Source of the DNA: a virus
Virus record (IMG/VR): IMGVR_UViG_3300018080_000118
Location: 1 to 64,000 of that record
Length of the DNA: 64,000 nucleotides
Reading direction: 5' to 3' (one strand)
The notes under the pieces were generated by a model, which worked only from the letters and a program-made list of their open reading frames with translations, was not told the DNA's origin and made no database searches. Of the stretch, positions 1-64,000 are shown piece by piece. Position 1 is the stretch's first letter, and the number at the start of each line of letters is the position of its first letter. The translations under genes and the position numbers were made by a program.

Positions 1-1
1 C

Positions 2-289
2 ATTCGCCGCGTCTTCGCCCGGTTGGGCGTCATCTACGGGTACGCGCAGCTCATCGGCTTCGTCCTCGTCTGGGTCTGGTACAAGATCACGCTACGCAAG
101 GCCAACAACCCGTTTCGGGGCGGTATCATCTGCTCCGAGCTGGTCTTGATGTACCTGAAGGGTGTCTTTCCAGGCAACCCGGACCTGGCGAAGATGAACA
201 GAGACACTACGTCACCGGAGGACATCCAGAAGTTCATCGAGGCCAACCCGGAGCTGTTCGAGGCGCTTCCCACAGGCTCCCAGGATTGA
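2..289 (+). CDS. C-terminal part of a permuted papain-like (YiiX/YaeF-type NlpC/P60) protein; 5' end outside the window
   Basis: Frame is open from the window edge; G-x-x-Y, ICSELV and TSPEDI resemble the permuted papain-like C-terminal signature. Confidence 0.6.
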   Translation: MRRVFARLGVIYGYAQLIGFVLVWVWYKITLRKANNPFRGGIICSELVLMYLKGVFPGNPDLAKMNRDTTSPEDIQKFIEANPELFEALPTGSQD

Positions 290-313
290 CGACTGGCTAT
301 CTCCCCGTAGACT
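286..313 (+). promoter_or_regulatory. putative sigma70-like promoter
   Basis: TTGACG-N16-TAGACT upstream of the SD (AGGAGG) and ATG at 362. Confidence 0.4.
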
Positions 314-361
314 AGATTCAGACTTGTTTTGCCCGTTAGACCTATTTTTAGGAGGAGATCA

Positions 362-973
362 ATGGGCGTAGGAAATCGACCGGGGATCATCGACACCCCG
401 AACCTGGGTCTCAAGAAAGGAACCTCTCGCGGGTTCATGGACAACAAGACGCAGGGCGAGAACTGGGACGTTCTCGATGCCATCGCTGGGGCGATGCAGG
501 AAACTCGCTTTATCACCACCATCGACCTCTCGGCCTTCGTGGACGACACGTGGACCTACGTGGCGTTGCCGCCGGCCATCGCTTCCATGGTGGGTGAGGC
601 TTCGTACGGCAACGGCCAGGTCCGCTTCACCAACGTGGTGAAGATCATCTGCGCGCGTTTCCGGCTGCTGTGCAACACGCCCGGCGCGGGTGGTGTGGTC
701 TCTCTCATGCTCCGCAAGGGCGGCGCAACGGCCACGGCCGCCGACAACCTGCTCCTCAACGCCGTGACGATGGACGACAGTGTCGCCACCGTCCAGAACC
801 AGGTGGGGCAGGGCATCCCGGTCCCAAGCACGCCGGTCGTCGGCAACGACGAGGACGGCATCTCTCTGTGGATGATGGTGGACTCCACCGTCTCCGAGAC
901 CGATGCCGATCTGGAGGTCATGGTCGGCGCTCAGATGCTGCCGGGTACGCCTCCCGACATCGTCGAGACATAA
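362..973 (+). CDS. hypothetical protein, probably virion structural
   Basis: AGGAGG SD before ATG 362. Its N-terminus (IDTPNLGLKKG...NWDVLD) resembles that of 41851..45876 (LTPNISLNSP...NWATLD), a pattern typical of tail-fibre N-termini. Confidence 0.7.
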   Translation: MGVGNRPGIIDTPNLGLKKGTSRGFMDNKTQGENWDVLDAIAGAMQETRFITTIDLSAFVDDTWTYVALPPAIASMVGEASYGNGQVRFTNVVKIICARFRLLCNTPGAGGVVSLMLRKGGATATAADNLLLNAVTMDDSVATVQNQVGQGIPVPSTPVVGNDEDGISLWMMVDSTVSETDADLEVMVGAQMLPGTPPDIVET

Positions 974-981
974 TGAGATAA

Positions 982-1018
982 CCTGGGGGTCAGCGTCGGG
1001 AGTCCGCTGGCCCCCAGG
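982..1018. other. GC-rich intergenic hairpin
   Basis: CCTGGGGGTCAGCG / CGCTGGCCCCCAGG inverted repeat with no U-tract. Confidence 0.45.
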
Positions 1019-1068
1019 CCTCCCCTTACGGGCTGTCTTGCTTGACGACTCCGACACGAGGAGTAGCC

Positions 1069-1299
1069 GTGAACAGGGCCTTCATTACCGGTTTCTGGAG
1101 CGAGATCACGAAACTCGCTGCCAAGCCGCCTACTCCCTGGCACCACAAGATTCCAGGGCGCAGGGCGGCATCTTTGGCCATGAAGGGCCTCCCTCTGGTC
1201 GCTCTCGGCAGCCTGCCTCTGTGGGCGTTCGGCAAGGGCCTGGGTAAGGGCCTCGGCACACCAGCCCAGCAAGCGATGCCCTGGGAGGAGCGGTATTGA
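1069..1299 (+). CDS. small hypothetical protein with N-terminal F-x3-F-x-x-E-x-x-K-x-A motif
   Basis: GAGGAG SD before GTG 1069; begins NRAFITGFWSEITKLA. Confidence 0.65.
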   Translation: MNRAFITGFWSEITKLAAKPPTPWHHKIPGRRAASLAMKGLPLVALGSLPLWAFGKGLGKGLGTPAQQAMPWEERY

Positions 1300-1300
1300 G

Positions 1301-1504
1301 ATGGAGCAGGCTTTCTTCAACGGGTTCATCCAGGAGCTGAAGAAGGTCGCCACCATCTCTCCCATGGCTCCCGCAGGGATGACCCCCACCAAGATGATGA
1401 ATCCGGCGATCCGTCCTCCGAAAATCGGGGGCCGTCCCGCGCAGGGCCTTCCAAATTTTTCTGGACAGACGCCCTCTCCTCCACGTAGTATGGGGTCAAT
1501 GTAG
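1301..1504 (+). CDS. small hypothetical protein with N-terminal KxA motif
   Basis: Begins MEQAFFNGFIQELKKVA; starts 1 nt after the previous stop. Confidence 0.7.
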   Translation: MEQAFFNGFIQELKKVATISPMAPAGMTPTKMMNPAIRPPKIGGRPAQGLPNFSGQTPSPPRSMGSM

Positions 1505-1528
1505 GTCCATACTCGTAGGAGAGAGCGC

Positions 1529-1747
1529 ATGGGAGCCAGACATCTTTCTCGTCGAGCACAATACCTGGACGGAGTGCCCGTCGGGGTGTCCTTTCCGAAG
1601 TTCATGAAACCCCGGGAGATCGAGGAGGTCAAGAAGCGCTGTCAGGGACGAACCGACAGCCGATGGTACGAGACGATGGATGACGTCATCTTCGAGTCGA
1701 CCATCACCGACCCCAATCTTCTTGAGCTGCTCGCCGCCGTACACTGA
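1529..1747 (+). CDS. hypothetical protein
   Basis: AGGAG SD; fills the operon gap. Confidence 0.6.
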   Translation: MGARHLSRRAQYLDGVPVGVSFPKFMKPREIEEVKKRCQGRTDSRWYETMDDVIFESTITDPNLLELLAAVH

Positions 1748-1755
1748 GGCGACAG

Positions 1756-3762
1756 ATGGCCGATCAGATCACACCTCCCGCTGTGACCGCGCAGACCACG
1801 CAGCAGGCCATCCAAAAGGTCGTCAACACCGACCAAGTCGAGTCCGAGGCAAACACCAGCATCGCGCAGACCGCGCAACGACGCATGGAGGCTGGTGTCT
1901 TCTGGAAAGAACTCCTGGCCGATCCCCTCGGCTCTCTCCAGAAGGAGATAGAATCCTACCTTCCCGGCGACGGCCCCGCGCAAAGCTTCGCCAAAGACCT
2001 TCTCAGCGGCATGCAGTCGGGCCGTTTCGATCCTGAATCCGCTCTCGCTACCTACGCCAACTCATCCCTCCCGACGGCCTACTCCGGTCCTACTGTCATT
2101 TCCGGCCTTGGGAGCGGCAACCCCGTGGCGTCGAAAGGGGTGGCTCGCTCTGGCAAGTCCATCAGCGGGGTGACGAACTGCGCCAGGAACGCCTTGGCGG
2201 GCACTGTGGCCACCGTTGCCAAAATGGCTGTCGGAGCCATAGACCCAAGCCTGAAAGCGGCAGTGTCGCTGCAGCAGACCTTCAGCGCGGTGTCCGTCAG
2301 TTACCCCGACTTCGTCTCTGCCTTCATGCTGCTGCCCGTCGAATCTTTGTCTGTGTTCCTGACCGACAAGGACACGCTCCTAGACCGTCTGCTGGAAAAC
2401 TTCGAGAAGGCGTACGAGGTGTTGCTGTCGATGACAGATGACGATTACGGCTTCGATCATCAACAGGCTATCCGAGAGGCTCTGGAGAAGCTGAGGGATG
2501 CTGAGTCGGACACGTCCACCGTTGAGAGCATTCTGCTGCAGGGAGGCAACTTTCTGGAGACAGTGTGGGATCGGGCCAAGACTCGTGTCAACGAGGCGTC
2601 TACCATTCTCTTCGAGACGACACCTGACAACCCATTCAACAACAAGCAGATGCGGCTCGTAGGCTACCTTACCGCGATCGACATGACCATGCAGGTCCTT
2701 CTTTGCCGGCAGAGCATCATCGAGAGGCTCTACGGCAACATCGCGTCCTTCACCGCAGACTTCAAAGCCGAGTCCAAGTACGACAATTTGTACGGCCCCA
2801 TTCTGGACCAGATCAGCTGTCTGCTGCGAGGGGTGATCGGGGACATGGAGGCGGCGGCCAACAAGAGCTCAGCCCTTTCTCTGTTCGTGAAAGAGAAGGA
2901 GTGGTTCCTGCAGCTCCGTACGATCCTGGAGTTCATGCGGAACGCGCAGAAGCTGTCAACCGATGTGCCGAGCTCATCCGAGGCAGACGCCTTTTCCCTC
3001 TCGTTCTCCGCAGACGCAGAGAGCGACAACAACACCAACGATTTCACGGCCTTGGTGAACTTGGTCAACGAGTTCAAGACTCAGGTTCGCGGTGCGCTGA
3101 TGATGCCGCTACCCAATCCGGCGAGGTTGGAGAAGATCGTTGAGGCCACGCTGGTCGAGATCGATCGGCAGAAGCAGATCACAAGTCGGACGGAGGACAA
3201 GCTTCAGTCGTTTGCGTCTAACTTCAATCAGGAGGCCATGGCTGAGGCGATCACGGTGATGAAGGGCATTATCGACTTCGCCACGAGCCGCAACCTGATG
3301 GGCATGGTGAAGGCTCTTCGGGAGGGCGACATCAAGGGCTTCTTCAGCACCGCCTTCCAGTCCTCCGATGAGGAGCGAGCCCTCAGTGGTATCGTAGACC
3401 TCATCGACTACGCCTCCACCACGATGCCCGAGGAGCTCCGAGCCCTGAAGAACGCGTATACCGTCCTTCGGGGCAGGGTTCGCGGAGAGAACCTGTACAA
3501 GCGGCTGGTCTCACATTCGGCGGACCAGTACATCCGGAATCAGAAAGAGCAGCGACTGCCAGAGAACAACGCGCTGCAGCGTCTCATTCGGCGCGTGAAC
3601 AACCGGCTGAATCGCAGTGTAGGCGTCGCCGACAGCCGCATTGCCCAGGTTCAGGAGCGCATCGATCAGGTGAGTGGGGTTGTCGACACCGCAGTCTCCC
3701 AGATCGCGGGAGCGGTCACGCGTCCCGACGAGAACCGACCCGTCTCCTGCGCTGGCCGGTAA
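1756..3762 (+). CDS. hypothetical helical protein (668 aa), likely structural
   Basis: Long ORF with GAGG SD in the structural operon. Confidence 0.8.
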   Translation: MADQITPPAVTAQTTQQAIQKVVNTDQVESEANTSIAQTAQRRMEAGVFWKELLADPLGSLQKEIESYLPGDGPAQSFAKDLLSGMQSGRFDPESALATYANSSLPTAYSGPTVISGLGSGNPVASKGVARSGKSISGVTNCARNALAGTVATVAKMAVGAIDPSLKAAVSLQQTFSAVSVSYPDFVSAFMLLPVESLSVFLTDKDTLLDRLLENFEKAYEVLLSMTDDDYGFDHQQAIREALEKLRDAESDTSTVESILLQGGNFLETVWDRAKTRVNEASTILFETTPDNPFNNKQMRLVGYLTAIDMTMQVLLCRQSIIERLYGNIASFTADFKAESKYDNLYGPILDQISCLLRGVIGDMEAAANKSSALSLFVKEKEWFLQLRTILEFMRNAQKLSTDVPSSSEADAFSLSFSADAESDNNTNDFTALVNLVNEFKTQVRGALMMPLPNPARLEKIVEATLVEIDRQKQITSRTEDKLQSFASNFNQEAMAEAITVMKGIIDFATSRNLMGMVKALREGDIKGFFSTAFQSSDEERALSGIVDLIDYASTTMPEELRALKNAYTVLRGRVRGENLYKRLVSHSADQYIRNQKEQRLPENNALQRLIRRVNNRLNRSVGVADSRIAQVQERIDQVSGVVDTAVSQIAGAVTRPDENRPVSCAGR

Positions 3763-3790
3763 TTGATTAAGAATTTACCATCCCTACAAT
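3763..3790 (+). promoter_or_regulatory. putative sigma70-like promoter
   Basis: TTGATT-N16-TACAAT in an AT-rich gap upstream of the SD and ATG 3841. Confidence 0.4.
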
Positions 3791-3840
3791 CCTTACGTTT
3801 TAGAGCTGTCACAGCTTATCCCGGTTTAGGAGGAGAAAAG

Positions 3841-4464
3841 ATGCCCACACCGGAAGAGATTTTCATGGCGGCGTTTTCCGAGGAGCTCGAAAGCTCCACG
3901 ACGGAGGAGGCCCCAGAAATGCCCGTTCTCTCGAAGCTCGCCGAGAACCTCGGCCTCATGGAAGACGGGGAGGAAGAGGTCGAGATGCCTGTCCTCAGCA
4001 AACTCGCCGCCGCTTTCGAAGGCGACGAGACAGACGAGGACGAAGAGTCCGCAGAGCTCAGCCTCGAAGGCATGACGCAGCTCGAAAAGCTCGCGTTCAC
4101 CAAGTGGGCTGCCCGCAACGGCCTCACCAAGGAAGCCCTCTCGATGGCCGAGCTCAAGGACAAGGGCAAAGCCCTCGTCGAGAAGGGGAAGTCCACGCTG
4201 AAGGGCAAGGACTGGACCGCCGCCGAGAAGAAGCTCGAATCCGCCAAGGCCCAGAAGCCGAAGAGCTTCCGGCTCTTCAGCAAGCGGAAAGCCAAAGCAG
4301 GCGTCGCCGCAGCCGAGAAGGGCGTCGCCGCCGCGAAGGGCAAGCGCATGGCCCTCGGCAAGAAGGTGGGTCTCGGTGCCGCTGGCGGCGCAGCCGCTCT
4401 TCTGACGGCAGCCGCTGTCAAGAAAGCTCTCGGTGACCGCAAGAAGGACGAGAAGAAGAAGTAG
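3841..4464 (+). CDS. hypothetical protein with acidic N-half and basic C-half; candidate internal head protein
   Basis: AGGAG SD; duplicated EMPVLSKLA, several KxA sites, Gly/Ala hydrophobic C-terminal segment. Confidence 0.75.
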   Translation: MPTPEEIFMAAFSEELESSTTEEAPEMPVLSKLAENLGLMEDGEEEVEMPVLSKLAAAFEGDETDEDEESAELSLEGMTQLEKLAFTKWAARNGLTKEALSMAELKDKGKALVEKGKSTLKGKDWTAAEKKLESAKAQKPKSFRLFSKRKAKAGVAAAEKGVAAAKGKRMALGKKVGLGAAGGAAALLTAAAVKKALGDRKKDEKKK

Positions 4465-4483
4465 AGGCTTCTCTGAGGCTGAG

Positions 4484-4888
4484 ATGGACTTTGGGGCGAT
4501 AGTTCGAGACCCGAGTAGCGGGGTCATTACGTTCTCTTCCGGCTCAGCACCGAGAAAGATCTCGGGTATCGGCCAGCTCGTCCAGTCCCTCATCATCGAA
4601 CTGATGGCAGACCCCCGGCCTGAACTTGGTCGGGGGTCTGGCTTCGTTACCCTTCTTCGTGATCTCCCGACCGACGACGTCCCTACCGCTTCGACCTCCC
4701 TCTCTCGCGCCCTGAACCTTGCTGTGGAGAACCTCATCTCCCATCAGTCCTACGATGTGGGGCTGGCTGAGAGCGAGCGTCTGAAGAGCGCGAGTCTTCG
4801 CAACCTGGCCACGGACGGACAGCAATGGTTCGCTGACTTGGACCTCGTATCCGTAGCCGGAGAACGCTTTGTATTGCCAGTCTCATGA
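4484..4888 (+). CDS. baseplate wedge subunit, gp25/GPW-like
   Basis: About 134 aa with KISGIGQLVQ...LMADP...GSG...ERL, a gp25-like pattern. Confidence 0.55.
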   Translation: MDFGAIVRDPSSGVITFSSGSAPRKISGIGQLVQSLIIELMADPRPELGRGSGFVTLLRDLPTDDVPTASTSLSRALNLAVENLISHQSYDVGLAESERLKSASLRNLATDGQQWFADLDLVSVAGERFVLPVS

Positions 4889-5205
4889 AATACCAAGACG
4901 CATTCATCAACGGATTCGCTGACGAGCTGGAGAAGACGGCTTGGGTCGCCGCTCTCGGGCGTGGACTACTCTCAGCAGGGAAGTGGGCCAAGAGCGTTCT
5001 TCCCAAGGCCAAGAGTCTCGTCACTTCTACCAAGGCTGCCGTTTCGACCAAGGTGCCAAAGCTGATGTCGACTGCGAAAGAGATGGCTCCTACCATGGCG
5101 ATGCAGGTGGGAGTGCCTCGGGGCGGCATGCCCAAGACGCCGAAAGCCCCTAAGTCCGTGCAGTCTACGTCAGGTAAGACATACCAGGCTCCGGGCGCTC
5201 CGTAA
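4885..5205 (+). CDS. small basic protein with N-terminal AFINGFADELEKTA motif
   Basis: ATGA overlap with the previous gene; carries the shared motif. Confidence 0.75.
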   Translation: MKYQDAFINGFADELEKTAWVAALGRGLLSAGKWAKSVLPKAKSLVTSTKAAVSTKVPKLMSTAKEMAPTMAMQVGVPRGGMPKTPKAPKSVQSTSGKTYQAPGAP

Positions 5206-5270
5206 TTTGCTCTGAGCCTCCTCCCGCCTATCATTCCTTGCGAGCAATTCTCTTCTGGGAGGTACTCCTC

Positions 5271-7490
5271 GTGAGTGAGAAATTCAGAGGTTCTCAGGTC
5301 GATATCTTCGCCACTGGCGGATCTATGGACCGAGACTCAACGCAGCAATACCTGCTGCGTCTGGCAGGCTCTGGCGGTCTGCAGGTGGGCGCAAGCGGAC
5401 TTGAGGTCAAGTCCAATGGCATCCTGTCCAGCATGATCACTGCCGGGGCAATCCTCGGCACCCATGTTGGCTTCGATTCTTCTGACGTACCTGACAGCAG
5501 CTCCTACGGCGGTGTCGGGCAGAAGATCGAGGACGCCCTGAACGCCGCCTATACAGATGTGCAGCTTCGTCTGAAACGTGACGGCACGTCGCCGATGACC
5601 GGTGCCTTGAACATGAACGGCTTCGCGATCTCTGGCATGGCCGATGGCGTGTCCCAGACCGATGCCGTCACGCTGCAGCAGATGCAGACCTATGTCTCGC
5701 TGGGCATGCGCTGGCTCTATCCCTGCGCCTATGCTGGCGTCGGCCTCACTCACGGGTGTCTTCGCGTCAACGGAAAGGTCCGCGCCTCCCAGACCGTTCA
5801 CATGTCGACAACCGTCGGTCTCGTCGGCAAGGTGATCTCTTTCGACGGAGCCACTATCACCTTCAGCTCCACGCCTGGCGCGAACCAGTGCGTGGTGTCG
5901 CCGGGCTCTATCCCGACCACGATGAACAACCTGGTCAACGCCATCAACAGCTGCACCAACCTCGTCACCTCCAAGGGCGTCGCTCTCAACACCGTGGCCT
6001 ACGCGATCCGCGAAGAGACCACAGGCACAACGCTGCATGTCGTCTGGGAAGGCGATGACGCCACCCCCACGAACGCGAATGGTCTGCCGTGCGCCACCGA
6101 CGCGACTACGATGCTGGCCTTCGAGAACATCGACCCCGTTACCTCTGGTGGCCGCTTCTTCGGGGCCTACGACTCCGTGATGGACGGCGGCACCATTCAG
6201 GGTCGTCGGGACAATGGCGTTTACATGTACGACGTCGACCAGAGTGACTGGACCCTGATCTTCGCCAACCCCGGTTCCGACTTCTTCACAAGCTCCAGCG
6301 CGGACTCCGGCGGCACCATCGCCTCTGGCCTCAACGGCAACCTGGCGATCCGGGGCGGCACGGGCATTGACACCGTCTCCGCCTCGGCGTCCTCTCCCGA
6401 CCCGACGCCCGGTGTTCGCGTGACCATCAACCACGGCGATCTGGGTACGAACACGTCGCAGTTCCACGCGGAGGAGAGTGTCCGGCTCAACACGCTGTAC
6501 AGCGATGTCGGGACCGCCGTGGGCGATCACCAGAACGACTTCAATGCTGCCACAGCGTCACTGCTTGGCGACGCCCGTCGCACGGCCCTGCAGAATGTGA
6601 TGGTGAACGGCACCTTCATCGCGGATCCCGTAGGTTCGCAGCACCAGTTCGATCCGGGCGGCATCACCTACCCGGCGACCTCACACACGCTGGCGTGCAT
6701 GCCCGGCTGGGCAATCCGAGACACTGCAGCAGCAGGCGGGAACGTCGCCACGGTCGATCTCGACACCTCAGGGCTCCCCACACCGGTGCGCGGGAGCAAC
6801 ACTGCCAAGATCGACGTGCAGGCTCTCGGCGGCTCCGTGCCGGCCGTGATGTTCTACCAGCCCATCGTCGGCGGCGAACAATTCAAGGCGCAGAAGGTCA
6901 CCTTCCGGGCAGACGTATACGTCGCTGGCGGCTCGACCGGGGCCAAGCTGTTCATCGAGGACAGCACCATGGCCAGCCCAGCATACGGCGCGCCGCACTC
7001 GGGCGCTTCTGCGTGGGAGACCCTCTACGTCAACACGACGATCGCGCCGACTGCCTCCTGGATTCGTGTGGGCCTCTACATGGACTCCACGGACGTCTAC
7101 AACATCGATGCCTGCAACTGCGTATTCGGGGCGCTCTACACGAGTCTCCAGTTCATGCCGAAGCCGGAGATCGAGGACTACCAGCTGATCGACTCCATGT
7201 ACCAGGACGTCAACTGGTGGGCCACCCTGGTGAACGCCGGGGCCTGCGGGGATTATCTGACGGTGCCTTTCGGTACGTCGATGATCTCTACGCCGACGAT
7301 CACAGCTACGCCGGACGCAGCGACGTATCCCGGCGGCATTACCACGATGGCGGCTGTGGAAGTCACCACGCCAGCTGGTCGCGGGACGACGCGTCACGGG
7401 ACGACCATCGAGCTCAACGTGAGTGCCGGTGCTGCCGTCCAGGGCGATACGGTGGGTGGCTCCATCGTGGCCGACGCGAGGCCGACGTAA
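5271..7490 (+). CDS. tail fibre / virion appendage protein
   Basis: GGAGG SD before GTG 5271. LKRDGTSPMTGALNMNGFAISGMADGVSQTDAVT is a typical fibre/trimeric-adhesin repeat, followed by a C-terminal carbohydrate-binding-like region. Confidence 0.7.
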   Translation: MSEKFRGSQVDIFATGGSMDRDSTQQYLLRLAGSGGLQVGASGLEVKSNGILSSMITAGAILGTHVGFDSSDVPDSSSYGGVGQKIEDALNAAYTDVQLRLKRDGTSPMTGALNMNGFAISGMADGVSQTDAVTLQQMQTYVSLGMRWLYPCAYAGVGLTHGCLRVNGKVRASQTVHMSTTVGLVGKVISFDGATITFSSTPGANQCVVSPGSIPTTMNNLVNAINSCTNLVTSKGVALNTVAYAIREETTGTTLHVVWEGDDATPTNANGLPCATDATTMLAFENIDPVTSGGRFFGAYDSVMDGGTIQGRRDNGVYMYDVDQSDWTLIFANPGSDFFTSSSADSGGTIASGLNGNLAIRGGTGIDTVSASASSPDPTPGVRVTINHGDLGTNTSQFHAEESVRLNTLYSDVGTAVGDHQNDFNAATASLLGDARRTALQNVMVNGTFIADPVGSQHQFDPGGITYPATSHTLACMPGWAIRDTAAAGGNVATVDLDTSGLPTPVRGSNTAKIDVQALGGSVPAVMFYQPIVGGEQFKAQKVTFRADVYVAGGSTGAKLFIEDSTMASPAYGAPHSGASAWETLYVNTTIAPTASWIRVGLYMDSTDVYNIDACNCVFGALYTSLQFMPKPEIEDYQLIDSMYQDVNWWATLVNAGACGDYLTVPFGTSMISTPTITATPDAATYPGGITTMAAVEVTTPAGRGTTRHGTTIELNVSAGAAVQGDTVGGSIVADARPT

Positions 7491-7522
7491 AAGAAAAGGA
7501 GGGGGGCTCGCAACCCCCCTCC
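7489..7522 (-). terminator. Rho-independent terminator between convergent units
   Basis: GGAGGGGGG/CCCCCCTCC stem followed by TTTTCTTTT on the - strand. Confidence 0.7.
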
Positions 7523-7541
7523 CAAAGCAGAATCCCGGAAC

Positions 7542-8309
7542 CTACTGGTTCCTTTTTCTCCTTTCGTCGTACTCCTTGCGGCGTTGGCGCATTGAGCGCA
7601 TCAGGGAAGCCTCTTCCCGAGGGTCAACCTCGATGAGAATTTCTCTGATGATGGCGAGCGCCTCTTCTCCGACCTGTCCCGTGGCCCACATTTTGCGCCA
7701 CTCGTCTGGAGTCATGACTTCTTTTACTTGAAGCCAGAATTTTCTGTGCCGTGATTTTTTGGCAGCTCTCTCTGGCTCCGTGCGCGGCTCTTCCTGCTCG
7801 TGCTGCGTCAGCGCGGCGCACTGCACGCAGTCGACCTTCTTGCAGGACGAGCACCCCGCGCCCCACTCCTTGCATTTCTTGCATATCATGAGGCACTGTT
7901 CACAGCTAACGATCTTCTCGTCAGCATCGAACCTCTTTTCCACGCGCTCCCCACGCGCGAACAGTTTTCTTGCAATGTCTAGGGCTTCAGTGGGCCTATC
8001 CCTTGCCTGCACGGCATAGCCGTACTCGTGCGTTGCTTGGTGCCACGCATCTCGCACTGCCCTGTCATCCAGCTCGTCGGCTTTCTTCAAATCCGCCTTC
8101 AGTTTTTCGGATATCCGTTTGTAGAGCGAGCTCTTCGGATCTATCCCTTTTGTGCGGAAGTAGAAGTCGTGCCGGAGCCGTTTCTTCCTTCGCCGTATTC
8201 TATCGCCCTGCGACAAGGCGATCAATTTGGCGATGCTATGGAAATCGGGGTCCTTCTGTATTGGGAATTCTGACCCGATCTCCGATATAGCTGCGAGATT
8301 CTGCTGCAT
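7542..8309 (-). CDS. hypothetical basic protein with Cys-rich (4x CxxC) putative Zn-binding region
   Basis: GGAGGAG SD before ATG 8309; CEQC, CKKC, CSSC and CVQC motifs. Confidence 0.7.
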   Translation of the reverse strand: MQQNLAAISEIGSEFPIQKDPDFHSIAKLIALSQGDRIRRRKKRLRHDFYFRTKGIDPKSSLYKRISEKLKADLKKADELDDRAVRDAWHQATHEYGYAVQARDRPTEALDIARKLFARGERVEKRFDADEKIVSCEQCLMICKKCKEWGAGCSSCKKVDCVQCAALTQHEQEEPRTEPERAAKKSRHRKFWLQVKEVMTPDEWRKMWATGQVGEEALAIIREILIEVDPREEASLMRSMRQRRKEYDERRKRNQ

Positions 8310-8374
8310 TAACTCCTCCAAAAGTTAGGGGCCTAAGAATAACGTCTCAGCATTAGTCTTATGCCACAATCTCG

Positions 8375-8395
8375 TGACAACTCCTGGAGTGGTCG
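8375..8395 (+). repeat. 21-bp imperfect palindrome, copy 1
   Basis: TGACAACTC-CTG-GAGTGGTCG. Confidence 0.85.
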
Positions 8396-8399
8396 GCGT

Positions 8400-8425
8400 A
8401 AAAAGAGCGGGGAGGACCCCCGCTC
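8400..8425 (-). terminator. Rho-independent terminator
   Basis: GAGCGGGG/CCCCGCTC stem followed by T5 on the - strand, just after the stop at 8430. Confidence 0.7.
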
Positions 8426-8429
8426 GATA

Positions 8430-9062
8430 TCATTCCATCTCGTGCTTGGTGATGAGGCGGCCCTCTAGGCGCACTCTCGGCTCACGCTTAGCCGTTACGG
8501 AATCGTCCACGTCGGTGACGACGCCCTGTTTCGCGAGGCCTTTGTCCCTGGCCTTTTTGTGCGTCTTGGCGAGGACGAGCTGCGTGGTGCAGCGTTCCTC
8601 GATGAGCTCGACTTCGTACGTGTTGTGGCCGAGCATCCTAGCAATTTCCTTGGTCTTCGCGATCTCCCTGTCGATCTGGGTGATGAGGTCTGGCCAGCTG
8701 CGGCACTTCTCCTTCAGGCCAATCAGCCTGCGCATCCCTGCCTCGCAGCGTTCGAGCTTTTCCTCGTCGCTCTCGCGAACGATGTTGAGGGCAGCGTCGA
8801 TCGTGTCGCCATCCCACTGGGCCTCTTCCACGCGTTTGAACTGGGTGTCGTAGACGTCCAGCTCCAGCATGGCCCGTTCCACGGATTGGAGCGAGCTCCT
8901 CAGGCAGTCGACGAATCCCTGACTCCTCCCGTTCTCGTAGTCTTGTTCGCTCTGCTTCTCCAACTCGCGCTTGGCGAGCATCTGCGACAACTCCTTTCGG
9001 AGATTGTCAATACCCTCCTTGGACCGTCTCAGTCCTTGTTCTTCGACCCACGTTTTCTGCAT
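8430..9062 (-). CDS. hypothetical coiled-coil protein
   Basis: AAGGAGG SD; 210-aa ORF. Confidence 0.75.
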   Translation of the reverse strand: MQKTWVEEQGLRRSKEGIDNLRKELSQMLAKRELEKQSEQDYENGRSQGFVDCLRSSLQSVERAMLELDVYDTQFKRVEEAQWDGDTIDAALNIVRESDEEKLERCEAGMRRLIGLKEKCRSWPDLITQIDREIAKTKEIARMLGHNTYEVELIEERCTTQLVLAKTHKKARDKGLAKQGVVTDVDDSVTAKREPRVRLEGRLITKHEME

Positions 9063-9073
9063 ATTTCCTCCTT

Positions 9074-9267
9074 AAAGATCAGCTTACGCAGTTTTACGCA
9101 CGTTGCCCAGCGCTGCCCGCCGGTAGCGAGCAGCTCGATGCCGCAGGCTCGATGCGCGAGCTACCGGCGGGAGGCGCGTGGGCTGAGTGCGTAAAACTGG
9201 TGTTCTACGTACATCAGCCCGTTAGGGACTTCACCCGGCGTTGCACCGGGAACTTCGCCTGATCTTT
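9074..9267 (-). ncRNA. candidate structured RNA (about 195 nt), family unknown
   Basis: Closing 9-bp stem AAAGATCAG/CTGATCTTT; perfect 13-bp (9089-9101/9187-9199) and 12-bp (9116-9127/9160-9171) helices; fills the intergenic space. Confidence 0.5.
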
Positions 9268-9270
9268 TGT

Positions 9271-9996
9271 CTAAGCGGCGATCCTCAACCTTTCGGGAAT
9301 GGTGCCGCTGACGTTGGCCTTTTGGTAGAACGTCTTCTCATCGGCCATGATGAGAGACATACGCATGATCACCCAATCGGTGGGTGGTAGCGAGTTGTCC
9401 TTGAAGACGATGCAGCAGGACGCGGTGCGCGTCCCCTTGTCTCGGACGACAACTTGCCTATGGCCCGGGAAGATCTGGTAGACCAGTCCCGTAACCGGTG
9501 AGGTGATGCTGATGAAGCCGTCCTTCAGGTAGCGGCGGAAGCGCTCGCCTCCGATGAACGTCTTGAGGAGCTGCCGCGCCTTCAGCTCGGCGGGATCCTC
9601 TGTGTGCGCCAACCCGAACCGGGTGGCCTTGGCAGAGGGCAGTAGCGCATTGCGCCGCCGCGCCATCTCCATCTTCTTGATGGCGCGTGGATCCGCTGTG
9701 AAGGTATTGCCCTTGATGATGGAGAAATACCGGGCAGTGCCTTCGTAGTTGTAGTCGAAGGTCAGTTCCCAGGTATTTCCAGAGAGCCAGTCAGCGGTAG
9801 CCGCCGTGCCTGTCGAAGAGGCCAGCCACCACGTGGTATTGACAGTTGCGCTGCTGACCGTGGTGACTTGCCAGTAGTTGTCGCCGTTTGAGGGCAGCAG
9901 CAGAGATCCTCGCGTGCTATCTGTAGACCACACATAGTCCGAGGTCATCTGGTACGACCGCCGTAGCGCAGATCCGGTGAGACTTGTTGGCCCCAT
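9271..9996 (-). CDS. hypothetical protein, partner of the upstream GG-ending small protein
   Basis: Starts 1 nt after the upstream stop. S/T/W-rich N-half; globular C-half ending LPPTDW...DEKTFYQKAN. Confidence 0.7.
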   Translation of the reverse strand: MGPTSLTGSALRRSYQMTSDYVWSTDSTRGSLLLPSNGDNYWQVTTVSSATVNTTWWLASSTGTAATADWLSGNTWELTFDYNYEGTARYFSIIKGNTFTADPRAIKKMEMARRRNALLPSAKATRFGLAHTEDPAELKARQLLKTFIGGERFRRYLKDGFISITSPVTGLVYQIFPGHRQVVVRDKGTRTASCCIVFKDNSLPPTDWVIMRMSLIMADEKTFYQKANVSGTIPERLRIAA

Positions 9997-9997
9997 G

Positions 9998-10225
9998 TTA
10001 CCCTCCCACGATCATGGGCATGAGCAGGATGCGTTCGGCGTCCGGGTCGAAGTCGGTGATCATGTTACCCTTCTTCCCGTCGGGATTCATCCTGACCGCC
10101 ATTCCTTTTCTTTCCCCGAGGAACTCCAGGAATTTTTTCCTGGCCTCGGCTACGCTTTCCGGGTCGTCCTTGTCCCAGGTGACCTTTTCGTCGCCCAGGT
10201 GCGAAAGGATACTCAGTTCTCCCAT
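9998..10225 (-). CDS. 75-aa protein ending in di-glycine (PMIVGG)
   Basis: GGAGG SD; ubiquitin-like size and C-terminal GG. Confidence 0.8.
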   Translation of the reverse strand: MGELSILSHLGDEKVTWDKDDPESVAEARKKFLEFLGERKGMAVRMNPDGKKGNMITDFDPDAERILLMPMIVGG

Positions 10226-10269
10226 ATAAACCTCCAGAATGTATTATACGTAGGACTAGCTTGAAACTG

Positions 10270-10672
10270 TTTTTGTAAACAGGCTTCCCTCGGTTACCTC
10301 GTGCAACAGCAGCACCTGGTGGCGTTGCGCCACCTGTCAAACGCCTAGTCCCGCAACGCTGCACCCTTCCGTGGTTGCCAGCAGGAAGCTTAGCTCTATC
10401 CGCACCGCCACAGAGTGACGTCCGTTTGGCTGTACACCTAACGGCAAAGGGGACTAGAGGCACTGTTCCTCTGTTGCAGTTTCCGGATGCAACGCCGCAT
10501 TGTCTTTTTACACCGACTACAGGTGAGGAGGATGGGCTAGAACGAGCTCGGACAAATGGTCCTCGAAGCCCCCTTCGAGGACCTGTGTCCGTGCTCAGTT
10601 CAGCGCCCCCATATATGCCTACCCACTCGTGAGTGAGCGACGGCGTTACGCCGCCACGAGGCATCGCTCGGT
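10270..10672 (-). ncRNA. candidate large structured RNA (about 400 nt), family unknown
   Basis: No convincing ORF; dense hairpins, several with GNRA-type loops on the - strand; lies next to the tmRNA and tRNA. Boundaries are approximate. Confidence 0.55.
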
Positions 10673-10763
10673 GAGATACTTATAGCAGGGCCGGAGGTGG
10701 CGGTAGAGACGTTCAGCTTCTTTTTGGAGGAATACTGACACCACCCCCGGCCCGAGTTTTATG

Positions 10764-10797
10764 AAAAGGGCTTCCAGGAATCTCTTCCTAGAAGCCC
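10764..10797 (-). terminator. terminator downstream of the tmRNA
   Basis: GGGCTTC..AGGAA / TTCCT..GAAGCCC stem followed by TTTT on the - strand. Confidence 0.6.
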
Positions 10798-10861
10798 CGT
10801 GCCGACACGCAGCATGGCTGGCTGCATGTTGTTCTTAATGGTCCGCCGAGCACGGAGCTTC

Positions 10862-11237
10862 TGGTGGAGGCGGTGGGAATCGAACCCACGTCCAGAATGC
10901 ACATCCCCACCTCTTCTACAAGCTTAGCCCCCTGTTGTTCCGCTGTGGGCCGCGTATCGAGTTTCTTTCCGGCTCGCAAAGTCAGGCCATCTTCTCGGCT
11001 CTTGCTCGACCAGCTTCAAGAACCCAGTCCGGATTCGTTGCGCCGAACTGACCTCCTCCAGACAAGGGAGAACAGTCGACGGAATGGGGCTGATTAAGCC
11101 GCCATCGCAGGGGCGAAAGCCCCCATCTTTGTTGGGTTGGCAGTTGAATTTGCCTGCCACGCTTTTTTACGAGGGTGCATGACATCCTCGGCTTGCAGAG
11201 ATGACTCAGTTACACCTGTCGAACCCAGTTCGCCCCC
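10862..11237 (-). ncRNA. ssrA: tmRNA
   Basis: 5' GGGGGCG pairs with 3' CGCCTCC-A-CCA (G3.U alanine identity); T-arm GTGGG-TTCGATT-CCCAC; tag frame 11141-11094 reads ANPTKMGAFAPAMAA-stop. Confidence 0.95.
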
Positions 11238-11292
11238 AAAGGTATTGCTTCCAGTTTAACGGCACCCCTGCCGATTATCCAGTCTCCACTGA

Positions 11293-11366
11293 TGCGCCCG
11301 GCTGGAGTCGAACCAGCAACCACCAGCTTTAGAGGCCGGCCGCTCTGCCATTAAGCGTACGGGCGC
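11293..11366 (-). tRNA. amber-suppressor tRNA, anticodon CUA; amino acid unknown
   Basis: Cloverleaf: acceptor GCGCCCG/CGGGCGC, D-arm CGCTT-AATGGCA-GAGCG, anticodon arm CCGGC-CT CTA AA-GCTGG, T-arm GCTGG-TTCGACT-CCAGC, discriminator A. CCA is not encoded (TCA). Confidence 0.9.
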
Positions 11367-11436
11367 AAACCCCCAGATGAATGCAGCGACACCTATCGCG
11401 AATCGGTGACCGTTAGGCTCCGGGGGGCCAGCTGGT

Positions 11437-11856
11437 TTACAGGAACTCCCCAAGGCCGAGGCCGTCGATGAGTTCCTTCTCGATTGAGCGGGCGCGCATT
11501 GCCCCCAGCTCGTCTTGAGGATAGCGGTGAGTCGTGACCAAGGAGCGTGCCTTGGCCTGCCCGCAGCAGCGACACTTGCTATCCCGCCAGTATTTGCGAG
11601 GCTTCTTGCGGATCCGAAGCATCAGGTTCAGGATGACCGTGATCCCTAGTGCCCGGGCCGGGTCTTTTCCCGCCATCTTGGCGGCGTCGCGTTCGCGCCA
11701 GGGCTTCTTCTTTTCCAGGTCCTTGTCGATGCGGGCGCGGCGCTGGAGCTCGGCCAGCTTCTTGTTCTGCTCTCGTAGTGCGGTGAGCTTCTCGTGGAAT
11801 CTTTGTCGAGTCGCGTCGTCCCGCGTGAGCATCTCTTTTACGGCGTCTTGTGACAT
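11437..11856 (-). CDS. hypothetical basic protein between the pth2-like gene and tRNA(CUA)
   Basis: AAGGAG SD; overlaps the upstream gene by 19 nt. Confidence 0.7.
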   Translation of the reverse strand: MSQDAVKEMLTRDDATRQRFHEKLTALREQNKKLAELQRRARIDKDLEKKKPWRERDAAKMAGKDPARALGITVILNLMLRIRKKPRKYWRDSKCRCCGQAKARSLVTTHRYPQDELGAMRARSIEKELIDGLGLGEFL

Positions 11857-12182
11857 AGTGCTGTCTCCTTCCAGAGTGGGAATCGGCTGAAGTGCCGACG
11901 GGTTTTTCCAGACACGGCTTCCGTGCAGAGGGCCGTGGCTTGGTCGTCGAGGTCAGGCTCCCTGAATAGCTGCGCTTGCACGCCTATCGACGATACGTGC
12001 CTGTGCGCTGCGAGCAGGGAATCCTCGTCAGGGACTTGGAGAATGATGAGGTGATCGACCCTGGAAGGGTCACGGCAGTTATGCTTGCCGCTTTCGAGTG
12101 CGGCGTGCGCAGCTTGGACAAGCTGTTGCGGGAGGGAAAGGTCTTTGCGAACGAACAGGTAATTGGCATGTACCTACAACAT
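11838..12182 (-). CDS. peptidyl-tRNA hydrolase 2 (Pth2)-like protein with in-frame amber codon at codon 3
   Basis: SD AAGGAGG (12194-12188), 5-nt spacer, ATG TTG TAG, then an open frame: VHANYLFVRKDLSLPQQLVQAAHAALE...LIILQVPDEDSL...LFREPDLDDQATALCTE...FPLW. These are Pth2-fold motifs. Absent from the ORF track. Confidence 0.8.
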
Positions 12183-12239
12183 GACGACCTCCTTTCAAGG
12201 GTAGTATACGATTCTGTCCGCGAAAAACTCCAGCTATTT

Positions 12240-13166
12240 CTAGAAGAGCTCTATGCCGAAGCCTTTCTGTTTGTTCAGTGCAGCGATGATTCCGTTAGTA
12301 GGCGTCATGCCACCGGAGCCTCCACGGACACCGCTCTGGCCGAATGCCTCTGCCATGAGGACTATCTTGGCTTTGAGTCTGCCGCTGCCAAGAGTGATGA
12401 GAGCTCGTTTGACCTTCGGATCTAGGAACGAGTCCGAACCGCCTCTCTGTTTCCTGAAGTGCCGTTCGCCCCAACCAAGTCCGCGCAGAATCACCTTGTC
12501 TATAGGTTTCCCGTCGTAGATCGCCGCGCAGAGTTCGAAGAGTTCGACAAACACGTCCGGAAGACACGTCGCGTATGTTCTCATGGTGGACACGCATCCG
12601 ACGGTGTGGTTGGTCTTACGCGACATTGGAACGATCTTGTACCCAGAAGCATTCGCCGCCTCTTCCATGAGTACAGCAGCGGGATCCCCGAAGGCATAGA
12701 GGGCGCGGTGCTTGTGGTAAGCTGAGAGAGTCCAGACCTTGGATGCTTCCAGGAAGGCCTGGGCTTCGTCGGCGATTTTGCCGCTCGCCTCGATGACCAG
12801 ACAGTCCAGGGTCTTGATATCATCTCTGATCATGGCCGCGCGCCAGCGTTGTTGGCCGTCGACAATGAAGTAGCTTCCGTCGGGTCTTCTCATCACGAGA
12901 AGCGCTCCGCAGGCGAAGTAGTTGAATGTTCGTGCCTTCTCCAGCACATGGGAGATGTTGTAATCGCGCTGGTACGTCGTATCGACGCCCAACACGCCCT
13001 TTCGAAGCCGCATACAACGGGGCCTCTGCCCAGGATCTTCAAAAGTAATCTTGCTTTTCTTCTTGGCCGCTTTCAGCTCTTTCACCATCTTCGTCGTATC
13101 GTCGCGTTTCGAGTTCTTCCGTTTCGCGGAAGCCTTCTTTTTGGAAGCCTTTTTCTTCTTTGGCAT
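12240..13166 (-). CDS. ParB/Srx-like domain protein with Lys-rich N-terminal tail
   Basis: VDTTYQR...RRPDGSYFIVDGQQRWRAA matches the ParB-N DG-x-x-R box; GGAGGAG SD. Confidence 0.75.
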   Translation of the reverse strand: MPKKKKASKKKASAKRKNSKRDDTTKMVKELKAAKKKSKITFEDPGQRPRCMRLRKGVLGVDTTYQRDYNISHVLEKARTFNYFACGALLVMRRPDGSYFIVDGQQRWRAAMIRDDIKTLDCLVIEASGKIADEAQAFLEASKVWTLSAYHKHRALYAFGDPAAVLMEEAANASGYKIVPMSRKTNHTVGCVSTMRTYATCLPDVFVELFELCAAIYDGKPIDKVILRGLGWGERHFRKQRGGSDSFLDPKVKRALITLGSGRLKAKIVLMAEAFGQSGVRGGSGGMTPTNGIIAALNKQKGFGIELF

Positions 13167-13182
13167 GAAGCAGTCTCCTCCT

Positions 13183-13833
13183 TTACTTCTCTGTTTCGTC
13201 GTCGAGATCGGGCATGTCGCCGTAGCTCAGAGACGAGCTGCAGCGCATGAGCTTCACGCGGCTGCCCGTAGCGCTGTAGGCTGAGCCCACGCCCTGGCCT
13301 GATGCGGCGAAGTTGGCGCACATGTTTTTCATTGCGCCGTACCCGAGCCCTGTGGAGATGGCGTCGATGTTGGCCCCCAGGAAGAGGATCTCCCAGGAGT
13401 ATTTCTCTCGCTGGTGCTCCACCATCTCCTTGACCTTGCGTCGGCCGTCGTCGCCAGGGAACTCCACGGAGTAGTTTTCAGCGCCGTCGGTGATGACCAC
13501 GAGGATCACCTTCTCCGGGCGCTCTCCTTCCGGCAACTTGTTGAGTCGGCCACCAACGTCGAGGATGGTCTTGCCAATGGCGTCGTTGAGACGTGTCCAT
13601 CCTCGGGCGAAGTATTCCTTCGACGTGAGTTCGGGCAGTTCCTTGATGTCCACGCCCTGGTGCAGCACTTCGTACTTGTCGTCGAAGAGCACGACGGTCA
13701 CCTGCGCGTCTCCGGGGACCTCCCGCTGCTCCTTGATGAACTCGTTGAACTTGGTGATGGTCTCCTGCTGCAGGGCGCTCATCGAGCCACTGCGGTCTAG
13801 GACGCAAACGATTTCTGTGAGGTCTTTCTTCAT
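13183..13833 (-). CDS. stand-alone von Willebrand factor A (vWA) domain protein
   Basis: MIDAS motif VLDRSGSM, T-x-L-x-DAIG, VITDGAEN, FLGANIDA. Confidence 0.9.
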   Translation of the reverse strand: MKKDLTEIVCVLDRSGSMSALQQETITKFNEFIKEQREVPGDAQVTVVLFDDKYEVLHQGVDIKELPELTSKEYFARGWTRLNDAIGKTILDVGGRLNKLPEGERPEKVILVVITDGAENYSVEFPGDDGRRKVKEMVEHQREKYSWEILFLGANIDAISTGLGYGAMKNMCANFAASGQGVGSAYSATGSRVKLMRCSSSLSYGDMPDLDDETEK

Positions 13834-13850
13834 GGGGCTCCTTCCTTCTT

Positions 13851-13890
13851 AAAAAAGCGGGGGGTGGCTCGTATCGCCTGGCCACCCCCC
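13851..13890 (-). terminator. Rho-independent terminator ending the tRNA-like RNA transcript
   Basis: GGGGGGTGGC/GCCACCCCCC 10-bp stem followed by GCTTTTTT on the - strand. Confidence 0.75.
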
Positions 13891-13904
13891 TGTTTATCAT
13901 CAGT

Positions 13905-14200
13905 CTCGATTATAAGTCGAGTGCTCTAACGAGCGTCGATGGGAACTTCTCCTTTCTGCGGCACTGAGCCTGAAGCATTAGCTGCCGAGGTCATACCGTT
14001 AGACCACGCTCCCGTCTTTGGTTCGTCTGGAGGGAGCGATGGGATTCGAACCCACATTATCGGCATACGCTTTGTTTCGTGCCTTTCAGGATGCGTTCCG
14101 GCTGAAGCTAGGAGCATACCACTGACTCTGACCCAAGGTGAGCTTGAGCTCACAGCCATAGACAGCCACATAGGCTGGCGGCTGCGATATCTGAATCTGA
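13905..14200 (-). ncRNA. tRNA-mimic RNA: circularly permuted tRNA-like core (YrlA/Y-RNA-like topology) plus a separate D-arm/anticodon-arm module
   Basis: A tRNA 3' half (14065-14028, T-arm then CGCTCCC-T-CCA) precedes its 5' half (14013-13983, GGGAGCG then D-arm). A second module lies at 13934-13905. Outer boundaries are approximate. Confidence 0.7.
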
Positions 14201-14250
14201 GTCTAGCTCCTTTATTTCTAGTTTACTTGGTGTTGTTCCGGAAGTCCAGC

Positions 14251-15009
14251 CTACTCGATGGGCAGGTCGCGGAACAGCCAGACGAACAGTTTCCGGCCGA
14301 TGTGGTCCTGCTTCGCGTCGACCCGATTGGCTCTCGCGAGAGCGACGCCGAGACCTTCCAGGAGTTCCTCGGTCTTCTTGACCAGCGCGGTCTTCTGCTT
14401 CTGGGTGAGCTTGCCGGACCAGTACTTCTTCGTCACCTCGCCTGTGACGACGTCCTCGGACTTCTCACGGATCTCGGCTCGGTGCTCCTTCGTGGGAGCC
14501 ACTACCACCTCGTGGAAGACCTTCTTGGTCGTCCGGTACGAGATGACGGGGTCGGTCTTGAAGATGCCGACGCCCCGTTCTTCGTCTACGTCCCACTCGT
14601 GCTTGGGGTCGTGGGTCGGAATGGCGCGGAAGACCGTGAGCAGCTGTTCCACACTCTTCTTGAGCGCGAGCAGCTGCGTCGTCGGCAGCTCGGGTAGATC
14701 AAGCCCCTCCACGTCGACCCTCCCCAGGGCCTCCATGTTGGTCCGGTCGATCGTGGCGTTCAGGTCGATGCTGGGGATGAGGCTTTCGCGGAGTTCCGCG
14801 AGCACATTCCCGACCGTGGTGGTCAGGTGCGTGGTTTTCGGGGTCTCTCTGTGGAGTCCCGAGGGATCCTCCTCCAGGTGCCTGTAGCTCTGCATGAATG
14901 CCTCGAAGAGGTGATCGGCTCCGAACACCTTCTTCGCCTGGCGGAGCGCCTCCCTGGCCTGCTCCTCTCTCTGGGTCCTGGCCGCGAGAACCTCGTGAAG
15001 CTGTCCCAT
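14251..15009 (-). CDS. conserved-type hypothetical protein (recalled as DUF7873-like; unverified) directly upstream of the tRNA-mimic RNA
   Basis: AAGGAGG SD before ATG 15009; motifs LHEVLA, LPTTQLLAL, IPTHDP..EW, RTTKK, APTKEHRAEI, WSG, ARAN. Confidence 0.75.
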   Translation of the reverse strand: MGQLHEVLAARTQREEQAREALRQAKKVFGADHLFEAFMQSYRHLEEDPSGLHRETPKTTHLTTTVGNVLAELRESLIPSIDLNATIDRTNMEALGRVDVEGLDLPELPTTQLLALKKSVEQLLTVFRAIPTHDPKHEWDVDEERGVGIFKTDPVISYRTTKKVFHEVVVAPTKEHRAEIREKSEDVVTGEVTKKYWSGKLTQKQKTALVKKTEELLEGLGVALARANRVDAKQDHIGRKLFVWLFRDLPIE

Positions 15010-15215
15010 GAATTCCTCCTTAACATAGGGTATGTGAAACTGAACGGTGGCAGAAAATGACAAAACCCCCGGCGTACTATGGGGAGGGGGCTGGATAAAG
15101 GCTTGTCGCACGGAGGCACGCCGGGAGTGAGTAAAAGCACTAAGGTCGTGCTTCCCCGACCCGTGGAGGATCGGGGGCAGGAAAAGATAACTTCCCTGCA
15201 GTGTTCTTATACCAA

Positions 15216-15377
15216 TTATCTGCCCTTCTTTTTAGGCTTCCATCCGATCTCGCTGGACAGAGCTTTGATCAAGATTTCCTTGATCGTTTCCTCACGCTCT
15301 ATGGAAGCCCGCTTCAGCGCCTTGTGCAGATCCTTGGGGATGTGCGCGTTCAGCTGGGAATCTTCACGCTTAGCCAT
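15216..15377 (-). CDS. ribbon-helix-helix DNA-binding protein (53 aa)
   Basis: GGAGG SD; MAKREDSQLNAHIPKDLHKALKRASIEREETIKEILIKAL fits a ParG/CopG-like pattern. Below the ORF-track size cutoff. Confidence 0.75.
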   Translation of the reverse strand: MAKREDSQLNAHIPKDLHKALKRASIEREETIKEILIKALSSEIGWKPKKKGR

Positions 15378-16221
15378 TTTTGTCCTCCGATGCGAAGTAG
15401 CAGACTACCCGTCCCTCTGATGTTGCGATACTGACTTTCTCTGCGGCGTCCGGGCCGAAGAGGGAGGATACCATCTGTACCATGTCGTTGAGTTGGCTCA
15501 CTGTGGTTCCGTCTACGGGCCAGCTTACGAGCCACTTATCTGTGTCCGGTTCTTGGACAGCGGTGAAGACAAAGATCTTTGCCTGGACCGTCTCTGCCGC
15601 TGGTTGACCACTCTCGGAGTTGTCATGTGCGGCCGTGCCGCTCGTGGCACCGCCGGATCCCGTGGGGATCTGGGCAGCACCGGCGATTTCTGCTTTGGCC
15701 TCTTCCTCGATCCCTGCCATGAGGTCCTGTGCCGCTGCCTCCTTGGTCTGGTCGAGGCTCTGCTCCTCCACGTCCGGGACCTCGGTCCTCTCCTGCAGGG
15801 CGAACTCCAGTACGCCGTAGGCCCCGCGCACACCGGCACCGAACTGGTCCTTTTCGGGGACGTGCATGCCGATGTACGGGTACTCGGCCTCCAGCATGTC
15901 GGTTCCGCTCTCAGACAGCTGCTTGTCCGCAGCGTAGAGGTCGTTCAGCTCCAAGCCGGTGACGACCCCTTCGTACCCTTCCCGTACGAGCGCGCGCCAG
16001 ATTCGGATAAATGTCTCGGTGAGGCCGGCGAGGAATCCGTCCTTCTCGACGCCTTTCTCCTCACCCTTGACAATCGACCCGAAAAAGGGACACATCTGTG
16101 AGACTTCCGCGCGCTCCTCCTGAGTAGCCGTGATCTCCTTCGGGTTCTTCGGCGGGATGACACCGCCTACGACCTCTCTGATCTCGTTGGGACTCATGGG
16201 CAACTCCTTCTTCTTTGCCAA
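15370..16221 (-). CDS. hypothetical acidic protein
   Basis: 283-aa ORF, first gene of the - strand island; start codon uncertain. Confidence 0.7.
   Translation of the reverse strand: MAKKKELPMSPNEIREVVGGVIPPKNPKEITATQEERAEVSQMCPFFGSIVKGEEKGVEKDGFLAGLTETFIRIWRALVREGYEGVVTGLELNDLYAADKQLSESGTDMLEAEYPYIGMHVPEKDQFGAGVRGAYGVLEFALQERTEVPDVEEQSLDQTKEAAAQDLMAGIEEEAKAEIAGAAQIPTGSGGATSGTAAHDNSESGQPAAETVQAKIFVFTAVQEPDTDKWLVSWPVDGTTVSQLNDMVQMVSSLFGPDAAEKVSIATSEGRVVCYFASEDKNG
15605..15625 (-). repeat. 21-bp imperfect palindrome, copy 2 (intragenic)
   Basis: + strand TGACCACTC-TCG-GAGTTGTCA, the reverse orientation of the consensus. Confidence 0.85.
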
Positions 16222-16280
16222 CCTTGTTCATCCAAGGATAAAGATATAAAGTTATGTAGACAAGTAGAAATCCGGAAGGT

Positions 16281-16308
16281 TTGATAGATATCAGAGATAC
16301 GGCATACT
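16281..16308 (+). promoter_or_regulatory. putative sigma70-like promoter of the baseplate/tail operon
   Basis: TTGATA-N16-CATACT; same GGCATACTT context as the promoter at 46213. Confidence 0.45.
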
Positions 16309-16321
16309 TTCCAAGGATCTC

Positions 16322-18325
16322 ATGGAGGAACCTTCTTTGACTCTTCTTCGTAGCCCAGACCGCTTCGCGTTGCCCGTGGCCGAGTTCCTGCGCACTCTGA
16401 TGCGCGAGGGATTCCCAAACTACCCCACGGGCCAGGGCAGTGCTTTCGGCGATGTCTTCATCCTCCCGGCAGCCTTCATGACCCAGCGTTACCGCGATGA
16501 GCTGAACGTCCTGAAGCGCAACGCCTCAGCGATCAACTACCAGACCATGCTGGAAGAAGAGATGGACCGGCTCGCGGCCAATTTCCTGGTCGCTCGCCGT
16601 GAGGGTGTGCGCTCGTTCGGCACCGTCCGGGTGTTCTTCCCCGAGCTACAGCCTGTGAGCATCTCCACTGATGCCGTATTCTTCGACGACCAGAACCATC
16701 GCTGGTCGCCGATCTCTTCCGTGCTGCGTACCATCGACGAGATGGCTCAGAATCTGGTGCAGGATACCGGCGAATACTATGTGGACGTCTCTGTGATCGC
16801 CGAGGCCACTGGGCCGGAGTACCGCGCTTCAGAGAACCAGGTCAGCGGGTTCAGCGGCATCAATGGTGCGTCCAGGGTGGACAATCCTCTCGCGTTCTCG
16901 GACGCCAAGGCTGACGATACCAACACCGACGTGATGATCGCCGTCAAGAACAGCGTCACGAACAACGACCTCGTGAAGACGCGGGCAATCCAGAAGGATC
17001 TGCGGGACAACTTCTCCTCGATCCGGAGCATGCAGGTGGTAGGCTACGGGCACTCCGCGATGACTCGCGACGTGGTCGACGCCGTTGTCTCCATCCAGGA
17101 GATGCTGCCCTTCTCTTACGCCGAGAAGTACAACCTTCCGCTGGACTCCTATGGCGAGGTGAACTACTTCGATGACTCCGGCAACGTCGTGGTCGCTCCT
17201 GCCGGCGGTATCGTGGCAGCCATTTCCGATCTGACCGGCCTCGACTACAACTCGCTGGATGTGACCCTGGACGGCGAGAGCAGCGAGATCGTCTCCGTTC
17301 AGCCCGGATTCCGCGTGAGGATGTTCCAGGCCGACGGGATCTCCAACGACCCAGACGAGGGAGACTACTTCGTCACTCGTGTCGAGGAGGTGCCCACAGA
17401 GCCACTCGGAACGCCGATCAAGGTGCTGCGGCTGGACCGCCCCTTCAAGGACCCGGACCTGAGCACCTTCGATCCCGTCGCCGATGCCCAGAAGTACAAG
17501 TACACCATTCTGGGTCCTGTTCAGATCAGCCAGTTCCACGTGGGCGGCAAGGTGGATGTCTACGTGGACAGCTCAGCCGACTCGGAAGAGGTCGTGACGG
17601 TCACGGCGCTCACTGAGGTAGTGCCGGGTTCCGGCATCGGAGAGGTCCCCATTGTCTCCGACGTTCCCACGGACATCATCACCAACCTGCCCGTTTTCGA
17701 GAACGACACCGGCTTCCTACTGCCCTTCCTCGGCGTGGTGAAGATCGAGCAGATCGCGGCTGACAACGATCTGGCTGTGGAGCGCACCCTCGTAGAGGGC
17801 GAGCACTACGTCTACATCTCGCAGGAGTCTCGCAGCCGGTTCACGACGTCGGACTACAGCGTCATCCGGATCATGGGCGAGGACGAGGACGGAGAGCCCC
17901 TGTTCATCGGCAAGCGCCTGAAGATCACCTACCTCACCAACAAGGACATCCCCCTGATGCAGGAGTATGTCGACGACCCGTTGGAACGAACGGAGTCGAC
18001 GGACATCATGGTCTACTCTACCGAGAAGGCTCTCACGGACATCTCGCTACGGTATCGTGGGGATGTCGAGCTGGAGACGGTGAAGGACGTGTTGGACAAA
18101 CTCATCCTCTCCAAGGTTCCAGGGGGCACTCTCACGGCGAGCGAGATCGAGGTGACGCTCGGCCTGATCGGCGTGGAATACGTCGAGCACCCAATGCGGA
18201 TCACAGTGACCTACCAGACCGGCTCGGGGCAGACGCAGATCACATCGAGCGAGGACTCCGTCTCTGTCGAAGACACCCAGTCCTTCTATCCGGTGTCTGA
18301 CCTGTCCGTGGAGAAAATCGGCTGA
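16322..18325 (+). CDS. baseplate wedge protein, gpJ/gp47/T4 gp6-like
   Basis: GSAFGDVFILP, MDRLAANFLVARREG..SFGTVRVFF, VSVIAEATGPEY and VDNP..FS fit a baseplate-J N-terminal domain. Confidence 0.7.
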   Translation: MEEPSLTLLRSPDRFALPVAEFLRTLMREGFPNYPTGQGSAFGDVFILPAAFMTQRYRDELNVLKRNASAINYQTMLEEEMDRLAANFLVARREGVRSFGTVRVFFPELQPVSISTDAVFFDDQNHRWSPISSVLRTIDEMAQNLVQDTGEYYVDVSVIAEATGPEYRASENQVSGFSGINGASRVDNPLAFSDAKADDTNTDVMIAVKNSVTNNDLVKTRAIQKDLRDNFSSIRSMQVVGYGHSAMTRDVVDAVVSIQEMLPFSYAEKYNLPLDSYGEVNYFDDSGNVVVAPAGGIVAAISDLTGLDYNSLDVTLDGESSEIVSVQPGFRVRMFQADGISNDPDEGDYFVTRVEEVPTEPLGTPIKVLRLDRPFKDPDLSTFDPVADAQKYKYTILGPVQISQFHVGGKVDVYVDSSADSEEVVTVTALTEVVPGSGIGEVPIVSDVPTDIITNLPVFENDTGFLLPFLGVVKIEQIAADNDLAVERTLVEGEHYVYISQESRSRFTTSDYSVIRIMGEDEDGEPLFIGKRLKITYLTNKDIPLMQEYVDDPLERTESTDIMVYSTEKALTDISLRYRGDVELETVKDVLDKLILSKVPGGTLTASEIEVTLGLIGVEYVEHPMRITVTYQTGSGQTQITSSEDSVSVEDTQSFYPVSDLSVEKIG

Positions 18326-21300
18326 TGCCTACGGCAGACTTCACCAACTTGCTCTCGCTGCTCGGAGACTTCTACCGGCGGCATGCTGACCTTCCCCAGT
18401 TCAAGCAGTTCTGGAAGGGGCTGGTCCGGATCCAGGATAACGAGTGGCTGCAGCTTGAGCAGACTCGCGACTCCCTCACGATGCCCTTCCTGCCCACCTA
18501 CATTCGGCACACACATCTGTACCGGCAGGTCAAGACCTGGTCCGACACGGGTGTCTTCCACAGGCACTTCAAGAAGGCTATGCGGGCCGGGACGTCCCAG
18601 AGCATCTTTTACCTGGGTGCGTTCGTGAACCCCCAGGAGACCCGGGTCTACTTGGAGGGCAAAGAGCTCGACCTGGAGACGGGCAAGTATGTCATCACGT
18701 ATGAGCAGGACACCACCCAGCCCTCGGTGAACCCACGAGGCAGCCGCCTGATCTTCCCGCACACGCTGCAGGACGGTGTGTCCGTGCAGGTCATCTCTGA
18801 CAGGGAGACCTTCTGGCTCGACGAGACTGTGACATCACCGACCTCTGTCCTGAGCTACGGTGGGGTTGCAAATGAGCTCTCGGTTCAGCTGAAGATCGAT
18901 TCACAGGACATCACGACCAGCACCCAGATCAACGGTGCCGGTACCGAGCTCACATACGTCGCCAGCGGAGCTACGAACCCCAACACAACGGACACCAGGC
19001 AGTTTTTGGCCGGGGAGGTCTTGCGGTTCGTCGATCCTTCTGGCAGTTACCAGGACGTCACGGTGCAGCAGACTGCACAGAGCGTGACCATCAGTCCTGC
19101 AGTGAGTCCGTCTTGCTCTGTCTTCCGCATGATCAATCTCGACATTACACCGGGGAAGGTCGTGCTGGAGGCGGATCGTGTCTCCGTACCAGGGCAGACC
19201 TTCTCTCCGAACGTGATGGTTCGTGTCCGCGACGCGGGCGGCCTTCAGACCGTTCACGTTACAGCACCAACCAGTGTCGTGACGTTCGATCGAGCAGTGA
19301 ATGTAGACGAGGCCGAGGTGACGATGTTCTCCGGTTCCATCTACCGGGGCATCACCATCGGCGACGAGACGGTGACGTTCGATCGGGCCTTTCAGGTTGG
19401 TACCCGCTTCCATGTTCTCGGCGACTACTACATGCTGCATGACCATGCGTCGCAGCATCAGGTAATGGATGGGACCGACGACATTGTCTGGGTGCCCTCC
19501 ACGCGGCCCATGGCAGTCCTCAACACGCCTTCGGGCATCGTCGAGGATCCAGAGCTGCCTGTGGAGGTCTATGTCGACGGCGCTCTGATTCCGGCAGATG
19601 ACTGGACCTTCCTGTCGGGCCATGAGACAACCGCTGTGCGTCTGATAGCCACAGGACAGCCCACACCCGTTCCCGCCGGCACGAATCTCAACCTCTACTA
19701 CACCGACCTCGAAGATGTGCGCCTCCACAAGCACGTGCGAGATCGTTTCGTGGCCGCCGATGGCCAGATAGCGTATCAGCTCTCGGAGCCGCACGACCTC
19801 AGGTATCCGTACTACGCCGTATTCGATGGCTTCCTGCAAGGCAACCCCGAGAACTCGGCTTACGCGGACAACCAGAACTTCCTTCAGGTGCTCCCCCCGA
19901 CGTCCGACAGTGTCATCGTCGAGGTACGGGGTGCCCGGATGGAATATCCCTATACGGCAGAGATCGACACCGATGTCGAAGAGTACATGTTCGTCGAGGA
20001 GGACGTCTCTCCGGCCCGGGTCATCTGGGCGCAGACGCTGCAGAACGGACTGGACCCGAGCGACACGATCCTGTCTATCCCCGTGCAAGACGGTGAGGAG
20101 GTCCTCGAAGATGGCTTCCTCATCTCTCCGATCCCGTCCACGGTCTCGGGTTTCACGCTCAAGTCGAGCGAGAAGTGGGAAGACCTGTGGTTCTTGCAGG
20201 CGGATGTCGACGAAAAGACGGCGTGGCGCAACTTCGGGTGGGTAATCGATTTCAAACGGGAGACCTCCTTTGACTACGTACGGACGATCCAAGCTCTATA
20301 CGCGGCCTACTTCAGGGGAAGTCAGCGCTACACCCTTGAGAACTTCACCAACCTGGTCATGGGATCGTCCTTCCTCGATGCTCCCGCAACGCTTTCAAGA
20401 GTTCAGGAGGGCCGCCTTCAGCGAGACGCGATCGTTGAATCCGTGGACGGCCAAACGCTGAGCTACGAGCTGTCCAACGACGTGCCTGACAGCCTCTGGC
20501 GCGGCGAACAGATGCCGAAGTTTCACGCGCTCACGCAGTATTGTCAGGTGCTGGACCTGACGGCAGAGAACTTCCCATGGCTCCCCGTGGCAGCCTCGGA
20601 CTTCTCCGTGGACTATGCCTTCGCCAAGTCTTTCGACTTCCAGAACCCTTCGATCATCACCGGCGAGAATCCTGCCTACGACCCTGTAGTGTATGAGTTC
20701 GTCGACGAGACCAAGGATTTCGTCGAAGGGCCGGAAGGCACTGTGTGGGTTGGAGATCTGATCGAGGTCACCTGGAGCGGCGGTTCCAAGGGCTACGGCC
20801 GCATCACGGAAGTCATTGATAAGACCAAGCTCAAGGTCAAACTTAATGTTCCAGAGGTGCTTCTGCCTTACGGGCAAGGCGCGTACGGCGGAGGCCCTCC
20901 GGGGCTCGTTCATGCTTACGGCGGAAGCCGTGCTTTCGAGCAACTGGTCAGCTACTCGATCTGGGTGAGGCGCATCCGACGGCTGGATTCTCACCACTTC
21001 CTGGACTCTTTGAGTCCTTCTGAGTTCTCATACGTCACAAGCGTCCTGGTGCCGCTGCTCGACAAGTTTGTCTTCCTGGTGAAGTTCAACTGGGCAGGGC
21101 TGAGCGAGGGCTTGTTGGGGGACGTGAAGCATTTCCTGGACACCGCCAAACCTGCGGCATCCAGATACATTGCTTTCAGCAACGTGAACGAGGACGACGG
21201 GATCGTTGACTCCGCCGGCCTTGAGTTCGCGGACGAGGTCACGGAGGTGGAGATCATCCCCAACCTGTTTGCTGTGGGCCTCGGCGCAATAGACGGCGGT

Positions 21301-21333
21301 GATCCGATTGGTGCTTCGATAGAGGTTGCCTAA
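18325..21333 (+). CDS. large baseplate/tail structural protein
   Basis: TGATG coupling after the J-like gene; beta-rich; C-terminal FLDTAKPAASRY resembles gpI-type wedge proteins. Confidence 0.6.
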   Translation: MPTADFTNLLSLLGDFYRRHADLPQFKQFWKGLVRIQDNEWLQLEQTRDSLTMPFLPTYIRHTHLYRQVKTWSDTGVFHRHFKKAMRAGTSQSIFYLGAFVNPQETRVYLEGKELDLETGKYVITYEQDTTQPSVNPRGSRLIFPHTLQDGVSVQVISDRETFWLDETVTSPTSVLSYGGVANELSVQLKIDSQDITTSTQINGAGTELTYVASGATNPNTTDTRQFLAGEVLRFVDPSGSYQDVTVQQTAQSVTISPAVSPSCSVFRMINLDITPGKVVLEADRVSVPGQTFSPNVMVRVRDAGGLQTVHVTAPTSVVTFDRAVNVDEAEVTMFSGSIYRGITIGDETVTFDRAFQVGTRFHVLGDYYMLHDHASQHQVMDGTDDIVWVPSTRPMAVLNTPSGIVEDPELPVEVYVDGALIPADDWTFLSGHETTAVRLIATGQPTPVPAGTNLNLYYTDLEDVRLHKHVRDRFVAADGQIAYQLSEPHDLRYPYYAVFDGFLQGNPENSAYADNQNFLQVLPPTSDSVIVEVRGARMEYPYTAEIDTDVEEYMFVEEDVSPARVIWAQTLQNGLDPSDTILSIPVQDGEEVLEDGFLISPIPSTVSGFTLKSSEKWEDLWFLQADVDEKTAWRNFGWVIDFKRETSFDYVRTIQALYAAYFRGSQRYTLENFTNLVMGSSFLDAPATLSRVQEGRLQRDAIVESVDGQTLSYELSNDVPDSLWRGEQMPKFHALTQYCQVLDLTAENFPWLPVAASDFSVDYAFAKSFDFQNPSIITGENPAYDPVVYEFVDETKDFVEGPEGTVWVGDLIEVTWSGGSKGYGRITEVIDKTKLKVKLNVPEVLLPYGQGAYGGGPPGLVHAYGGSRAFEQLVSYSIWVRRIRRLDSHHFLDSLSPSEFSYVTSVLVPLLDKFVFLVKFNWAGLSEGLLGDVKHFLDTAKPAASRYIAFSNVNEDDGIVDSAGLEFADEVTEVEIIPNLFAVGLGAIDGGDPIGASIEVA

Positions 21334-22652
21334 TGAAGAAGACGAATTACGAGCAGGGACAGATCCCCACGCCTGCGGACATGAACGACCAGCACATCCT
21401 GACAGAGGACGCGCTGGGCGCTCTCGTAGAGGCGATGACCGGAGGCCTGACTTCTGCGCTCCTCACGAACAGACCCCCGACGATCACCGAATCCGGGGCC
21501 AACTGGAAGCTGGACATCCCTGAGCAGTTCGCTGCCGTCCAGGGGCGCTACTTCAAGATCGAGGCGAGCTCTGTATCGCTCCCAATCCTCGACAAGAACT
21601 ACGGCGTCTACTTCATCCTGAAGGAAGTCGATGTGAATGAGACTCGCGAGCGTCTGCGCCTGTCAGGGTCGACGCCTGTTCGCGAGAACTTCACCCCGAC
21701 TACCCGGAAGGAAGAGGTATCTCGGATCGCCTACACCGAGTCTGTGAACTTGTCCGAGGACGCTCCGACGCCGTCCCTGTCGCCCGACGATGTGGGGTAC
21801 ATCCTCTTCGCCACAGTCGAGAGCGTTACGGGCACACCGCCGGCATCCACCGTGACACTCAACACCGGCGCTGTCTGGAATTTCCCTGGCGGCGGTCTGG
21901 CCGTTGGCCTCCACGCCCTCACGCACATGCCCGGGGGCAACGACCAGATCCCGCTGGCTACCCTCGGCGGCCCCCAGGGCAGCTCCGCAGGACTCATGCC
22001 CGAGACCGCACTGGCATTCGCCTACGAAGGCATCCAGGACGTCGTCGTTGCCTCCACGTCACCGTACCTTCTCGCGACGGACAGCGGGCAGAGCACGCTC
22101 CAGAGCCCGAAGAAGGTGACGCTGGAGATGAAGCTCCACAACAGCCTCGAAGTGAAGGACACGTCGGGGGTGAAGCAGCTGGGCATCCGTTTCGCGACCG
22201 GGCCGTACGCTGGCAACTCCGGGGTGGCCCCGCACTCGAACCACACGCACTCTCTGGCCGAGAGTCCGGTGACGGCGGACTCCGTTCTGGTGGACATCAC
22301 CTCCGCTGCCCAGCTTGGTTCGATCATCACGATCCCGCCCTTCGGCGCGATGTCGGACATCTACTCGATCCAGGTCCTATGGGGTCCGCCGACGCTCAAC
22401 ACGCCCGTCCCCGGGATCGAGTGCAACTGGTCCAAGACGACGACTGGCTTCGTCGGTGTTCGGGCGCACAAGTCTGCTGCCAACGAGGTTACCCTGGAGA
22501 TTGGTCGCGAGGGCCTCACGCAGTTCCAGGATTCTGTGCGTGACTGGATCATTGACAGGTATACCGGTTCGCAGACATGGGACTCGGCTACCTCTGACGG
22601 GACGACTCCCCGGAACGGCAAACTCTACGTGCGCGTGATAGGAATCCGATAA
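21333..22652 (+). CDS. tail fibre / baseplate structural protein
   Basis: Coupled ORF; HALTH..GGNDQI, SAGLM and SNHTH fibre-type motifs. Confidence 0.6.
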   Translation: MKKTNYEQGQIPTPADMNDQHILTEDALGALVEAMTGGLTSALLTNRPPTITESGANWKLDIPEQFAAVQGRYFKIEASSVSLPILDKNYGVYFILKEVDVNETRERLRLSGSTPVRENFTPTTRKEEVSRIAYTESVNLSEDAPTPSLSPDDVGYILFATVESVTGTPPASTVTLNTGAVWNFPGGGLAVGLHALTHMPGGNDQIPLATLGGPQGSSAGLMPETALAFAYEGIQDVVVASTSPYLLATDSGQSTLQSPKKVTLEMKLHNSLEVKDTSGVKQLGIRFATGPYAGNSGVAPHSNHTHSLAESPVTADSVLVDITSAAQLGSIITIPPFGAMSDIYSIQVLWGPPTLNTPVPGIECNWSKTTTGFVGVRAHKSAANEVTLEIGREGLTQFQDSVRDWIIDRYTGSQTWDSATSDGTTPRNGKLYVRVIGIR

Positions 22653-23185
22653 TGAAGGCTCAACCCAAAGACACAATGCACTTCAGCCTCAGCGGCAGCC
22701 TGGATGTCCTGGCCGTCGGCGACGGTGGTGCTGTGTGGCGCATCCAAGAGCACAACCTCATCTGCGACGACGTGAAGAAGATCATCCTTGGCCTCTTTGG
22801 TCGAGACCTCGACAACAAGATGATCTCCTACATCAGCGTCGGGACAGGAGGGGATCTCAACCCGGCGACCGGGCTCGACACCGGTGCCCGTGTGGCTCCG
22901 CAGCCACAGGAAGACGAGATGCGTCGCGAGATCCACCGGCAGTACATTGCCAACGTGGAATCGGACGAGGTGAACCTGAAGAACATCTACACAGCTGTGG
23001 TCTCTCCAGAGAATGCGATCAGCAACGACATCAACGAGTTCGGCCTCTTCTCTGAGGACGGAACGATGATGGCACACTTCATCACGGAGCCAGCTATCAG
23101 TGGTCGTGCGAAGACCTACCAGAAAACGGCGCTGCTCTACCTGGTGATCCGGTGGACCTGGGCACCTGTACTCCATAGAGGCTGA
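22652..23185 (+). CDS. tail-fibre collar / baseplate connector domain protein
   Basis: ISYISVGTGG and INEFGLFSEDGTMMAH patterns typical of tail-collar fibre proteins. Confidence 0.65.
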   Translation: MKAQPKDTMHFSLSGSLDVLAVGDGGAVWRIQEHNLICDDVKKIILGLFGRDLDNKMISYISVGTGGDLNPATGLDTGARVAPQPQEDEMRREIHRQYIANVESDEVNLKNIYTAVVSPENAISNDINEFGLFSEDGTMMAHFITEPAISGRAKTYQKTALLYLVIRWTWAPVLHRG

Positions 23186-23186
23186 G

Positions 23187-24221
23187 ATGGCTAAAAAGAA
23201 AGAGAAGAAAGAGAGCAAGCTCAACCTGAAGAAGCTTCGGGATATGACGCTGGCCTCCACTCTTCCCAGCGCCGGATCGTGGCTCGGCATCAAGGGCCTC
23301 TCACACCTGGCTGCGCGCCCTGCGAAGTCCGAGGTTGACCGGCAGCTCAACGTCAAGCTCTTGGAGCATGCCCAGGACAAGAATATCCTCGTGCGTAAAG
23401 GCTCCCACAGTGCCGCAGAGGCGTACATCTATCCGAAGAAAGTGAACCAGGCTATCGACCGGGCAGCTCGGCGCGGTATCAAGCTCACGATGGATACCCC
23501 GGAAGGACCTATTCCTCTCCAGGCACTTCAGGGCAAGAAGGTCGTCTGGCTCGGAGATGGGCTTGATACGTCCCCGGCGGTTTTTGCCCACGAGATTGGG
23601 CACCTGTCGGACAAACCACGACACCCTGACTGGAACCACGTGACCTTCACGATTCCGAACATCGCCGGCCCTGCGGGCATCGCCACGGCAGCGCTCGCAG
23701 GTGGTCGCGCAAAGACCCCAGAGGGAGCCGTTCGTGCTGGTAAGGCCGGCGCTATCGTGTCCCTCGTCGGCAGTCTGCCCATGCTTCTGTCCGAGGGGAG
23801 TGCATCGGTCAAGGGGCTGCGCACATTGCGGCGTAAGGGTGCCACACGCGGTCAGGTGGCTCGTCTCGGCGCGTCGAGGCTGCTCCCGGCCTTCGGCACC
23901 TATGCGCTGATGGCCGGTGCTCCGGCGCTTACCTCCTATCTGATCGGCAAGGCCATCGCCAAACACAAGAAGAAGCCCGAGGAAAAGAAAGGTGATCTCA
24001 AGAAGCAAGGTTCAGCCAAGACGTGGCTCCGTGATAACGTGTACTGGGCTCCCAAAGGCTCAGGACCGTTGCGTCGCATGTTTTCTGTGACAGGAACGAC
24101 GCGACCTAGACTGGTCCCGCGCACCAAAGAAGTGGCCAGGTTCCTTCTGGCGGACCTCGCAAAAGGGCGCAAGTCTACGGCATGGCGCGAGCTCAAGAAG
24201 TCCCTGCGGAGGAAGAAGTGA
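23187..24221 (+). CDS. putative zincin metallopeptidase with Gly/Ala hydrophobic segments
   Basis: VFAHEIGH motif and downstream SEGSAS as a candidate third ligand. Confidence 0.6.
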   Translation: MAKKKEKKESKLNLKKLRDMTLASTLPSAGSWLGIKGLSHLAARPAKSEVDRQLNVKLLEHAQDKNILVRKGSHSAAEAYIYPKKVNQAIDRAARRGIKLTMDTPEGPIPLQALQGKKVVWLGDGLDTSPAVFAHEIGHLSDKPRHPDWNHVTFTIPNIAGPAGIATAALAGGRAKTPEGAVRAGKAGAIVSLVGSLPMLLSEGSASVKGLRTLRRKGATRGQVARLGASRLLPAFGTYALMAGAPALTSYLIGKAIAKHKKKPEEKKGDLKKQGSAKTWLRDNVYWAPKGSGPLRRMFSVTGTTRPRLVPRTKEVARFLLADLAKGRKSTAWRELKKSLRRKK

Positions 24222-24949
24222 ACGAGGCGTTCTACAGAGGGTTTGTGAAGGAGGCGCTGGCTCCCGGCGCGGTTGAAGCCGCCGTAGGTCTCGGCATTGG
24301 CGGCCTGTTTGGCGGTCTTGCCGTCTACGACTTCTTCAAGGGACGCTCTCTGCCAACAGTCACCAAGAAGGACCTGGAGGGGCGTGGGGCCGAGCGTGTA
24401 GACGCAAGAGCGTGGCTAGCAGTGCTTCTCAAGAAGAAGCCCCTGAAGGAGCCCCCTGTCGTCGTCACCAAGTTCAGTCAGCTAGAACGACCCCTCAAGC
24501 GAACCGACTTCTCGACGCTTGAGAAGAGCATGATCCGCAAGATGGCGAAACAAGTGCTGGAGCACGGTACGAACGCCTTCGTTCTACCCGCCCAGGGGCG
24601 CGACATCATCGTCATCCCGCCCAAGATCCACAAGCACGTCGTCGAGCATGAGCTCGGCCACGTCCGGGACTTTGCCAAGCGTCCGTGGAAAAAGCCAGGT
24701 ATCCTGAAGTCCATGTTGGCGAGTGTGTGGAAGCCGACGTATCGCAAGCTCGTCATGGAACGAGAGGAGCGAGCCTGGAAACATACGAAAGCGAAGAAGC
24801 TGAAAGAGAAGGCGCTTGGATCCTACGAGCGAGGCTTTCACTACGGGCGTGTGGCCCCGGCAGCTCTCGGTGCCTACCTTGGCATCAAGGAAGGGCTGCG
24901 CGGTCTCAAGACACTAAGGAGTGCGGCGAATGCAAAACGTAGTTCATAG
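24218..24949 (+). CDS. putative zincin metallopeptidase with N-terminal AFYRGFVKEA tag
   Basis: GTGA overlap; HELGH motif and downstream EREERAW. Confidence 0.6.
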   Translation: MNEAFYRGFVKEALAPGAVEAAVGLGIGGLFGGLAVYDFFKGRSLPTVTKKDLEGRGAERVDARAWLAVLLKKKPLKEPPVVVTKFSQLERPLKRTDFSTLEKSMIRKMAKQVLEHGTNAFVLPAQGRDIIVIPPKIHKHVVEHELGHVRDFAKRPWKKPGILKSMLASVWKPTYRKLVMEREERAWKHTKAKKLKEKALGSYERGFHYGRVAPAALGAYLGIKEGLRGLKTLRSAANAKRSS

Positions 24950-27314
24950 ATACCATGGGCTGGATACGGCCCGGATCCACAACCAGCGGTTCGTCGAGAC
25001 CGTGCGTGCCGGCGTCTACTCGGGCTTCAAGCTTCGGGTGAACCCGGGCTATCGTGACCGTCTCGACATCGCGAAGGCGGACGCGCCGCGCTCCGTACTG
25101 GTGACTCCCGAGGGTGTCATCGTCGAAGAGACCACGGACGTTGTGAACGCCGTCAAGATCGACCCGGCGGATTCTCTCCTTACTCGGATCGATACCGTCG
25201 TCTGCGACTACACCTTCACCACCGACACCCAGCGCCCGGCAGAGTATCTGGTTCTTCGGGGGCGCAATCAGCTCGACATCAATACGGATCCGGTAGCCCC
25301 AGAACCCACAGGCAACCAGGTGGTGCTCGGGCACGTGACGGTGCGCCCACAGCTGGCCACAGGGGGCGTCGCCCAGATTCGGATCGACCAGACCGACATC
25401 CACAACATCGAAGAGGCGGACTACACGCTGTCGACGGACATCGCTGCGCTCAAGCCCGCCATCGACTTCTCGAACCCGAAGCGCATCTACGTCTATCCCG
25501 GGGTCTTCCCCAACTCGAATCAGACGTCGATCATTCGGTTCACCGGGGCCTACTCGGACGAGATCGACGGCACAGGCATGTCGGAGAAGGAGACACGGTA
25601 TTTCCTCTTCGGCATCTCGGACGACAAGCTCGTGAGCGTGGTCAGCGAGTCCTCAGACCCTGACTCCCTCTCCGGCTACGGCACGGAAATCCTGCCCTTG
25701 GCTATTGGGGAAGGGTACAAGAGCGGTGGAGATGTGCGTCTCGTGGGCCTGAGCGATGTGCGGTTTCCGTTCGCACGGCACCTGACTCCTGCTTTCGAGC
25801 AGGACATCTATCAGGACCTGCTCGGGAACAGTGTGTTCAACTACCTGCGCGTCGACGTGTTCGAGAACACCGATCTCATCGACCTGTCCACCGTGGCAGG
25901 GCCGACCGGCGTCGACACCAACCTGAGCGTCAGCATCAATCGGGCGGACACGAGCCTCACCTTCGAGTGGCTTGGCGTGGACGACCCAGACGAAGATGTG
26001 ACCGTCGTGACCAAGAATCTTCTCGGCGGCACACCGCTCACCAACGTCGAGCACTTCATGGTGTTCGCGGACACGACGATCCCGAACTTCTCTTTCGAGT
26101 ATTCCCTTGTCAGCGAATACACCGGCTTTACGGATCAGCGGTTCTCTGTGAACTCCCTGATCTCTATCCCGGCCGGGGGTGGTGGTCGCCTCTATCTGAA
26201 GTTCCGCGTTCCGAAGGACTCGTTCCTGATCAGCGCGGTCCAGAAGATCTTCAGCTACGGCCTCTACATGAACCTGGACGCCGAGACGCTGAACCTGAAG
26301 GTGGTCGGCGAGCTGGGGATCCAGAACCTCATCAATGCCACGCCCAACCTGATCGCCAACGGAAACTTCCACTGGTGGAGTCGGAACGACAAGAACGACT
26401 ACCGGCCTGACTGCTACGGACCGGAACGTGTGGACTACCTCACCACGTCCGATGCCCAGGACATCGACGCCGGGAAGGACGTCTTTGCAGCTGATGGCTG
26501 GCAGTTCACTCGTATTGAGTACGGCTCTTCGACGCGACAGATCAGCCGAGTGATCCTCAGCGAGGACGCGCTTGGGGCAGGCATCGACAACGCGGTCGAC
26601 ACCGCGTTGCTGTGGGAGGGTGAGGCCTCCCAGGGTGATACCACGGTCAGGACGAACCACCTGGAGTACCGGGTGCCTGTGGCTGCCGAGATGATCGGCG
26701 AGCGCGTCACCTTCGCCATCGACTTCCAGGCATCTGACCGGACCGGCATCGGTATTGGCATCGCCTTCTACAGCCGGGACGAGGCTGGCACCTTCGAGTT
26801 GCAAGGTTCGATCACGCAGACCGGGGCCGCCAGCTCGTCGGGCACTCTCTTGGTGGTCAGCGATACCGCAATCTCCGAGAGCACCTACGCTGTCGGACTC
26901 ATCCTGATGTTCCCTCAGACAAATGGAGACTCCGAGATTTACGTCTGGGATGCTCGGGCGGCGCGTGGCGTGTTCAAGGTTCTCCCGTACACCTCTTCGA
27001 TCCAGTCGCTGGACATGCTCAAGGGCTACTACGAGCGTGGGCGCGTCACAGCGACAGCTCGCCTCATCGAAGGCGACGACGTCTCGGCCAGCGTGCAGTT
27101 CGGGGCTACCAAGCACATGGGTCTGTCCAAGGACGCTGCGCTGGTCACGCAGCTCGTTTCTGGCGACACCGCAAACCGGTCACAGAACGTGGATCAGATC
27201 ACCTTCACCTCCGACCAGAACGGTTTCGTGGTGAACGGACGTGCCATTTCGTCCGGACTCACTAAAATAGATCTGGAGTGGGAGACATTTGTCCTCTACC
27301 CAGTTGTGGGGTAA
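24930..27314 (+). CDS. virion structural protein (tail/baseplate appendage)
   Basis: AAGGAG SD; PADSLLTRIDTVV and NLIANGNF motifs common in minor tail proteins. Confidence 0.65.
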   Translation: MQNVVHRYHGLDTARIHNQRFVETVRAGVYSGFKLRVNPGYRDRLDIAKADAPRSVLVTPEGVIVEETTDVVNAVKIDPADSLLTRIDTVVCDYTFTTDTQRPAEYLVLRGRNQLDINTDPVAPEPTGNQVVLGHVTVRPQLATGGVAQIRIDQTDIHNIEEADYTLSTDIAALKPAIDFSNPKRIYVYPGVFPNSNQTSIIRFTGAYSDEIDGTGMSEKETRYFLFGISDDKLVSVVSESSDPDSLSGYGTEILPLAIGEGYKSGGDVRLVGLSDVRFPFARHLTPAFEQDIYQDLLGNSVFNYLRVDVFENTDLIDLSTVAGPTGVDTNLSVSINRADTSLTFEWLGVDDPDEDVTVVTKNLLGGTPLTNVEHFMVFADTTIPNFSFEYSLVSEYTGFTDQRFSVNSLISIPAGGGGRLYLKFRVPKDSFLISAVQKIFSYGLYMNLDAETLNLKVVGELGIQNLINATPNLIANGNFHWWSRNDKNDYRPDCYGPERVDYLTTSDAQDIDAGKDVFAADGWQFTRIEYGSSTRQISRVILSEDALGAGIDNAVDTALLWEGEASQGDTTVRTNHLEYRVPVAAEMIGERVTFAIDFQASDRTGIGIGIAFYSRDEAGTFELQGSITQTGAASSSGTLLVVSDTAISESTYAVGLILMFPQTNGDSEIYVWDARAARGVFKVLPYTSSIQSLDMLKGYYERGRVTATARLIEGDDVSASVQFGATKHMGLSKDAALVTQLVSGDTANRSQNVDQITFTSDQNGFVVNGRAISSGLTKIDLEWETFVLYPVVG

Positions 27315-27318
27315 CAGT

Positions 27319-28227
27319 ATGAACAACGACGCATTTCTCGCGGCCTTCACCGACGAGCTGGAGAAGATCGCCTCGTGTGATGGCACGTACAACGACGTCT
27401 TCTGGGCGGCTTTCGACGACGAGATGGAGAAGGGAGCAATCGCTCCGCTCCTCATCGACGCCGGAGCGGCGGCGGCCAAGTGGGGAGCCAAGGCTCCTTT
27501 CAGGGCTATCGGCGCGATCCCGTACGGTCCCAGAAAGGCCACTCCGAGGCATGCCGCCGGACAAGTAATCGGGACCAGGAAGACCTGGTACGGAGGCACG
27601 AAGCCTGTTGTCGCCAAAGGCTACACGCGCATGACCGTGGGCCGTAAAGCGCGATCGCTGTACGACAAAGTTCGGCACCCGATTAAGACGATCAAACGCA
27701 ATCGAAAAAACCGTCGCCGAATCGGGCGGTACGAGGAGAAAGTGAGGAAGATCGAGAACGCCTTGGTCGATGCAAGGCCGCAGTATCATGCCGCGCAGGA
27801 GGCATTGAAGAAGCTCAATGCCAAGTATCCTGAAGAGGCACTGAAGAAGCTTCCTAAAGAGCTAAAGGAGAAAGCCCTTTCCCAGAAGAAGAGGCTGATC
27901 AAGCAGATGCAGCCGTACGCCGCCCTGACGGGTGCGCGTGATGATCTTCAGCGCAAGGCCAGCATGTACAGAAAGAATTTCGGCAACGCCATCAAGCCCT
28001 CCAAGACGAAGCGGGCCATCAAGGGGATCAAGAAGAAACTTGGCCTCGGGAGATACCGTAAGAAGACTGAGAAGGCTACACCAGTACCGCCCAGCGCTCC
28101 CAGGGAGTCCCGCGCTCCCCAGCAGTCTGAGCGTACCCCTGAAGCCCCCGCGCCGACCCCTCGTCGTAGAGAGCGGCCCCGGGCCGAGGCTCCGCGTGAG
28201 CGTGAGCTCGCAGGGGCAGCGACATAA
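27319..28227 (+). CDS. very basic hypothetical protein with two tandem N-terminal F-x3-F-x-DE-x-EKxA motifs
   Basis: AFLAAFTDELEKIA and FWAAFDDEMEKGA followed by a K/R-rich body. Confidence 0.75.
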   Translation: MNNDAFLAAFTDELEKIASCDGTYNDVFWAAFDDEMEKGAIAPLLIDAGAAAAKWGAKAPFRAIGAIPYGPRKATPRHAAGQVIGTRKTWYGGTKPVVAKGYTRMTVGRKARSLYDKVRHPIKTIKRNRKNRRRIGRYEEKVRKIENALVDARPQYHAAQEALKKLNAKYPEEALKKLPKELKEKALSQKKRLIKQMQPYAALTGARDDLQRKASMYRKNFGNAIKPSKTKRAIKGIKKKLGLGRYRKKTEKATPVPPSAPRESRAPQQSERTPEAPAPTPRRRERPRAEAPRERELAGAAT

Positions 28228-28237
28228 GGAGCCATAG

Positions 28238-28837
28238 ATGCCTATCATCCAGCAAGTGAAGGTCGATAACGAAGCCATTTCCGGCTTCTACCAGAAGATC
28301 CCCACGGAGGGCGACCTCCACCGGTTCGCCTCGGCTGAGGCCGGGAAGGCTCAGTTCGTGAGTCTGGCAGACTCTTCCGGCCGCATCGTGGTCGGGTCAG
28401 GCTACCTTGACGTCACGCTGGACTTCCGGTACCTGGTCGGCGTCAAGCAGCTCCAGGTCTACCAGGTAGGGACGACCTCAGGGTACGGTCAGATAGTCCC
28501 CAACGCGCAGGACGTCTCCATTGCCCGCAACAAGACCGGATCCAACTTCCCCATTGGCTTCGACCTGTCCAACCCAAGCTTCCACTTTTTCGACGAAGTC
28601 TCCCCGGACGTTGTTCGGCTCTACAACTTTGCCACGACGGACGTCGTCCTCTTCATGGTGCCTCACACGGCCACCCCGGCAGCGATCTCGAACCGGCAGA
28701 TCATCGACAACCAGGGCGACAACATCGCCGTCGAGCTGCTTGGTGACGGCGACGGCATCCTTCTTCGCTCTCCGAATGGTCGTCGCGCGTTGCTCCGTCT
28801 CACGGACAACCTCAATCTCAACATCCAGCCGAAGTAG
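28238..28837 (+). CDS. hypothetical virion protein
   Basis: AAGGAG SD; C-terminal GILLRSPNG..L motif typical of fibre-associated proteins. Confidence 0.7.
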   Translation: MPIIQQVKVDNEAISGFYQKIPTEGDLHRFASAEAGKAQFVSLADSSGRIVVGSGYLDVTLDFRYLVGVKQLQVYQVGTTSGYGQIVPNAQDVSIARNKTGSNFPIGFDLSNPSFHFFDEVSPDVVRLYNFATTDVVLFMVPHTATPAAISNRQIIDNQGDNIAVELLGDGDGILLRSPNGRRALLRLTDNLNLNIQPK

Positions 28838-28839
28838 GC

Positions 28840-28860
28840 TGACAACTCCAGGAGTGGTCA
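28840..28860 (+). repeat. 21-bp imperfect palindrome, copy 3; overlaps the SD of the next gene
   Basis: TGACAACTC-CAG-GAGTGGTCA. Confidence 0.9.
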
Positions 28861-28861
28861 C

Positions 28862-29641
28862 ATGGTCAAGAAGAACTCTCGCCGACATGAAGGCTGGAAG
28901 GTCACGAAGAGGACCGTCGTCAAGGACCCAACAGGGGTAGGCATCGAACGCGTCGAGCGCGTCCGGACGGCAGGGATCCTCAAGAAGCTCTCCCACGCTT
29001 TCGTGGACGAGATCGACAAGATGGCCAATGGGGCCGAGGCAGCGGGCGGCAGGACCCCGTCCGAGGAGCAGGTCATCAAGTTCCTCGACAAGCACCCCAA
29101 GCCCACGGACGAGCAATTTCACGAGTGGGCCGAGAGTCAGGGACTGAACAAGCATAAGGCTGAGCAGGTGGCCTACAAAATTCTCTCGGACATCATCAAC
29201 AAAGGGGAATCGAAGGGGAAGGTACCCTCCGGCGTGACACCCAAGATGGTGGCCGAGGGGACAAAAGTGGAGAAGGAGCACACACCGAACCCCCTCATCG
29301 CGCGCAAGATTACTCTCGATCACCAGGCGGAACACGCGGGGTACTATCCTGCACTCAAGAAGATGGAACAGCGGCTGGAGAAGAAGGCAATGGGGTGGGG
29401 CTCGGTGACGAAGAGTCTCCGGGGTTCGATGGCGATGGGTAAGTACGTCCCGAAGGCTCAGCGCGTGGCTGGGGGAGGCAAGAGGATTCTCTCAGGCGGT
29501 GGTATGAAGACCATCGTCGGCAGCAAAGCCGGCGAAAGCGTTACTCGCCCCAATCTGAACATCAGGACCGGACAACCAAAGATGAAGAAAGTCGGGGCCT
29601 TTTTCATGGCCTTTGTGGACGAGCTGGAACGGAAGACCTAG
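28862..29641 (+). CDS. DUF5661-like domain protein with KxA tags
   Basis: GTKVEKEHT...ARKITLDH...YYPALKKME pattern; AFVDEIDKMA and AFVDELERKT motifs. Confidence 0.7.
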   Translation: MVKKNSRRHEGWKVTKRTVVKDPTGVGIERVERVRTAGILKKLSHAFVDEIDKMANGAEAAGGRTPSEEQVIKFLDKHPKPTDEQFHEWAESQGLNKHKAEQVAYKILSDIINKGESKGKVPSGVTPKMVAEGTKVEKEHTPNPLIARKITLDHQAEHAGYYPALKKMEQRLEKKAMGWGSVTKSLRGSMAMGKYVPKAQRVAGGGKRILSGGGMKTIVGSKAGESVTRPNLNIRTGQPKMKKVGAFFMAFVDELERKT

Positions 29642-30655
29642 ATGGGCATCAGCAGATACCTCGGGGATGCGTTCAGCATCCCGAACCTTTTCAGGAACGG
29701 CGGCCTGGATTTCCAGGACGACGTGAACCCGTTCCCTGCCTTCTACACAGTGGCCGGGGCTACGAAGAATGCGCCGATCCTGGAGAATTCCTGGTCCCAC
29801 GTCTTCGGCGAAACTCCGGCGTCTCCCGGCGCTCCGTTCAACTACTTCAGGCTCTCCCTGCCCCAGCCCGATCCGATCTCTTTGACGCAAGACTTCAACA
29901 GCGCGAACGCTACTTTTGATTCCGAGCTACCCGTGACCTCTGGCACGTCCGAGCTGGAGCCGTACAACTACCGGTCGTTGGAGCCGAACCTCCTGTACCA
30001 GGGAGACTTCTCCCTCTCTTTTGCTATCCGGGTGCCACAGGGGGAAATATCCCTTGGCATTGCCTATCAGACAGCAGACGCAGAGGGTTTGGCAGACCCG
30101 CAGTACATGGAGCTTGACGCACTTTTCTCCAGCAATTCGTGGCGCAGATACTCCGGCGTTGTACCCGTCGGCACCGCCAAGTTGGTGGCTATCGGCGTTC
30201 AGGTTCAACGACGAGGAAGCGCCCAGGCCGTTGAGGCACACGTGGGCAACATCATGCTGGCAGCCGGGGCCTACGACGACCTCCCGTATACGGGAGATCC
30301 CGCTGCCCATGCCTTCCCACGAGGAGCGATCGTCATGACCCTTGGTCTCCGCTGTCCCCCCGGTTTCGTTGAGGTATCGCCCGACGAAACGTATCCTAGA
30401 GAGGGCGAGCCGGGGCAGACAGGCGGTGCATTGAAGCACGAGCATGACCTGGTGCAGAGCATGTACCCCAAAAGCTCGTGGCCCAGGAGATCGCTGCTGG
30501 ATAGCGGAGATGCCACGGGCATCCCGGGCCTGAACGAGTGGGATGAGTCTCGGGGCGACACCGCCGTTGGCCACGAGCACCCGATCATTGATGACTCTGG
30601 AGAGGACAACACAGAGCCCAACTACCGAGGGTATCTGCTTTGTAAGCGCGTATGA
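29642..30655 (+). CDS. tail fibre protein with tail-collar domain
   Basis: FPRGAIVM...CPPGF, TGG..KHEH, C-terminal EPNY..YLLCKR. Confidence 0.7.
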   Translation: MGISRYLGDAFSIPNLFRNGGLDFQDDVNPFPAFYTVAGATKNAPILENSWSHVFGETPASPGAPFNYFRLSLPQPDPISLTQDFNSANATFDSELPVTSGTSELEPYNYRSLEPNLLYQGDFSLSFAIRVPQGEISLGIAYQTADAEGLADPQYMELDALFSSNSWRRYSGVVPVGTAKLVAIGVQVQRRGSAQAVEAHVGNIMLAAGAYDDLPYTGDPAAHAFPRGAIVMTLGLRCPPGFVEVSPDETYPREGEPGQTGGALKHEHDLVQSMYPKSSWPRRSLLDSGDATGIPGLNEWDESRGDTAVGHEHPIIDDSGEDNTEPNYRGYLLCKRV

Positions 30656-33171
30656 GCACAGTGCAGGCAATCGACAGCGCCGACTCTCTGATCCCCAACG
30701 GCACGTTCTGCCAAGGGCTCGCCTACTGGCGGTTCTACGGATCTGGAACGCCTGTCGAGCCGGTGGCTCTCCATGAGCAGTATTACCAGGATAGCGACAG
30801 CAACGTTGCGGACGGGACACCCAAGTACGGGATGCTCACGAACCATACGGCCGGATGCTGGATCAGCCGCAACGATCTTTTCGAGTACCCCCTGCGGAGA
30901 TACCTGCCCAACGTAGTGGCCTTCCCTGTGAGCTCTACGGCTCTCAGGATCACCGCTGCATCCGGCACGTTTCACGTCGAGTCCCTGGACTACGGCACAC
31001 CGTACGAGGCTACCGTCAGCGGCGGGGTGTTGGTCTTCGGCCTGGACTCTGCCGTCCCGATGCCGGTGGGCACGAAACTCGCCTATATTCCGGACGGGTC
31101 TTCGGAGATCACGTTGCAGGTCACGCAGGAGGTCACGCAGCCAGGTGATTTCTCGCGGAGCTTCGGGGTGGACACCACTGTCGCTGACGGCGACGGGACG
31201 ATCTATTTCTATGTGAAGAAGGCCCCAGAGCAGGGCTCGACTGTCGTCCTCGACGCCACGGATTCTGCTCACTCCGGCTATTACACGGTTGACCGTGTCG
31301 AAGACACATCGATCCGGATCGTTCCTCAAAGCGGCTCGCTGCAGATCAAGGCAGCCCCCGGTGATGTGTCAGGGATCCTCTACAACCGGGATTCCGGAGC
31401 TACCTCGGTTACACTGCGGGTGTTCGGGGACCTCACGGTGAAGGGGGTCTCTGTCGGGGACTATTTCGTCACTACGAGTCCGGCGAGGTCCTACGGCCAG
31501 ATCATCGGCATCTCGCCGGATAGCTCCGATCCCAGCGTTCAGATCGTGTCAGTCCAGCTGTCGACCAACTCGTTGCCGGAAACTTCCACTGGCCAGTTTG
31601 TTGCCGTTACCTCTTGGGCCGTTTCCGCTCAGGTGATCTGTAGCGCCGAGCTCACGATACCGGCTGTTCGGTACAACATGACACTAGTTTTCTCTTCGAA
31701 CAACTGGACCTCGTGGACGCCCTCCCTTCAGTTCGTCAAGGAGGAGGGGAGCCACACGGGCGAGTCTCTGCGACGCTCGGACTTGGTGATCGACAAGATC
31801 GATGCCACCTTCGTCAGAGAGTTCGACGCCACGACGCCTGCATCTCTTTGGAAACGCCGCGTCTACAAAATTCAGGCTGATCGGGCTGTCCCTATTCCGG
31901 GGCTCCCGGTCATCGCTTTTGAGAAATCCGGATCTGCCTCTCTTCGAGTCGGCCACGTCGCCATGTTCAAGGGAGACCTGACCGAAACCGTTCCTTCCGA
32001 TGACCAGCAGACAAGCCTGGACTTCGATACCCTGGAGTACAACACAGCGCCTGACGGCGGCGTGATCCCTAAGGGAACCGTGGTTCCATTCATCGGTGGC
32101 ACCGTCTGCCCTCCAGGGTGGAAGCGTGTTCTAGGGGAGGCTTCGGACGGAGACACTCCTTCAAACGTCGTCGAGGATATTCCAAAGGATATCTTCGAGA
32201 AGATGGAGGTGACGTACAACTACGGGTCGGATGTCACTACGGTCAAGTTCGAGGTCCCCACAACCTCGGACTTCACCCTGGCCGTGAACACCGGCTGCGG
32301 GTACAACCCCTGGTCAAACTACAAGAACCTCATGGCCGTGATAATGCGGCCGCCGCCCAACCCTCCGGTGATGAAGCTACAGGTCAGAAACCCGTTTACT
32401 GGCCGTAAGCAGACCTGGTTCCGTGCGCGCCTCCCAGCGCCTCCGCCCCGGCCGCAGCGGTACGCCTTTGTCGAGGTGGGTCTTCTGAAAAACCTCATCG
32501 TGCCTGGGCAGATCCTGCAGCTCATACCGGACAAGGATGCCCGCGAGCCCATGGATGGTCAGTTCTTCCCTGTGATCGGCGCGGTTCGTGTGTCTGGCGG
32601 TTTCGTTGCGGAAGAGGTTGACTGGCAGACGAAGTCTTATCCTTCGTCCTACGAGACGCTCTATGGGCGCTTTAACATCTGGTCAATCGTGCCGTCTCCT
32701 CTAGGCATTGCTACACTTATCAGCTCTGTCCGAGACATTATGCGTAACGTGAGCACGTTGCGGATGTACGACCCCACAGAGCACGGCGAACCGTTGCCGC
32801 CTGTGCAGGCAGTTCCTGATAACAAGCAGTCGGAGCAGGTCGAGATCGATCTCCAAGGAGACTGGAGTGTGGCTCTTCAGCGCGTGAAGGATGGTGGCAA
32901 TTCGTCGGTCATGCGTATACTGAATACTGGCTACGTCAAGAACACGTCTTCCGAATCCGGGAAGACGGGCACCGGCGCGCCGGAGCATAACCACAAGGTC
33001 GAGCCGTCCAGCGACGTGGAGATCATTTCCGGAGTAGCTGCTCAGGTTGTTCAGACGCAGGACGAAGCAGATAGGCCTCCAGTGGCTGTGAACCACGGCC
33101 ATGACTATCTCGGCGCGGGTGGCTACTCGCGACCAAAGGGTCGTGGCGTACTCATGTGCATCAAGCTATGA
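30652..33171 (+). CDS. tail fibre protein with tail-collar domain
   Basis: IPKGTVVPFIGGTVCPPGW, HNH and HGH motifs, C-terminal VLMCIKL. Confidence 0.7.
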   Translation: MSTVQAIDSADSLIPNGTFCQGLAYWRFYGSGTPVEPVALHEQYYQDSDSNVADGTPKYGMLTNHTAGCWISRNDLFEYPLRRYLPNVVAFPVSSTALRITAASGTFHVESLDYGTPYEATVSGGVLVFGLDSAVPMPVGTKLAYIPDGSSEITLQVTQEVTQPGDFSRSFGVDTTVADGDGTIYFYVKKAPEQGSTVVLDATDSAHSGYYTVDRVEDTSIRIVPQSGSLQIKAAPGDVSGILYNRDSGATSVTLRVFGDLTVKGVSVGDYFVTTSPARSYGQIIGISPDSSDPSVQIVSVQLSTNSLPETSTGQFVAVTSWAVSAQVICSAELTIPAVRYNMTLVFSSNNWTSWTPSLQFVKEEGSHTGESLRRSDLVIDKIDATFVREFDATTPASLWKRRVYKIQADRAVPIPGLPVIAFEKSGSASLRVGHVAMFKGDLTETVPSDDQQTSLDFDTLEYNTAPDGGVIPKGTVVPFIGGTVCPPGWKRVLGEASDGDTPSNVVEDIPKDIFEKMEVTYNYGSDVTTVKFEVPTTSDFTLAVNTGCGYNPWSNYKNLMAVIMRPPPNPPVMKLQVRNPFTGRKQTWFRARLPAPPPRPQRYAFVEVGLLKNLIVPGQILQLIPDKDAREPMDGQFFPVIGAVRVSGGFVAEEVDWQTKSYPSSYETLYGRFNIWSIVPSPLGIATLISSVRDIMRNVSTLRMYDPTEHGEPLPPVQAVPDNKQSEQVEIDLQGDWSVALQRVKDGGNSSVMRILNTGYVKNTSSESGKTGTGAPEHNHKVEPSSDVEIISGVAAQVVQTQDEADRPPVAVNHGHDYLGAGGYSRPKGRGVLMCIKL

Positions 33172-34544
33172 CAGACTTCATCTCACAATCTGGTCGAGCG
33201 CACACCAACAACTGGCTGAAGAACGGTAATCTGGTGCGCGTCCCCCGCTACACGAGCGCTCGCTCTTACGACAGCTTGCGGTTGACCGAGACACGGCCGG
33301 CGATGACCGTAGCCGATGTCCTCACACCAGAGGACCTCTCGCGGACCATCGGTTCGGCGAGGGAAGAGCGCTTCCTGGCCAACTGGGCAGTGTCCGGCAG
33401 CGAAGATGCCGTCGGGAGTGTGGATCTCGACCCGATGAACAGTCGCACGGGTCTGCGGTTTCGCTCGTTTGATAGTGGGCGGTTTCTCCGGGTGAGTTTC
33501 TTCAAGACGGGGACGATCACCCTGGAGCAGGAGATCGAGGTCGTCAACCAGTTCCGGGGGATGCCCGCCACCGCAGCCTACTCTGCTTATCGGATCGACG
33601 GCGAGGTGAAGATCGAGACGGAGATCGACTTTGGGTCCGAGACCCGGGCCGGGGTGCCATACTTCTCCAGCAACGTGGGCGCGTACCGGCGCATCACACA
33701 AGAAGTGGAGGAGTGTCCCCTCGGCCTGAGCACAGTCATTTTCCGCATCAAGGTGTCCGGTGATCGTGGAGAGTCTGTTGGTCTCAGCGGATTCGTCTTT
33801 GCGCTGGGCGCATACACCCTCGACCTCCCGTACTCCGAAGCGATCGGTGACGTACTGCTTCCGCGCGGAGCGGTCATCCTGTGGACGGGCGAGAACTGCC
33901 CACCAGGTTTCCGTGAGGTAGAGGGAGCCGACGACAGCTTCCTCTATCAGGTCTACGGGGACCCGAACGTGATGAACGGGGGCACGCAGGAGTATCCCGA
34001 CATCAAGCAGAAGGCGGAGACTGCAGACGAGAACAACCCGCTGGATCCCTACGAGAATGCCTTCGCCATCAAGGAGCCAGCGACCAGTGAGTTCCTTGGT
34101 GACAACGAACACTTTGCCCATCAGAAGACGAGCCTCTTCGGCGAGACGGCGGACAGCTGGCTCAGCCAGGGGCCGGATTCCATTCGGCGCTTGCGTACCG
34201 TGGACTTCAATGACTGCGGGGATCCCGAGACGCCTTACGGCGAGACCCCGGCCAACAGAAAGCAGTCCATCATCGCGGCCAGCAATGACTACAATGTCGG
34301 CTTCACCGATAAGGATGCGGTCCCGAGAATTCCGGTCATCACGAACGTAAGCGATATCGCGAAGTTCAAGCGCCAGACCGTCCAGAACTTGGTACTCCCT
34401 GGCGGCTCAAACGAGGACAGCGACCCAAGCAGCCCGCCGAGCGACGGCGACATCTGGCGTAATCCTCACAGACACGCCTTCCAGTCGAACCATATCGCCA
34501 CGCTGCCCCCATACTTCACAGTCAGATTCTGTGAGAAGATCTGA
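33168..34544 (+). CDS. tail fibre protein with tail-collar domain
   Basis: ATGA overlap; LPRGAVILWTGENCPPGF, HRH, C-terminal LPPYFTVRFCEK. Confidence 0.7.
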   Translation: MTDFISQSGRAHTNNWLKNGNLVRVPRYTSARSYDSLRLTETRPAMTVADVLTPEDLSRTIGSAREERFLANWAVSGSEDAVGSVDLDPMNSRTGLRFRSFDSGRFLRVSFFKTGTITLEQEIEVVNQFRGMPATAAYSAYRIDGEVKIETEIDFGSETRAGVPYFSSNVGAYRRITQEVEECPLGLSTVIFRIKVSGDRGESVGLSGFVFALGAYTLDLPYSEAIGDVLLPRGAVILWTGENCPPGFREVEGADDSFLYQVYGDPNVMNGGTQEYPDIKQKAETADENNPLDPYENAFAIKEPATSEFLGDNEHFAHQKTSLFGETADSWLSQGPDSIRRLRTVDFNDCGDPETPYGETPANRKQSIIAASNDYNVGFTDKDAVPRIPVITNVSDIAKFKRQTVQNLVLPGGSNEDSDPSSPPSDGDIWRNPHRHAFQSNHIATLPPYFTVRFCEKI

Positions 34545-34861
34545 TGGATCGGCCTGTCTTTTACTACAGCGACCGGTGTCCGCACTGCGAGCGCGTCTTG
34601 CCCGAGATCGTTGATTTACTCAATAGGCGCGGTATACAGATGGTGATCAGGAAACCGACGCTGGTCGAGATGTCCGCAATCCCTGGGTACCCTACTTTGA
34701 AGCTCCCAGCGGTTGAAGGTGTCAGGGGCCAGCCTATCCTGCTTGTAGGCACCAAGATAGCCGAAGCGCTTCGTCAACAACCGGAGCTTCTGGATGGATC
34801 CTCTCACAATCGTCTCACAGAGCCTTCCGCTGGCGATGGCGACCCAGCCATACAGCTTTAA
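34544..34861 (+). CDS. thioredoxin/glutaredoxin-like protein
   Basis: FYYSDRCPHC active site and IPGYPTL cis-Pro loop. Confidence 0.75.
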   Translation: MDRPVFYYSDRCPHCERVLPEIVDLLNRRGIQMVIRKPTLVEMSAIPGYPTLKLPAVEGVRGQPILLVGTKIAEALRQQPELLDGSSHNRLTEPSAGDGDPAIQL

Positions 34862-37800
34862 GCTGCAGGCCCTTGGTGGTTCTCTGCCTTACGTCTGGGC
34901 AATCGTTCCTGGCTACGGCACTCCTCCAACAGGCATCGTCCTCTCAGGGGACACGCTTCAGGCCAGTGCTGGCTCCATTGCCGAAACGGAAGTGGGGACG
35001 CACTCTTTCCGGGTGGAGGTCACAGACGGGTCGCTGACCAAGGTAACCGTCGATGTCAGCATCGCGGTAGAGCCGTACGGCTTCAGCCGCACACACCAAT
35101 TCCTGCTCGATCCGAGGCTCAAGACCCTCATCGAGCAGTATCTCGTGTCCGGGGCAGACAGGGAGAAGGTCGAGCTGCATTTCTTCCGGGACGTTGTCTC
35201 GGCCGTAGCCACCAACTTCGTGCATCTGGATCGCGACATTCTTGTCGACGCCTGGACGGGTATCTACCCCTACTCGACTGCGACCGACACTGATCTGCGA
35301 AGCGTCATCAACGCCATCACGTCGGACCTACTCTACTTCGCCGATCCGACGAAGTGGAACATCTCTGCCGTCACCCCAGGAGCCGGGACGTACCAGGTCG
35401 AGTACACGCTGACCCCGTCAACGGGCTTCTTCATCGGTCGCACTGGCGAGACCGACGCCACCACCGCTCGGCAGTGGTTCAAGCTCGTTGACGGAGATTC
35501 CGATGACGAGCCGCACGACGGGGACGGCAACCCTCTCGTGATCGTCAAGATTGAGGATGCCGATGGCATCGAGATCGATCCCAATACGCTCGCGTACCAG
35601 TCGGACTCCGACGGCTTCCACACGGGCAAGAACGCGGTAGGCGGCACTATCGGGTATGGGCTCACCTTCACGGTGGAGTTCGTGCCTAATCCGCACAGCC
35701 GCACGCCTGTACCACCCTGGAGCATGCGATCCGGTGTGCGCCAGGAGCTGCACGATCTCAGCCCCGAGGCCCTCATCAAGTTCGGGAATGTTCTTGGCGA
35801 GGTCGACGCGGATGTCATCGCCCTCATCAAGACAGCGCCCTACCTGCACGCCCTGAAGGTCGGCAATGACGTTGTTCCTGTGAATGCCGACCAGCAGATC
35901 GAGCTGCAGGGTCAGGATGGGATCGATCTCGATGCGGATCCGACGGCACACGTCATCCGGATCGCCTCTACGGCCATCCGATCCCTCAACGGAATCACGC
36001 CGGATGGCGCGGGCGACCTGGATCTCGTGGACGGGGAGTTCATCGAGATCGAGACAGAGGTGGACGAGCAGAAGCTCACGATCAAGACGGTCATCCCCGT
36101 GCAGGTCCCTCCCGGAGATCCGACACAAGAGCCTGTCCACTCCAAGGGCCTCATCTCACGCGACGACTACTCCAAGTTCCTGGAACTCATCTCGACGCAG
36201 CTAACGCGCCTCCACGGCCACACGGGCGAGGATCTGGTCCTCGGGACACCTGGCGATGGGTTTGCCGACGGCTACATCCCGCTGGATCCCCGGGCCTCCG
36301 TGGTCGAGACTGTCGACCGCATCAACGAAGCAATGCTCGTGCTCGCCGGAGGTACCCCGATCGTCCAGGATCTCGACAACGTGGATCTGGTCGAGGTCGC
36401 CGGGATCACACGGGAGCGCGGCTATCTGGCCGACGACTCCTCTGGATCACCGATCGGTGTCGTCTATGAGACGGGCGTCTACGACGCAGGCTCTGAGGCT
36501 CCGTACGTCTACAACGACGCGACCAACATCGCCGGCAGCGTTGCCATGGAGTTCGAGACGGCGCTGGAGTTTGGTCCCGTCGAAGGCACCGCCGGAACAG
36601 CGGACGACCTGGAGATCTACCTCAACGGCAGCTTGCTGGAGACGTGGACCCTCACTACAGCCAACCCCGCGACTGGCCCATCGCCAGGTGGCTACATGGA
36701 CATCACCAGTGTCCGTAGCGTCACCGGGACAAACGACGCGATCCGGCTCAAGGGCCTTGTGGACCCTTCCGATGCGACCGTGGCCCCGCTCCTGAACATC
36801 GGCTACAACTACTTTGAGCTGAAGCATGTCGACAACTCGGCCGTCGCCACGTACACCTCGGCCAAGTTCAAGGTCTTCCTCGACAGCGCCGTTCCCACGG
36901 CCGGAGGCCCCGCGCTTCCGTCGGACATCTGGGGCGATGCCCCCGGGAAGATCGACTGGCTTTCCGGCGTCAAATACTACTCCGGCGACAACGAGCTCCT
37001 GATCACCTTCACGGCCAACGATCTCTTCGAGGTCACGTACTACAGCTCGCCTTTCCAGGTGCGCGTGAATAGCCCCGCTGGATGGCAGCCGTGGACGGAC
37101 CTTCGCTGGAGCGACGCGCACGTGACCGGTGTCTCGACGCCCCCAGATACCACGGACGATCCGGTCTTCACGGACTACCCCACAGGACGGCCCGTGAAAG
37201 ACTACTCCGTTGCTCACTCGGGGCCGCAGCCGTACCTGGAGCTCAACCACACGCGCCCCTGCGACTCGGCTACCGTGACCAAGGCCAACAAGCTCGTCAC
37301 GGCCGCCGGCGACGATGTGATCTACACCCTCGGGAAGGCGGGGACGACCGACCTCTTCGAGAACTTCGAAGACGAGGTTTACCGCATCAATGCGTACGAT
37401 CCGCGATGGGGTGGCCCAGACTTCCCGGCGTTCCCAAGGATGGGGAAGGACGGCTTTGGCTGGGATTCTTCCCGTCCCCTCGGCTACGGCACCACTCCCT
37501 GGGGCGATGGCGGCGGAAAGGCTGGCGACCTCCAGGTGGTTCCCGACGCCAACCCCACGGGCCAGCCGTGGGAGGGTGCTCTTATCTGGCCGCAGTACGA
37601 CTATACCTCGGGCAGCTTCGCCCCAGCACAGGAGACGGGCCGCGACTACAGTACCGACTTTGGATCAACTGGCGCGGCCACCTTCTACCGGGCGATCAAG
37701 TTCGAGGACCTCTCCAGGACGAATGGCACCTTGCAGATCGTCGGCATCCAGTCGTCGCAGCTTGGCCTGTCGTACCTGGGCGGTGGAGGTACTGCGACGG

Positions 37801-38075
37801 GCGATGTGAATCTTGAGATCAAGTTTCCCGGGCGCAGGACCGGTTTCTTCTCTGGCTGGATGGACCTGACGAAGCTCGCCACCGGCACCTACAATGACGG
37901 TGACGGTGCGCTTTTCGGTATCATCCGGGACACCACCGTGAGCGGACAGAACGCGGTGGAGATCGACTGGACAGGCAACGGCCTCAGCACGAGGCACGCG
38001 GGCGAGATGATCATTCTGCGGGTGACCTACCGGGCTTCCTCACCGGTCATCTACCGCATCAGTGAAATTGGATAG
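34794..38075 (+). CDS. large virion protein with N-terminal Ig-like (He_PIG-type) domain
   Basis: LP.A...QPYSFKLQALGGSLPYVW...G..PTGI.L Ig signature; SLNGITPD..G fibre motif. Confidence 0.75.
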   Translation: MDPLTIVSQSLPLAMATQPYSFKLQALGGSLPYVWAIVPGYGTPPTGIVLSGDTLQASAGSIAETEVGTHSFRVEVTDGSLTKVTVDVSIAVEPYGFSRTHQFLLDPRLKTLIEQYLVSGADREKVELHFFRDVVSAVATNFVHLDRDILVDAWTGIYPYSTATDTDLRSVINAITSDLLYFADPTKWNISAVTPGAGTYQVEYTLTPSTGFFIGRTGETDATTARQWFKLVDGDSDDEPHDGDGNPLVIVKIEDADGIEIDPNTLAYQSDSDGFHTGKNAVGGTIGYGLTFTVEFVPNPHSRTPVPPWSMRSGVRQELHDLSPEALIKFGNVLGEVDADVIALIKTAPYLHALKVGNDVVPVNADQQIELQGQDGIDLDADPTAHVIRIASTAIRSLNGITPDGAGDLDLVDGEFIEIETEVDEQKLTIKTVIPVQVPPGDPTQEPVHSKGLISRDDYSKFLELISTQLTRLHGHTGEDLVLGTPGDGFADGYIPLDPRASVVETVDRINEAMLVLAGGTPIVQDLDNVDLVEVAGITRERGYLADDSSGSPIGVVYETGVYDAGSEAPYVYNDATNIAGSVAMEFETALEFGPVEGTAGTADDLEIYLNGSLLETWTLTTANPATGPSPGGYMDITSVRSVTGTNDAIRLKGLVDPSDATVAPLLNIGYNYFELKHVDNSAVATYTSAKFKVFLDSAVPTAGGPALPSDIWGDAPGKIDWLSGVKYYSGDNELLITFTANDLFEVTYYSSPFQVRVNSPAGWQPWTDLRWSDAHVTGVSTPPDTTDDPVFTDYPTGRPVKDYSVAHSGPQPYLELNHTRPCDSATVTKANKLVTAAGDDVIYTLGKAGTTDLFENFEDEVYRINAYDPRWGGPDFPAFPRMGKDGFGWDSSRPLGYGTTPWGDGGGKAGDLQVVPDANPTGQPWEGALIWPQYDYTSGSFAPAQETGRDYSTDFGSTGAATFYRAIKFEDLSRTNGTLQIVGIQSSQLGLSYLGGGGTATGDVNLEIKFPGRRTGFFSGWMDLTKLATGTYNDGDGALFGIIRDTTVSGQNAVEIDWTGNGLSTRHAGEMIILRVTYRASSPVIYRISEIG

Positions 38076-38086
38076 GGAGTTTAGCG

Positions 38087-39112
38087 ATGCCGCTGACTGA
38101 CAAAGAAAAGCAGTACCTGTCGCTGGCCACGAAGATCGTACTCGGGTACGGATCGACGGACGTGACCAAGCGCGTCATGGAGGAGCGCGAAGCGTTCTCG
38201 CCTTTCGCTCCACTGGCCAGCCGCCCCATCTTCAATCCCACGGAGATCTGGGGTGATGCTCTTCCAGGCACCCCGCCCACTGCCGACACGTCTGTCGTGG
38301 AGGTGTACCAGCAGTACCCTGCAGGCGCAGGGGCGCAGGGGACATGGAGGCTGACGCCCAACACGACAGCGGCCAATCCCAACATGAGCTGGCTTGCCAC
38401 CCTCGATCCCGTCTCGCCCTACTGGGGCGACGACCAGGATCCACGCCTGGAGAACTGGATTCCCGGCAAATACGGCGCGGCCTGGGAGCTGGAGCTGTAC
38501 GAGGACTCTGACGGCACCGGCAACAACGGCCCCAACCTGACTACTGGACAGATTCTGCCGTCCGACGCAGTCGGCTGGGTCTTCGATCCTCAGGCCGGCA
38601 TCCTCACGTTTGAGACGGACCCGACCGTCGCCCCGCACAACAAGGTCGCACCGTTCTGGGTCAAGGGCTACCGCTACGTTGGCCAGACCCTGCAGGATGT
38701 GATCAACGGCATCTCCGCTGGGGCCACCATCACGGTCGAGGATAGCGTACCGACGCCGTTCCCAGGCACCAACATCATCCGGTTCGGCTCCAACTTTGCC
38801 GTGACGAATCTTGGCAGTGGCCGTGTGCAGGTGTCGCTCGCGACAAGCACCACATGGCCGTGGGCCAACTACGAGGTGCTGGCCATCGTCGGCAACGGCA
38901 CGCCGGGGACCCCGAAAGACCTCTCCCTGGCCAACCCCGTGGCTGCCTCCGGGCAGAACGAGCGCGCGTTCGTCTACATGAACGGGGCGAAGCTCACCTA
39001 CGGCGCGACCAAAGACTTCACCTTCCCGAGTGCATCGACGCTGCGGCTCATGAACAACTCGGGCAGGATGATCACAATGGATGGGATGGAAATCGTAATC
39101 TACCACGAGTAA
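38087..39112 (+). CDS. virion structural protein
   Basis: GGAG SD; WVFDPQAGILTF and GYRYVG motifs; located in the tail operon. Confidence 0.7.
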   Translation: MPLTDKEKQYLSLATKIVLGYGSTDVTKRVMEEREAFSPFAPLASRPIFNPTEIWGDALPGTPPTADTSVVEVYQQYPAGAGAQGTWRLTPNTTAANPNMSWLATLDPVSPYWGDDQDPRLENWIPGKYGAAWELELYEDSDGTGNNGPNLTTGQILPSDAVGWVFDPQAGILTFETDPTVAPHNKVAPFWVKGYRYVGQTLQDVINGISAGATITVEDSVPTPFPGTNIIRFGSNFAVTNLGSGRVQVSLATSTTWPWANYEVLAIVGNGTPGTPKDLSLANPVAASGQNERAFVYMNGAKLTYGATKDFTFPSASTLRLMNNSGRMITMDGMEIVIYHE

Positions 39113-39115
39113 GCG

Positions 39116-39136
39116 TGACCACTCATGGAGTTGTCA
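39116..39136 (-). repeat. 21-bp imperfect palindrome, copy 4 (intergenic)
   Basis: + strand CG-TGACCACTC-ATG-GAGTTGTCA-CG. Confidence 0.9.
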
Positions 39137-39151
39137 CGGTGGAGGCTGACA

Positions 39152-40234
39152 ATGGCACGAGTCAGAGATGCACTGGTCAACTTTACCGGGGCCACAGTGG
39201 CCAACGGCGAAGTCCAGAAATACCTCGTCGACGCGCTGGGGACGGCTACGCTGCCCGGCGAGTTTGGCGTGAAACCGGCTGTGGTCGACCCGCTCGACGA
39301 CACTTCCCTGGACACCACCAAGTGGGCCGCTATTGGGTCTGCGGTCAGTGAGGGCTCGTATCTGAGCCGCGACTGCATCCTGCTCGATGGACCTCCGGCA
39401 ACACTCGGCTACGACACCGACGGCGTGATCTACAAGCCTGCGATCATGGGTACCGTCGGCGCGCTATGGCACTCGAAGTTCATCATGACCGACAACATCG
39501 AGTGGGTGGCTGGTTTGCAGGAGTATGCCTTCACGGTCAACAACGTGGTGACGCCCACGACGTGGACGCTGAAGTACCTGGTCACCCAGGTGCCGGACAA
39601 CTCCACCTACCTGCGCTTCCGTCCAGGACGGATCCAGGTGGTGCGTGGCGGCACGAACGGCCAGTTCATCGACATCCCGAACAGCTCGTGGCTCGCCAGC
39701 CATCCCACGGACACCACGCGTCAGTACCCGATCCACATCGCGTTCGTGTTCACCCTCAACGGCTACCAGATCTGGGTGCACCAGCCGGGTGTCTGGGAAG
39801 AGGCACGCCTCGTCCACACCGAGACACGCAGCACAGGAACACAGCCTGCCGACGGCTACTCCTTCTGCGTGGACAAATACAGCACCGACAGCCGCCTGGG
39901 ATTCTTCGATCCCTCGACCGGCTTTCGGAATGACTGCGTGGTCTCCGGAGCCGTCATTGACACGGCCCTGGTTCAGAACGCGGTGCAGCTCAACACGCTC
40001 CTCATGGACTACGTGACCGGCGGTGTCATCGGGCAGAGCGGTACGGTGCAGGTTCGGTTCCCCACTTACTCGCCGCGAGCCTACCTCCCGAGCGAGGTGG
40101 CCGAGATCACCGATGTGCTGAGCGGGGCGAACCAGTATCCCGTGGAGTTCCTACTTTCCGGGGATATCGCCATCAAGCACCCAACGAGGATCAACATCCT
40201 GGACTACGGTCTGGAAGAACAAGCGAGTAGCTAA
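39152..40234 (+). CDS. hypothetical beta-rich virion protein
   Basis: GGAGG SD before ATG 39152. Confidence 0.7.
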   Translation: MARVRDALVNFTGATVANGEVQKYLVDALGTATLPGEFGVKPAVVDPLDDTSLDTTKWAAIGSAVSEGSYLSRDCILLDGPPATLGYDTDGVIYKPAIMGTVGALWHSKFIMTDNIEWVAGLQEYAFTVNNVVTPTTWTLKYLVTQVPDNSTYLRFRPGRIQVVRGGTNGQFIDIPNSSWLASHPTDTTRQYPIHIAFVFTLNGYQIWVHQPGVWEEARLVHTETRSTGTQPADGYSFCVDKYSTDSRLGFFDPSTGFRNDCVVSGAVIDTALVQNAVQLNTLLMDYVTGGVIGQSGTVQVRFPTYSPRAYLPSEVAEITDVLSGANQYPVEFLLSGDIAIKHPTRINILDYGLEEQASS

Positions 40235-41841
40235 TGGCCAGTCTCGGACACATCGACCTGTCCGTCAGCTTCCCCGACCCGGCAACGGGCCGGGGAGTTG
40301 CCGTCAATACCCTTACCATCGAGGTGCTGAATGTCTTCGGCACCACGGTGGACACCTTCGTGCTGGGCGATGCCCACGTCGTCCAAGAGTCGACCCTCCT
40401 GAGCGGTGTCGTCTACGTGGTCTACGACTACAGCATCGAGGATCCGGCAAAGACACCAGGCACGGCACTCACACTCAGGTACAGCGCAACCCGGGGGACC
40501 GAGAGCATCGGTACCACCACGAAGGTGGTCTCCTTCCGGCCAGCTGCCAAGGACTCGACTACCGGCGTTCTCGTCACATGGCCTGTACCGCTCGACGTCA
40601 TGGCGTCGGCCCGAGCTTCTGTGGACCCTCTGTTCTACGAGATTCGTCGTATCGACGAGAGGTTCGCGACCGACGACTTCATCCCGTCCTACACCCCCGG
40701 CAGATACACCCTGGCCTACTGGTCGCTGAACGGTAATCTGCTGGACTCGCAGACGCCGGCAGCAAACCTGACACTGGTGAACGGCCGCTTCATCCAGGAA
40801 GGCACGCAGGTCGATCCGATTCGTCTCGACGGTAACGGCTATGCGTGGACGGCCTCTTCGAAGCTCACCATGGACGCGGGACAGGATTTCTCGATGTCTG
40901 TGCTGCTCCGAGTAAACGCCGACGGCCCCACTGCCTTCGTCATGGGCAAGATGGGCGACAAAGGGACCAATGGCTACGGCATCTGGATCGAGAGCATCGG
41001 TGATCGGTATTACCCGTCCTTCTATATGGGTGATGGTACCAATCAGGTTCTGTTCACGAGCACGACACCGCTGTCTGTCGGACGCTACTACAACATCTGC
41101 GTGACCGTCGATCGAGACGGCATGGCCTACCTGTACGTCGATGGCGTGCGGCACACCGGGGGCGACGTGAGCACGATCGTCACAGCGGTTGGTGCTTCCT
41201 ACGATTTCAGGATCGGGGCCGAGCACGACGCCGATCCGCACTACATCTACGGCGACGTCGGCCACTGCATCATGTTCAGTGGGGTTCTGACTCCTCTGGA
41301 CATCGCGGAGATCTACGAGGGGATGCTCGGAAGTTCGTCCGAGGTCATTCTCGGGCGCTCCCTGTCGAACCAGTTCCTGGACACCGACATCTCCAACCCA
41401 TACCAGCGGCGGTACTACAAGTGGCGCATCTACCGCGCTGTACATGTGGCTTCTGGTGGCGAGGATGGCGCGGACTACAAGTTCGAGCTCATCCACGTGT
41501 ACAATTACAAGCAGGTGAAGGATACCGGCGCGCCTCTTTGTTTCGTACAAGGGCGCATGCGTGAACCGAACGACGCCTACCCAAACGAAGCCTATGTAAA
41601 GTTTTACGTGGCAGACCGGGACTCCGGGCAATTCGTGCATGGCCGGTACCTCGGGGACGACGAGATCATCGTGTTTCCCGACTCGGCCGGAAAGTTTGGC
41701 GCTTACCTGATCCAGGATTCGGTGATGGTGTGCCACATGCCCGAGGTCCACTCGGCGCTGCGGTTCGCGGTACCTCAGGCAGACACAGCCGATCTTGGTA
41801 GTATCCCAACGGAGCGTATCCGCCTGCGCAACAATATTTGA
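40234..41841 (+). CDS. LamG/concanavalin-A-like domain virion protein
   Basis: LAYWSLNGN, DFSMSV, YNICVTVD...LYVDG, FRIG and G.V....F...LT..DI patterns. Confidence 0.8.
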   Translation: MASLGHIDLSVSFPDPATGRGVAVNTLTIEVLNVFGTTVDTFVLGDAHVVQESTLLSGVVYVVYDYSIEDPAKTPGTALTLRYSATRGTESIGTTTKVVSFRPAAKDSTTGVLVTWPVPLDVMASARASVDPLFYEIRRIDERFATDDFIPSYTPGRYTLAYWSLNGNLLDSQTPAANLTLVNGRFIQEGTQVDPIRLDGNGYAWTASSKLTMDAGQDFSMSVLLRVNADGPTAFVMGKMGDKGTNGYGIWIESIGDRYYPSFYMGDGTNQVLFTSTTPLSVGRYYNICVTVDRDGMAYLYVDGVRHTGGDVSTIVTAVGASYDFRIGAEHDADPHYIYGDVGHCIMFSGVLTPLDIAEIYEGMLGSSSEVILGRSLSNQFLDTDISNPYQRRYYKWRIYRAVHVASGGEDGADYKFELIHVYNYKQVKDTGAPLCFVQGRMREPNDAYPNEAYVKFYVADRDSGQFVHGRYLGDDEIIVFPDSAGKFGAYLIQDSVMVCHMPEVHSALRFAVPQADTADLGSIPTERIRLRNNI

Positions 41842-41850
41842 CGGTGAGTA

Positions 41851-44800
41851 ATGCTGACCCCAAACATCAGTCTCAATAGCCCGAACAACGGCGATCTCCT
41901 GGGTGTGTGGGACGGTCCGGTCAACCAGAACTGGGCCACCCTCGATGCGCTCTTTTCCGGAGTATCTGCCGCGACCTCTGGTGGCACTGGGCACATCCAC
42001 AACGGAACCCCGGGCCAGGGTCCGCAACTCGACCACACGCAGCTCACGAGCATCGGAAGCAGGACACACCCTATCCTGGAGTCCGAGATCGACGGCCTGG
42101 ATACGCGCCTCACCTTCGTCGAAGACAACTACTGCGCGGACAGTCTGTGCGGGGCCGGCAGCGGCGGCGGTGGCGGGGGCGCGGGTGCAGGAAGTGCTTC
42201 TCCACAGCCGCCTCTCCACTATACCGACAACTTCACCACGGCAGCCAAGACCAAGATCGGGCAGAACGACTGGCTCGTCTCCAGCGACAGCACCGTTGAT
42301 CGCATGGAGACTACAGGTCGATCGGCATTCATGTTCATCGATCCGCTACTCCTCGGCACTCCCCTGGTGGAAAGATACTCGGCCGTGGTAAAGGCCCAGA
42401 TTCCGCACTCGACTGCTCAGCGGTGCACCTTCGCGATCACCCGATTCACGGCTGACCAGATCAACGACGACGACAGCTTCATGATGGTCATGACCCTCAT
42501 GTCCACCCACCAGCTGGGTGTCGCGTCTCCTTTCGTGCATGCTTGTGGCGTCAAGTTCATCCTGATCCTCACCAACAACGGCGGCGTGTTCACGATAACT
42601 CGTCAGGCGGTGGTGGAGGAGACGGACGGGGTATTCTTCCCCTACCAGCAGGATGTGATCACGGGGCTAACCTACTCCCAGGCTGAGACTTACGTTCGTG
42701 GCATTCACGAGTTCAGCATGGCCAAGGACGGCGGTTTCTGGTACTACAAAGACCGCGCCCCTGTCTGGACAATGCCGCCCAACACCATCTCCCAGCATTT
42801 CGGCCCTCTTCAGAATTACCTGGTGAACGTGCTCGGCGAGCCTCCTTTCGGCTCCATCGGCTTCGGCTTCTCCTGGAACATCAAGCCGCTCACAGTCATC
42901 GACACCGAGATGTCCTGGTTCACCATGGACTCGAACGATAACGTGGAGGAGACCAATCCTCCGCTGTCTGATCCAGGCAATACGCCGAGGCCCTATGACG
43001 AGGATCCCGTGGACACCTGCTGTGGCGGAGCCGGACCACTCGTTGGTGCCGAGGTGGACGTGTATGGCGATGGCACACGCATCGAGACTGTCATCGCAGC
43101 CGTGAGCGACACGGGGTACCGCATCTCCTCCGGCGAGATCATTCCCTGCCAGCCCGTGCTGCTGGACCCTGACTTCGTGCCCACAGACAATCCGGAGGGA
43201 GGCTCTGGTCTCGTGGATCTCCCGGTGTCCAACGCGCCGCCGAAGGATCTCATCACGGTCACTCCCTCGGACCCCAGACTTACCGTCACCGATGTCGAGG
43301 TGAACGATTCGGGCACGAGCATCGCCGTCAGCTATGATCTGGACGAGTACACCAACGGGGTTTCCTTCGATCTGGACGTCGTCTCCACGTATGACCCCGC
43401 CAACCAGATCATCGTGACCGGAGCTGTCACGGGGACGAATGCCACGCCGGTTGTCAAGACCCTGGCTTGGACGGACACTGAGGGCAATACAGTCGCCGGT
43501 GCTCTGGAAGGGCGGCTGCTGTACCTGGACATCTACACCGAGAACGCAGACTACCCTGTGCTGGGTCCTCCATATCCTGTGGATCCTGGGTCGGACCTGA
43601 CGTTCTCTGGGTCCGGGTTCTCCATCCTTCGTAAGTGGTTCGTCGCCAGCAACCACTACCGGGTGCTGTTGGATCTCGATGACGTCGAGGGTGGTGAGGT
43701 CGGGACCCCAGGAAGTGGAACAACCTTCGAGGTTCGCGTGGCCAACCGCGACGGGGCCTACGGCGCGAAGACCGTGACCATCGTGCCGGCGGATCCGGTG
43801 ATCCACTGGGTTACCTCGACCGACCCGCTGTGGCCTGCTCCGGGCACCTATCAGATCGACGTGCACGGGTACAACTTCCGTGATGCCACCTTCACGACGC
43901 CTACCTCTTTCGAGATGCAGGCCCCGCACTTGGTGAACTCGGTCATCAGCTACACGAGCACAGAGCAGGCTACCCTTGACGTGACTATCGCGGATCTCGG
44001 CGGCGGCCTTACGGGCAACGTGGAGCTTCGCGCTGAGCATGGGGCCTACCAGACGCCGTACCGGAATGTCCAGTACAACCCGGACGCCGTACCCATCGGC
44101 GTTTCCTCCGTGACCACCAGCCCGGTCGCTCCAGCCTACGAGGGCCAGGTGACCACGATCGAGATCGGTGGCACTGGTCTGCCGGAGTCCACGTACCGGA
44201 CCCTCCCGTTCTACAACAGTGGGTCCCCGGTAGCTTTCGCGATGAACCGATTCTGGGACCTCCAGATACCCACGCCGACGGACGCCACGATCAAGGTCTT
44301 CGTGGACTACGGGCAGGCCGGGAACGACATCCTGCTGGAGATGGACAAGCCGGGCTTCCCCACAGCCTCGGACACCACGCCAGCCATCGTCGCCCAGCCT
44401 ACACCATCTGCCACGGATGCCTGGAGCGGCGGCACCTATCCAGGCGCGACGGGCACCCTGACCGTCAGCGACCCCGGAGGAACGAACAGCTTCGCCCCGG
44501 GCATCGAAATCTTTGCTACCGCCGGTTCGACGATCATCCCTCTTGGCCCAACTGTGTGGGTGGATCCCGACAATGCCACCACCACGTACACGATGCCTGC
44601 CACGGCCACACCAGGTGACGCCGTGACTCTGACGGTCACGAACTCGTCTGGACCGTCCTACACGTGGACGACGCAGAACGTGGCCGACGCCCCTGTTGAG
44701 ATCCAGCGCATTGTGTGGGCGCAGCAGCGCCCTGTCGAGGGCCGCAGTGCGGTTCCGGCAACCGTGTACTGCAGCAACCTCGATCCAGCAGCCACGGCGT

Positions 44801-45876
44801 CTATCGCTTCTGGGGCTACGCTGGACTCGTACCTTGTCGTCGGACAGACCATGGAGATCGAGGTGAGCTTCGCACAGCTCTCGGGAGGCACCCCGTTCAC
44901 CATTCAGATCGACAACCCGACGCCGGTGCCTAGCTCGGATAGCATCGGGGCTACAGTGGAGACCGAGGCCGACCCCATCGTTGGTGTCGAGATCTCGCCG
45001 CCGACCCCTGGTGTCAGCCGCACAATTCGTCTCGTAGGCAACAACCTGTACCCGCCTGACGCTTACTCTGTGGGCATGACGCCCTCGCTGACCCTAACCG
45101 CAAACCTGACTTGGGACTCTGCGCGTCAGACGAAGGGAGAGTGGCAGGGTACCGTGGATGTCACAGGGACTCCAGGGCAGGCCCTCGACCTGTCGATCAC
45201 TCGGCCGTCCGGGCGTACGTTCTCGCGAACGAATGTCATGGTCATCCGGCCGCTGGACCTCATCCCGAGCAGCATTAGCGCGTCACCGTCTGACCTCACC
45301 TCGGCCCAGCTGATGGAAGTCGAGTTCAGCGGGAACGATTTCGGCAGTGTGCGCTCCATCGACCTGGTGTGCGAGCAGCCGGATCGCCAGCCCATTGGGG
45401 CGAGCGCTACAGTGCCGTGCACCATCGTGGGGTCAACCAGCAGCCTCGTCCGGGTGCAGTGCTCGGTGCCCACCGGCAACCTCGGCCTGACGTACAAGGC
45501 GAACTTCTACAACAGCGTGCTCGATCTTCTGAAGAGCGAGGCTGGGATGTTCACCGTGGTCAAGAGCCCGAATGGTCCCGAGATCCTCAACAAGGCCACA
45601 CTTTGGTCCGTGGTCAACACCACCGAAGCTGTGGAGCAGACCCTCTCTGTCTCGCTGAATCCCAACACACCCATCAACGACAAGAACACCGAGATCGTCG
45701 GAACGAATATCATCCTCGTCTCGGTTACGGACATCAGCCCAGGAGGTTCTCCGGGTACCGTCTTCGACGTAAAATTCAGGAACGGCGCAGCCGGACAGGT
45801 GGCCGAGCTTGCCTTCTACAATAAGCTCGTCACGCCCGAGGAAAAGGATGTGGTGGTCTGGACGATCACCACGTAA
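41851..45876 (+). CDS. large fibre/adhesin-like virion protein with Ig/IPT-like repeats
   Basis: 1341 aa, T/P/V-rich; N-terminal TPN.SL...W....N.NW..LD and GHIHNG..GQG; Gly linker; repeated I.G.N(F/L) units. Confidence 0.75.
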   Translation: MLTPNISLNSPNNGDLLGVWDGPVNQNWATLDALFSGVSAATSGGTGHIHNGTPGQGPQLDHTQLTSIGSRTHPILESEIDGLDTRLTFVEDNYCADSLCGAGSGGGGGGAGAGSASPQPPLHYTDNFTTAAKTKIGQNDWLVSSDSTVDRMETTGRSAFMFIDPLLLGTPLVERYSAVVKAQIPHSTAQRCTFAITRFTADQINDDDSFMMVMTLMSTHQLGVASPFVHACGVKFILILTNNGGVFTITRQAVVEETDGVFFPYQQDVITGLTYSQAETYVRGIHEFSMAKDGGFWYYKDRAPVWTMPPNTISQHFGPLQNYLVNVLGEPPFGSIGFGFSWNIKPLTVIDTEMSWFTMDSNDNVEETNPPLSDPGNTPRPYDEDPVDTCCGGAGPLVGAEVDVYGDGTRIETVIAAVSDTGYRISSGEIIPCQPVLLDPDFVPTDNPEGGSGLVDLPVSNAPPKDLITVTPSDPRLTVTDVEVNDSGTSIAVSYDLDEYTNGVSFDLDVVSTYDPANQIIVTGAVTGTNATPVVKTLAWTDTEGNTVAGALEGRLLYLDIYTENADYPVLGPPYPVDPGSDLTFSGSGFSILRKWFVASNHYRVLLDLDDVEGGEVGTPGSGTTFEVRVANRDGAYGAKTVTIVPADPVIHWVTSTDPLWPAPGTYQIDVHGYNFRDATFTTPTSFEMQAPHLVNSVISYTSTEQATLDVTIADLGGGLTGNVELRAEHGAYQTPYRNVQYNPDAVPIGVSSVTTSPVAPAYEGQVTTIEIGGTGLPESTYRTLPFYNSGSPVAFAMNRFWDLQIPTPTDATIKVFVDYGQAGNDILLEMDKPGFPTASDTTPAIVAQPTPSATDAWSGGTYPGATGTLTVSDPGGTNSFAPGIEIFATAGSTIIPLGPTVWVDPDNATTTYTMPATATPGDAVTLTVTNSSGPSYTWTTQNVADAPVEIQRIVWAQQRPVEGRSAVPATVYCSNLDPAATASIASGATLDSYLVVGQTMEIEVSFAQLSGGTPFTIQIDNPTPVPSSDSIGATVETEADPIVGVEISPPTPGVSRTIRLVGNNLYPPDAYSVGMTPSLTLTANLTWDSARQTKGEWQGTVDVTGTPGQALDLSITRPSGRTFSRTNVMVIRPLDLIPSSISASPSDLTSAQLMEVEFSGNDFGSVRSIDLVCEQPDRQPIGASATVPCTIVGSTSSLVRVQCSVPTGNLGLTYKANFYNSVLDLLKSEAGMFTVVKSPNGPEILNKATLWSVVNTTEAVEQTLSVSLNPNTPINDKNTEIVGTNIILVSVTDISPGGSPGTVFDVKFRNGAAGQVAELAFYNKLVTPEEKDVVVWTITT

Positions 45877-45904
45877 AAAAGGGGGCGGACGTACTCGCCC
45901 CCTT
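45875..45904 (-). terminator. terminator at the convergent junction
   Basis: AAGGGGGCG/CGCCCCCTT stem followed by a T-tract on the - strand. Confidence 0.65.
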
Positions 45905-46024
45905 CCGGCCGCTACTACCTCCGAAGAGGGTCGCTGCAGGGGCCTTGCCGCATTCCGCACGAGGACGAGATACTTTCGCATCTCGCCCAGGTGGGTCGGA
46001 TCTTGGAGGTAGCCGATCAGGCAG

Positions 46025-46171
46025 TTACCGTGATCGTTTTCGACCTCTCCGTCTTTTCTTGGATTTGGCATTGACCTTCTTTTCGACAAGTCGAACGAGG
46101 CCGTCGGCCAGCTCCTTTGCAAAGATGGTGAGCGCCACCTCCGCCACCCGCCCGAGACCAGGATTTACCAT
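46025..46171 (-). CDS. 48-aa protein with K/R-rich tail
   Basis: AAGGAGG SD; MVNPGLGRVAEVALTIFAKELADGLVRLVEKKVNAKSKKRRRGRKRSR. Not in the ORF track. Confidence 0.5.
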   Translation of the reverse strand: MVNPGLGRVAEVALTIFAKELADGLVRLVEKKVNAKSKKRRRGRKRSR

Positions 46172-46212
46172 AGGACGCGTCCTCCTTTCGCTCGGGTGTA
46201 GCGACTATAAAA

Positions 46213-46241
46213 TTGACGAATGCCCTGCGTAAGGGCATACT
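46213..46241 (+). promoter_or_regulatory. putative sigma70-like promoter
   Basis: TTGACG-N17-CATACT upstream of 46293. Confidence 0.55.
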
Positions 46242-46292
46242 TCCAACGATATACTTCTGCCACAACTGGCGTGTGTTTTTCGGAGTCACGAC

Positions 46293-46919
46293 ATGGATAG
46301 CGCAATGCTGCGAATCCTCGGCGATACGGTTGGAACCGCTGTGGGTGAGCATACCCTGTTCCACCGGGGCATCATGAAACTCGCCGACCTGGACAGCAAT
46401 CCCGTCATGCAGGCACTGGCGGCGCAGATGCTCCAGCAACCGCCCGAGAACATGCCCATGCTGGTGAGTCTCTATGCGCAGAAGCTGGAAAAGGATCTGC
46501 GCGAGGACCTGCAGGGCGAGCAGGAGCTTGCCGAAGAGGAGACCGATCCTCTCCGCATGGAGAACGATCGGCTTCGTGCGATGGTGGAAAATCTGCGCAC
46601 GAGGATCCAGCTCATCGACAAGCAGAAGGAGCTCGGAAGACTGCAGGGCGAGATGGCCGCCACCCAGGAGATGTCACCCAACCCCGCTGCCGCTGCCGCA
46701 GCAGGAGGGCTTCCTGCTGAGGCCGGAGGGATGCCCCCCGAGGCCGCAGCCGCTGCGCAACAGCAGGAGCAGATGGCCATGATGCAGGCTGCACAGCAAG
46801 CAGCCCTTCAGCAGGCCGCAGCCGCTCAGCAGGCCGCCGCGCAGGGACAGCAGCAACAGGCTGCCCCAATAGTACAGGGGGCTCAGGGCGTAGGCCCAGT
46901 GGAAGCCGCCGCCGTTTAG
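46293..46919 (+). CDS. hypothetical coiled-coil protein with Q/A-rich tail
   Basis: GGAG SD; low-complexity C-terminus. Confidence 0.75.
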   Translation: MDSAMLRILGDTVGTAVGEHTLFHRGIMKLADLDSNPVMQALAAQMLQQPPENMPMLVSLYAQKLEKDLREDLQGEQELAEEETDPLRMENDRLRAMVENLRTRIQLIDKQKELGRLQGEMAATQEMSPNPAAAAAAGGLPAEAGGMPPEAAAAAQQQEQMAMMQAAQQAALQQAAAAQQAAAQGQQQQAAPIVQGAQGVGPVEAAAV

Positions 46920-46929
46920 GAGAAGATCC

Positions 46930-48060
46930 ATGTTCAAGCTGGCCGGAAGAGTCCTCGACTTCTACGACGATCCGGACTTCGTGACCAACCTGACAGCCCA
47001 GTCGCTGTTCGGCGACAAGCTGTACGCGCCGGAGGAGGTACACTCCCTCCCCGACAAGATGTTCACGGTCAAGATCGCCACGCGCCAGGGCACTGTCCGC
47101 AAATGGCCTGTGTTCAACAAGCTCGCCGTACGTCTGTCCGGAGAGTATTTCAACGCGGCAGCGCGCGAGCTGCCAGAAGATCTGCGGAACACCGCCGGAT
47201 TCTTCCTGAAGACCGCGCACCAGCGTCACGGCCTCGCTCTGCCCTCGGCCCTCGACCAGGACTTCCCGCAACCGGAAACCTGGATCGTCGAGCTGCCCTC
47301 CGAGAGCTCCTCGGAGATCATGCAGGAGCCGACCATCCAGGCCATGACCAAGCGCGCCCAGGATGATTTTCTGAGCAGCCTGCGGGAGATGGATCCGGAG
47401 GAGCGGTTCAACCAGGCCAACGCCATCTTCGAACTATGCAAGAAGGCGCAGGTCGATCTCGACAGCCGCATCTGGGACTACGTGGAGAAGGAGCGCTTCG
47501 GCCCCCATCTCCAGGACGAGCTCCAGACACGGCGTACCATGATCAAGGAGGCCAGCGGAGACGTGCTGGCTGAGAGCTTCATCCAGACGCTCTCCAAGTT
47601 CACCGATCAGGGCCTCCGCAAGTTTGCTGAGATCATCCTCAGCTTCGATCGGCAGGCTGGCCTGGACTCCGAGTGGGACGGTCGTCTTCGCGATCCCTAC
47701 GAGGCGGTCTACGGCGGCATGGAGATGAAGAAGCAGGCTTCCAAGGAGAGCGACGTTCTCAGCTGGAAGCTCCAGACCCTCTGCATGAAGCCGAAGGAGC
47801 TGGAGCGCATCTTCGAGCCACTGTTCGTCAACCAGTTCCTGAACGATCCGATCGGCTCCTACAAGAAGGCGAGCCCGCTCACCAAGAAGATCATCCTCAG
47901 CCTCGTGAAGAAGATTCCTGCTCCGAAGACTGGCGAAGTGAAGGCGCATCTGACCGAGAGCTACAAGAACGAGAAGAGCTCGATGCCGCTGGATCACGTG
48001 CTGAAGTCTGTGGGCAAGGACATCTCGGAAGGACGTCGTGGCTGTCATTTCCACACCTAA
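46930..48060 (+). CDS. hypothetical protein with multiple KxA sites; candidate head/core protein
   Basis: AGGAG SD; FKLA, VKIA, NKLA, LKTA, TKRA, IKEA and KKQA sites. Confidence 0.75.
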   Translation: MFKLAGRVLDFYDDPDFVTNLTAQSLFGDKLYAPEEVHSLPDKMFTVKIATRQGTVRKWPVFNKLAVRLSGEYFNAAARELPEDLRNTAGFFLKTAHQRHGLALPSALDQDFPQPETWIVELPSESSSEIMQEPTIQAMTKRAQDDFLSSLREMDPEERFNQANAIFELCKKAQVDLDSRIWDYVEKERFGPHLQDELQTRRTMIKEASGDVLAESFIQTLSKFTDQGLRKFAEIILSFDRQAGLDSEWDGRLRDPYEAVYGGMEMKKQASKESDVLSWKLQTLCMKPKELERIFEPLFVNQFLNDPIGSYKKASPLTKKIILSLVKKIPAPKTGEVKAHLTESYKNEKSSMPLDHVLKSVGKDISEGRRGCHFHT

Positions 48061-48676
48061 ACTGTTCACGGAACGCTTCGTACCTCCCAAGGTCTATGTA
48101 GGCGTTCTGTCCAAGATGCTCGGCGGCCTGTGGCCTACATGGGAGCCGGAGACGATCTGGGCGGACATTCGTGATGAGGCCGGCGTGGACGTGTCGGACG
48201 AGGTTCGGGACAAGATCAATGCCCTGCGCCTCCTGCTCACCACAGATAACTTCTGGGAGGAGTTCACCGTCTTCGAGAACGTGATCCTCGCCTTCAATGA
48301 TCGGCATGTCGACCCGTCGTACGTCCAGGTGTGTCTCCCGCAGGAGCTTGCCTACGGCTTGACCGTGGCTGGCTCGATCAAGGTAAAGCCCTTCTCTTCC
48401 GAGATCATCAACTATATCCGGGCGTGCTGTACGCAGGACGGCCTCGTGGTGTATCCAAACATTTTTTCCTTTGCTCAGCCGCGCTTCGAAGATCCAACTC
48501 TCCGTGAGCTCGTCCATGACACGCAGAAGGTGTGGGATGCTCAACGGTTTGCCCAGCTGCGCGTACCTCCCGGGGAGGAAGAAGACGCAGTGGTGGTGCA
48601 GGTCGCGAAGCTCCACGACATCGACGTGTACGTGAAGGAGCGGCTTGACAAGGGATTGAGCCTGAAGCTAGCATGA
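48038..48676 (+). CDS. hypothetical protein
   Basis: GTG start with AAGGA SD; overlaps both neighbours. Confidence 0.7.
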   Translation: MAVISTPKLFTERFVPPKVYVGVLSKMLGGLWPTWEPETIWADIRDEAGVDVSDEVRDKINALRLLLTTDNFWEEFTVFENVILAFNDRHVDPSYVQVCLPQELAYGLTVAGSIKVKPFSSEIINYIRACCTQDGLVVYPNIFSFAQPRFEDPTLRELVHDTQKVWDAQRFAQLRVPPGEEEDAVVVQVAKLHDIDVYVKERLDKGLSLKLA

Positions 48677-48906
48677 ATCTGTTCTTCAATAGTTTCGCGG
48701 ATGAGATGGTGAAGCTTGCTAAGCTTCCTCACGGAAGCGCTGACGAAGCTTCCAAGGCGAAGACCAAGAAGAAGGAGCAACAAGACGACGAGCTTCGTCG
48801 CTGGGTCATGGCTATTAGGGACGCGGCCGAACAGAAACTGAAAGAGACCGCCTCCCCGGCTGGTCGTCGTCGCGCTATGCAGCGCAGAATGATGTGGGGT
48901 AGCTAG
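48673..48906 (+). CDS. small protein with N-terminal FFNSFADEMVKLA motif
   Basis: ATGA overlap; carries the shared motif. Confidence 0.7.
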   Translation: MNLFFNSFADEMVKLAKLPHGSADEASKAKTKKKEQQDDELRRWVMAIRDAAEQKLKETASPAGRRRAMQRRMMWGS

Positions 48907-50831
48907 TGTCAATACAAGGCGCAAAGTCGGCATCGAGGTTCGGGCACAAGTCCCTGATGACTTACCCGCACCCCTCCTTCGATCTCTCGTCGGCGTATAT
49001 CCCGCCGTCGATGAAGGAGCTGTACAGGTGGTGCCTCTTCCTGTACATGACGCACTCCGAGATCAAACCCATCATCAAGAAGAAGGTGGCGTACGTTCAG
49101 ACGCCCATTATCTACGACGGGGAAGATGCAGACATCAAGATCTGGAAGGATGTGCTGGAGCGCACCATCAACATCAAGCGTGTTGAGATGGGGGCGCTCA
49201 TAGACGTTGGTGTCTTCGGCGTGGCCTATCTATCCCTCTACTATCCTTTCGAGCGTTACCTCGTCTGCCCGTCGTGCGGCGAGAAGAAGTCCCTCAAGGC
49301 CCTCAAGGATTGGAAGTACGAGCACCACCAGTGGATGTCCGAGTGCCCCGAGTGCGACTACAAGGGAGAGTTCAAGTCCGAGACCAAGCACGTGAAGAAT
49401 CGGTCTCGGGTCAAGATTATCCGCTGGCGACCGATGGACATCGAGGTCGAAGCCAATCCTTGGACGGGGTACAAGCAGTACACCTATCGTGTTCCTCGTG
49501 CCCTTCGCAAGAAGGTCGAGGATCCCAACAAGAACCGGGTTCTGGTCGAGACCACGCCGGATGAGCTCCTGCTGGCGATCAAGAAGAAGCAGAACTTCCT
49601 GCTGGATTCCGAGCAGCTCTTTGTGTTCGAGGAGCTATCTCCCTCTGCCGAGGATGACAGCTTCCCGATCCCTCCGCTCCTCCACGTGTTCAAGGATTCG
49701 TGGCTGTTCCAGACGCTGCGCCGCGCCCAGGAGGCGATCAGCGTGGAGCACATCCTTCCGCTGACCGTCCTCATTCCGGCCCCGACGCAGGCTGGTGTGT
49801 CTCCCCACCAGAACTACGATCTAGGTACGTGGCAGACGCACATGAATCAGATGGTGCGTACGTGGCGTAGAGATCCCAACGCCATCTACACCGCGCCTTT
49901 CCCGGCTACAGTCGAGAACATCCGTGGAGACGCGCAGGCCCTGAACGTGTTCAGAGACATGGAGATGGTCAGGCAGCAGATCGCTGCTGGGCTGGACGTC
50001 CCCATCGAGTTCATCATGGGGAACCTGAACTGGACCGGGGCCTCCGTCTCTCTGCGTGTCCTGGAGAACCTCTTTCTGAACATGATCGAGGATCTCGAAC
50101 GCTTCGAGCAGACCTTCGTCATCCCTAAGCTGCGCCGCCATCTTCGCCTGCCGAAAATCGACATCCGCCACCAGGACTTCAAGATGGCGGACGATGCCCA
50201 GCAGAAGCAGATCGCTCTGTCTCTGCGGCAGACCAACACCATCTCCGACCGCACCACTATCGACGAGCTCGGCTTCGAGAACGAGGAAGAGGAGAAGCGC
50301 AAGAAAGTGGAGGCGGGGGAGCGCCTCAAGGAGATGCGGACTATGCAGATCCAGCAGGCGAAGATCCAGGCCGAGGTGCTGCTCATCAACACGAAAGCGC
50401 AGGTCGATGCCCAGAAGATTCAGTTCGAGGCGCAGCAGGAGATGCAGGAGACCGCACAGGCCAAGCAGCAACAGGCCCAGCAGCAGCAGTTCGAGCAGCA
50501 ACAGGTCCAGCAGCAGCAGGCTGTGGACGCGCAGCAGGCGCAGGTGGCGCAGACGGTACAGACCGCCGTCGACGCTCAGAAATCATCTGAGGGTAACGGG
50601 AAGGCCGTCCCTGGCCTCACACACCCCCAGCTTCTGGGCAACATGGTCGAGCGCTTCATGAAGGACGTTCCTGATCACATGAAGGACCAGGAGCTCATGA
50701 TGATCGAGGAGACGAACAAGCCCTTGGCCCGCGCACTGAAGCGCCGGCAGCGACTGATCGAAGCCTCGGTCAAGAGCATCGTACCGCTGCCCGAGCAGAA
50801 ACCACCTCGGAGGGAGGCCGCGACTATCTGA
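48906..50831 (+). CDS. portal-like protein with inserted Zn ribbon and Gln-rich C-terminal extension
   Basis: Portal-like organisation (..IAAGLDVPIEFIMG...ASVSLR, ISDRTTIDELGF); CPSC/CPEC insert; near the terminase. Confidence 0.6.
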   Translation: MSIQGAKSASRFGHKSLMTYPHPSFDLSSAYIPPSMKELYRWCLFLYMTHSEIKPIIKKKVAYVQTPIIYDGEDADIKIWKDVLERTINIKRVEMGALIDVGVFGVAYLSLYYPFERYLVCPSCGEKKSLKALKDWKYEHHQWMSECPECDYKGEFKSETKHVKNRSRVKIIRWRPMDIEVEANPWTGYKQYTYRVPRALRKKVEDPNKNRVLVETTPDELLLAIKKKQNFLLDSEQLFVFEELSPSAEDDSFPIPPLLHVFKDSWLFQTLRRAQEAISVEHILPLTVLIPAPTQAGVSPHQNYDLGTWQTHMNQMVRTWRRDPNAIYTAPFPATVENIRGDAQALNVFRDMEMVRQQIAAGLDVPIEFIMGNLNWTGASVSLRVLENLFLNMIEDLERFEQTFVIPKLRRHLRLPKIDIRHQDFKMADDAQQKQIALSLRQTNTISDRTTIDELGFENEEEEKRKKVEAGERLKEMRTMQIQQAKIQAEVLLINTKAQVDAQKIQFEAQQEMQETAQAKQQQAQQQQFEQQQVQQQQAVDAQQAQVAQTVQTAVDAQKSSEGNGKAVPGLTHPQLLGNMVERFMKDVPDHMKDQELMMIEETNKPLARALKRRQRLIEASVKSIVPLPEQKPPRREAATI

Positions 50832-51172
50832 TGACGGCTCAACCGAAAAAGACCGGTGCCGAGATCAAGAGCCTCATCTCTCGCCTACAGCCTGCTCGTA
50901 AAACGCAGCTCCGTGTCTTTCGAGACGACGATGATGCTGCCCCAGGCTCCACCGTCAAGGTCATCCACAAGATCACCACGATCCAGCCAGATACGCGCAC
51001 CGGCGCGAAGACTTGGGAAGAGCTACACAACGACCCGAACATCGTGATCAACGCCGAGAAGGACTACATGAGCCACAAGGATGGGCTCAAGACGGTCATC
51101 CGGTACACGATCTACAAGCGGGAAGAGCCTCCACAGGACCCCGAAGATATGGCTGCCGACCTGCTCGGGTAA
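50831..51172 (+). CDS. hypothetical protein
   Basis: TGATG coupling with GGAGG SD. Confidence 0.7.
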   Translation: MTAQPKKTGAEIKSLISRLQPARKTQLRVFRDDDDAAPGSTVKVIHKITTIQPDTRTGAKTWEELHNDPNIVINAEKDYMSHKDGLKTVIRYTIYKREEPPQDPEDMAADLLG

Positions 51173-51218
51173 GGTCCCCGCGCTGTCTCCCTATCTCCAT
51201 GCGGTACGCCTTTTTATC

Positions 51219-51247
51219 TTCACTTCTAGAAAACTATGTCATATAAT
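51219..51247 (+). promoter_or_regulatory. putative sigma70-like promoter upstream of the RNAP region
   Basis: TTCACT-N17-TATAAT in an AT-rich gap. Confidence 0.5.
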
Positions 51248-51313
51248 AAAGGTAGAAGGAGACGACGATGATGCGAGAGATCGCTTACTTTGCCGCAGAA
51301 AAGTTAGGTAGGA

Positions 51314-51487
51314 ATGGAGATGATTACGATGGTAGCACATCTGCTGCAACACCATCCGGACGTGCTGTTCGACCGCACGCCCACTCCGATTCCATGTCCG
51401 TGCTGCGGGGACCTGTTGTTTCCTGCACCAGGCGGGCTGGTATGCGAGTGCGGCACCTACGTCGCAACACACAAAGTAGCAGCATGA
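51314..51487 (+). CDS. 57-aa Zn-ribbon protein
   Basis: ...PIPCPCCGDLLFPAPGGLVCECGTYV...; overlaps an alternative ORF, 51268..51525, in another frame. Confidence 0.5.
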   Translation: MEMITMVAHLLQHHPDVLFDRTPTPIPCPCCGDLLFPAPGGLVCECGTYVATHKVAA

Positions 51488-51547
51488 GTGACTTTCCGCT
51501 GAACTCAGTTAGAATTATCAGGTAATAACTGATGAGGCGGACGCTCC

Positions 51548-54500
51548 ATGTTCACAGCTACTGAAAGCTTCTCGGCTCTTCTGAACCGAGTGAAGGACCT
51601 CGTTGCCCGCACTTTTCCTGTAGAAGGCAAGAATCACACCGTCCGTGTGTCCAACCTTCGCTGGGAAAATGTCGACGCTAAGTTCTACAGCGATCCCGAT
51701 ATCCACAAGGAGTACAAGACCAAGGGTAAGACCCTGTCCGCGCGCCTCGTTGGGAATGTCAGCATCGTCGACAACAAGAGCCGAAAGGTCATCGCGCAGG
51801 AAAGCGGATACCCCCTTTCTCTCGTTCCACACATCACGAGCAAGCAAGCCTTCATCATCGGGGGCAAGGACGTCCAGGTGGTGAACCAGCTGCGCCTCAA
51901 GCCTGGCACGTACACCCGCTACATGGCCGACAACAACGTCGAGACCTTCATCAACACGCCGGGTGGCGGCTATCGGGTCCAGTTTGACCGCGAACGCAAG
52001 ATCTTCCGCGTGCGCGTCGGCCAGTCCACCTACGTCTACCTCTATCCCGTGCTGATGGGCATGGGTGTGCCTGAGGAACAGCTGCGCCGCATCTGGGGCA
52101 ACGAGATCCTCAACGTCAACCGGCAGTATAACCGGCCCGACGAGATGGCAAAGCTCTACCGCAAGTTGCGCCCGTATGCCCCGCAGCCCAAGGACAAGAC
52201 AGAGTTGGCCCAGGCTGTCATCTCGTTCTTCAAGTCGAAGCCTCTTGACCCCGACATCACCAAGCTGACCCTGGGCTCGCCCTACAAGCAGATCGAACCC
52301 AAGGTCTTGGTGGCGGCATCGGAGAAAGCCCTGAAGCTCGCGCAGGGCAAGGCGAAGGCAGACGACACGGAGAACTTGGCCTACAAGAGCATCCATTCCG
52401 TCGAGGACTTCATCCCGGAAAAGATCGAGAGAGCGGTGCCAGCCATTCGGCGCTCCATCGAGCGTGAGCTGAACAGGCGGCAGTTCATGTCCCGGAAGAA
52501 CAAGGTCATGGACGCGGTGCCTCCGTCACTCTTCACTACCCCCGTGCTCTCCTTTTTTACGCAGAGCGAGTTCACGCGGTACAGCGACCAGAACAACCCG
52601 CTGGACATGGCGTCGGTCAACGCCCTGACAACTACCTTGGGCGAGGGCGGCATCAGCTCGGTTCATGCTGTGACCGACAGGCTCCGCACCGTGCACCCAA
52701 GCCATGCAGGTGTGCTGGACCCTCTCGCCACGCCGGAAGGAACGCGTATCGGCATCACCGGCCACCTCTCCGCTGGTGCCCGAAAGATCGGCAACGATCT
52801 CGGCCTCCAGGTCATTGATCCGAAGACGGGCCGCGAGGTGACCAGGAAGATCTTCGACCTGGAAGACAAGGCGGTGGCTTTCTACGATCAGTACGACTTC
52901 CGTGGCAAGAAGCCGCGCCCGAAATCCCAGATGGTAAAGGCGCGTATCAAGGGAGAGCTGAAGGAGATCCCCTCTGGCCAGGTGGACTTCATCTTTGCCC
53001 ACCCATCTCGTTTCTTCGGCGTTGTCTCGAATGCCATCCCGTTCCTGCACACGAACAGCCCGAACCGCGCCCTCATGGCGGGCAGGCACCTGGAGCAGGC
53101 GGTCCCTCTGAAGAATCCCGACGTGCCCAGCGTGCAGGCGAAGTTCGGACGAAAAGGTTTCGAGACCACGACGGGGAAGCTGCTGGCATCCAAGTCTCCG
53201 GTCACCGGAATCGTCACGACAGTCAGAAAGAACGCCATCACGATCCGGGGAGACGATGGTAAGACCCACACCGTGAAGCTGCACGACCACTACCCGCTCA
53301 ACTCCAATGCGTTCCTGCACGAGCGGCCTATCGTGACCAAGGGCCAGCGCGTCAAGAAGGACCAGACGATCGCCGACTCTGACTTCACCCGGGATGGAGC
53401 CCTGGCGATGGGCAAGACGCTCAGAACAGCCTACATGCCGTACAAGGGCTATAACTTCGAAGACGGCGTGGTTGTCTCTGAGTCTGCTGCGAAGAAACTC
53501 ACCAGCGTGCACAAGCATGAGATCCGGCTCAACCTGGATCCCACGATCTCCGTGGGCCTCTCCAAGCTGCTGGCTCTGTTCCCGGCGTACAACGAAGGGC
53601 TGGATAGGTCCAAGTACGGGGCAAACGGTTTGGTGAAGAAGGGAACCGTTCTGCAGCCCGAGGAGCTCGTCATCCCTGCTGTCAGGAAGGTGAAGGTCCA
53701 CGAAGACTTCGACTACTCGAAACTGCACAAGGCCCTAAAGAACCAGTGGCTGGACGTCTCGATGAAGTGGGACGGGCATGGGCCAGCCGAAGTCGTCGAC
53801 GTGGTGAAGACCCGAGGATTCGTGTCGATCTACGTCAAGACTGATGAGCAGCTGGAGGTGGGGGACAAACTCTCCCATCGCGCCGGTGGCAAGGGCATTG
53901 TCACGGCCATCTTGCCGGACAACGAGATGTACCAGGACTCCAAGGGGAACGTCATCGACCTGCTCTACAACCCGGCCAGCGTGCTGGGGCGGGCGAACCC
54001 GGGCCAACTTCTCGAAGCGGCTGCCGGGAAGGTCTCCGAGAAGACGAAGACACCCTATCTGGTGGACAATTTCGACAAGCCTGGCGATGCGCTAAAAGAT
54101 GTCCAAGCAGCCATGCGGGCCGCTGGTGTCAAAGACACCGAGGAGATCTACGACCCCACCACCAACAAGAAGATCCCGAACATCAACGTCGGGAATGTGC
54201 ACTTCATCAAGCTGCGTCACCAGGTGTCCAAAAAGCTCTCTGCCCGAGGGAACGACTCCTACACCCATGACGAGACTCCCGCGAGAATCACGGGCAAGAA
54301 GGCCAACCCGCTGGCTATCGGGTCCATGGAGCTCTATTCCCTTCTGTCCGGGGGCGGCACCGCTTTTCTGCGGGACGCGTCCACGATCAAGTCCCAGAAG
54401 AATGACGAATACTGGCGAGCTGTCCAGCTTGGATTGCCGCTCCCACCAGTACGGACCCCTTTTGTGGTCGACAAGTTCACTACCTTCATGCGCGGTGCCG

Positions 54501-57500
54501 GCATCGACCTGAAGCAAGAGGGGACGAAGCTCAAGGCGCTCCCGCTCATCGACAAGGAGATCGCTATCCAGAGCAATGGCGAGATCAAGAGTCCTGGCGT
54601 TGTGAAGGCAAACGACTTGTCGCCTGAGAAGGGTGGTCTCTTCGACCGTGCAATTACTGGGGGCTATGACGGGAACTATTGGAACCATATCGAGCTGGAG
54701 AGCGAGATCCCCAACCCTCTGATGGACGACGCTATCGTCGGTGTGCTGGCACCGAGCATCAAGAAGAAGCAATTCAACCAGATCGTCAATGGCACCGTCT
54801 TCATCACGCCGGACGGTCGGCTCACCACTGAATCCAAGGGCAACAAGACGGGAGGCGCGGGACTCAAGATTCTTCTGAGCAAGATTAACGTCGATGCGGA
54901 GCTGAAGAAAGCTCGTAGAGACATCAAGAATCAGCGAGGTGCTCGGAGGAATGTCACAGCGAAAAGACTGCGGTTCCTGCGCGCACTCAAGCAGCTCGGC
55001 CTGAGTCCTGTCGAGGCCTACCTGAACAAGCACGTGCCTGTGATCCCTGCCAAGTTCCGGCCCATCTATCCAAACCCGGATGGCTCGCTCAACGTGTCGG
55101 ACCCTATTCACGGCTATCGCGAAGTCATCATGATCAACAACCAGATCAAGGACCTGAAGCGGTTCGGCGTGGACGACAAGAACCTTGCCCCTCTCCGCAC
55201 ACAGCTCTACGGGGCCGTCCGGGGTCTCGTTGGGCTACAGGAGCCGCTGACCAGGAACAAGAACTTCCGAGGCTTCCTGAGCACTATCAAGGGCAAGCAG
55301 AACAAGTTCGGTTTCTTCCAGGGGCGCGTGCTCAAGCGGCGTCAGGACCTCACCGGCCGCTCTACGATCATCCCCGATCCGAAACTCGGCATCGATCAGG
55401 TAAAGATCCCTGACGAGATGGCCTTCGTCATCTACAAGCCCTACATCATGCAGAAGCTCCGGGCTCTGGGCCACATGCCTCTGCGTGCCAGGGAGCTCAT
55501 CGAGAAGCGAGATCCCATCGCACGCTCTGCGTTGACCGAGGTCCTCAAAGAGAGGCCCGTCCTTCTGAACCGTGCACCGACGCTGCACAAGTTCGGCCTC
55601 CTCTCCTTCAAGCCTACGCTGACCTCTGGGAAGGCCATCAAGATCAATCCTCTGGTGGTCGGTGGCTTCAACGCGGACTTCGATGGCGACGCCATGCAGG
55701 TCCACGTTCCTGTGTCCGAGGAAGCTCGTCGCGAGGCGATGACCAAACTGCTGCCCAGCTCCAACCTATTCAGCCCGAGAGACGACACGCTTGTGCACGG
55801 TCCGTCGAAGGAGATGATCCTGGGCATCTACCTGATGACCACGCCGGAGGGAAAAGCTCTTCGAGCCAGGTCCGCCGCCGATGTCCTCGCCCGATACAAG
55901 TCGGGCAAGATCCAGGTCAATCAGGCCATGAAGGTAGGGGCGAAGACGATCTGTGCCGGACAGGTCATCTTCAATGAGGCGCTGCCCAAGGAAGTTCGTC
56001 CGGGCTATATCCCGATCGACAAGAAGAAGCTGATGCTCCTCCTGTCCGACCTCGCCAGGAAGAAACCACAGATCTCGGGTCAGGTCATCTCGAAGGTGAA
56101 GGATCTCGGGAACAAATACGTTACCGAGGTGGGCTTCTCTGTCGGGCTCAAGGATCTGGAGTTCCCGTACGCTGACCGAGATAAGATCCTGGCCCAGGCA
56201 GCAAAGGTGTCCAAGCGAGTAGGCTTCGCCAAGGCCTATGCAGCGGCTGGCGACAAGCTCGAAGCCCACATGAAGAAGAAGCTCGCCAAGAGCAACCGCT
56301 TCGTGGTGGGGGCCACAACGTCGGGTGCCTTCGGGAAGCCGAACCAGGTGATGCAAACGATCGCCTCTCCGGTAGCCGTGACCGATCATGAGGGAAAGGT
56401 AATCCCCATTCCCATCAAGAAGTCTCTGGCGGAGGGGCTGGACATTGGTAGTTACTGGTCGATCATCCCGGGCTCCAGAAAGGGCCTCGTGGACAAGGGC
56501 CTTTCTACGGCGGATACCGGGGCCTTTGGCAAGATGCTCATCGCAGCCACGGTGGACACCATGGTATCCATGCGTGACTGCGGAACTCGCGAAGGCATCA
56601 CGCTCCCGATCACGGACCAGGACGCCCTGGATCGTGTTGTGGCGAAGGGGGCGTACCGGGGCAAGGTCACTACTCCGGCCCTGATCCGAACACTGAAAGC
56701 TCGCGGAAAGAAGACCATCGATGTGCGGTCGCCCCTTCACTGCAAGGCGCAGCGCGGCATCTGCGCGAAGTGTTTCGGTCTTCTGGAGAATGGGCAATTC
56801 CCGTCCATCGGATACCATATTGGAACCCTCGCCGGTCAGACCATCGCCGAGCCTATGACGCAGCTCACCCTTCGAGCTTTCCATACCGGCGGTACAATCG
56901 GCGGGGGCACCGTGGGCTTTCCTCGCCTCAAGCAGATCCTGGAGATGCCTACCAACGTGCGAGGAAAGGCGACGCTGGCTAAGGTCGATGGCAAGGTCTC
57001 CAACGTCAAGAAGTCTGCCGCAGGTGGTTGGGAGGTCACGATCGACTCTATGGCCCACTTCGTGCCGCAGGAGCAGGGGCTCGGTGTGCGCATCGGAAGT
57101 CGGGTCAAGGCAGGAGACAAGATCTCGCTCGGCGGTGTGGTGAAGCCCCAGGAGTTGCTGGAGGCTACCAACGACATCCGCAAGGTGCAGGACCACATCA
57201 TCGGGGATATCAACAACGAGGTGTTTGGCCCCTCAGGTATCCGGGTCAAACGGAAGATCCTTGAGACCGCCATCCAGCCCATGACCAATAGGGCCGAAGT
57301 GACAGATCCCGGCGACGGAGACGTTGCCTTCGGGGTACACACAGGAGACGTCGTACAGCTCAACAAGCTCGACAGCATGAACAGGAAGCTAAAGGCCAAG
57401 AAGAAGAACCTCATCCAGTACATCCCAGCGCTCCTGTCCATACGGAAAGTTCCTCAGTATCACGACGACTTCATCGGGCAGCTCGTTGCCGAGAGGCCCC

Positions 57501-57784
57501 ACCGCACCCTGAAGATGGCACCCTCGCTTGCTGCGAAGTCTGACATCGGTCCTGGTGGTCATCCGATCGCGACCTATGCTTTCGGCAAGTTCTTCAACAC
57601 CAAACCAGCGCTCAACCAGAAGAGCTACGTGAAGACAGCGGAGGAGATCGTCGAAGAGCTCGACGAGCTGTCCGCTGTCGTAGAGCCGGACGCCCCCCTT
57701 GAGGCAGACGGCGCGCTGGATACCGATGTCTCAGACGCTCTCGGCGATTTGCTGACAACTCTGGGAGTGGTCAAGGAGGAGTAA
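51548..57784 (+). CDS. phage DNA-directed RNA polymerase, fused beta-beta' single chain
   Basis: Beta motifs DQNNPL, TPEG..IG, GYNFED, GDKLSHRAGGKG, KLRHQV..KLSAR. Beta' motifs NRAPTLHK, catalytic NADFDGD (55670-55690), GSRKGLVD, CAKCFG, IAEPMTQLTLRAFHTGG. Confidence 0.95.
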   Translation: MFTATESFSALLNRVKDLVARTFPVEGKNHTVRVSNLRWENVDAKFYSDPDIHKEYKTKGKTLSARLVGNVSIVDNKSRKVIAQESGYPLSLVPHITSKQAFIIGGKDVQVVNQLRLKPGTYTRYMADNNVETFINTPGGGYRVQFDRERKIFRVRVGQSTYVYLYPVLMGMGVPEEQLRRIWGNEILNVNRQYNRPDEMAKLYRKLRPYAPQPKDKTELAQAVISFFKSKPLDPDITKLTLGSPYKQIEPKVLVAASEKALKLAQGKAKADDTENLAYKSIHSVEDFIPEKIERAVPAIRRSIERELNRRQFMSRKNKVMDAVPPSLFTTPVLSFFTQSEFTRYSDQNNPLDMASVNALTTTLGEGGISSVHAVTDRLRTVHPSHAGVLDPLATPEGTRIGITGHLSAGARKIGNDLGLQVIDPKTGREVTRKIFDLEDKAVAFYDQYDFRGKKPRPKSQMVKARIKGELKEIPSGQVDFIFAHPSRFFGVVSNAIPFLHTNSPNRALMAGRHLEQAVPLKNPDVPSVQAKFGRKGFETTTGKLLASKSPVTGIVTTVRKNAITIRGDDGKTHTVKLHDHYPLNSNAFLHERPIVTKGQRVKKDQTIADSDFTRDGALAMGKTLRTAYMPYKGYNFEDGVVVSESAAKKLTSVHKHEIRLNLDPTISVGLSKLLALFPAYNEGLDRSKYGANGLVKKGTVLQPEELVIPAVRKVKVHEDFDYSKLHKALKNQWLDVSMKWDGHGPAEVVDVVKTRGFVSIYVKTDEQLEVGDKLSHRAGGKGIVTAILPDNEMYQDSKGNVIDLLYNPASVLGRANPGQLLEAAAGKVSEKTKTPYLVDNFDKPGDALKDVQAAMRAAGVKDTEEIYDPTTNKKIPNINVGNVHFIKLRHQVSKKLSARGNDSYTHDETPARITGKKANPLAIGSMELYSLLSGGGTAFLRDASTIKSQKNDEYWRAVQLGLPLPPVRTPFVVDKFTTFMRGAGIDLKQEGTKLKALPLIDKEIAIQSNGEIKSPGVVKANDLSPEKGGLFDRAITGGYDGNYWNHIELESEIPNPLMDDAIVGVLAPSIKKKQFNQIVNGTVFITPDGRLTTESKGNKTGGAGLKILLSKINVDAELKKARRDIKNQRGARRNVTAKRLRFLRALKQLGLSPVEAYLNKHVPVIPAKFRPIYPNPDGSLNVSDPIHGYREVIMINNQIKDLKRFGVDDKNLAPLRTQLYGAVRGLVGLQEPLTRNKNFRGFLSTIKGKQNKFGFFQGRVLKRRQDLTGRSTIIPDPKLGIDQVKIPDEMAFVIYKPYIMQKLRALGHMPLRARELIEKRDPIARSALTEVLKERPVLLNRAPTLHKFGLLSFKPTLTSGKAIKINPLVVGGFNADFDGDAMQVHVPVSEEARREAMTKLLPSSNLFSPRDDTLVHGPSKEMILGIYLMTTPEGKALRARSAADVLARYKSGKIQVNQAMKVGAKTICAGQVIFNEALPKEVRPGYIPIDKKKLMLLLSDLARKKPQISGQVISKVKDLGNKYVTEVGFSVGLKDLEFPYADRDKILAQAAKVSKRVGFAKAYAAAGDKLEAHMKKKLAKSNRFVVGATTSGAFGKPNQVMQTIASPVAVTDHEGKVIPIPIKKSLAEGLDIGSYWSIIPGSRKGLVDKGLSTADTGAFGKMLIAATVDTMVSMRDCGTREGITLPITDQDALDRVVAKGAYRGKVTTPALIRTLKARGKKTIDVRSPLHCKAQRGICAKCFGLLENGQFPSIGYHIGTLAGQTIAEPMTQLTLRAFHTGGTIGGGTVGFPRLKQILEMPTNVRGKATLAKVDGKVSNVKKSAAGGWEVTIDSMAHFVPQEQGLGVRIGSRVKAGDKISLGGVVKPQELLEATNDIRKVQDHIIGDINNEVFGPSGIRVKRKILETAIQPMTNRAEVTDPGDGDVAFGVHTGDVVQLNKLDSMNRKLKAKKKNLIQYIPALLSIRKVPQYHDDFIGQLVAERPHRTLKMAPSLAAKSDIGPGGHPIATYAFGKFFNTKPALNQKSYVKTAEEIVEELDELSAVVEPDAPLEADGALDTDVSDALGDLLTTLGVVKEE
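57753..57773 (+). repeat. 21-bp imperfect palindrome, copy 5; abuts the SD of the spike gene
   Basis: TGACAACTC-TGG-GAGTGGTCA. Confidence 0.9.
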
Positions 57785-59313
57785 TGCCTCAGCGCGGCGA
57801 GGCCTTTGGCCGATTCAGGACGGACGACGACACGCCCCCAATTCTTCGCGGCGGAGAGATCGTCAGCTACAACCCAGAGACGGATCTCTACACGGTCAAT
57901 GTGGACGGCTTCGGCGACATCGACTCCATGCGCGCCGTCAAGTACGGGGTGTACCGGCCCTACCCTGAAGAGACCCGAGTCATTTGCGTGTGCATGCGTG
58001 GGGTCTATTGGTCCATTATCGGCGGTCTTCCCAAATGGCAGAAGCCCGAGGATCCCCCCAAGTCACCAGCAGACACCATTGCTGCGCAAGACAAGGAGCT
58101 TCGGCGCGCCACAGCAGACAAGTATCAGGTCTTCGCCGCCAGCGCCCGGAAGCTTGACGAGGAGCTGCACTACGAAGGTGACTCGGTCCTCGACAACAAC
58201 AAGGGCAGCTTCATCAAGATCCTGGAGAGCGGCGATATCTGGGGCCTTGCCTCCTACGCCTGCTTCTTTCTTCTCAGTAAGGTGAAGAACGTCTTCATCG
58301 CCAGGGCACGGGACGCCCTCATCAGCTTCGCGGGATTCATCTTCAATGTGGAGACGGACACCAGCGTCAAGCAGGCAACGGCAAAGCTCGATGTGACAGG
58401 CGATCAGAAGGAGGAGTCTGATCCCGACTTCTCTGTGCGTGCGGGGTATCTTGGCGGCCAGGATCTCTTCGAGCAGAAGATGTCTACTGCCCCATCCCAG
58501 ATGCCAGAGCTGCTCTTGCCCACCACTAACGTGGCAGGAGGTGTTGGTGACGTTAGTTCTCTGGACGCTCTCTCCACGGAAACACCCTCGGTATCTTCCT
58601 CGATGGCTGACGCCTCGGGGACCCCTGTAGCCACCAAGGACGGCCGTGTTCTCTGGACGCTGCTCGGGGATCACACGCTGCTGGAGGTAGACAATGCGTC
58701 GGAGGAGGTCAGACTTTCTAGGGTGAGCGCACAGAGAAACGCCCGAACAGGCGCTCCGCGCAACACCGAGAAAGACACCAAGCAAGTTCGCCTTAACGGC
58801 AGCGAGCTCGCCCTCCAGTGGAAAGACCGCTGGGTCTCGTTGAACGACAGTCGAGTGTCTGTGTCCTACGGGGACAACTACTTCTCCGTGGACGACAAGA
58901 AGCTTTCGATGGTCTTCGGCGAGAATTTTATCATTGTGAACAAGAACGGCGTTCAGATAAAAGGATACCTGGAATTGGTTGGTGGCAGCATCAATCTTGT
59001 TGACGAAACCGTGGGCGCGGCGTATCGCCCCGAGACCGGCGGCGTGGCTGCGGAAGGCATCGCGAACATGCAGTTCAGCAGCCTCCCGCTGCCCAAGCTG
59101 GATTTGACGATGAATCTGACAGTGAACAAGCTGGCCCTGGTGAACGAGGTCTTCCTGCCCGCGTACGACCAGGACATGCTGGAGCTGCAGAAGCACTCGC
59201 ATCCTCTGGACCCGAACAAGACGACCGCGCTGCCCGCCCCGGATCTGGCGAAGAACCTCGACCAGCCAACCAAACAGTCCCAGAAATCGGCCCTAACCTC
59301 AAACGTAGTCTAG
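57784..59313 (+). CDS. baseplate central spike protein (gpV/gp5/VgrG-tip-like)
   Basis: N-terminal OB-fold-like GEIVSYNP...YTV, beta-strand repeats and a C-terminal HxH (KHSH). Confidence 0.6.
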   Translation: MPQRGEAFGRFRTDDDTPPILRGGEIVSYNPETDLYTVNVDGFGDIDSMRAVKYGVYRPYPEETRVICVCMRGVYWSIIGGLPKWQKPEDPPKSPADTIAAQDKELRRATADKYQVFAASARKLDEELHYEGDSVLDNNKGSFIKILESGDIWGLASYACFFLLSKVKNVFIARARDALISFAGFIFNVETDTSVKQATAKLDVTGDQKEESDPDFSVRAGYLGGQDLFEQKMSTAPSQMPELLLPTTNVAGGVGDVSSLDALSTETPSVSSSMADASGTPVATKDGRVLWTLLGDHTLLEVDNASEEVRLSRVSAQRNARTGAPRNTEKDTKQVRLNGSELALQWKDRWVSLNDSRVSVSYGDNYFSVDDKKLSMVFGENFIIVNKNGVQIKGYLELVGGSINLVDETVGAAYRPETGGVAAEGIANMQFSSLPLPKLDLTMNLTVNKLALVNEVFLPAYDQDMLELQKHSHPLDPNKTTALPAPDLAKNLDQPTKQSQKSALTSNVV

Positions 59314-59322
59314 GAGTGAACC

Positions 59323-60978
59323 ATGGAGCCTCTCTTTCTGACCCCGACGGACAGCTTCGAGAAGGAAGCGAACATCAAGCTGGAGCGGGACACCAAGCAG
59401 TGGCCGGAGAACATTACGGCCTTCCTGCACCAGGCTTATCCGTGGATCACCGATGCGAAGATCCAGGTGAACTTCAATCGCGTCGACGACGAGGAGGGCG
59501 CGGGTGTGGGGCAGGTGCAGCTCGACGACAAGGCCTCCATCCCGATCGTTATCGAGAACTTCAAGCTGCAGCCTCTCGATGTCTTCTGGGCAGGTGGCAA
59601 GCTGCAGCCTCTCACGAAGCAGGCCCTGCTTTCCGTTCTCGAAGGGACAGAGCTCGGCCGGCCAATCGCCCCTCGGAAGAGCGGCGCTGGCGATATGGCC
59701 CTTCTGTCGCGGACCCAGGTCCCGTACGACGGCCGCTACGTCTATGCGCATCAGCTGGACCTTTCCAAGGATGACATCTTCAAGGCAGCGCAAGAAGCCT
59801 TCGGCTACGCCGATCTTGCCACGGCGCTCAACACCAACCCCATCTTCAAGGAGGTCCTCACGGACTGGATGAAGACGGCGGGTGTGTCCAAGATCGCTGA
59901 GGCCAAGGCCCCTTCCTCGAATGCCGGGACTCACATCAGCATGACTCCTGGTGAGAAGATCCAGGAGAAGAAGGTCGAGGATCACAAGGAAGGCGAGAAC
60001 CACCGGCCCAAGAAAGAGAATCTCATCGAGAAGGAGACCCATCATCCTGGCGTCGTCAAGAAGGCCGGGGTCTTCGATCTCCCCATGGGGATGCAGAAGG
60101 TCGCGTGCATCGTGGCCAACCACATCGTCTCACTAGACGGCCACATCAAGGAAGACCAGATGGCCGCTTTCGAGCTTTCTGGTGATCGGTACTACTACGG
60201 CGCGAACTTCGTCGGCTACCGCAACAAGGGGCTGGAAAAGATCGCGGCCTTCGGCACGAATCGGGTCCAGGGCTGGGGAGCGTTCGTCCTCCAGACCGCC
60301 GATCCCACAGAGACTATCGCGACGGAACCTCTCAAGGTTCTTTTCCGCGAGCACACCGCTGAGGGTTTCGACAAGATTGCCGTGGAGACCATCGCCGGTC
60401 GGCGCGATCTCTTCATCTCGGAGGACGTCAAGAACTGGGCCGAGATCGATGGCGATCTCCACCTGAGCAGCAAGTGGACCTTCAAGCCGTGCGGCAAGAT
60501 GGAGAAGGTCTCGGGCTACATGCCCGTGTCGCCCACGGGCGCTGCTGTCCTGGAGAAATTCGCGGAGTGGCTGTCGCAGCCCCAGGAGCAGACGCCAGAG
60601 ACGACCAGTGTCGCGCCGAAGAATCTCTTCAAGGAGGCGGCCGCCATCCAGCCTGCCTCCATGTGGTTCCCGTTGTCCAACGCCCAGGGCACCAAGCTGA
60701 CGAAGGTCGCCGTGGACGTCAGCACCAACGAAGCCAAGAAGACGGTCGACACCCTACTCGGCCTCAACTTCATCACTCCGGAGAACTCCTACAAGTTCGC
60801 GGAGCAGCTGGAGAAAATCTCCGAAGCGAAGGAGGCTTGTGCAAAACTTCTCCTCGCTTCTCGTCTCGGTCTGCCGCTGCGCCACGCGCCGCTCAAGACC
60901 GCCATGTTCGCGCTCGACGCAGCTGAGCTGGATCTCGCCCAGTTCAACAATGTAGTGAGTGGATCTGATCAGCACTAA
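59323..60978 (+). CDS. hypothetical protein with multiple KxA sites; candidate head/core protein
   Basis: AGGAG SD; EKEA, MKTA, SKIA, QKVA, EKIA, DKIA, FKEA and TKVA sites. Confidence 0.75.
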   Translation: MEPLFLTPTDSFEKEANIKLERDTKQWPENITAFLHQAYPWITDAKIQVNFNRVDDEEGAGVGQVQLDDKASIPIVIENFKLQPLDVFWAGGKLQPLTKQALLSVLEGTELGRPIAPRKSGAGDMALLSRTQVPYDGRYVYAHQLDLSKDDIFKAAQEAFGYADLATALNTNPIFKEVLTDWMKTAGVSKIAEAKAPSSNAGTHISMTPGEKIQEKKVEDHKEGENHRPKKENLIEKETHHPGVVKKAGVFDLPMGMQKVACIVANHIVSLDGHIKEDQMAAFELSGDRYYYGANFVGYRNKGLEKIAAFGTNRVQGWGAFVLQTADPTETIATEPLKVLFREHTAEGFDKIAVETIAGRRDLFISEDVKNWAEIDGDLHLSSKWTFKPCGKMEKVSGYMPVSPTGAAVLEKFAEWLSQPQEQTPETTSVAPKNLFKEAAAIQPASMWFPLSNAQGTKLTKVAVDVSTNEAKKTVDTLLGLNFITPENSYKFAEQLEKISEAKEACAKLLLASRLGLPLRHAPLKTAMFALDAAELDLAQFNNVVSGSDQH

Positions 60979-60986
60979 GAGGACGC

Positions 60987-61481
60987 ATGCTTCGTTTCTT
61001 CACCTGGATCTGGTTGAAGTTCCTCGATCCAGTCTGGAACATCTTTCCGGCCTGGATTCAGTCCTGGAGCTATGACAAGAAGAAGGGGAAGGACATCTAT
61101 CACATGCTGCGCAGCCTCGCGCCGGACATTCAAAAGATCCAAAACCACATGAATGCGCTGGGCTTCGAGTGGACCTCAGACCCGCTCGGTGGCAGCCTCG
61201 ACTATCACTCCTTCGCGTGGGTCATCTGCGCCCGTGGAAAGGGGGACTGCGACGACTGGGCGCATCTCTGGTATCGCCTCCTTCGGCACCACGGAAAAGT
61301 CGAGAAGATGTATACTAGAAAGAAAGGCGGCGGCGCACATGCCATGACGATCTTCACCAAAGGCAACGTGTGCTACCTCCTGTCAAACCTCAGGCTGCGG
61401 ACCAAGGTTGGTGTGCTGGATAAGAAGCTTCTCCTCACTAACTTCTACGGCGAGGAGACGGACTTTTCGATCATCATCTGA
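60987..61481 (+). CDS. transglutaminase-like cysteine protease domain protein
   Basis: GKGDCDDWA and downstream GAHA; AGGAGG SD. Confidence 0.7.
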   Translation: MLRFFTWIWLKFLDPVWNIFPAWIQSWSYDKKKGKDIYHMLRSLAPDIQKIQNHMNALGFEWTSDPLGGSLDYHSFAWVICARGKGDCDDWAHLWYRLLRHHGKVEKMYTRKKGGGAHAMTIFTKGNVCYLLSNLRLRTKVGVLDKKLLLTNFYGEETDFSIII

Positions 61482-62518
61482 TGCTAACCAGAGCGCAAAT
61501 TTGCCGGAAGTACCAGATCACCCCGCAGACGTTCGACGGTGTGCGGAAGTTGCTGGAGGCCCAGCCTACGCCGAAACACGGCAATGTATTCTACGCCCTC
61601 ACGCCCAACGACGAGATCGCCCTCACCTGTGCGCGCAACCATATCTACAGCTTCGGGTCGGACGAGCCTCGGGCCACGGCCCGCGTTCTTCCCTTTCACA
61701 GATTCCTCAGTCTGCGCTTGCTGACGACACCCATCGAAGATATTCTCGATGAGCTTCATTACCGGCACCTGATCTCCAACAAGTTTGGGAAGGAGTACCT
61801 CAAGAAGCTGCACGGCAGGTTCGTTAAGAGGCTTCCAAAAACGCTGCAGCCCGTTGTGCGCGAGCTCGATGAGCCGCCCGCTGAGCTCAGCGACGCCTAC
61901 GACCTGATGATGGAAGTGCTGGGCATTGGTGTGATGTATGAAGAGCCCCTTTGGTTGGAGCTGTTCTTTGACCTTGTCGGAGATGCTCGCGTCAAGGATA
62001 AGGTCGAGACCATCTTCACCACCCACGGGGAGATGGCGGAGCATCAGCGCGCCCTGGAGGAGCAGACGTCTTTCCGGTGGCAGCCTACCGCAGTTGAAAT
62101 TTATAAGAGCATGTTCTACGACATCAGCCCGATGAACGATGCTGACTGGGATTATTATCTGCGGCGTCTGCGTGTATCAGAGCGACAGCACAAGCGCGCA
62201 GCCCGAGACATGACCACGTCGGAGTTCAACGTCCGAGAAGGGCTGCGGCCAAACTTCCGAGAGACCATGGAGGTGGCGCAGCTCCAGCTGCAGCGTGCGA
62301 TCAACAACCTCTACGACATCGGCATCGACGCCACGACGAAGCGCCTTGCTACCATGCTGGGTCTCTACACGAAACTGGGGGCTGCAACTGGCGAGGAGCT
62401 GCAAACCAAGACAGACAGCCGCTTCTTCGAGACCATCCGCATCACCGACGGCCCGAGCGAGTTCAAGGTGATCGACGACATCCAGACACCCAAGGTGGCG
62501 CGGGTAAAGCATGGCTAA
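61481..62518 (+). CDS. hypothetical protein; positional candidate for terminase small subunit
   Basis: N-terminal HTH-like segment (LTRAQICRKYQITPQT); overlaps the terminase large subunit gene. Confidence 0.6.
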   Translation: MLTRAQICRKYQITPQTFDGVRKLLEAQPTPKHGNVFYALTPNDEIALTCARNHIYSFGSDEPRATARVLPFHRFLSLRLLTTPIEDILDELHYRHLISNKFGKEYLKKLHGRFVKRLPKTLQPVVRELDEPPAELSDAYDLMMEVLGIGVMYEEPLWLELFFDLVGDARVKDKVETIFTTHGEMAEHQRALEEQTSFRWQPTAVEIYKSMFYDISPMNDADWDYYLRRLRVSERQHKRAARDMTTSEFNVREGLRPNFRETMEVAQLQLQRAINNLYDIGIDATTKRLATMLGLYTKLGAATGEELQTKTDSRFFETIRITDGPSEFKVIDDIQTPKVARVKHG

Positions 62519-64000
62519 TATTGACCCCTACTCTATGGTAACCCAGGTCGATACGCCCGTAGTGGAAATCGACATGAAGATGCGCAATGGCCTACCTGAC
62601 GCCATACAGCGTATCGATGATGACGCCAACGAGTATGGCGAGGTCCGTCACCGGGACCTGAACGTACCGGACATCGTACCCCAGGCGATCTACATCGAGC
62701 GCAGGCCCTTTCGGTACCGGGACATCATCAAGCAGATCGGCGGGCCGCCGCTGATCCATGACCGGACCTACCTCCGCCCCATCTACAACCTGGACGGAGC
62801 CTACCCAACAGGTTCTCGCAACAAGATCCTACAGACAGCCCGGCAGGTCGAGAAGAGCACGACAGCAGCGGTGATGGGGATTACCCTCGGGGCTTCGATC
62901 GAGAGTCTCAAGGGCCTCTATATTCAGCCTCGCTTCTCGCAGGTCACCGTCTTCAGCCAGCAGCGCTTCAAGAAGATCGCTGAAGAGTCTCCGAGGATCA
63001 AGGCCGAGATGCTCTCGACGAAAAACCTGTGGCAGGTGAGTGGCAAAGAGTTCAACAGCGGATCGATGTTCAACTTTCGTTCCTGTTACCTCTCTGCTGA
63101 CCCCGTTCGTGGTATCTCGACAGACTTTCTCAACGCTGACGAGCTGCAGGATTTGCCGTCTGATCAGATCCCGGTCATCGAGGAGTGCCAGTCTCACGCG
63201 CTACCAGACCGAAAGATTCGACTCTATACAGGCACGCCCAAGACGAAGATGAATCCGCTCAGTCAGCGTTACGATCGCTCGTGCATGTTCGAGTGGATGG
63301 TCAAGTGCCGGTGGTGCCCTCACTGGAATTATCTGGATGAGAAAGTCATCGGATCCAAGTTCTTCGTCTGCACGAAATGCGGGAAAGAGCTGTTTCCCAA
63401 ACGTCACAAGAACCCGGATGACGACAACGACTACGGCGGTGAGTGGGTCGCCATGAAGCCGAGCCTCCTGGACAAGTGGCAGGGTTTCCGGATCTCTCAG
63501 ATCCAGGTGCCGTTCCAGTCGTTTGAAGACGTTCTCGGCAAGCTGCACGATCCCGCTACCTCCTTTCCTGTCTTCTGCAACGAGGTGTTGGGTCTCCCCT
63601 CTGAAGAGGGAGAGCTCGTCCTCAGCGAGCACGACATTCTCCGGGTATGCGAGCCTAGGGAGATGGCCCGCCCCGAGGATCTCCCTCAGCTGGTTGGCGG
63701 GGCTCCAGTGTTCATGGGCATAGACCACGGGACAGGTGGCCGTCAGGCGGACACGCCTGGGAAGAAGCGCAATGCCGCCTCATACACCGTTGTCGTCTTG
63801 GCCTCGTGGTGCACCGACGAGAAGTTTCGAGTGTTCTACATGGAGAAGTTCCTCGGCGATCGGTCCAACCTGGCTCGACAGCCTGAGTTCTTCGACGAGA
63901 TAGCTCGCAGGTATAACGTGTACTGGGTTGGGTCAGACTGGGGCTTTGGGCACATCAACAACGAGCGTCTGCGAGACAAGTACGGTTGGGTCGACCGACA
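62511..64000 (+). CDS. terminase large subunit, lambda GpA-like; runs off the 3' end
   Basis: Walker A ARQVEKST, Walker B region FLNADELQD, YTGTPK, CxxC pairs, GEWVA, GFRISQ, NEVLGLP, nuclease motif MGIDHG. Not in the ORF track because the stop lies outside the window. Confidence 0.9.
   Translation, partial: MANIDPYSMVTQVDTPVVEIDMKMRNGLPDAIQRIDDDANEYGEVRHRDLNVPDIVPQAIYIERRPFRYRDIIKQIGGPPLIHDRTYLRPIYNLDGAYPTGSRNKILQTARQVEKSTTAAVMGITLGASIESLKGLYIQPRFSQVTVFSQQRFKKIAEESPRIKAEMLSTKNLWQVSGKEFNSGSMFNFRSCYLSADPVRGISTDFLNADELQDLPSDQIPVIEECQSHALPDRKIRLYTGTPKTKMNPLSQRYDRSCMFEWMVKCRWCPHWNYLDEKVIGSKFFVCTKCGKELFPKRHKNPDDDNDYGGEWVAMKPSLLDKWQGFRISQIQVPFQSFEDVLGKLHDPATSFPVFCNEVLGLPSEEGELVLSEHDILRVCEPREMARPEDLPQLVGGAPVFMGIDHGTGGRQADTPGKKRNAASYTVVVLASWCTDEKFRVFYMEKFLGDRSNLARQPEFFDEIARRYNVYWVGSDWGFGHINNERLRDKYGWVDR

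Follow-up and report, generated by a model that had tools for sequence, protein, structure and literature searches.

A phage contig from IMG/VR carries a gene for a PTH2-fold protein with an in-frame amber codon at its third position, and a tRNA gene with anticodon CUA lies downstream on the same strand. The window analysed here is the first 64,000 nt of record IMGVR_UViG_3300018080_000118; the contig as a whole is 136 kb long and about 70% complete, with about 30% of the genome missing. On the best reading of the sequence data, to which we give a probability of roughly 60%, translation of the enzyme depends on the phage tRNA(CUA) suppressing the UAG at codon 3, and a PTH2-fold gene with an early UAG together with a same-strand tRNA(CUA) would constitute a widespread two-part phage module. 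Since the layout is common to dozens of distant phages, the protein is probably made only when the tRNA overrides the stop.

The features of the locus are all on the minus strand (Table 1). As the sequence-only reading had described, a strong Shine-Dalgarno (SD) sequence precedes ATG-TTG-TAG, and reading the frame bore out the 111 further open codons that it had reported before the closing TAA (11840-11838). The first in-frame ATG, GTG or TTG past the TAG is a GTG at 11981, 64 codons on; numbered from the ATG it is codon 68, about where the next canonical start had been placed. It had been considered that translation might start at a non-canonical codon such as the CTG at codon 9; the next clade has ATA or GTG in its place, which argues against such a start. 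Confirmation of the TAG in raw reads had also been called for, and the assembled contigs of three public runs agree on it, with 0 differences over 10864-12300, although two of these runs are possibly the source sample and two equal-size contigs are possibly one data set filed twice. The order 3' of the PTH2-like gene is ORF-X, tRNA(CUA) and tmRNA; the downstream ORF, complete tRNA(CUA) and tmRNA had been recognized from the letters, and ARAGORN and Rfam gave the same result for the two RNA genes. A promoter and terminator scan of 10500-13400 found none on the minus strand, which is uninformative about an operon either way.

Table 1. The amber-led PTH2-like gene and its neighbours; positions are those of the window.
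Feature	Position	Strand	Support or remark
Shine-Dalgarno AAGGAGG	12188..12194	minus	read directly; 5-nt spacer to leader ATG
Leader, two codons ATG-TTG	12177..12182	minus	ATG 12182-12180, TTG 12179-12177
In-frame amber TAG, codon 3; next codon GTA	12174..12176	minus	read directly
PTH2-fold protein body, 111 codons and TAA	11838..12173	minus	PF01981, phrog_1866, AlphaFold, Foldseek
ORF-X, 139 aa	11437..11856	minus	19-nt overlap with end of PTH2-like gene; own SD-like AGGAG
tRNA, anticodon CUA, amber suppressor type	11293..11366	minus	Rfam RF00005, 54.6 bits; ARAGORN 11291-11367
tmRNA gene	10862..11237	minus	Rfam RF00023, 156.1 bits; ARAGORN tag peptide

The protein encoded past the TAG had been taken for a Pth2-type protein, and a profile and fold comparison with PTH2 had been suggested. 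Its AlphaFold model (pLDDT 92.9) has the Pth2 alpha/beta fold, and in a Foldseek search against the PDB ranks 1-12 were all Pth2/Bit1 structures, with probability 1.00 and TM 0.65-0.74. The sequence matches phrog_1866 (E 4.5e-7) and reaches 23.0 bits against Pfam PF01981, right at the cut-off of 23 (E 1e-4), over positions 4-82 of the 115 in the profile. Orthology to Pth2 by the NCBIfam equivalog failed, with 21 bits for TIGR00283 against a cut-off of 82, and NF003314 gave 14.6 bits, below its cut-off of 126. The intact gene and the fold thus stand while orthology does not, and the protein belongs to the Pth2 superfamily only as a distant member. The catalytic residues of Pth2 are a lysine and an aspartate. 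Invariant in the phage family are D11, Q20-A25 (QAAHAA), L53, D74 and T80, and D11, H23, D74 and T80 are unchanged across 37 family members. Some relatives are fused forms with an extra N-terminal domain (L005 and others), which had no match in Pfam, no sequence match in the PDB and only a faint match to HDIG (E 0.062).

The tRNA(CUA) is the sole tRNA that ARAGORN found in the 136-kb contig. It has a canonical cloverleaf with discriminator A73, and CCA is not encoded. ARAGORN labels it 'tRNA-Pyl', a label that reflects the anticodon only. tRNA(Pyl) has unusual structural features, whereas the phage tRNA takes the canonical form in the Rfam alignment, with 5 bp in the anticodon stem and 5 nt in the variable loop. 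A Gln-like U1:A72 acceptor, guessed from the ARAGORN coordinates, was rejected because the Rfam alignment gives G1-C72 and A73. The tmRNA match is full length (model positions 1-374 of 374; gathering score 47), and no SmpB gene was found in the contig. ORF-X has no family in Pfam, PHROG or NCBIfam, and its scores in the ESM Atlas (at most 0.80) are at noise level. Its homologues occupy the same slot only in the clade of this phage (OWN) and in the L030-L032 and L034-L039 clades (phmmer; hhalign 95%). A jackhmmer match of ORF-X to ORFs of AT-rich loci in a small database was rejected at an hhalign probability of only 13%, and small ORFs of actinobacterial and planctomycete loci showed no relationship to it. 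In many lineages the slot holds some small ORF.

A tmRNA adjoins the module only in the phage's own clade (OWN, L030, L031, L032) and in L006, and the gene order including the tmRNA is common to L030, L031 and L032. The 'ribosome-rescue circuit' that the sequence-only reading had proposed therefore stands in part: the TAG gate and the tRNA(CUA) are conserved, and the tmRNA lies outside the conserved module.

Whether an early TAG and a linked tRNA(CUA) are conserved had been proposed as a check, and both are. Relatives of the gene were found in viral_contigs with the family alignment as query, a single-protein query having given none; their GC content runs from 27% to 67%, and their proteins are 30-75% identical to the one encoded here. 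A start codon, zero to eight further sense codons, an in-frame TAG and then the domain follow one another in 96 of the 113 relatives' gene models, and the early TAG is present in 36 of the 47 clusters formed at 70% identity. The leader before the TAG is 1-9 codons long (median 3) and starts with ATG in 90 of the 96. Leader residues vary while the TAG persists: even the nearest relatives, which retain a GGAGG-type SD at unchanged spacing, have a leader residue that differs from the one in this phage. SD-like 4-mers lie 5' of 30 of the 71 distinct leaders, against a background of 15.7%. A purine comes directly after the TAG in 94 of the 96, a context that, according to work attributed to Bossi and to Miller and Albertini, reportedly favours amber suppression. 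All 75 of the nearby tRNA(CUA) genes are on the strand of the PTH2-like gene, and the median gap between the two is 438 nt. Flanks of 1 kb or more were available on both sides of 54 TAG-led loci. Of these, 46 have a suppressor tRNA gene (45 CUA, 1 UUA), and none was found in the fetched flank of the other eight.

As a control, the same leader pattern (a start within 9 codons, then TAG, then 5 codons without a canonical start) was scored in ORFs of at least 90 codons from the same loci. It is present in 72 of 85 distinct family ORFs (85%) and in 86 of 1,507 others (5.7%), and is thus far above chance in the family. One alternative is that an assembly error or a recent nonsense mutation produced the TAG, leaving a pseudogene. 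A single TAG in one metagenomic contig might be read that way, as might the codon-usage score of the ORF, which at -0.01 per codon is atypical for the genome. The earlier reading had linked this outcome to homologues with a sense codon at the site; the conservation of the TAG refutes it, the contigs of the three runs are identical, and the intact ORF keeps the invariant motifs and gives a confidently predicted fold, so that we regard this explanation as extremely improbable.

The amber leader is not without exceptions. About 11 of the 47 clusters have no plain amber leader, and in L006, L007/L020, L058/L066 and L061 the gene has an ordinary start yet a tRNA(CUA) adjoins it, indicating that the amber gate is dispensable. 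Many of the best 148 of the 5,270 representatives of the family appear to have ordinary N-termini, and the gate is therefore not universal in the wider family.

Seven of the eight cultured phages examined, all seven annotated with the standard code, combine the early TAG with a tRNA(CUA) gene at some place in the genome: Arash, ME3, GAP32, RsoM2USA, Xoo-sp13, CM1 and IkeLoa. In the eighth, RaK2, the gene starts at an ordinary ATG, and the search for a suppressor gave none. The early TAG explains why GenBank annotations omit or shorten the gene. The Arash gene, gp84c, is annotated from an internal start, and in RsoM2USA and the Serratia BF and Erwinia SNUABM phages no annotation underlies the PTH2-like match. 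The paper on RsoM2USA records a CUA tRNA and names no target for it (PMC8504454). In mycobacteriophage IkeLoa, the annotated gene is preceded by ATG-TAG-GTG, with a tRNA(cta) 250 nt downstream.

The GTG directly after the TAG in IkeLoa is the start of its GenBank gene, and this raises the alternative that ATG-x-TAG is a mini uORF and that the enzyme is made by reinitiation, or from a non-canonical start after the TAG, without read-through, the tRNA(CUA) serving some other role. Reinitiation is conceivable in the 35 of 96 loci where the codon after the TAG is ATT, ATA, ATC or ATG, and Xoo-sp13 and L005 have an ATG 4 codons past the TAG. The other 61 loci have a codon there with no known role as a start (GTA, GTT, GGC, GGT, AAA, GAA, CAC and others), as does this phage with GTA. 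Moreover, reinitiation gives no reason why TAG should be the upstream stop in 96 loci when TAA takes that place in just one, and it leaves the same-strand tRNA(CUA) unexplained. We consider it unlikely.

Another alternative is that the phage is partly recoded (code 15), in which case the leader TAG would be an ordinary sense codon of no regulatory role. The sequence-only reading had held that TAG is otherwise a normal stop here and that there is no genome-wide recoding, and the contig agrees: under the standard code the coding density is 93.6%, and TAG terminates 44 of the 129 genes called by a crude gene caller, very long ones included. No other SD-led gene in the 136 kb requires read-through of a TAG. 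Of the marks of code 15, the contig has its own suppressor tRNA(CUA), and it has neither in-frame TAGs in many genes nor a rare TAG terminator; as to accessory code-change genes, there was no match to PF00472 (RF-1) or PF00749. In-frame gene pairs split by TAG, such as 28238-30655, are not commoner than those split by TAA or TGA, and this pair had no PHROG match to tell one gene from two. Within the family, the body of the gene is always free of further TAGs, and the position of the TAG near the start is kept while the flanking residues are not. The cultured phages with the same layout and a standard code also speak against recoding. What could favour it is that some relatives lie on large AT-rich contigs, a kind known for recoding, that part of this genome is missing, and that the database proteins P0003 and P0015 carry Q at the TAG position. 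An interpretation of this Q as an independent sense codon was rejected, for in L002, whose gene is P0015, the DNA has TAG there, translated as Q. Local coding coverage of the 10-kb loci of relatives did not discriminate recoded ones. Taken together, we judge recoding to be quite unlikely, slightly more so than reinitiation.

We therefore favour suppression of the UAG, and we infer read-through of codon 3 from the anatomy, the conservation and the Pth2 fold. Initiation would take place at the SD-ATG; at codon 3, either host RF1 would release a mere dipeptide, or an amino acid would be inserted by the phage tRNA(CUA), the latter leading to a 114-residue protein. With these two fates at the UAG, the output of protein would be tied to the competition between suppressor and RF1. 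The likeliest job of the enzyme would be hydrolysis of ester-linked peptidyl- or aminoacyl-tRNA, a load that would be expected to rise when stops are overridden. The addition of a tmRNA behind the tRNA in the phage's own clade would fit a theme of ribosome rescue.

The median distance to the next in-frame stop is 13.5 codons after TAG, 19 after TAA and 13 after TGA, so that back-up stops are not nearer after TAG than after TGA. As TAG is a common stop and is not specially backed up, a strong suppressor should be costly and a weak one should yield little enzyme. A doubtful extension is a homeostat, in which the enzyme hydrolyses aminoacyl- or peptidyl-tRNA(CUA) and its own UAG gauges the ratio of suppressor to RF1, much as the UGA of prfB does for RF2. 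Amber suppression would thereby be held at a set and tolerable level in phages for which TAG is still the terminator of one gene in three. Where the tRNA lies downstream, as here, termination at the UAG could in addition silence the tRNA and tmRNA via polarity.

To our knowledge, discussion of phage suppressor tRNAs has up to now treated them as a means of wholesale code change. In the present case, in standard-code phages, a suppressor stands beside one conserved 'client' gene that is predicted to be untranslatable without the tRNA. If this is true, the module would be a natural tRNA-operated translational switch, would give a purpose to the unexplained CUA tRNAs of cultured jumbo phages, and may supply genetic-code engineering with a compact part already shaped by evolution. 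Direct testing is feasible in laboratory phages of Salmonella, Acinetobacter, Cronobacter, Ralstonia and Mycobacterium smegmatis.

Several known systems resemble parts of this arrangement. The gene for RF2, prfB, autoregulates through an in-frame UGA that is bypassed by +1 frameshifting and at which RF2 itself acts. The phage gene likewise has a conserved early in-frame stop (96/113 models, 36/47 clusters), and the decoding state could set its output; unlike in prfB, the frame runs straight through the stop, and escape would be by a suppressor tRNA. Lambda bar is of the two-codon minigene type, and unsuppressed SD-ATG-TTG-TAG is formally a two-codon minigene, whereas among relatives the leader varies between 1 and 9 codons. 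Archaeal and eukaryotic Pth2/Bit1 (PDB 2zv3, 3erj, 1q7s, 1wn2, 1rlk, 1xty) have the same fold and share with the phage protein an R-x-D-L strand and a Q-x-x-H-A helix motif, but identity is 13-23%, and the phage family has an invariant F-x-E-P-D...T-A motif of its own.

The literature search, with supplementary tables (Borges Table S2, phage tRNA tables) outside its scope, found no paper describing the module, in agreement with the earlier statement that no characterised example is known. Closest in gene content are cluster C mycobacteriophages, which have a PTH2-like gene and a tmRNA within their tRNA arrays, and whose authors suggested that extra rescue factors accompany extra tRNAs; the accessible part of that account makes no mention of a stop codon at the gene start or of a link to a CUA tRNA (PMC5966550). 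Borges et al. described stop-recoded phages with their own suppressor tRNAs, in which TAG is read as Gln ('code 15'); the words 'hydrolase', 'Pth' and 'tmRNA' are absent from the available portion of the preprint text (10.1101/2021.08.26.457843). As far as that portion goes, these phages are like the present one in encoding a tRNA(CUA), and the idea that in-frame stops delay some genes until the suppressor is active is shared as well. Unlike in code-15 phages, TAG here is otherwise a stop, and the likely target of suppression is one conserved gene with one TAG within its first few codons.

The 64 codons that follow the TAG in the PTH2-like frame contain no in-frame ATG, GTG or TTG. The Shine-Dalgarno sequence, the ATG-TTG-TAG leader, the open frame, the downstream ORF, the tRNA(CUA) and the tmRNA were all recovered to the base as the sequence-only reading had described them.

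Features of the gated locus and its neighbours
Feature	Position in window	Strand	Remark
Shine-Dalgarno AAGGAGG	12194-12188	-	5 nt before leader ATG
Leader start ATG	12182-12180	-	followed by TTG
In-frame TAG	12176-12174	-	codon 3 of gated gene
PTH2-like ORF	11838-12173	-	111 codons after TAG; TAA at 11840-11838
ORF-X, 139 aa	11437-11856	-	19-nt overlap with 3' end of PTH2-like gene
tRNA, anticodon CUA	11293-11366	-	Rfam placement; downstream of ORF-X
tmRNA	10862-11237	-	behind tRNA(CUA)
Upstream neighbours of gated gene			DUF6551/ParB-like gene; VWA-domain gene; DUF7873 gene

The source record is one linear IMG/VR virus contig of 135,946 bp with 59% G+C and a CheckV completeness estimate of about 70%, the window being its first 64 kb. 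The CUA tRNA and the tmRNA of the gated locus are the sole tRNA and sole tmRNA of the whole contig. In the Rfam alignment the tRNA forms a canonical cloverleaf; it has the pair G1-C72, A73 as discriminator and C-U-C-U-A-A-A as anticodon loop, and lacks an encoded CCA. Assembled contigs of three public runs showed 0 differences over 10864-12300, in a comparison where two runs are possibly the source itself and two equal-size contigs are possibly one data set filed twice. The codon usage of the PTH2-like ORF is atypical for the genome (log-odds score -0.01 per codon; at least 0.12 is required for a confident ORF).

Relatives were fetched with the family alignment from IMG/VR (29 loci), metagenomes (76) and GTDB genomes (8); L104 yielded no gene model, which left 113 models, 112 from these loci and one from this phage. 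Since two collections share some of the contigs, clusters give a fairer count than models, and clustering at 70% identity gave 47 clusters. In 94 of the 113 models, a start codon and 0-8 more sense codons precede an in-frame TAG, which lies 5-26 codons before the conserved R-x-D-L strand with no usable canonical start between them. Two further models are TAG-led and have an alternative start as well, so that the early TAG, whose conservation in homologues had been named as a check on the proposed gate, is kept in 96/113 models and in 36 of the 47 clusters. Four N-terminally extended models also open M-x-x-x-TAG or similar, nine have ordinary starts, three are cut at contig ends, and one (L095) is an ochre variant, TAA-led, on a contig too short to show the tRNA.

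The loci span 27% to 67% G+C, and some of their contigs were binned with genomes of Planctomycetota and Actinomycetota. Relatives share no leader-peptide sequence, the TAG being the one element conserved; the closest ones, at 75% and 68% identity, retain the Shine-Dalgarno sequence, the spacing and the TAG and have a changed leader residue. Against initiation at a CTG at codon 9, once considered as a way around the gate, the next clade has ATA or GTG at that position. Directly 3' of the TAG, the 96 models have 53 G, 41 A, 2 C and no T, and 35 of the 36 TAG-led clusters have a purine there; from the work of Bossi and of Miller and Albertini, a 3' purine is said to promote amber suppression. As a control, a simple leader criterion picked out 72 of 85 distinct family ORFs, but only 86 of the 1,507 other ORFs in these loci that reach 90 codons. 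The comparisons confirm a genuine and conserved amber gate, which is dispensable in about a fifth of the clusters. In the non-family ORFs of all fetched loci, the pattern of a start, few codons, a stop and no further start was commoner after TAG (86/342) than after TAA (50/395) or TGA (124/770), and more TAG-led genes may lie near the module in some phages.

ARAGORN identified 75 tRNA(CUA) genes beside the gene models, every one on the strand of the gene (53 downstream, 22 upstream; median distance 438 nt, maximum 1,807 nt). Of the 54 TAG-led loci flanked by 1 kb or more on each side, 45 have a tRNA(CUA), one has a tRNA(UUA) and eight have neither; in many loci tRNA(CUA) is the sole tRNA. Ordinary-start forms often adjoin tRNA(CUA) too (L006, L007/L020, L058/L066 and L061), therefore the link between enzyme and tRNA is wider than the gate. 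A tRNA(UUA) adjoins both L025, which has an ordinary start, and the TAG-led L070, and phage CM1, where the ochre variant was noted at 176611-176685, has a CUA as well as a UUA tRNA. Within the fetched loci, a tmRNA follows the tRNA only in the clade formed by this phage, L030, L031 and L032, and in L006. The locus had been proposed as a ribosome-rescue circuit of gated gene, suppressor tRNA and tmRNA, a proposal that is partly supported: the gate and the tRNA(CUA) are conserved, but the tmRNA is a clade-specific addition outside the module core. ORF-X homologues are limited to this clade and the next, and unrelated small ORFs fill the slot in other lineages. ORF-X is helical and basic, with a C-x-C-C...H cluster that L030 and L031 have as well.

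The protein matches Pfam PTH2 at 23 bits, exactly the gathering score, and PHROG 1866, a family of unknown function, at E 4.5e-7, but falls well short of the NCBIfam Pth2 equivalogs (21 bits, cut-off 82). The AlphaFold model, with a 37-sequence family alignment as input, is confident (pLDDT 92.9), and Pth2/Bit1 structures take the first 12 places among its PDB matches (TM 0.65-0.74). The family has its own invariant residues, namely D11, the start of the QAAHAA helix, L53, D74 within the F-x-E-P-D motif, and T80. Thus the earlier label of a Pth2-type protein holds for the predicted fold but not for Pth2 proper: by sequence and model the protein belongs to a remote branch of the Pth2-fold superfamily, has a conserved putative active site of its own, and is not an orthologue of the archaeal Pth2 enzyme. 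The PTH2-like family is large, since a profile search returned, among representatives at 50% identity, 5,270 with E <=1e-3 and 2,780 with E <=1e-10. In fused forms (L005/L071, L059, Xoo-sp13 L116 and CM1 L121), the PTH2-like domain is preceded by one of about 180 aa, which has motifs containing H-D and matches HDIG only faintly, and these forms likewise start M-x-x-(x)-TAG.

Our own crude gene caller, trained on the long ORFs, called 130 genes on the contig, which is 93.6% coding under the standard code. Called genes end in TAA (46), TAG (44) or TGA (39), and TAG terminates very long genes too. Back-up stops lie no nearer behind TAG than behind the other terminators: the median distance to the next stop in frame is 13.5 codons for TAG, 19 for TAA and 13 for TGA. 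A scan of the contig for a Shine-Dalgarno sequence and start, few codons, TAG and a long start-less ORF returned the PTH2-like gene as the only case. TAG is an ordinary terminator and the scan found a single TAG-led gene, therefore the phage is not recoded on the available contig, about 70% complete, in agreement with what had been stated from the window. No SmpB, RF-1 or GlnRS-type matches were found on the contig. At 28238-30655 (+) in the window, three successive ORFs of 199, 259 and 337 aa, none with a PHROG family, share one frame, separated by TAG plus 8 codons and then by a TAG directly before ATG, and read-through would fuse all three; such same-frame neighbours follow TAG no more often than they follow TAA or TGA. 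By the crude calls, TAG stops cluster beyond the window at contig positions 69134-82871 (13/21 genes) and 128033-135208 (6/6), compared with 7/30 genes in the 16-62 kb block.

A tblastn search of GenBank phages returned 45 records, and eight genomes, all annotated with the standard code, were examined. Salmonella phage Arash (L114, OQ632216.1), a cultured relative, has a leader of the same type, ATG-CTG-TAG. The GenBank annotation has problems in this stretch (locus positions 2483-3878): it begins the gene only at an internal start (gp84c, 'peptidyl-tRNA hydrolase'), dividing the PTH2-like gene between gp85c and a gp84c that is truncated, and it labels as tRNA-Phe the tRNA 986 nt downstream (3804-3875), to which ARAGORN assigns the anticodon CTA. 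ME3, GAP32, RsoM2USA and CM1 are also TAG-led, RsoM2USA with an unannotated gene and the very leader of this phage, ATG-TTG-TAG. In Xoo-sp13, TAG-led as well, an ATG lies 4 codons beyond the TAG, and IkeLoa has an ambiguous start, ATG-TAG-GTG. All seven carry a tRNA(CUA), near or far from the gene. RaK2 has an ordinary ATG start, and its tRNA region showed no suppressor among the 8 tRNAs read by ARAGORN, with one of the 9 found by Rfam unread. Other neighbours are tRNA-related, namely a 'glutamyl-tRNA amidotransferase' domain protein in Xoo-sp13 (L116, 636-1082) and a tRNA nucleotidyltransferase in ME3 (L117, 1-268). The gate is directly testable in cultured phages.

Taken together, the comparisons describe a real, conserved gene whose translation from a canonical start requires reading of UAG, with a tRNA predicted to read UAG kept adjacent. 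In some loci re-initiation just after the TAG may take the place of read-through, as ATT, ATA, ATC or ATG stands directly after a third of the leaders. Under read-through, RF1 and the charged suppressor tRNA would compete at codon 3 and the enzyme would arise only when the tRNA prevails; we propose that the enzyme level would thus track suppressor activity. With so early a UAG, failed read-through would cost just a di- to octapeptide. The enzyme's fold points to hydrolysis of a tRNA-linked ester bond as its likeliest activity. With suppression, more ribosomes would run on into 3' ends and more peptidyl-tRNA would stall or drop off, so that extra hydrolase would plausibly be useful at that time and, in this phage, extra tmRNA too. 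By analogy with prfB, the enzyme might instead act on the suppressor itself, with the UAG closing a feedback loop; we consider this unlikely, though if true it would account for suppressor tolerance in phages where TAG terminates a third of the genes. The cost argument, a suppressor against many TAG-ended genes, cuts both ways.

In the passages covered by full-text searches, no published description of an amber-gated PTH2-like/tRNA(CUA) module was found. In the passages covered, the Borges preprint and the theta-ribozyme, zeta-crAss and phAss-1 papers do not mention hydrolase/peptidyl, Pth or tmRNA, and those of the Arash paper do not mention suppressor, amber or stop codon. The portions seen of the RsoM2USA paper (PMC8504454) report one CUA suppressor with 'several potential genes' as targets, none named; those of a 2026 jumbo-phage survey and a Klebsiella phage paper treat suppressors in general terms only; and those of PMC5966550 place a PTH2-like gene and a tmRNA within cluster C tRNA arrays, leaving the stop codon unmentioned. 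The gated PTH2-like gene is a variant of two known kinds of system, namely phage gene expression that depends on a suppressor, and autoregulation through a stop codon within the reading frame.
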